In this document: one piece after another, positions 1-20,000 of the stretch
Layout of the letters: each line of letters opens with the position of its first letter
Numbering within the stretch: the first letter of the stretch is position 1
Virus record (IMG/VR): IMGVR_UViG_2690315748_000003
Coordinates: 45,642 to 65,641 of that record
Source of the DNA: an uncultured virus (IMG/VR IMGVR_UViG_2690315748_000003)
Lineage: Duplodnaviria; Heunggongvirae; Uroviricota; Caudoviricetes
Reading direction: 5' to 3' (one strand)
Length of the DNA stretch: 20,000 nt
Notes under the pieces: generated by a model
Told to the model about the DNA's origin: nothing
The model's database searches: none
Seen by the model: only the letters and a program-made list of their open reading frames with translations
Translations under genes and position numbers: made by a program

Positions 1-1
1 C

Positions 2-1027
2 ATTATAAGTGTTTATGATATGTATGGTAACTTTGTGGACGAGAAAAGAAATGCGTTTACAGGTAAGGACTCAGGCGGTTTATTCATGTCTTTTGGTGAT
101 ATAAGCTTCATTGACGGACGTTTGTATGTAACAGCCTATAATATAAATTCTGGAGGTTCGACACCCTATGAATCTAGAATTGTTCAGTATAAAACTTACG
201 ATGATGGATTCAATCAGATTAGCGTAACAGATATTGGGGTTGGAGCAGCGGAGTGCATCATTGACCATGACGAATTTTTGTGGGTTAGTTATCATGACCA
301 ACAAATAATCAAGAAGTTCAGTAAAACATTATCGCTTGTAGCAAGCTACCCATTGCCAACGACTGCCAAAGCTTATGGGGGATACCAAGGGATTTTATGG
401 GAGGATGGAGCATTATACGCAAATATGCACGGGCCTAATGCCAAGGGGGGCGAGTTCGCAGGTGGAATTGATAAATTCACTTTTAAGAATAATACTTTTT
501 CCTATGTTGAAACAATTGTTCCGCCTACTTTTGGTTCTACACAAGGCATGTGCAAGTATAACGGGGTTTATTTATTCAATGATCGAGCTGAGAATAAAGT
601 GATAATCGTCAAAAATATAAGAGTCGGTGATCTTGAATTATTGGCGCGCTCCAGTTTGAATAACATTCTTGTGAAGCCGGAATTGAGTAACCATTGGGAG
701 ATATTTGATGCTAGTTACGATAGACCGCCAAAATATTATAAAGGTAATGACGGAAGAGTATACCTTTCTGGTATATGTAAAAATACCACTTTCGAGGATA
801 TTGCAAAATATATATTTCAATTGAAAAAAGGATACAGACCTAAGCACAGCCTTAATTTTGTTGTGTGGGGAGAAAATGGCCCATTACGGTTGGGGATCGT
901 CGGGAATAAAAGTACATCTACCGCAGATATGGCTGGACAAGTTATACCTACTCCTTCTGGGGTTGGATGGGTTTCCCTTGATGGTGTCAGTTTTCTAGCT
1001 GATCCAGACGATATAACCATCGTGTAA
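2..1027 (+). CDS. Phage tail/receptor-binding protein, 5'-truncated by the window: beta-propeller-like domain plus tail-fibre-type C-terminal domain
   Basis: The frame is open from base 2 (IISVYDMYG...), so the gene starts upstream of the window. The C-terminal block (WEIFD..PPKYYK..GRVYLSG..IFQLKKGYRP..WVSLDGVSF) resembles tail-fibre/baseplate C-terminal domains. It lies directly upstream of other tail genes. Confidence 0.65.
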   Translation: MISVYDMYGNFVDEKRNAFTGKDSGGLFMSFGDISFIDGRLYVTAYNINSGGSTPYESRIVQYKTYDDGFNQISVTDIGVGAAECIIDHDEFLWVSYHDQQIIKKFSKTLSLVASYPLPTTAKAYGGYQGILWEDGALYANMHGPNAKGGEFAGGIDKFTFKNNTFSYVETIVPPTFGSTQGMCKYNGVYLFNDRAENKVIIVKNIRVGDLELLARSSLNNILVKPELSNHWEIFDASYDRPPKYYKGNDGRVYLSGICKNTTFEDIAKYIFQLKKGYRPKHSLNFVVWGENGPLRLGIVGNKSTSTADMAGQVIPTPSGVGWVSLDGVSFLADPDDITIV

Positions 1028-1039
1028 TAGGAGGGCGCT

Positions 1040-1663
1040 ATGTTTGGTGGAGGATTCAATAGTTTAGGGTTTAATCAGCCAGCAGCAGAGGGGAATATTA
1101 TTGACCTCTCTGCTCACATGGCCGGACAAGGAAAAATGTACTCAAGGAAGATCGAAACAGGCAATGACAGCGATCAGGCGTTTAACCTGATGTCCTTTAA
1201 TACAACCAGCCCGGCAACGTCCGTGGAATATGTGCTAGATTTCGCGGTACATATGACCTTATCTGCACAGTTGTCTGGACAGGCTCAATTTAGTACTGAG
1301 TTCATCCGATCATTCGACCTGGAAGCCGAGCCGATGTCCGGTCAAGGACGTATGCAGGCTGAGTATATCCGTGAAATTGAGATGATAGCAGAGCGTATGT
1401 CTGGAGTAGGTAGCTTACATGCAGATGCTGACAGGTATCATACGGACTTTATCGAGTTTACAGATGTATTCCGACCTGGGGAAGTAATTGTTATCGATTC
1501 CGGCAAATTCAAAATTACAAGGAATGGACAGAATGTTTCACATCTTTACAATGGAGATTTCTTTGACTTGAATCTCGGTAATAACAACCTGACCTGGACG
1601 GACCCTGAGACAGGGCGGACAGTTTTGTTCCGTATTACACACCGAGATAAATTCTTATACTAA
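1040..1663 (+). CDS. Phage tail component (distal-tail-like C-terminal domain)
   Basis: RBS GGAGG. The C-terminus (GEVIVIDSGKFKITRNGQN..GDFFDLNLGNNNLTW..RDKFLY) is typical of siphophage distal tail proteins. Tightly coupled to the next gene. Confidence 0.65.
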   Translation: MFGGGFNSLGFNQPAAEGNIIDLSAHMAGQGKMYSRKIETGNDSDQAFNLMSFNTTSPATSVEYVLDFAVHMTLSAQLSGQAQFSTEFIRSFDLEAEPMSGQGRMQAEYIREIEMIAERMSGVGSLHADADRYHTDFIEFTDVFRPGEVIVIDSGKFKITRNGQNVSHLYNGDFFDLNLGNNNLTWTDPETGRTVLFRITHRDKFLY

Positions 1664-1675
1664 ATGAGGTGGATT

Positions 1676-3826
1676 ATGCCTACTCCAACTATGCAAGTCT
1701 TTGATAAAAATATGAGGCGCGTTGGTACGCTGGTGGACTCTTATGATATTCAACGGCGGAGGAGAATTAACAGCGACTATGAATTAACCTTTATGGTCCC
1801 AATGACCTCAGATGACTATCGTGAGAAAATAGCAATCAAGGGCCACGTTCGAGATGAGCGTGGCCAATTTTATGTCATACAGTCTCGAAGCCGGTCACGG
1901 GAAGGACGAAAGCTGACTGCAAATATCTATTGCAATCACATCATGTTTAAGCTTAACGATTACAAATTTCCATATGCCTCATACATCGCAGAAGCATATG
2001 GTATCCATATCAATCAACTCACAGACCTGATTACGGCAGCTACAGGCGGGAGATTCAAATTTGTTATCCATGACACATTCGATTTGCATGATATAAAAGA
2101 CTTTGGGCGCGGGACGTGTTTGGAAGCTCTCAATAAGATCGTGCAAATGTATGAGTGTGAAGTGGGGCCAGATAATTTTGTGATCAATTTGAGAAAAAAG
2201 ATCGGGGCTGATAATGGGCTACAATACAGACTCAAAAAGAATATCGTTTCTAGCTCCTTCAAAGATAAAGGGGAATCCCTTGTAACCCGCATGTTTTCGC
2301 AGATGAAGGATGGACGCACCTTTATTGGAATGGATGCATCTAAATTGACGGACGAGGAGCGGAGTTTGCTTTCCGGTGTGCCGGGAACTATTGTAAACGG
2401 GAAGCTGGCAGTTAACTACTTAATTTCTCCTTATGCTCAATATTGGACCAGTGATTCCGTACCATTTTATGATGGTGAAATCATAGAGCAGGATATTGAA
2501 GAACCTGAAGAGCTGCTTAAGGCTACTCGAAAGGCTCTCAGGGAGCAAGAAAACGTAACACTAGAAGTTACCGTATCAACGGCTGACCTATTTAAAATTG
2601 ACAATACAGAACCAGAACCGCATTTAGGTGACACGGTAATGTGTATTGATCCGGCTATGGATATGAACAAACTCAAAGCCCGAATAACAGAGCTTACAGA
2701 GTATCCGTATAGCCGAGACAAACACAGTGAGCCTACCATATCAAATGTCAATTTACGGGACTATGCAGATATCATTTCTGACCTGGAGCGGAACAAGAAT
2801 ATTATCAATAATCTGTTCAGTAACGGGAAGATCCGAACGGAAGTATTTGAGTCCTTTGCCAAGCAAGCCGTGATCGACATTGATAATTCCAAAACGGAAA
2901 TCAAGTACGATCAACGTGGCATAATCCTACAGGACAAGACCAATGCTCAGAACCAAGTTATTATGACTTCAAACGGGGTTGTTTTAACAACGGACGGAGG
3001 TAAAACAGCAAGAACAGCAATTACAGCACGTGGCGTTGTTGCTGAACAGATTGTCGGGCAGCTCGGAAACTTTGTATCCTTGGTTATTGGTAGTGGCAAT
3101 AACGTAACCAAAATTAATACGAACGGAATCAGTGCAGGGAATGACGACTATACCATTGCGCCATTCCGGGTAGACATGCAGGGGAATGTTGTTGCCAGGT
3201 CAATCAAGCTTACGGGCCAAATTGATAACTCAGAAATGAATGCTTCAGATATTAGAGCAAGTACAGTTAATGCAAGTACAATACGTGGCAGTAAACTGAT
3301 CGGCAATGAAATAGAAGGCGGTATTATTACAGGGGCCTTATTCCGTACAGCCAAAGAGGGTAGGCGCATAGAAATAAATTCTAATGGTCTTACTGCTTAT
3401 AATTCTCGTGGCGGAGAAGCTGTCTCATTAGGTCAGTATAATGATGGAGGCGGCTTATTGTTTATGGATGATGGCTCGCCGAGAGGAAGTGTCTACGGAG
3501 ATAGAGAAGGATTTCATATGGGGAACATGGGACCTATTATCATAAGATCAGTTGACGATGCTACGTACTTAAAAGGACCTGTAGATTTCTCTGAGGCATT
3601 CGTGAGTGGTCTTGATCTTAAGCCGGGGAGTATCGAAGGACTTGAGGATACAATCAGCAGTTTCCGTAATGAAATAGCCGAGATTCGTGGCGATTTGTTT
3701 AATGGATTAATTGTTAATGCGACATTTGATCCAAGTTCCAGGAATCTAAAACTGTTCAGTCGTGGTAGAACGGTTGCAACAGTCAATATACCTGCTGGCG
3801 GAAGTACAAGTAGCTTGACAACATAA
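1676..3826 (+). CDS. Phage tail spike / prophage endopeptidase-type tail protein (Tal-like)
   Basis: RBS GAGGTGG before ATG 1676. The N-terminal architecture (RRINSDYELTF..LEALNKIVQMYECE..GLQYRLKKNI..HLGDTV) and later TTDGGKT..AITARG and GGIITG segments are typical of Bacillota siphophage minor tail proteins. Confidence 0.8.
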   Translation: MPTPTMQVFDKNMRRVGTLVDSYDIQRRRRINSDYELTFMVPMTSDDYREKIAIKGHVRDERGQFYVIQSRSRSREGRKLTANIYCNHIMFKLNDYKFPYASYIAEAYGIHINQLTDLITAATGGRFKFVIHDTFDLHDIKDFGRGTCLEALNKIVQMYECEVGPDNFVINLRKKIGADNGLQYRLKKNIVSSSFKDKGESLVTRMFSQMKDGRTFIGMDASKLTDEERSLLSGVPGTIVNGKLAVNYLISPYAQYWTSDSVPFYDGEIIEQDIEEPEELLKATRKALREQENVTLEVTVSTADLFKIDNTEPEPHLGDTVMCIDPAMDMNKLKARITELTEYPYSRDKHSEPTISNVNLRDYADIISDLERNKNIINNLFSNGKIRTEVFESFAKQAVIDIDNSKTEIKYDQRGIILQDKTNAQNQVIMTSNGVVLTTDGGKTARTAITARGVVAEQIVGQLGNFVSLVIGSGNNVTKINTNGISAGNDDYTIAPFRVDMQGNVVARSIKLTGQIDNSEMNASDIRASTVNASTIRGSKLIGNEIEGGIITGALFRTAKEGRRIEINSNGLTAYNSRGGEAVSLGQYNDGGGLLFMDDGSPRGSVYGDREGFHMGNMGPIIIRSVDDATYLKGPVDFSEAFVSGLDLKPGSIEGLEDTISSFRNEIAEIRGDLFNGLIVNATFDPSSRNLKLFSRGRTVATVNIPAGGSTSSLTT

Positions 3827-3828
3827 TG

Positions 3829-3857
3829 TTTACTGCACCTTCTATGGATGGTAATAT
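3829..3857 (+). promoter_or_regulatory. Putative sigma-A promoter of the moron
   Basis: TTTACT-17 bp-TAATAT with an extended -10 TG, upstream of RBS AGGAGG. Confidence 0.45.
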
Positions 3858-3887
3858 TAGGACATATATACTACATAGGAGGTTCTA

Positions 3888-4472
3888 ATGATGAAAAAAT
3901 GGTCATATTTGCTCATTGGTCTGTTGATCGGTGTGGTTTTTGCTACGACTGGAAACGCATTTGCGGATCAAATTAAATCTATGGTTGGGCAGACAGTGGC
4001 AGGAGAGTATAGTGTAAAGGTTAATGGTAATTCCCTGTCTGAAAACGCGATAGTCGTTGATGGAAAAGCACATGTTCCGCTTCGCGCTGTCACCGACTCT
4101 TTAGGGGCGAGTTTAAAAGTGGATGGTAAAACAATTCAAATTGAATCGTCGGAAAATTCTTCTTCAAAACAAACTGATAATATGGCACAGTCTGTTTCGA
4201 ATAAATACCAAGGGTGGCCTATTTCTAAGTTAGAAGATAGAAAATCAGAGCTTGAAAAATTTGTGACTGATAGCGAAAAGGATAAAGAGAGCATGCTAAA
4301 ATCTCTCGAAAAATATAGTAAATTTAAGACTGAATATTCAGGAAATGAAAAACTGATGGAAAAGCTAGATTCCGAAACAAAAGATACTGAAGAACGCATA
4401 AAGGCAGCAGAAAACAATATAGCTAAATACAAATCTGACTTAGCCGAAGTAAATGCTGCCCTCACGAAGTAA
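3888..4472 (+). CDS. Exported protein with copper-amine-oxidase-N/stalk-like domain and coiled-coil tail (moron)
   Basis: Signal peptide (MKKWSYLLIGLLIGVVFATTGNAFA), DGKAHVPLRAVTDSLG motif, K/E-rich heptad C-terminus. Confidence 0.65.
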   Translation: MMKKWSYLLIGLLIGVVFATTGNAFADQIKSMVGQTVAGEYSVKVNGNSLSENAIVVDGKAHVPLRAVTDSLGASLKVDGKTIQIESSENSSSKQTDNMAQSVSNKYQGWPISKLEDRKSELEKFVTDSEKDKESMLKSLEKYSKFKTEYSGNEKLMEKLDSETKDTEERIKAAENNIAKYKSDLAEVNAALTK

Positions 4473-4475
4473 TTC

Positions 4476-5174
4476 ATGAACAAAAAGATAAAACAGGCAT
4501 GGATTATTTTGACGGTTGTTGTTGGGCTTTTTATTGTAGTATGCGTTTCATCTTTTCTATCGGAGAACAAGGAACTGGATGAAGCATCTGTACCTGTAAT
4601 TAATAATCATTGGTACTACGAATTTACAGATGATCAAATACAAGCGGCAATAAATAAAGGGCTAGAGAGTGATCGTAGTGATATGTTTCAAGAGGAATCT
4701 AGCAGGATAATCAAGGTTCATGAAAACAATTTGTTAGAAATGAAAGAAAATCCACCATTAGTATATTTCTACACACCAACATATCAAATCATAAGAAGAG
4801 CATATAAGGACTCTCAAAAGATGGATATGCCTTCAGTCAGTGATGTAAGACGAGATAACATAAACGAAAATTTCTTGTACTTCTCTATTGATGTAGGTAT
4901 GAATAGGGAAGACGCTTACCAGAATTTCCATGCTGTCTTAAGACAGGGAGATGTCACATTACAGCCTGTAGGTGGTAAATTAGCCAGATTAGACAGTCCA
5001 TCTACAAAGATTTTTTCTCCTGGTGAGGGCCAAACGAAATACACTAAGGAAGTTATTGCTCCTTTTATGATTGACGATAAGATTAATCTAAAAGAGCCGT
5101 TATATTTAACATTCATCTATTCAGGTAAGAATGATACTGCAACTTATGAAATAATCCCTTCACAACAAAGATGA
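4476..5174 (+). CDS. Membrane-anchored hypothetical protein (moron)
   Basis: 232 aa ORF with one N-terminal hydrophobic helix, 3 bp after the previous stop. Confidence 0.6.
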   Translation: MNKKIKQAWIILTVVVGLFIVVCVSSFLSENKELDEASVPVINNHWYYEFTDDQIQAAINKGLESDRSDMFQEESSRIIKVHENNLLEMKENPPLVYFYTPTYQIIRRAYKDSQKMDMPSVSDVRRDNINENFLYFSIDVGMNREDAYQNFHAVLRQGDVTLQPVGGKLARLDSPSTKIFSPGEGQTKYTKEVIAPFMIDDKINLKEPLYLTFIYSGKNDTATYEIIPSQQR

Positions 5175-5232
5175 AGAAAACGGTTAATCCGTAGTAAATA
5201 AGTAATCAAATACAAATACAATACAAGTATGA

Positions 5233-5261
5233 AAGCCTCTGATAAATCAGGGGCTTATTTT
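5233..5261 (+). terminator. Intrinsic terminator closing the moron
   Basis: AAGCCTCTGA-taaa-TCAGGGGCTT followed by ATTTT. Confidence 0.65.
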
Positions 5262-5286
5262 GCGTCTTGAGGGGGTGACGAAACCC

Positions 5287-5508
5287 ATGGCAAAAATAAA
5301 ATCTACATTGGATATACAACTGGATCTAACCAGACCTGTTGAGGATTTGACCGAGGTCATTTCTGCTGTTATTGCTTCGCAACCAGCGCGCCGGAAGGAA
5401 ATACTTAAAGGTTTGGATATGGCAGTAGGAAATGCATTAGCAGAGATACAGGCCCAAGAAGAAAAGGAACAGAAAGTAGACGATGATAGCTCAGGAAAAG
5501 TTTCCTGA
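5287..5508 (+). CDS. Small phage hypothetical protein
   Basis: ATG 5287 after GAGGGGGTG; 73 aa, immediately before the holin. Confidence 0.55.
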   Translation: MAKIKSTLDIQLDLTRPVEDLTEVISAVIASQPARRKEILKGLDMAVGNALAEIQAQEEKEQKVDDDSSGKVS

Positions 5509-5530
5509 ACGGAGAGACGGGGGAAGCAAG

Positions 5531-5983
5531 GTGGATAAGTGGGAGGTTTTTAAGTTCAGCACTGCTTTAGGAAGTAGCGCTGTGACGTATTTTTACGGTG
5601 GGTGGTCGGGAGTATTGGGGGTGTTACTTGCACTGGTCATTATTGATTATGTGACCGGATTATTTGCGGCTGGCGCAGAAGGTAAGAAGGGTACCGGACC
5701 TGGTTTAAAAAGTAAGATCGGTCTTATTGGTATCGCTCGAAAGGTATTTATTTTTACGATGGTAGCAGTATCCCATCTAATTGATGGAGTCTTAGGCGAT
5801 TCGCACTTATTCCGGGATGCGGTCGCCTATTTTTATATGGCAAATGAGCTTTTGTCCATTTTGGAGAATGGCGGCAGACTCGGCGTACCTATCCCGCCAG
5901 TGATCCGACAGGCCGTAGAAGTTTTGAAAAGTAAGAGTGGTAAGGAAGGAGAGAAAGAAGATGCAACGACGAAACAGCCGTAA
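5531..5983 (+). CDS. Phage holin (toxin secretion/phage lysis holin family)
   Basis: GTG start. Motifs IIDYVTG, KSKIGLIGIARK and NELLSILENGGRLGVPIP; directly upstream of the endolysin. Confidence 0.9.
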   Translation: MDKWEVFKFSTALGSSAVTYFYGGWSGVLGVLLALVIIDYVTGLFAAGAEGKKGTGPGLKSKIGLIGIARKVFIFTMVAVSHLIDGVLGDSHLFRDAVAYFYMANELLSILENGGRLGVPIPPVIRQAVEVLKSKSGKEGEKEDATTKQP

Positions 5984-6911
5984 TGCAAGAGGGATCGACG
6001 TATCCAGATATCAAGGAAAGATTGATTGGAAGGCGGTTAAGGCTGATGGTATTTCATTTGCCTTCGTTAAAGCAAGTCAGGGACAACGTTATGTTGATCC
6101 GACATTCATTACAAATGCCAAAAGGGCCAAGGAAGCAGGTGTATTACTGGGAGCATACCATTTCCTAGATGCAACCAACGTTGACGCAGCAAAAGTAGAA
6201 GCAAAGCATTTTGCTGATGTGTTGGACCAGGTTGGAGGCGCTAAAACGTTGGACCTTCCTCCGGTGATGGACTATGAAAACAATCCCGGCAACTTGTCCA
6301 AAACACTTATTAGTGCTGTAGCTTTGGCCTTCCTGCTTGAGCTGGAGAGACTTACAGGACGCAAGCCCATTATCTATACAGGCAATGCATTCGCAGCTAA
6401 TTTTAACGCCTCATTGGGCGGTTACCCACTATGGATAGCCCGGTATAGTGATACTCGCGTCCCAAGCGATACAGTGACGTGGAAACGTTGGGATATTTGG
6501 CAATATAGCGATAGCGGCAAGGTAGCAGGGATAAAAGGGAACGTGGATATGAATGAGTATGATGGTACGGCGGACGAGCTGCGTGAACGTTTCACAAAGC
6601 GCCCTGAGCAGCCGGAGACAGTCACGTCCGGTACGTTCATCGTAAATGGCAAACAGGTAGGGAAGACGCTGCTCTTTAGTGGCAGGACGTATGTTCCGCT
6701 GCGTGTGCTTGCTACTGTGTTGGGCTTATCGTGTCATTGGGACACCAGTCTCAAGGTCGCTTATTTAAATGGAGCCAAGCTGCATTTTATCCAACTGGTC
6801 GAAGGAGTGGCATACGTGCAGCTCAGACCCGTTGCGGAGGCATACGGCGCTGTAGTGTCCTGGGATTCAAAAAATAAAATCGCATCGTTGAAAACGAAAG
6901 GGGATAAATAA
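5961..6911 (+). CDS. Endolysin, GH25 muramidase with C-terminal copper-amine-oxidase-N-like binding domain
   Basis: GIDVSRYQG, FVKASQG, GAYHF, DYE, LWIARY, WQYS and VDMN motifs of GH25. C-terminal TYVPLR and AYVQLRPVAE repeats. Confidence 0.92.
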   Translation: MQRRNSRNARGIDVSRYQGKIDWKAVKADGISFAFVKASQGQRYVDPTFITNAKRAKEAGVLLGAYHFLDATNVDAAKVEAKHFADVLDQVGGAKTLDLPPVMDYENNPGNLSKTLISAVALAFLLELERLTGRKPIIYTGNAFAANFNASLGGYPLWIARYSDTRVPSDTVTWKRWDIWQYSDSGKVAGIKGNVDMNEYDGTADELRERFTKRPEQPETVTSGTFIVNGKQVGKTLLFSGRTYVPLRVLATVLGLSCHWDTSLKVAYLNGAKLHFIQLVEGVAYVQLRPVAEAYGAVVSWDSKNKIASLKTKGDK

Positions 6912-6913
6912 TC

Positions 6914-7474
6914 ATGCAAACCATTATCGAAACTGTACAGCCTTATGTAAATACCATTGTCACAGCCGCTGCGGGTGTACTTACAGCGTTTGTTTTAGGA
7001 GGTCTGAACAAACTCAAGACTAAGGTTAACGTATGGTTAGAGGCGCGTACAACGGCAGCACAGAGGGAAGTAATTCATAAGATCGCTGGGGAAGGATTTG
7101 CTTTTGCTCAGACAGCTTTTAAGCAAGCTGGAGGCGAGCGCAAGCTTCAAGAGGCTTTACAGTATGCTACACTCCGTTTGGCAGAACAAGGTATTACAGT
7201 GTCAGTTGTGGAGCTTCAAGCCGCGATTGAGAAAGCATACCTGGAGTATAAGGCTAAGACAAAAGCGGTACTCGCTACTGAAGCACAGCCGAACGAGGAG
7301 ACAGCACAGACCGCAGCTAAGGAAGCTGTATCGGATCTGGCTGCAAAGCTTAATGATTTCTTGGCACAGGCTACAGCTGAGATAGCGACCATTGCTCCTG
7401 CTCAGGTTCAACCTGAACCAGAGCCTATTCCCGCACCAGTAGAATCGGAACAAACACCTGTTACTGCGGATTAA
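6914..7474 (+). CDS. Second holin-like protein (LL-H family-like)
   Basis: Single N-terminal TM helix, GERKLQEAL..LQAAIEKAY pattern, directly after the endolysin, Pro/Glu-rich tail. Confidence 0.7.
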   Translation: MQTIIETVQPYVNTIVTAAAGVLTAFVLGGLNKLKTKVNVWLEARTTAAQREVIHKIAGEGFAFAQTAFKQAGGERKLQEALQYATLRLAEQGITVSVVELQAAIEKAYLEYKAKTKAVLATEAQPNEETAQTAAKEAVSDLAAKLNDFLAQATAEIATIAPAQVQPEPEPIPAPVESEQTPVTAD

Positions 7475-7515
7475 GGCCAATGCAGCTACAGTTACAAAGT
7501 AATTCATCAAAAAAG

Positions 7516-7544
7516 TACCCTGCTGGTTTGTGCTGGCAGGGTAT
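7516..7544 (+). terminator. Hairpin after the lysis module (repeat family A)
   Basis: TACCCTGCTGG-tttgtg-CTGGCAGGGTA; an A-run on the left suggests it also works on the minus strand. Confidence 0.6.
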
Positions 7545-7634
7545 TGAAAATGTGTTAATTAGAAAAATTGAATTATTTGCATATTATTTTATCTTTTTAT
7601 CATTGTTAATTGAAGTTACAAAGGTGGATTTATA

Positions 7635-8471
7635 TTGTTTCATATACTAAGAATTATAGTAATTACCTTAGGGTTATTTTGTTCTCCGACAGGCATGTAT
7701 AGTTTAACGAGTACGAGTGGTGATTTCCACCAAGAAGTGAAAGTGTTAAAGGTTGACAAGAATTATAGGGCATGGCAAGGTGTCGCTTCTGACGGAACAA
7801 ATATTTACATTACATCTGACCGTGATGAAAATTTCAAGCTTTCCAATACGATATCTACATACACAATTGACGGTAGTTTTGTAACTGAGAAAACGAATGC
7901 TTATACAGAAACAGATCAGAAAGGGCTTTTTATGTCTTTCGGGGATTGTTACATTACAGATGGGTACCTTTACGCAACGGTATATAATTTTAATTCGGGG
8001 CCATCAACAGAGGAACGAATAAGTAGAATTGTAAAGTATAGCCTTCCTGATTTGAAACAGGTAGATGAGTTCGACATAGGGTATGGCACAGCAGAGTCTT
8101 TAGCAGAATATAATAATACGTACTGGGTAGTTTACCATGACTTAAATGAGATTAGACAATTTGATAAAGATTTTAATCTAATAAAGTCATACCCCTTATC
8201 AGAGAACTTTGGAAATGATGGTGGTTATCAAGGTATCTTTTTTGATGAGGATGAGTTATACGCTAACCTACATGGCGCCAATAAATATGGAGAAAATTAT
8301 GCGCAAGGACTGGATCATTACCATTTTAATGGTAGGGAGTTTAGATTTATTGAGCGTATAAAACCCCCTACATATGGAGCAGGTCAAGGTGTTGAAAAAG
8401 TTGGAAAATTATATCTATGGGCTGATCGTCCTGGAAATAGCATAATAGTTACCGAAAAAATTAAGAATTAA
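7635..8471 (+). CDS. Putatively exported beta-propeller protein, paralog of the tail protein domain at 2-1027
   Basis: TTG start after AAAGGTGG and a hydrophobic N-terminus. Shares ordered motifs with the tail ORF: GLFMSFGD, DGxLY, SRIVxY, GGYQGI, LYANxHG, PPTxGxxQG, DR. Confidence 0.75.
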   Translation: MFHILRIIVITLGLFCSPTGMYSLTSTSGDFHQEVKVLKVDKNYRAWQGVASDGTNIYITSDRDENFKLSNTISTYTIDGSFVTEKTNAYTETDQKGLFMSFGDCYITDGYLYATVYNFNSGPSTEERISRIVKYSLPDLKQVDEFDIGYGTAESLAEYNNTYWVVYHDLNEIRQFDKDFNLIKSYPLSENFGNDGGYQGIFFDEDELYANLHGANKYGENYAQGLDHYHFNGREFRFIERIKPPTYGAGQGVEKVGKLYLWADRPGNSIIVTEKIKN

Positions 8472-8595
8472 TTCTGTTTCCGTTTGCTAAGATGAATTTA
8501 GATGGAAAATTAATGATATACAAAAAATTACTAAGCATTGTATAATCATAACAACACATTCGGAAGCACCGTTGTGCAATCCGAAAGCATCGGTG

Positions 8596-8629
8596 ATACC
8601 CTGCTGGCATACGCTGGTGGGGTGTTTTT
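8596..8629 (+). terminator. Intrinsic terminator (repeat family A)
   Basis: ATACCCTGCTGGC-atac-GCTGGTGGGGTGT followed by TTTT. Confidence 0.65.
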
Positions 8630-8660
8630 CTGTTTTATAGGGGGTGCTATTGCTAAAAAC

Positions 8661-8706
8661 AAATAAAGTATTTTCTTAGTGCTTAGGCTAAGAAAATACT
8701 TTATTT
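8661..8706. repeat. Perfect 19-bp inverted repeat, probable terminator of the minus-strand gene pair
   Basis: AAATAAAGTATTTTCTTAG-8 nt-CTAAGAAAATACTTTATTT. Confidence 0.75.
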
Positions 8707-8715
8707 AATGTCTGT

Positions 8716-8973
8716 TTAATCTTCAGGTTTCAAAAAAACTTTATAGGTTATATCATGAGCTACCGAGCTTTGAGTGCTTGGGCTAGCATCAAAATTATAG
8801 TCGTACGGGTTTGTATCAAAACTATACATAACATCTAGCACACGATAAAGTTTATTATTCCATAAAATCATTTCTCCTTTTCTTGGGACAAAAGGCAGGG
8901 CAACCAGGTCGAAATTTTCAGCGTAGTAGCCCTCTTTATCATTTAATACAATTGCTAATTCGATAACTTTCAA
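8716..8973 (-). CDS. Small acidic hypothetical protein
   Basis: ORF track 8716-8988; probable TTG start at 8973 after GAGAGGTGAGG; co-oriented with the upstream secreted protein. Confidence 0.55.
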   Translation of the reverse strand: MKVIELAIVLNDKEGYYAENFDLVALPFVPRKGEMILWNNKLYRVLDVMYSFDTNPYDYNFDASPSTQSSVAHDITYKVFLKPED

Positions 8974-9003
8974 TTCCTCACCTCTCAAATGTAGAAATAC
9001 TCT

Positions 9004-9510
9004 TTAATTAATAACTACTACTCTTGGAGGCGAAAAGCAAGATGCAGGTCCTTTATCTGTATAAAGTTGAGCAACTCCGCCGACTGTGTAAGTCCCTGGT
9101 TGACTGTATTCCCATGTTTGACTGAGAGTTACTCCCCCAGTATTCGGCCCTTTAAAACTGGTAGCTTCCGTCCAACCGGCTCCCGTTTTAAAAGAAGCAT
9201 TGACTTCTCTTATAATTGAGTCCGTTGCAATACCCCACTCCACCGTTACTGTTCTTCCATTCTTAGTTACATTAAACGATTTGGTTACCCACACAGGCGC
9301 TATTATTGATTGGATACTTTCATTGGAATTTGAGGAATCAGGAGCTAATTGTGAAGAAGATGGTTCGACTGATAAGGGCTGAGCTTGAATAGAATTTTCG
9401 ACTGATGAGGACTGATCTTGAGTAGGGGTGACGCTTTGGGCAGATACCGGGACAACTAATATCACTGAAATTAGAAAGGATAAAAATAGAGACGACAGTT
9501 TTTTACTCAT
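9004..9510 (-). CDS. Secreted protein with Ser/Gln-rich linker and small beta-sandwich (PKD/Ig-like) domain
   Basis: ATG 9510 after GAGGTG; signal peptide ending VPVSA; WEYSQPGTYTV motif. Confidence 0.6.
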   Translation of the reverse strand: MSKKLSSLFLSFLISVILVVPVSAQSVTPTQDQSSSVENSIQAQPLSVEPSSSQLAPDSSNSNESIQSIIAPVWVTKSFNVTKNGRTVTVEWGIATDSIIREVNASFKTGAGWTEATSFKGPNTGGVTLSQTWEYSQPGTYTVGGVAQLYTDKGPASCFSPPRVVVIN

Positions 9511-9659
9511 TTTTATACGCACCTCTTCCAAATTATTTTTATACTAAATCCTTAAATATAAGGATGAAGTAAACCATTGATGGAACATATAGGTTATATT
9601 TTCCATATCATTGTAACCTCATCTTTCTATTAAATAGAGTTGTAGATTTTTGTCAACAA

Positions 9660-9945
9660 CGCCTATGTGACGCCAGTGGGCGCTATAGCGCTGCGTGGAT
9701 CTCGTTCGGATCGGAGAGAGCTGCCGCGTTCCGGATGCTTGGGCTTCAGCTCGGAGTCGCATCCACATTTTTAGCAGCATTCATTCAGCCCCCGTGCTAA
9801 ATAGCTCAATTCAATTGGAGCTTGAGCCTTGAAGGTGGCTATATCCACCCTAATAAAGTATCCAAAGGATCAAGAGTAATTGAAACGCACCAGATCGAAA
9901 ACAGAAAAGGGCAGGAGGAATAGAACTCTAACTGCTCTTTTTTTG
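9660..9945 (+). ncRNA. Candidate structured non-coding RNA, family not recognised
   Basis: GC-rich island in AT-rich flanks with no ORF of 60 aa or more over 9660-9880. It has at least six consecutive stems with G-U pairs and ends in a terminator hairpin plus a U-run at 9908-9944. Confidence 0.5.
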
Positions 9946-9955
9946 CCTTGGACAA

Positions 9956-9977
9956 CGAACACTTGTTTACATATAAT
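9956..9977 (+). promoter_or_regulatory. SOS (LexA/DinR) box-like site next to a -10 element
   Basis: CGAAC-actt-GTTT followed by TATAAT; one mismatch to the GAAC-N4-GTTC core. Confidence 0.5.
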
Positions 9978-9996
9978 ATTTGCAGAGGCTTTCAGT

Positions 9997-10071
9997 ATGA
10001 ACCATACATATTGCATTTACAAAATCACCCAAAACAATTATACTTATCTTATAATCCGAAAGTATCGGTAG
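9997..10071 (+). pseudogene. Possible 5' remnant of a paralog of the 13373-13600 gene
   Basis: The first 15 nt (ATGAACCATACATAT) and the preceding GAGG RBS match the start of the 13373 ORF, then the sequences diverge. Confidence 0.35.
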
Positions 10072-10104
10072 CACTCTGCTGGCTCAAGCCGGTGGGGTGT
10101 TTTT
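10071..10104 (+). terminator. Intrinsic terminator (repeat family A)
   Basis: GCACTCTGCTGGC-tcaa-GCCGGTGGGGTGT followed by TTTT. Confidence 0.6.
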
Positions 10105-10124
10105 ACGTTTAGGGAGGTTTACAA

Positions 10125-10571
10125 ATGTTAAAATGGATATTTACCGTGTTGATAACAGTCCTATTAGCTGGATGCAGTGTACAACAAGACGTTGTAAAGA
10201 CCACTAAGAGTGACTCTGTAGCCGTTCCGGTAACGCAGATATCTGCCGATACGGTTAAGCTGGAATTCCCGTCAGCCAAGTACCCGGAAACGGCCCAGCA
10301 CATCAAGGAGGCCATTGCAGCAGGTAAGTCACCAGTATGCACCATAGATCGCGAAGGAGCCGATCATAACCGCGACCTGTCCCTAAAGGGTGTGCCCACC
10401 AAGAAGGGCAAAGATCGAGATGAATGGCCTATGGCGATGTGTGCGGAAGGTGGAGAGGGTGCAGACATTAAGTACATAAGTCCAAAGGATAATCGTGGAG
10501 CTGGATCGTGGGTAGGTCACAAGCTGGATAACTATGCTGACGGAACAAAAGTTGAATTTATCGTGAAATAG
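10125..10571 (+). CDS. nucB: NucA/NucB-family deoxyribonuclease, lipoprotein
   Basis: Lipobox [23 protein letters not shown] and [10 protein letters not shown] motifs of Bacillus NucA/NucB. Confidence 0.9.
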
Positions 10572-10573
10572 AA

Positions 10574-10613
10574 ACTCTCCGCTAACCTTAATCGGTCGGC
10601 GGGGAGTCTTTTT
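10574..10613 (+). terminator. Intrinsic terminator (repeat family B)
   Basis: ACTCTCCGCTAACC-ttaatc-GGTCGGCGGGGAGT followed by CTTTTT. Confidence 0.7.
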
Positions 10614-10708
10614 CTCATTGCTCATATAGGATGTACCCATAAGATTTGGTATGTAATATAAAAGCCCTCCATTAAAGGAAGGCTATAAAAAATCATAAAA
10701 TTGTTTGA

Positions 10709-10873
10709 TTATAAATATGAACTAACCAAAGCGATTGCTAAAATAACAAGAATAACCATAAAAAATATTTTATAACCAGGTTGCCCGTGTGTATTTTTTT
10801 TCTTCTTAATGTAGTAGACAGCCATATAACTTATTCCCCAAATAATCACTAAAACAGCTAAAATACTGGTCAT
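10709..10873 (-). CDS. 54-aa two-TM membrane peptide, candidate immunity protein (not in ORF track)
   Basis: Hand translation MTSILAVLVIIWGISYMAVYYIKKKKNTHGQPGYKIFFMVILVILAIALVSSYL*; RBS AAGGAG. Confidence 0.65.
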   Translation of the reverse strand: MTSILAVLVIIWGISYMAVYYIKKKKNTHGQPGYKIFFMVILVILAIALVSSYL

Positions 10874-10895
10874 AGAGTCTCCTTACTGTGTCGTA

Positions 10896-11505
10896 TTACA
10901 AAGGTTCAACATCAAACACTGCCGCCCATGAAACAGAAACATAAACTCCGTTACCATTGTTATTAGCGCTCATACGAGCTGCAAACAATGCAAAGTATCC
11001 TGCGACTGATCCTGAAATACCTGAAACAGGAGGATACCAAGCAGTTGCCCCTGAAACGAGTGCGCCGCCACCTGCCACACTATTATAGTAATCTATCGCT
11101 TGTTTAGTTTGAGAGTCAGTGAATTTCCGATCATATCCCCACCAAATGGTAGGTCCAGGATCCGTATTCTGCATTAAGCGAGATGGTATTGTCCTTTATG
11201 CTTAAATCGCTATTAACAGTAATTTTACCTGATTTTGATAACTCATTTAATTCATCAAAATGCTTTTGTAAATCCGATAAATTATACTGGTTATAAATAC
11301 TTTCAGGAACGTCTTTTAGGGACAATACCCCATCCTTAACTTGTACATAGGGTTTTACTGCCTCAACTGCACTCTTTTGAGTTACACTTGAACTTGAATT
11401 TTGTGTGATTTGTTCTGTGGATGATTCAGCAGATGCTGCAATTGGAGCGACTGCTGTAAGAGCCAATACACCTGAAAGAATGATTGCTGTGTTCTTTAAC
11501 TTCAT
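10896..11505 (-). pseudogene. Secreted bacteriocin/toxin-like precursor split by a 1-nt frameshift
   Basis: The signal-peptide ORF (MKLKNTAII..ASA) and the downstream ORF join as SWTYHWWGYDRK if one base of the AAA at 11144-11146 is removed, giving 202 aa with a Gly/Ala-rich hydrophobic C-terminus. Confidence 0.65.
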
Positions 11506-11760
11506 CCAGAACCGTCCTCTCGAAATGGTATTATTTTGAACTACCAATCCAGTGTACCACAAAATAAGGAATAATTTGTGTGTTTTAAATAATTAAATGG
11601 AAAATGACCCTATAGAACTATTTGTCTTACAGTAGTCGACAATATTCAAAAAATATAATTTAGTCGAATATCGAATGACAAAAATTTCAAAACTTATTGA
11701 CAACTGTTAAATTATCGACAACAATAGATTGCAATAATATAAAAGTTTTGGAATTTCTGT

Positions 11761-13194
11761 ATGAAGGGTGGATATGACATGAAGCATACACCTACGATTC
11801 GAGCAGAATTAGATAGTTATCTAGAACAAAAGGGTTTGAGCTTAGCGCAATTTGGACAACTTGCAGGCATGAATAGGGGAATAATAAGTGCTATTGTGTC
11901 AGGGAATAAGTCTATGTCAGTTAACCAACTTGACTTAATCACTGAGGCTATGGGTTTACCAGAGGGAGAGTTTTACGATCTGTTTATAGAAAACTACATT
12001 ATTGATCATCCTCCAAATATGAGGCGAATCGAGCCGTTTTTGTTTCGCTGTGCGGAGTTGGGCAAGTTGGATGCAATCCGTCGAGTACTGGGAGCCATCA
12101 TGGATAATCTGCTATATTCGCCCAAGCTATTTGAAATCGCAGAAGAATTATTGTCGCAGGGACGAAATGAGGCTGCTTTGCTGCTTTATGAGGGTGTAGC
12201 TGAAACAGAGAGATATCAACATTCTGAACGCTTGGCAGTCTGCCAATATCGTATATTCACGATTCAAGTTGGAGACGACCAAAGCCGCAACCACAAGGCA
12301 GCTATACTATTTGAGCCTTATGTCGAGCGCCTAGATGAAATAGACCAGCTTGACGCATTGAAGGACTTAGCTAATGTATACAGGTCTTTGCGTAAATGGG
12401 ACAAGGTAGACGAAATGGCAAGACAAATGAGAGCTAAAGCGGAAATCCAGTATAGTTTAAAACACCAAGAAAAACGTGAGTTACGAGATATTGAAAAGAG
12501 AACAAGAGGTCCGCTATTTGGATACATTGCTTATGCTGACCTATTGTGTGCAAGTGTTTGCGAAGCCCGGGGCGATTATCAGCAAGCTCTACAATATACA
12601 TACGCCTATGCGGATTTAGACTGGGTTAAAGAGACCGACGAGGACACAAGACACTGGGTAAATTTGTTCAGTCAGTGGGCAGAAGGTAATGCTTACGTAT
12701 ATAAATTGTTGTCAGGAGAAACAAATCTACTGAATGAATATGTTGAATATATTGCTGTAACATCAGCCGCTAATGAGAATGAAAAGCTCTCAAAACTGTT
12801 GAATGTTATAATCGCAGCAAACCAGTTCAGCATAAATGTAGACGATATACTCAAACGATTTGAAAAACTAATCGGGACTTTTTCACAGCAACCATCATCA
12901 GATGATATGTATACCCGACAAGTGATACCGGATTATATCGCGTGGTTTGGTTACGAGTTAGGTTTTTATTATTTACATCGAGGAAAGTACAGTGATGGCT
13001 TTAAATATTTAATGAATGCAATGGTAAAGTCACATATAATAAATAATGAAACTTACTTTATAAACTGTATGGGGTTATTTGTTCGTTTTCAAGCCCATGC
13101 GGTTCCTGAAACTAAAGCTGAGTATTTCAATCTTATTGAAAGGGTGTGGGAAAACAATGTTCAAAAAAATGGTGCTTTTAATCATTGCGGCTAG
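11761..13194 (+). CDS. XRE-HTH plus TPR-like helical regulator (RRNPP-type peptide receptor; AloR-like)
   Basis: N-terminal HTH (LSLAQFGQLAGMNRGIISAIVSG) and a long helical repeat region (LKDLANVYRSLRKWD, ARGDYQQALQY). It overlaps a downstream signal-peptide micro-ORF. The start may be the ATG at 11779. Confidence 0.75.
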   Translation: MKGGYDMKHTPTIRAELDSYLEQKGLSLAQFGQLAGMNRGIISAIVSGNKSMSVNQLDLITEAMGLPEGEFYDLFIENYIIDHPPNMRRIEPFLFRCAELGKLDAIRRVLGAIMDNLLYSPKLFEIAEELLSQGRNEAALLLYEGVAETERYQHSERLAVCQYRIFTIQVGDDQSRNHKAAILFEPYVERLDEIDQLDALKDLANVYRSLRKWDKVDEMARQMRAKAEIQYSLKHQEKRELRDIEKRTRGPLFGYIAYADLLCASVCEARGDYQQALQYTYAYADLDWVKETDEDTRHWVNLFSQWAEGNAYVYKLLSGETNLLNEYVEYIAVTSAANENEKLSKLLNVIIAANQFSINVDDILKRFEKLIGTFSQQPSSDDMYTRQVIPDYIAWFGYELGFYYLHRGKYSDGFKYLMNAMVKSHIINNETYFINCMGLFVRFQAHAVPETKAEYFNLIERVWENNVQKNGAFNHCG

Positions 13195-13279
13195 CTTTTT
13201 GTTGATTGTTACTGTGCCGGATCAAGCCTTTAACCACCACCATAGTATTCAGCCTAACGTTACCATTGGAGGATTTTAA
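13157..13279 (+). CDS. 40-aa secreted signalling pro-peptide (AloP/Phr-like)
   Basis: MFKKMVLLIIAASFLLIVTVPDQAFNHHHSIQPNVTIGGF: basic N-terminus, hydrophobic core, polar tail. Overlaps the receptor's 3' end and is followed by a terminator. Confidence 0.75.
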   Translation: MFKKMVLLIIAASFLLIVTVPDQAFNHHHSIQPNVTIGGF

Positions 13280-13283
13280 AGCT

Positions 13284-13321
13284 AAAGCTCTGCCAACCTT
13301 ATGGTTGGTAGGGCTTTCTTT
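13284..13321 (+). terminator. Intrinsic terminator (repeat family B)
   Basis: AAAGCTCTGCCAACC-ttat-GGTTGGTAGGGCTTT followed by CTTT. Confidence 0.75.
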
Positions 13322-13372
13322 AGTGCAGGAATTACCACACATACGGCAGAATAACTATCTGAGGTGATCAGC

Positions 13373-13600
13373 ATGAACCATACATATAAAGTGTTAAAGT
13401 CAGATATAGAACTATTTGCAGCTGCATTAAGCCAGGTAAAGGTGTACGTTGTTCAGTCGTTAGGCGAGGATTTTATATCGGTTGTAGACTATGGTGGCAC
13501 TATAGAAAAGTTTTCGCCTGAATCGGTCAAGATTGCCGGAGCTTATTACATACGGAATCAATTTGAATTTAGAGTAGATGTAAAAGACTCTACTGGGTAA
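13373..13600 (+). CDS. Small hypothetical protein
   Basis: ATG after GAGGTGA; 75 aa; followed by a hairpin and T-run (about 13583-13618). Confidence 0.6.
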   Translation: MNHTYKVLKSDIELFAAALSQVKVYVVQSLGEDFISVVDYGGTIEKFSPESVKIAGAYYIRNQFEFRVDVKDSTG

Positions 13601-13707
13601 CTAGAGAGTCTTTTTTTTGTTTTGTTACAACATGCGAGATACTTCGACATTACTAATAAAGTAATATGAAGGTGAATGTAATCCATATTACTAGGAGGTT
13701 TTATACT

Positions 13708-14151
13708 ATGAAGAAATTCTGTGTTTTATGTTCAACATTCTTTGTTCTCGCATGCGCACTGGTATTGTTTTTACCTCAATCAAGTTTTGCAAAGACTAGT
13801 GATAATTTTCAATATGCTGTTTGGGATAGTGATTATGCAGAAACGTCAAGCGGAAAGACATTCAAAGTTACATTCAACAAACCCGTCAAAAATGTCCACT
13901 TTGGAGTTGTCTTGGATGATACTACGAACGTGGACTTTCCATGTGATGTGAAAATTCGACTTGAACAAGACGGTCAAGTCTTCACTTGGAAAAAATTAAA
14001 TTTCGATTCTGAAGGAGATAAGGATTATTCAAACAAATATAGCCAAACAATTGATCCAGGAACCTATAAAGTATACATAGAAGTTTCTAATGGTTCTGGT
14101 TCTCATTATATTAAGGGTAACGGTTATATTTATTACGATTATGCTAATTGA
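13708..14151 (+). CDS. Secreted beta-rich hypothetical protein
   Basis: RBS AGGAGG; signal peptide MKKFCVLC..PQSSFA; PGTYKVYIEV motif. Confidence 0.65.
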   Translation: MKKFCVLCSTFFVLACALVLFLPQSSFAKTSDNFQYAVWDSDYAETSSGKTFKVTFNKPVKNVHFGVVLDDTTNVDFPCDVKIRLEQDGQVFTWKKLNFDSEGDKDYSNKYSQTIDPGTYKVYIEVSNGSGSHYIKGNGYIYYDYAN

Positions 14152-14199
14152 AATATATGACTTTAAAATAGTCCATGCTACAGCAGCTGGTCACACATT

Positions 14200-14238
14200 A
14201 AAAAGCTCTGCTAACCTTAATTGGTCGGCAGAGCTTTT
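14200..14238. terminator. Bidirectional terminator (repeat family B)
   Basis: AAAAGCTCTGCTAACC-ttaatt-GGTCGGCAGAGCTTTT between convergent genes. Confidence 0.75.
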
Positions 14239-14239
14239 A

Positions 14240-14443
14240 TTATTTGAACAATTTTGAAAGCAGCTTGAATATATCAAACGTTGACCGATTGTACACCTTA
14301 TTGTATGCCGCCTTACGTGGGTTTTTTAGCCATCCCCAACCCCGTGGCATCTTAATGCCTGCACGGTGTACAATCTGCCGTTTGAGGCTGGTACGAGCTG
14401 CTATGCGTTTGTTTAGGCTGGGTTTACGTAGGCCGTATTTCAT
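14240..14443 (-). CDS. Small highly basic phage-associated protein
   Basis: MKYGLRKPSLNKRIAARTS..GWGWLKNPRKAAYNKVYNR; resembles a conserved Bacillota prophage hypothetical family; RBS GAGAGG. Confidence 0.7.
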   Translation of the reverse strand: MKYGLRKPSLNKRIAARTSLKRQIVHRAGIKMPRGWGWLKNPRKAAYNKVYNRSTFDIFKLLSKLFK

Positions 14444-14445
14444 AG

Positions 14446-14553
14446 TTATTCCTCTCTTTTACGGATCAATTTAACCACTACTGTTATCAACCCTGCTAAC
14501 GCAGCAGCACTAACCAACATGGTAATAATCACAAACCAAATTGCCTTTACCAT
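14446..14553 (-). CDS. 35-aa single-TM peptide, type I toxin-like (not in ORF track)
   Basis: Hand translation MVKAIWFVIITMLVSAAALAGLITVVVKLIRKREE*; RBS AGGAGG. Confidence 0.6.
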   Translation of the reverse strand: MVKAIWFVIITMLVSAAALAGLITVVVKLIRKREE

Positions 14554-14591
14554 AATTTTACCTCCTAATATAGAGGAGCCTCAGACTTGCG

Positions 14592-14960
14592 TCACTTACT
14601 CAGTTTATATAGGCAATATTGGTTGAAGGATATGCCTTCTGCTGCTGCACGCTCCATCAAATGCTTATGCAGGGACTTTGGAGCACGTTGAAGCCACTTG
14701 CCGCTATATTGTTCCTCATTTACTGGTTCCGGTATCTCATCACCAAACTCAAGTTTTACCTCAAGGTAACCCTCCATAGCTTCTCTAACCATTTTAAGGG
14801 CTTCTTCTGGTGTGTCACCATGGCTCTTGCAGCCTTCCAACTCCGCGACTGTAGCTAAGTGGTAGCTTCCGCTTTCGTCGTTCATATGCTTAATCTGAAT
14901 TGTATACGGGAGCGCCATGTAATACGCTATGTCTTTTTGGATCGGTTTTTCATTTGCCAT
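14592..14960 (-). CDS. hicB: HicB antitoxin
   Basis: ELEGCKSHGDTPEEALKMVREAM..IPEP plus C-terminal RHH-like YSGKWLQRAPKSLH..EGISFNQ; downstream of hicA. Confidence 0.9.
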   Translation of the reverse strand: MANEKPIQKDIAYYMALPYTIQIKHMNDESGSYHLATVAELEGCKSHGDTPEEALKMVREAMEGYLEVKLEFGDEIPEPVNEEQYSGKWLQRAPKSLHKHLMERAAAEGISFNQYCLYKLSK

Positions 14961-15007
14961 ATTAATGTAGGCTAGGATAAAATGACTTTGAGAACAAAGG
15001 GGAGGTA

Positions 15008-15232
15008 CTACTCCCCGATGATCTCCAGTACGTCTTTGACGTACGCCGCCTTGACGGGTGTTTCAAAAGGTATCGGGAGCGTGTCTCCTGACTCATTTCG
15101 GAATATGTGATGCGAACCCTTAATTCGTACCACTATGTAACCCAGATGATTCAGGACTTTTGCTATCTCCGCGAACCTAATCCCGTTAGGGCGGTTTTTC
15201 ATTTTCTCGATGATTTTATCGACCCTAGCCAT
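15008..15232 (-). CDS. hicA: HicA mRNA interferase toxin
   Basis: 74 aa basic protein with the RIKGSHHIF motif, upstream of hicB. Confidence 0.9.
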   Translation of the reverse strand: MARVDKIIEKMKNRPNGIRFAEIAKVLNHLGYIVVRIKGSHHIFRNESGDTLPIPFETPVKAAYVKDVLEIIGE

Positions 15233-15250
15233 GTCTCACCTCCTAAATAC

Positions 15251-15280
15251 ATGATATCACATATGATATCATTATACAAG
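15251..15280 (-). promoter_or_regulatory. hicAB promoter -10 and palindromic operator
   Basis: ATGATATCA-cata-TGATATCAT palindrome (15251-15272) abutting a minus-strand TATAAT (15271-15276). Confidence 0.6.
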
Positions 15281-15323
15281 GTTGTGAAGTGTTTTTTTTG
15301 GAATAATATTCTTAATTTTATAA

Positions 15324-15344
15324 GAACTCATGTTTGTATATAAT
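15324..15344 (+). promoter_or_regulatory. SOS box-like site and -10 element
   Basis: GAAC-tcat-GTTT followed by TATAAT at 15339-15344. Confidence 0.5.
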
Positions 15345-15366
15345 AGTAACAAAGGAGTGGATCGCT

Positions 15367-15639
15367 TTGTTACCAGACATCGAGCGTAAGTTACTGCATA
15401 TTCTTTACAACTTTTTTGCACAGAAACGACGAATGCCAACTATGAATGAGTTGGAGATCAAGACAGGTAGGAGTGTAACGGATATAAAGGCAGGACTGCT
15501 GGCCTTGGAGAAGGATAACTATATTACTTGGGAAGACAAGTCAAACACGCAGCACATTGTAGTTCTGGAGGGCTGGGAGCGGGGGCAGATCAGACCTATG
15601 TCGGCAGGAGATGCCAGTAGATATTTTACGGAATATTAA
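15367..15639 (+). CDS. Winged-helix protein resembling the LexA N-terminal DNA-binding domain
   Basis: TTG start after AAGGAG; ERKLLHIL..MPTMNEL..GRS..IKAGLLALEKDNYI pattern; no peptidase domain. Confidence 0.6.
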   Translation: MLPDIERKLLHILYNFFAQKRRMPTMNELEIKTGRSVTDIKAGLLALEKDNYITWEDKSNTQHIVVLEGWERGQIRPMSAGDASRYFTEY

Positions 15640-15689
15640 ACCTCGGATAATCTGAGGTTTATTTTTTTACGTACTGGAAATGATATCCC

Positions 15690-15718
15690 TTGAAAGGAAC
15701 AAGTGTTCGGAATATAAT
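15690..15718 (+). promoter_or_regulatory. Sigma-A promoter with consensus SOS box in the spacer
   Basis: TTGAAA-17 bp-TATAAT containing GAAC-aagt-GTTCG (15697-15709). Confidence 0.8.
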
Positions 15719-15748
15719 TTCTACATAACACATCAGGAGGCTACATAA

Positions 15749-16081
15749 ATGGGAAAGAAACTTGAAGGTAATGGTTTATGGGAGAGTTCACGCATCATTT
15801 TGCCCGAGCATAAAGAAGGATACTTAAAACTTATGAAGGATCGCCAGCGGCGCGGTAAACCGGAGTTGGATGATCAGGAAGTACAACTGATTGAGCAAGC
15901 TCTAATAGACTCTTACAACTCACGCAACGCCGTCACGGTGACCGTATTTAGCCCGTTCGATGATACGGACATGACTGGTGTAGTTACGTCTATTAACACC
16001 GCCCGTAGGGAGGTAAAACTGTTCCGGGGTGAAGATGATTTTAGTTGGATTAAGCTGGAGGATATTATATCAGCAGGCTGA
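15749..16081 (+). CDS. YolD-like protein
   Basis: WESSRIILPEHKE..KPELDDQE..WIKLEDII pattern, under an SOS-box promoter. Confidence 0.8.
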   Translation: MGKKLEGNGLWESSRIILPEHKEGYLKLMKDRQRRGKPELDDQEVQLIEQALIDSYNSRNAVTVTVFSPFDDTDMTGVVTSINTARREVKLFRGEDDFSWIKLEDIISAG

Positions 16082-16134
16082 AAATAATTACCTCACATAA
16101 TACATAAATACTTCCATTTAACATGGTAATTGGA

Positions 16135-16180
16135 TTGCCTCTAACAAGTAACAAATATAGAATTAAAGCATATTTGTTAC
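16135..16180 (+). promoter_or_regulatory. Promoter of the agr-like operon with overlapping inverted repeat
   Basis: TTGCCT-17 bp-TAGAAT; perfect 11-bp arms GTAACAAATAT (16148-16158) and ATATTTGTTAC (16170-16180) flank the -10. Confidence 0.55.
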
Positions 16181-16205
16181 CAATTATGTGAAGGGGTTAT
16201 GTGTT

Positions 16206-16838
16206 ATGTGGGAGCCTATTAGGTTCTTGCTTTTCTCAACTGTAGAAACATTTGCGGCGTTCGTTTTAATGTTAACTATTTTCAGAGTTAGAGCTTTAGA
16301 CTATGTATGGCCTGCATTGTTTATTGGATTGATAATGAACTTGCAAAGTTTCATTTTAAGGGAAGAAACTTCTTTGGCTTTTTTTGCTCCAACCATAAAC
16401 ATTATATTGTTCACATTATTGATAACCACTGTTGTTAGGATGCCGATTATCTGGGCAGCCATCATATCCATTACAGGCACATTTTTGTATACATTATTCC
16501 AAGCGGCGATTATATTAATGCTTTTTGGTACCTTGACAACAGAAATGCAGACCTCAGCAGAAGGATCGTTAGCACAAGCGGTAACCAGTGCATGGGTGTT
16601 AGCTATTTCGTGGTTCCTGTATAAATTTAAAATAGGCTTTACAGCAGATTATGAAAATCTACGTTTTAAGTGGGAGTATGTACTCGTTATTATCTTAATA
16701 ATAGGAGTATTGGCAGCTTGTGCATTTATGTTTTACGTCAATAATTTCTTTTTGAGTATTCTATTTATTGCCTTAGCATCTGCTATGTTTTTGTATTATG
16801 CATTAAAAACGGAGCGTGATTACTATAAAAAGTCTTGA
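16206..16838 (+). CDS. Polytopic membrane protein resembling an AgrC-type sensor domain, without kinase domain
   Basis: About 7 hydrophobic segments, ending ~10 residues after the last one; no H-box or ATPase motifs; overlaps agrB. The AgrC resemblance rests on topology and context. Confidence 0.65.
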   Translation: MWEPIRFLLFSTVETFAAFVLMLTIFRVRALDYVWPALFIGLIMNLQSFILREETSLAFFAPTINIILFTLLITTVVRMPIIWAAIISITGTFLYTLFQAAIILMLFGTLTTEMQTSAEGSLAQAVTSAWVLAISWFLYKFKIGFTADYENLRFKWEYVLVIILIIGVLAACAFMFYVNNFFLSILFIALASAMFLYYALKTERDYYKKS

Positions 16839-17370
16839 CACCATCGCTCTTAATATTGCGACTCACATCAAAACAGTTGTACCTGATCATCCTTCATCTA
16901 TAGATGTTCTAAAACACGGGATAGCCGTTGCGATCAATACATTTTCAATTATTTTACTGACTATCGGTATCTCATTTTTTACGGACAGAATGCAGGAAGC
17001 TTTGCTAGCGATGATATCTTTTTCAATGTTGCGCCAAATTGTAGGAGGAATACATTTAAAGAGCAATATAGTGTGTATTATTGTATCTACAGTTCTACTT
17101 ACTGCTTTATCTTTCGCAAGTTTTAATTACAATTGGATCGTTATTACGTCGATAATAAGTATTGTGCTTATCTTGATTTATGCGCCGTCGAGGATAGAGG
17201 GGAGGACGCGTATATCAAAGCGGCACTATCCGTTGCTAAAGTTTATGGGAGTTGCAATTGTTGCTCTAAATCTGTGGTTGGCTTATCCGGTAGTAGCTGC
17301 CAGTTTTTTCGTTCAGAGTTTAACACTAATAGAAGGAGGTGTGAAAAATGAAGAAAACCAAACCGAGTAA
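16816..17370 (+). CDS. agrB: Accessory gene regulator B (cyclic peptide maturase)
   Basis: LRQIVGGIHLKSNIVC contains the AgrB R-x3-GG-x-H...C catalytic motif; YAP motif; multi-TM. Confidence 0.9.
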   Translation: MITIKSLDTIALNIATHIKTVVPDHPSSIDVLKHGIAVAINTFSIILLTIGISFFTDRMQEALLAMISFSMLRQIVGGIHLKSNIVCIIVSTVLLTALSFASFNYNWIVITSIISIVLILIYAPSRIEGRTRISKRHYPLLKFMGVAIVALNLWLAYPVVAASFFVQSLTLIEGGVKNEENQTE

Positions 17371-17494
17371 AGTAAAGGCTAGTATGTATTACAATATTGC
17401 TGCAATGTTGACAACACTTGCGGTTGCTTCAGTAAGCACGGCAAGTTTGTCATGGATTCACAGTCCCGAACCACCGAAAGAATTGTTAAAGTAA
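17348..17494 (+). CDS. agrD: AgrD-like cyclic lactone autoinducer precursor, 48 aa (not in ORF track)
   Basis: Hand translation MKKTKPSKVKASMYYNIAAMLTTLAVASVSTASLSWIHSPEPPKELLK*; RBS AAGGAGGT; amphipathic leader, S-x4 core and H-x-P-E-x-P-K-E-L tail. Confidence 0.88.
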   Translation: MKKTKPSKVKASMYYNIAAMLTTLAVASVSTASLSWIHSPEPPKELLK

Positions 17495-17508
17495 GCGGGG
17501 AATGTTAA

Positions 17509-17904
17509 ATGCTAAGTTTAACCGTATCGGCAGATCCTGGAGGTATAGAAAAGGGAGAGAATGTTTTAGTAGACAAAGTCCTTTTCATCTCTAAGGGGAG
17601 AAAGCGAGACCAGATACTGGTTCACACATTTGATAAAACATACTATATGGTAGGAACTTTGAGGCATTGGGAGAATTTTTTGAATAGTAACGGATATCGT
17701 TTTTTGAATGTGGATAGAAGTAACACTCTTAATGTAGAAAAAGTAAAGATTGTTAATGGTATCTTCAAAGATGCTTACTTTGAAGATGATATAACAAAAA
17801 CATCAAAAAGGTGTCCCATCGCTTATCACCGATTTGATGAGGTTGTTGAAGAAATGGGTTTCATAAATTCCAAAATAATCTTCACAGGAGTTGCTACGAA
17901 ATAG
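17509..17904 (+). CDS. Stand-alone LytTR DNA-binding domain protein (no receiver domain)
   Basis: VLFI..ILVHT..GTLRHWENFL..FLNVDRSNTLNVEKVK matches the LytTR pattern; only 131 aa. Confidence 0.8.
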   Translation: MLSLTVSADPGGIEKGENVLVDKVLFISKGRKRDQILVHTFDKTYYMVGTLRHWENFLNSNGYRFLNVDRSNTLNVEKVKIVNGIFKDAYFEDDITKTSKRCPIAYHRFDEVVEEMGFINSKIIFTGVATK

Positions 17905-17917
17905 CGACTCTTTTTTT
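17888..17917 (+). terminator. Intrinsic terminator of the agr-like operon
   Basis: GAGTTGCTA-cgaaa-TAGCGACTC followed by T7. Confidence 0.75.
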
Positions 17918-18144
17918 GTCGAAAATAAGTGTCTTATAATGTCGAATATTAAGAGACGTTCAGCGCCCGAATTTTTGTTGCCAAGACCCTAATATTGGGA
18001 TTTAATAGTAGTATAGTTATGTCAAAAATAGATATGTTCGATTATAGACATAATTGACTTGGGAGATAAAAAAGGGAGGGGAGTAGAGTTATCTGTAAAA
18101 AGTATGGTTCAACCATACTTTTATCCGAGGGAGAGCCAACGGGC

Positions 18145-18357
18145 TCACTCAAAGATCAGTTCGTATAAGTCTTCCATTTTACAATCGAGGGCATAGGCTA
18201 CGTTAATCATAACATCAGCAGACATTTTATCCTGATTGTTGGCCCAATTGGAAATCAAATGTCTGCTGTAGCCGGTGCGTCTAGCAAGATCGATTTGTTT
18301 TATACGACGTTCTTCGAGTAGTTCCTTTAATCGGCATCTCCCACGGGAGATTTTCAA
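18145..18357 (-). CDS. XRE/Cro-like HTH regulator
   Basis: RLKELLEERRIKQIDLARRTGYSRHLISNWANN..VAYALDCKMEDLYE. Confidence 0.88.
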   Translation of the reverse strand: MKISRGRCRLKELLEERRIKQIDLARRTGYSRHLISNWANNQDKMSADVMINVAYALDCKMEDLYELIFE

Positions 18358-18442
18358 TCAGAGATCCTCCAGTAGGTATCTATTCGTTGCAAATTATATC
18401 ACTGAGAGGCACTCCAGTAAATACGACAAAGGGCGTGCAACA

Positions 18443-18622
18443 ATGCAGGAATATCGGGTAGAGATAAAACAAAACTTAAGCCGGAAAGCAGCAGCATCTC
18501 TCGCAGAAATCATTATGATCGTACACGATATAAAAGCACCTGTTACAGTAAAAGTCGTCTCACCTTTACAAGAACACAAATTATTATTGGACAATATTAT
18601 CAACTGTAGTACGGGCGACTGA
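18443..18622 (+). CDS. Small hypothetical protein
   Basis: 59 aa from ATG 18443, divergent from the XRE gene, followed by a hairpin at about 18628-18663. Confidence 0.4.
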   Translation: MQEYRVEIKQNLSRKAAASLAEIIMIVHDIKAPVTVKVVSPLQEHKLLLDNIINCSTGD

Positions 18623-18820
18623 ATGAAAAATGAGCAGGAGGGGTAAAACCTCACTGCTCATTTAGCTTTATATCGTTAAAAAATATCCCGCAAGTTACCC
18701 GCAAAAGTGCTTGTAGATTGTTATTTTTTCTTGTAGATATAACTCACTCAAAAATCGTAAAAACCCTTTACCCTTGCGGCTTTAACTCGCTTCCTGTATG
18801 CTTGTGTAGATAACGACTTA

Positions 18821-18838
18821 TATATGTTCTACATTTGA
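18821..18838 (+). mobile_element. Probable prophage attR core: duplicated 3' end of a cymR-like (Rrf2) gene
   Basis: TAT ATG TTC TAC ATT TGA = YMFYI*, the characteristic CymR C-terminus, in its normal position just before the cysteine desulfurase. The rest of cymR is absent. Confidence 0.7.
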
Positions 18839-18848
18839 GGTGGATAAC

Positions 18849-20000
18849 ATGAACAGAATTTATCTGGATCATGCCGCATCGACTCCTATGCATCCTGAGG
18901 TTGCGCAGACTATGATGGACATCATGACCGGTCAATTCGGCAACGCTTCGAGCGTTCATGCCTTTGGCCGTGATGCCAAGCGCACCGTCAGCGCAGCGCG
19001 GGATGCCGTTGCGGCCTCTTTGGGCTGCAAGCCTGAAGAAATTATATTTACGAGCGGAGGGACAGAGAGTGATAATCTGGCCCTGTTTGGGACGGCTACG
19101 GCAGATGGTCGTACTTCCGGCCATATTATTACAACCGCGATTGAACATCACGCCGTGCTTCATGCTTGCGATGAGCTGGAAAAAGCGGGATACCAGGTAA
19201 CCTATATCCCGGTCAATGGTTTTGGGCGTGTGAATCCTGCGGATATTGAGGCAGCTATTCGCCCGGATACTTTTTTGATCAGCATGATGTATGCCAACAA
19301 TGAGGTGGGCGTCATTCAGCCGGTTCAAGAAGTAGGACAGATTGCGAGAGAGAATGGAATTATATTTCATGTAGACGCAGTTCAAGCCTTCGGGCATATA
19401 TCCATCGACTGCAAGAATCTCCCGATTGACTTACTTAGTGTGTCTGGCCATAAGATTAACGGTCCACAAGGGGTGGGTGCATTGTATATCCGTCAGGGTA
19501 CACGCATTCAGCCGCTAATGCATGGGGGACTTCAGGAGAAGAAGCGACGTGCCGGAACAGAAAATATCGCCGGCATTGCTGGGCTGGCTAAAGCCGCAAC
19601 TCTTGCCAATGCTTCCATTGAGGAGCGAGGAGCACACGATATGGCTCTTCGCCAAACGTTGCTAAAAGCGTTGGAAGGCTCTCTGGGTAGCCATGAGTTT
19701 ATAATTAACGGTGATCCTGAATATTTTGTGCCTAATGTGCTAAATATTAGCTTTCCGGCCATTGGTACAGAGACCATGCTGATGAATCTCGATATGGAAG
19801 GAATCGCAGCTGCCAGTGGATCAGCCTGCACTTCGGGGTCTCTAGAGCTATCGCATGTATTGCAGGCGATGGATCTGCCTGAAGATGTTTTGAATTCAGC
19901 GATTCGGTTTAGCTTCGGTTTGGGTAATACTACGGAAGAAATGGAATACACGGCCAAGAAAATTGAAACCATATGGAAGCGGCTGCGTACTAGGAACTAG
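18849..20000 (+). CDS. iscS: Cysteine desulfurase (IscS/NifS, YrvO-like), host gene
   Basis: YLDHAASTP, FTSGGTE, HVDAVQ, SGHK (PLP lysine), RAGTEN and SGSACTS (catalytic Cys). Confidence 0.96.
   Translation: MNRIYLDHAASTPMHPEVAQTMMDIMTGQFGNASSVHAFGRDAKRTVSAARDAVAASLGCKPEEIIFTSGGTESDNLALFGTATADGRTSGHIITTAIEHHAVLHACDELEKAGYQVTYIPVNGFGRVNPADIEAAIRPDTFLISMMYANNEVGVIQPVQEVGQIARENGIIFHVDAVQAFGHISIDCKNLPIDLLSVSGHKINGPQGVGALYIRQGTRIQPLMHGGLQEKKRRAGTENIAGIAGLAKAATLANASIEERGAHDMALRQTLLKALEGSLGSHEFIINGDPEYFVPNVLNISFPAIGTETMLMNLDMEGIAAASGSACTSGSLELSHVLQAMDLPEDVLNSAIRFSFGLGNTTEEMEYTAKKIETIWKRLRTRN

Follow-up and report, generated by a model that had tools for sequence, protein, structure and literature searches.

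A widespread agr-like peptide unit without kinase or receiver domain in Paenibacillaceae and their prophages

Introduction

Peptide sensing by a kinase has its textbook example in the agr system. The locus described here raises the question of how an agr-type peptide could be read where no such kinase is encoded. It lies in a window of 20,000 nucleotides from an uncultured virus of the Caudoviricetes (IMG/VR record IMGVR_UViG_2690315748_000003, positions 45,642 to 65,641). In this window, a first-pass annotation had pointed out four tightly coupled genes, which encode a membrane protein with about seven transmembrane segments (here M), AgrB, an unannotated AgrD of 48 residues, and a LytTR-only protein of 131 residues (here L). 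From the absence of both phosphotransfer halves, it had proposed a phosphorylation-independent circuit, which in a prophage could serve for communication between phages or for manipulation of the host.

Organization and Expression of the Unit

The open reading frames, their overlaps, and their domain matches confirm the proposed unit: M (16206-16838, 210 aa), agrB (16816-17370, 184 aa), agrD (17348-17494, 48 aa), and L (17509-17904, 131 aa) are tightly packed on the plus strand, with M overlapping agrB and agrB overlapping agrD. The terminator is clear, with an 11-pair stem and a T run at 17886-17912 (+), and a hairpin followed by a T run is found 3' of L in most relatives. The promoter claimed for the operon is less secure. 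The putative sigma-A sequence TTGCCT-17-TAGAAT (16135-16163, +) matches the consensus at 9 of 12 positions, which alone is not above chance (17 in the region vs 14.5 expected); in its favor, close relatives have a similar sequence at the same position. A search of Rfam over 15600-18900 gave no match.

The virus record spans 65,641 bases (~65.6 kb), and the unit is located about 0.9 kb from the right end of the prophage: reads of prophage-free strains diverge left of 18824, which places the unit inside the prophage, near this end. At the left end of the contig, integrase-like, peptidase-like, and repressor-like genes were recognized by eye, and circularization would make them neighbors of the unit.

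AgrB matches PF04647 (E 6.6e-18) and carries the catalytic His/Cys motif R-x-GG-x-H-x6-C (17032-17076), which 109 of 112 non-redundant units retain. AgrD matches TIGR04223 above its cut-off (E 7.1e-8). The C-terminal P-x-x-L motif of AgrD sets the position of the predicted ring, SLSWI (17444-17458), whose first residue is Ser, not Cys. To judge from the family, the mature peptide is probably a five-residue serine lactone. Among 139 non-redundant units, 102 distinct rings are found; the ring begins with Ser in 103 units, with Cys in 17, and with another residue in 19. In a single genome, that of P. ottowii MS2379, which has a copy of the unit at 98% identity, there are four dialects, with predicted rings SLSWI, SLFYV, SYVYV (chromosomal, in a copy lacking L), and one of the Lys type. 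A different type accounts for 16 of the 30 best-scoring agrB loci; these have Cys peptides and lack an M gene within 1.5 kb.

Four RNA runs were examined, and the informative one came from a relative with 95-99% identity. The contigs of this run cover 16187-17048 (depth 23), 17346-17801 (depth 191), and 18142-18371 (depth 555), while the contig of the host gene iscS has a depth of 12, and no contig covers the flanking yolD gene or 17920-18060. This pattern argues for transcription rather than DNA carry-over, with the contigs giving neither strand nor true level. In the raw-read runs X21 and X24, from strains without the prophage, no reads fall on the unit; run X2 has one flat contig that may be DNA.

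A Sensor Without a Kinase and a LytTR Domain Without a Receiver

In its AlphaFold (AF2) model, with a mean pLDDT of 90.9, M forms seven long helices, as expected from the first-pass annotation, and the loop charges, following the positive-inside pattern, fit an N-out, C-in topology. M has no Pfam match, and its sole PHROG match is PHROG 15604, 'membrane protein'. Comparisons with known structures were no more telling: PDB searches gave no clear match to a solved sensor, Foldseek gave none to the model at E 0.001, the best VIA-align match among solved folds (Z 8.2) was Pex3, a common helical arrangement, and ESM Atlas returned unnamed clusters only.

Profile searches were more instructive. A profile of 128 M proteins has matches in 69 of 401 Bacillota genomes, and those beyond the matches of Paenibacillaceae strength fall mostly into two classes. 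In the first, the profile matches the N-terminal ~200 residues of proteins of 442-496 aa; all seven of those scanned are SPOB_a + GHKL kinases, and agrB adjoins in seven of the nine loci read. The second class consists of proteins of 150-170 aa that match the first five M helices and are followed by a kinase gene, whose product is an SPOB_a/GHKL kinase of 282-338 aa in all eight cases scanned. The matches to AgrC-like kinases reach E values down to 8e-12 per genome and cover positions 1-200, and hhalign gives 97.8% over 158 columns for M against full kinases that had been preselected by the M profile. From these sequence matches, M is the detached sensor of the AgrC-like GHKL kinases of other Bacillota; since it matches their N-termini, it ends where the kinase would start. 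In a tree, the 112 M proteins stand apart from kinases and split sensors, with a node support of 0.10 that is unusable for a single origin. Conserved polar residues are found in the outer half of the M helices (S11, E14, S48, R52, Q99, and Q124), and conserved motifs also on the cytoplasmic side.

With PF04397, L scores 25.3 bits, just above the cut-off of 22.6, and it lacks a receiver domain, in keeping with the LytTR-only protein described beforehand; in its family, PF04397 is detected in 70 of 73 members and no other domain in any. The best solved match of the family profile is the LytTR domain of Staphylococcus aureus AgrA (E 2e-9), on which the model of L superposes with TM-scores of 0.64/0.84. 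D69 (conserved at 98%) and R70 (91%) align with the HN pair of AgrA, whose Asn we take to be a DNA-touching residue, and the other likely DNA-contact positions of L are variable. According to the profile and the model, L is a bare AgrA-type domain that keeps the AgrA fold, with Arg at the HN position. Of the searches proposed earlier, those by profile link M to AgrC-like sensors, and those by profile and structure link L to the AgrA LytTR domain.

An Old Arrangement, Mostly Outside Prophages

A simple explanation for this gene content would be that a canonical agr operon has recently decayed and is functionless, and the homology of M and L to an AgrC-like sensor and to the AgrA DNA-binding domain is what such decay would leave. 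The relatives make this scarcely credible. In a search of 1.84 billion representatives, all 129 relatives of M measure at most 242 aa, and no fused kinase occurs among them or among the 150 genome matches listed; nor are there longer fused forms among 8000 candidates, which was graded as weak evidence. A single 426-aa frame among the genome matches was rejected as an M-kinase fusion, being read-through of GC-rich sequence upstream of M. In 190 of 301 Paenibacillaceae genomes and five cultured phages, with identity at 20-25%, truncation has occurred at the same points; the AgrB motif is conserved as described above, and the genes of the unit are covered in the RNA run. Judging from the short relatives of M and the domain scan of L, kinase and receiver were lost long ago and the loss has been stable; it is not recent decay.

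The 190 genomes contain 326 M matches. Among the 150 of these that were listed, frames range from 193 to 276 aa, the read-through excepted; the other 176 were inspected in five genomes only, in which no long frames appear. Many copies have housekeeping genes as neighbors, for example rsmD and gltB (names assigned by eye), and a conserved chromosomal copy with M, agrB, and agrD (M-B-D) but no L adjoins acyltransferase and rsmD genes. We read 103 M genes with complete flanks, a non-random sample from the best-scoring matches. Sixteen of these loci have at least two homologues of genes of this phage, a crude lower bound for prophage copies. In IMG/VR, 35 loci contain M, with agrB in all but one of those with enough flank and L next wherever the contig reaches. 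Contrary to what had been supposed, the unit is not phage-specific but is a system general to the Paenibacillaceae.

All four genes are present in 79 of the 103 loci. L is missing in 14, agrB in four (M-D-L), and agrD was not found in three; two loci have only M and L, and one has M alone. The survey of gene order therefore supports the four-gene unit, many of whose copies are chromosomal rather than borne by the Paenibacillus prophages in which it had been expected. L stands beside M in 88 loci. One additional M-L locus lies outside the 103, and where agrB, or agrB and agrD, have been lost, M and L are intact. On the other hand, one draft genome has three M-B-D loci and no intact stand-alone L, and L occurs without M in many prophages (in nine of nine loci, and also in three others). 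The argument from matched loss is correct in that both phosphotransfer halves are absent, and it is weakened by these two kinds of incomplete loci.

A Proposed Route from Peptide to Regulator

The best reading of the unit, to which we give about an even chance, is that M signals directly to L in a quorum-type circuit without phosphotransfer of its own. In such a circuit, AgrB would process AgrD into the cyclic peptide, which, given the homology of M with AgrC, would bind an outer pocket of M. The conserved cytoplasmic face of M would then act on L; in the simplest case, M would hold L and release it. With its own ring in each lineage, prophage and host copies would form separate channels.

Several observations favor direct signaling from M to L. 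The M-D-L loci and the three M-L loci, one of them outside the sample, keep both proteins intact; no fused kinase was found; the four genes mostly stay together, with L beside M; and L retains the AgrA fold and the Arg. The conserved outer polar residues and cytoplasmic motifs of M also speak for this reading. RNA contigs extend over M-agrB, agrD-L, and the XRE gene described below. The similarity of M tracks that of L beyond the share of AgrB: the partial correlation between M and L given AgrB is 0.50, against 0.25 between AgrB and L given M, for pairs that are not independent.

The peptide also points to M as its putative receptor. The ring is identical in 61 of 61 pairs with M identity of at least 90%, and in at most 1.2% of pairs with M identity below 60%. 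Its partial correlation, over pairs that share ancestry and are not independent, is 0.30 with M, 0.20 with AgrB, and -0.03 with L. The co-variation proposed earlier between the AgrD core and the membrane protein is therefore found, as a tendency only: in these sequences the ring follows M more than L.

M could instead be a peptide-sensing subunit that acts on a host histidine kinase or on the sporulation phosphorelay, with L as an accessory regulator; phosphorylation would then still carry the signal. There is a precedent for action in trans in other Bacillota, where sensor and kinase of this family can be split between two adjacent genes, and the 14 M-B-D loci without L fit this alternative and weaken direct signaling. 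A kinase is encoded within 1 kb of M in 13 of the 103 loci; a PAS-HisKA orphan lies 3' of L in five related chromosomal loci, which also counts against the direct route, and in prophage copies Spo0A-type boxes lie just downstream. However, M retains seven helices, whereas in split sensors the final two are part of the kinase. As for the kinases encoded nearby, they come from several unrelated families, none is of the GHKL type, and 90 of the 103 loci have none, while L is so often the neighbor of M. A profile of the split kinases detected no headless SPOB_a/GHKL kinase of ~285 aa in five genomes, where all matches that include the SPOB_a part lie in frames of 434-586 aa. An AgrC/AgrA-like pair is encoded elsewhere in three of the five and is absent from two, one of which is a complete genome with two units; the latter case, like the lack of headless kinases, favors direct signaling. 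A kinase of another family may act on the M signal in trans, but overall we consider that M works through a host kinase to be rather unlikely.

The XRE Gene and the Putative Promoter Facing It in Prophage Copies

Just downstream of L, two TGTCGAA boxes (17917-17923 and 17940-17946, +) match the sequence given as the 0A-box consensus of Spo0A (PMC2731898). They precede a conserved predicted promoter, TTGCCA-17-TTTAAT (17978-18006, +), which is directed toward the 3' end of a convergent gene for an XRE helix-turn-helix protein of 70 aa (18145-18357, -; PF13443, E 5.5e-14), the candidate output. Of 114 units, 33 have TGTCGAA no more than 150 bp from the L stop codon, where shuffles give 2.0. In 32 of the 114, L is faced by an XRE-type gene, mostly at a distance of 216-284 bp; the forward box is present in 18 of these 32, compared with 1 of the 82 units that have no such gene. 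In the M tree, XRE-linked copies are scattered (17 changes over 24 tips; shuffles, mean 22 and minimum 17). Thirty aligned prophage-type units have a common promoter layout, with TGTCG mostly 47-50 bp before the -35, in an alignment anchored with a bonus for boxes that fall in a 30-bp window. A scan for the pattern in 2.9 million viral contigs gave nine hits, all behind the four genes, in one new and eight known contigs.

By sequence, the tandem boxes near the promoter are candidate Spo0A sites. In 17 of 21 pairs, the spacing of TGTCG boxes is 10, 11, or 13 bp, for which Spo0A is a better fit than LytTR repeats; in this respect the boxes weaken the direct route from M to L. TGTCGAA was also considered as the site of L itself and placed second to Spo0A, given the spacing of 10-13 bp and the fact that the box follows orphan L genes too; moreover, it is constant while L proteins are only 20-40% identical. 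Ahead of the operon promoter, 9-bp repeats of the LytTR type matching at 7 of 9 positions are found in 54 of 114 upstream regions (44.4 in shuffles) and at 8 of 9 in 10 of 114 (6.1 in shuffles). They are not enriched, and the best match in the window is 7/9, which again does not help the direct reading.

These elements suggest that, in prophages, the output may be the promoter facing the XRE gene, with its Spo0A-type boxes; this is the weakest step of the proposed circuit. Peptide density and sporulation state would thereby be tied to the lysogeny region. The informative RNA run has no contig for the predicted antisense RNA to the XRE gene, a result that weighs against this part of the scheme.

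The XRE gene also brings in another explanation, in which M binds the peptide without transducing a signal (as a sink, decoy, immunity factor, or AgrB helper) and L belongs to a separate prophage module with the XRE gene and is just co-transcribed. An L gene with a reversed box and a convergent XRE gene is found without M, agrB, and agrD in nine of nine loci, several of them between integrase and repressor genes of prophages, so that the link between L and XRE may predate the joining of L to the peptide genes; such orphan L genes speak against the direct route. M and AgrB matches are near-equal genome by genome (326 vs 329, the latter in 199 of the same 301 genomes), and the agrD-L contig is about eightfold deeper than the M-agrB contig in the one RNA run, which hints at separate control. 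However, most full units are chromosomal and have no XRE gene (82 of the 114). In addition, M remains with L after the loss of agrB, the similarity of M and L exceeds what AgrB accounts for, and phages Davies and Emery have a second M without a second agrB. We therefore hold a non-transducing M to be unlikely, and direct signaling from M to L remains our preferred reading.

Relation to Known Peptide and LytTR Systems

Contrary to what the first-pass annotation had implied, the absence of a kinase from phage-borne agr genes is not new. In the phages Davies, Emery, and Abouo, agrB and agrD are accompanied by one or two membrane proteins without a HATPase domain (Hargreaves, 2014, PMC3901668), and the duplicated membrane gene was also noted by Merrill (2014, PMC4168068). 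The Brevibacillus phages Abouo (gp44-47), Davies (gp44-48), and Emery (gp53-57) and the P. larvae phage Harrison have the gene order of the unit, and Paisley, another P. larvae phage, is annotated like it. The membrane proteins of these cassettes match the M profile (E 1e-32 to 1e-37) and the fourth gene matches the L profile, but their M is only ~20% identical to the M described here, and in their AgrD the second ring residue is Lys and the first neither Ser nor Cys. In the parts of it that we could consult, the 2014 study names no LytTR gene, mechanism, or chromosomal spread (PMC3901668). Full-text searches, whose coverage excludes subscription papers and bioRxiv supplements, returned no paper that deals with the unit of four genes, with the LytTR gene in it, or with its occurrence in chromosomes. 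The kinase-free agr variant is real, old, and widespread, and was partly noticed in 2014.

The unit resembles the staphylococcal and clostridial agr (AgrBDCA) in the His/Cys motif of AgrB, in AgrD, in its AgrC-like sensor, and in its AgrA-type LytTR domain. In contrast to canonical agr, it has neither the AgrC kinase nor the AgrA receiver, and mostly Ser in the place of Cys (103 vs 17 of 139). In Paenibacillus polymyxa, Pp-AIP is a Cys peptide whose locus is listed with agrC and agrA (Chen, 2025, PMC12180512, Table S3); it is this gene listing, rather than sequences, that sets the unit apart from it, and a search of 41 genomes with the Pp-AIP peptide pattern found no agrD. The agr3 locus of the C. 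difficile phage phiCDHM1 is described with agrB, agrD, and an AgrC kinase of 453 aa but no regulator (PMC3901668), whereas the unit has a regulator and no kinase.

The likeness to streptococcal LytTR regulatory systems (LRS), namely HdrRM and BrsRM (Zou, 2018, PMC6193735), which the first-pass annotation had invoked, is partial. A receiver-less LytTR protein is co-encoded with a non-enzymatic membrane protein in both cases. However, LRS membrane proteins contain DUF3021 or DUF2154 and are not accompanied by peptide genes, and neither domain is among the Pfam matches of the 128 M proteins; 9-bp direct repeats, 11-13 bp apart, precede the -35 of LRS operons, in contrast to the lack of enrichment reported above. 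By sequence, the unit is agr-like at its peptide end and perhaps LRS-like at its output end, and in gene content it belongs to neither group.

The commonest agrB-linked arrangement in Paenibacillaceae has no kinase or receiver. Either a membrane receptor reaches a LytTR protein by a phosphorylation-free route, or the sensors are connected to host kinases in a new way. If the former is true, M and L would be the first LRS-like pair whose ligand can be predicted; for the streptococcal LRS, the signals are described as unknown (PMC6193735). The predicted peptides would be easy to synthesize, and the prophage copies would offer a second kind of phage peptide communication, open to testing and with a link to sporulation state.

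The known kind is arbitrium (AimR-AimP-AimX), in which a phage peptide module is likewise followed by a promoter, akin to the one facing the XRE gene; in phage Wbeta, the AimX RNA was reported to be antisense to cI (PMC11945551). Arbitrium differs in that its peptide is linear and imported and its TPR receptor cytoplasmic, and there is no sequence relation between the two. Our broadest proposal is tentative, and we think it possible rather than probable: that AgrC-like sensors without a kinase form a class of peptide receptors that extends across the family and signals straight to a bare LytTR protein in more than 100 ring dialects, and that prophages with private dialects, together with host Spo0A, drive an RNA against the XRE gene beside their lysogeny genes. 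The unit would then be the cyclic-peptide, surface-receptor counterpart of arbitrium.

Altered Units and Split Kinases

Several loci compared here carry only some of the genes of the four-gene unit, or carry them in altered form. In one set (L322, L323, L402, and L408–L416), an orphan LytTR gene is accompanied by a reversed TGTCGAA-like box and a convergent XRE gene, without peptide genes, and several cases sit between prophage integrase and repressor genes. A chromosomal unit of genomes in the Paenibacillus polymyxa group has the order acyltransferase (PF01757)–M–agrB–agrD adjoining rsmD, with the ring SYVYV and no L gene (L074, L076, L085–L087, and L117). In two other loci (L073, 597–1331; L193, 9346–10068), L genes encode about 240 aa, and their LytTR domains are apparently doubled or extended. 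In other Bacillota, some AgrC-like kinases are split into a five-helix gene (150–170 aa) followed by a gene for the remainder plus SPOB_a/GHKL (L130, L133, L135, L136, L138–L141, L145, and L147–L152).

In most XRE-linked loci, and in the window at 18060–18145, a G-rich GGGAG motif directly precedes the XRE stop, often as part of a hairpin; read on the XRE strand, it is a C-rich run that resembles an anti-Shine-Dalgarno sequence.

AgrD Rings and Duplicated M Genes

One clade of units (L014–L017, L073, L122, L153, L158, L160, L162, and L221) has AgrD peptides whose ring begins with neither Ser nor Cys and carries Lys at position 2, including the rings AKVTI, EKVFL, RKSFI, and EKTIF. The AgrB proteins of these units mostly retain the His/Cys residues, and the peptides possibly form a lactam or have a different ring chemistry.

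A second M gene is present in each of the Brevibacillus phages Emery and Davies (L015, 2547–3948; L017, 2544–3948). Their extra M is 50–51% identical to the M of phage Abouo, against 37–38% for the agrB-adjacent M; the extra M could be a receptor for the peptide of another phage.

Other Genes of the Window and a Candidate Second Peptide System

Directly upstream of the unit lie a small HTH gene and yolD (PF08863; 15370–16081), and among the phage genes that flank the unit, yolD homologues occur most often, in 16 of 101 regions. The window also contains a hicA–hicB toxin–antitoxin pair (14592–15232, minus strand) and, after the lysis genes, a NucA/NucB-type nuclease lipoprotein gene (10125–10571).

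The prophage may possess a second peptide system. At 11761–13279, a gene for a 477-aa HTH–TPR protein is followed by a 40-aa ORF (13157–13279) with a hydrophobic N-terminus, and the two are predicted to be an RRNPP-type receptor–propeptide pair. The layout resembles that of the Alo systems of P. polymyxa (PMC7425212).
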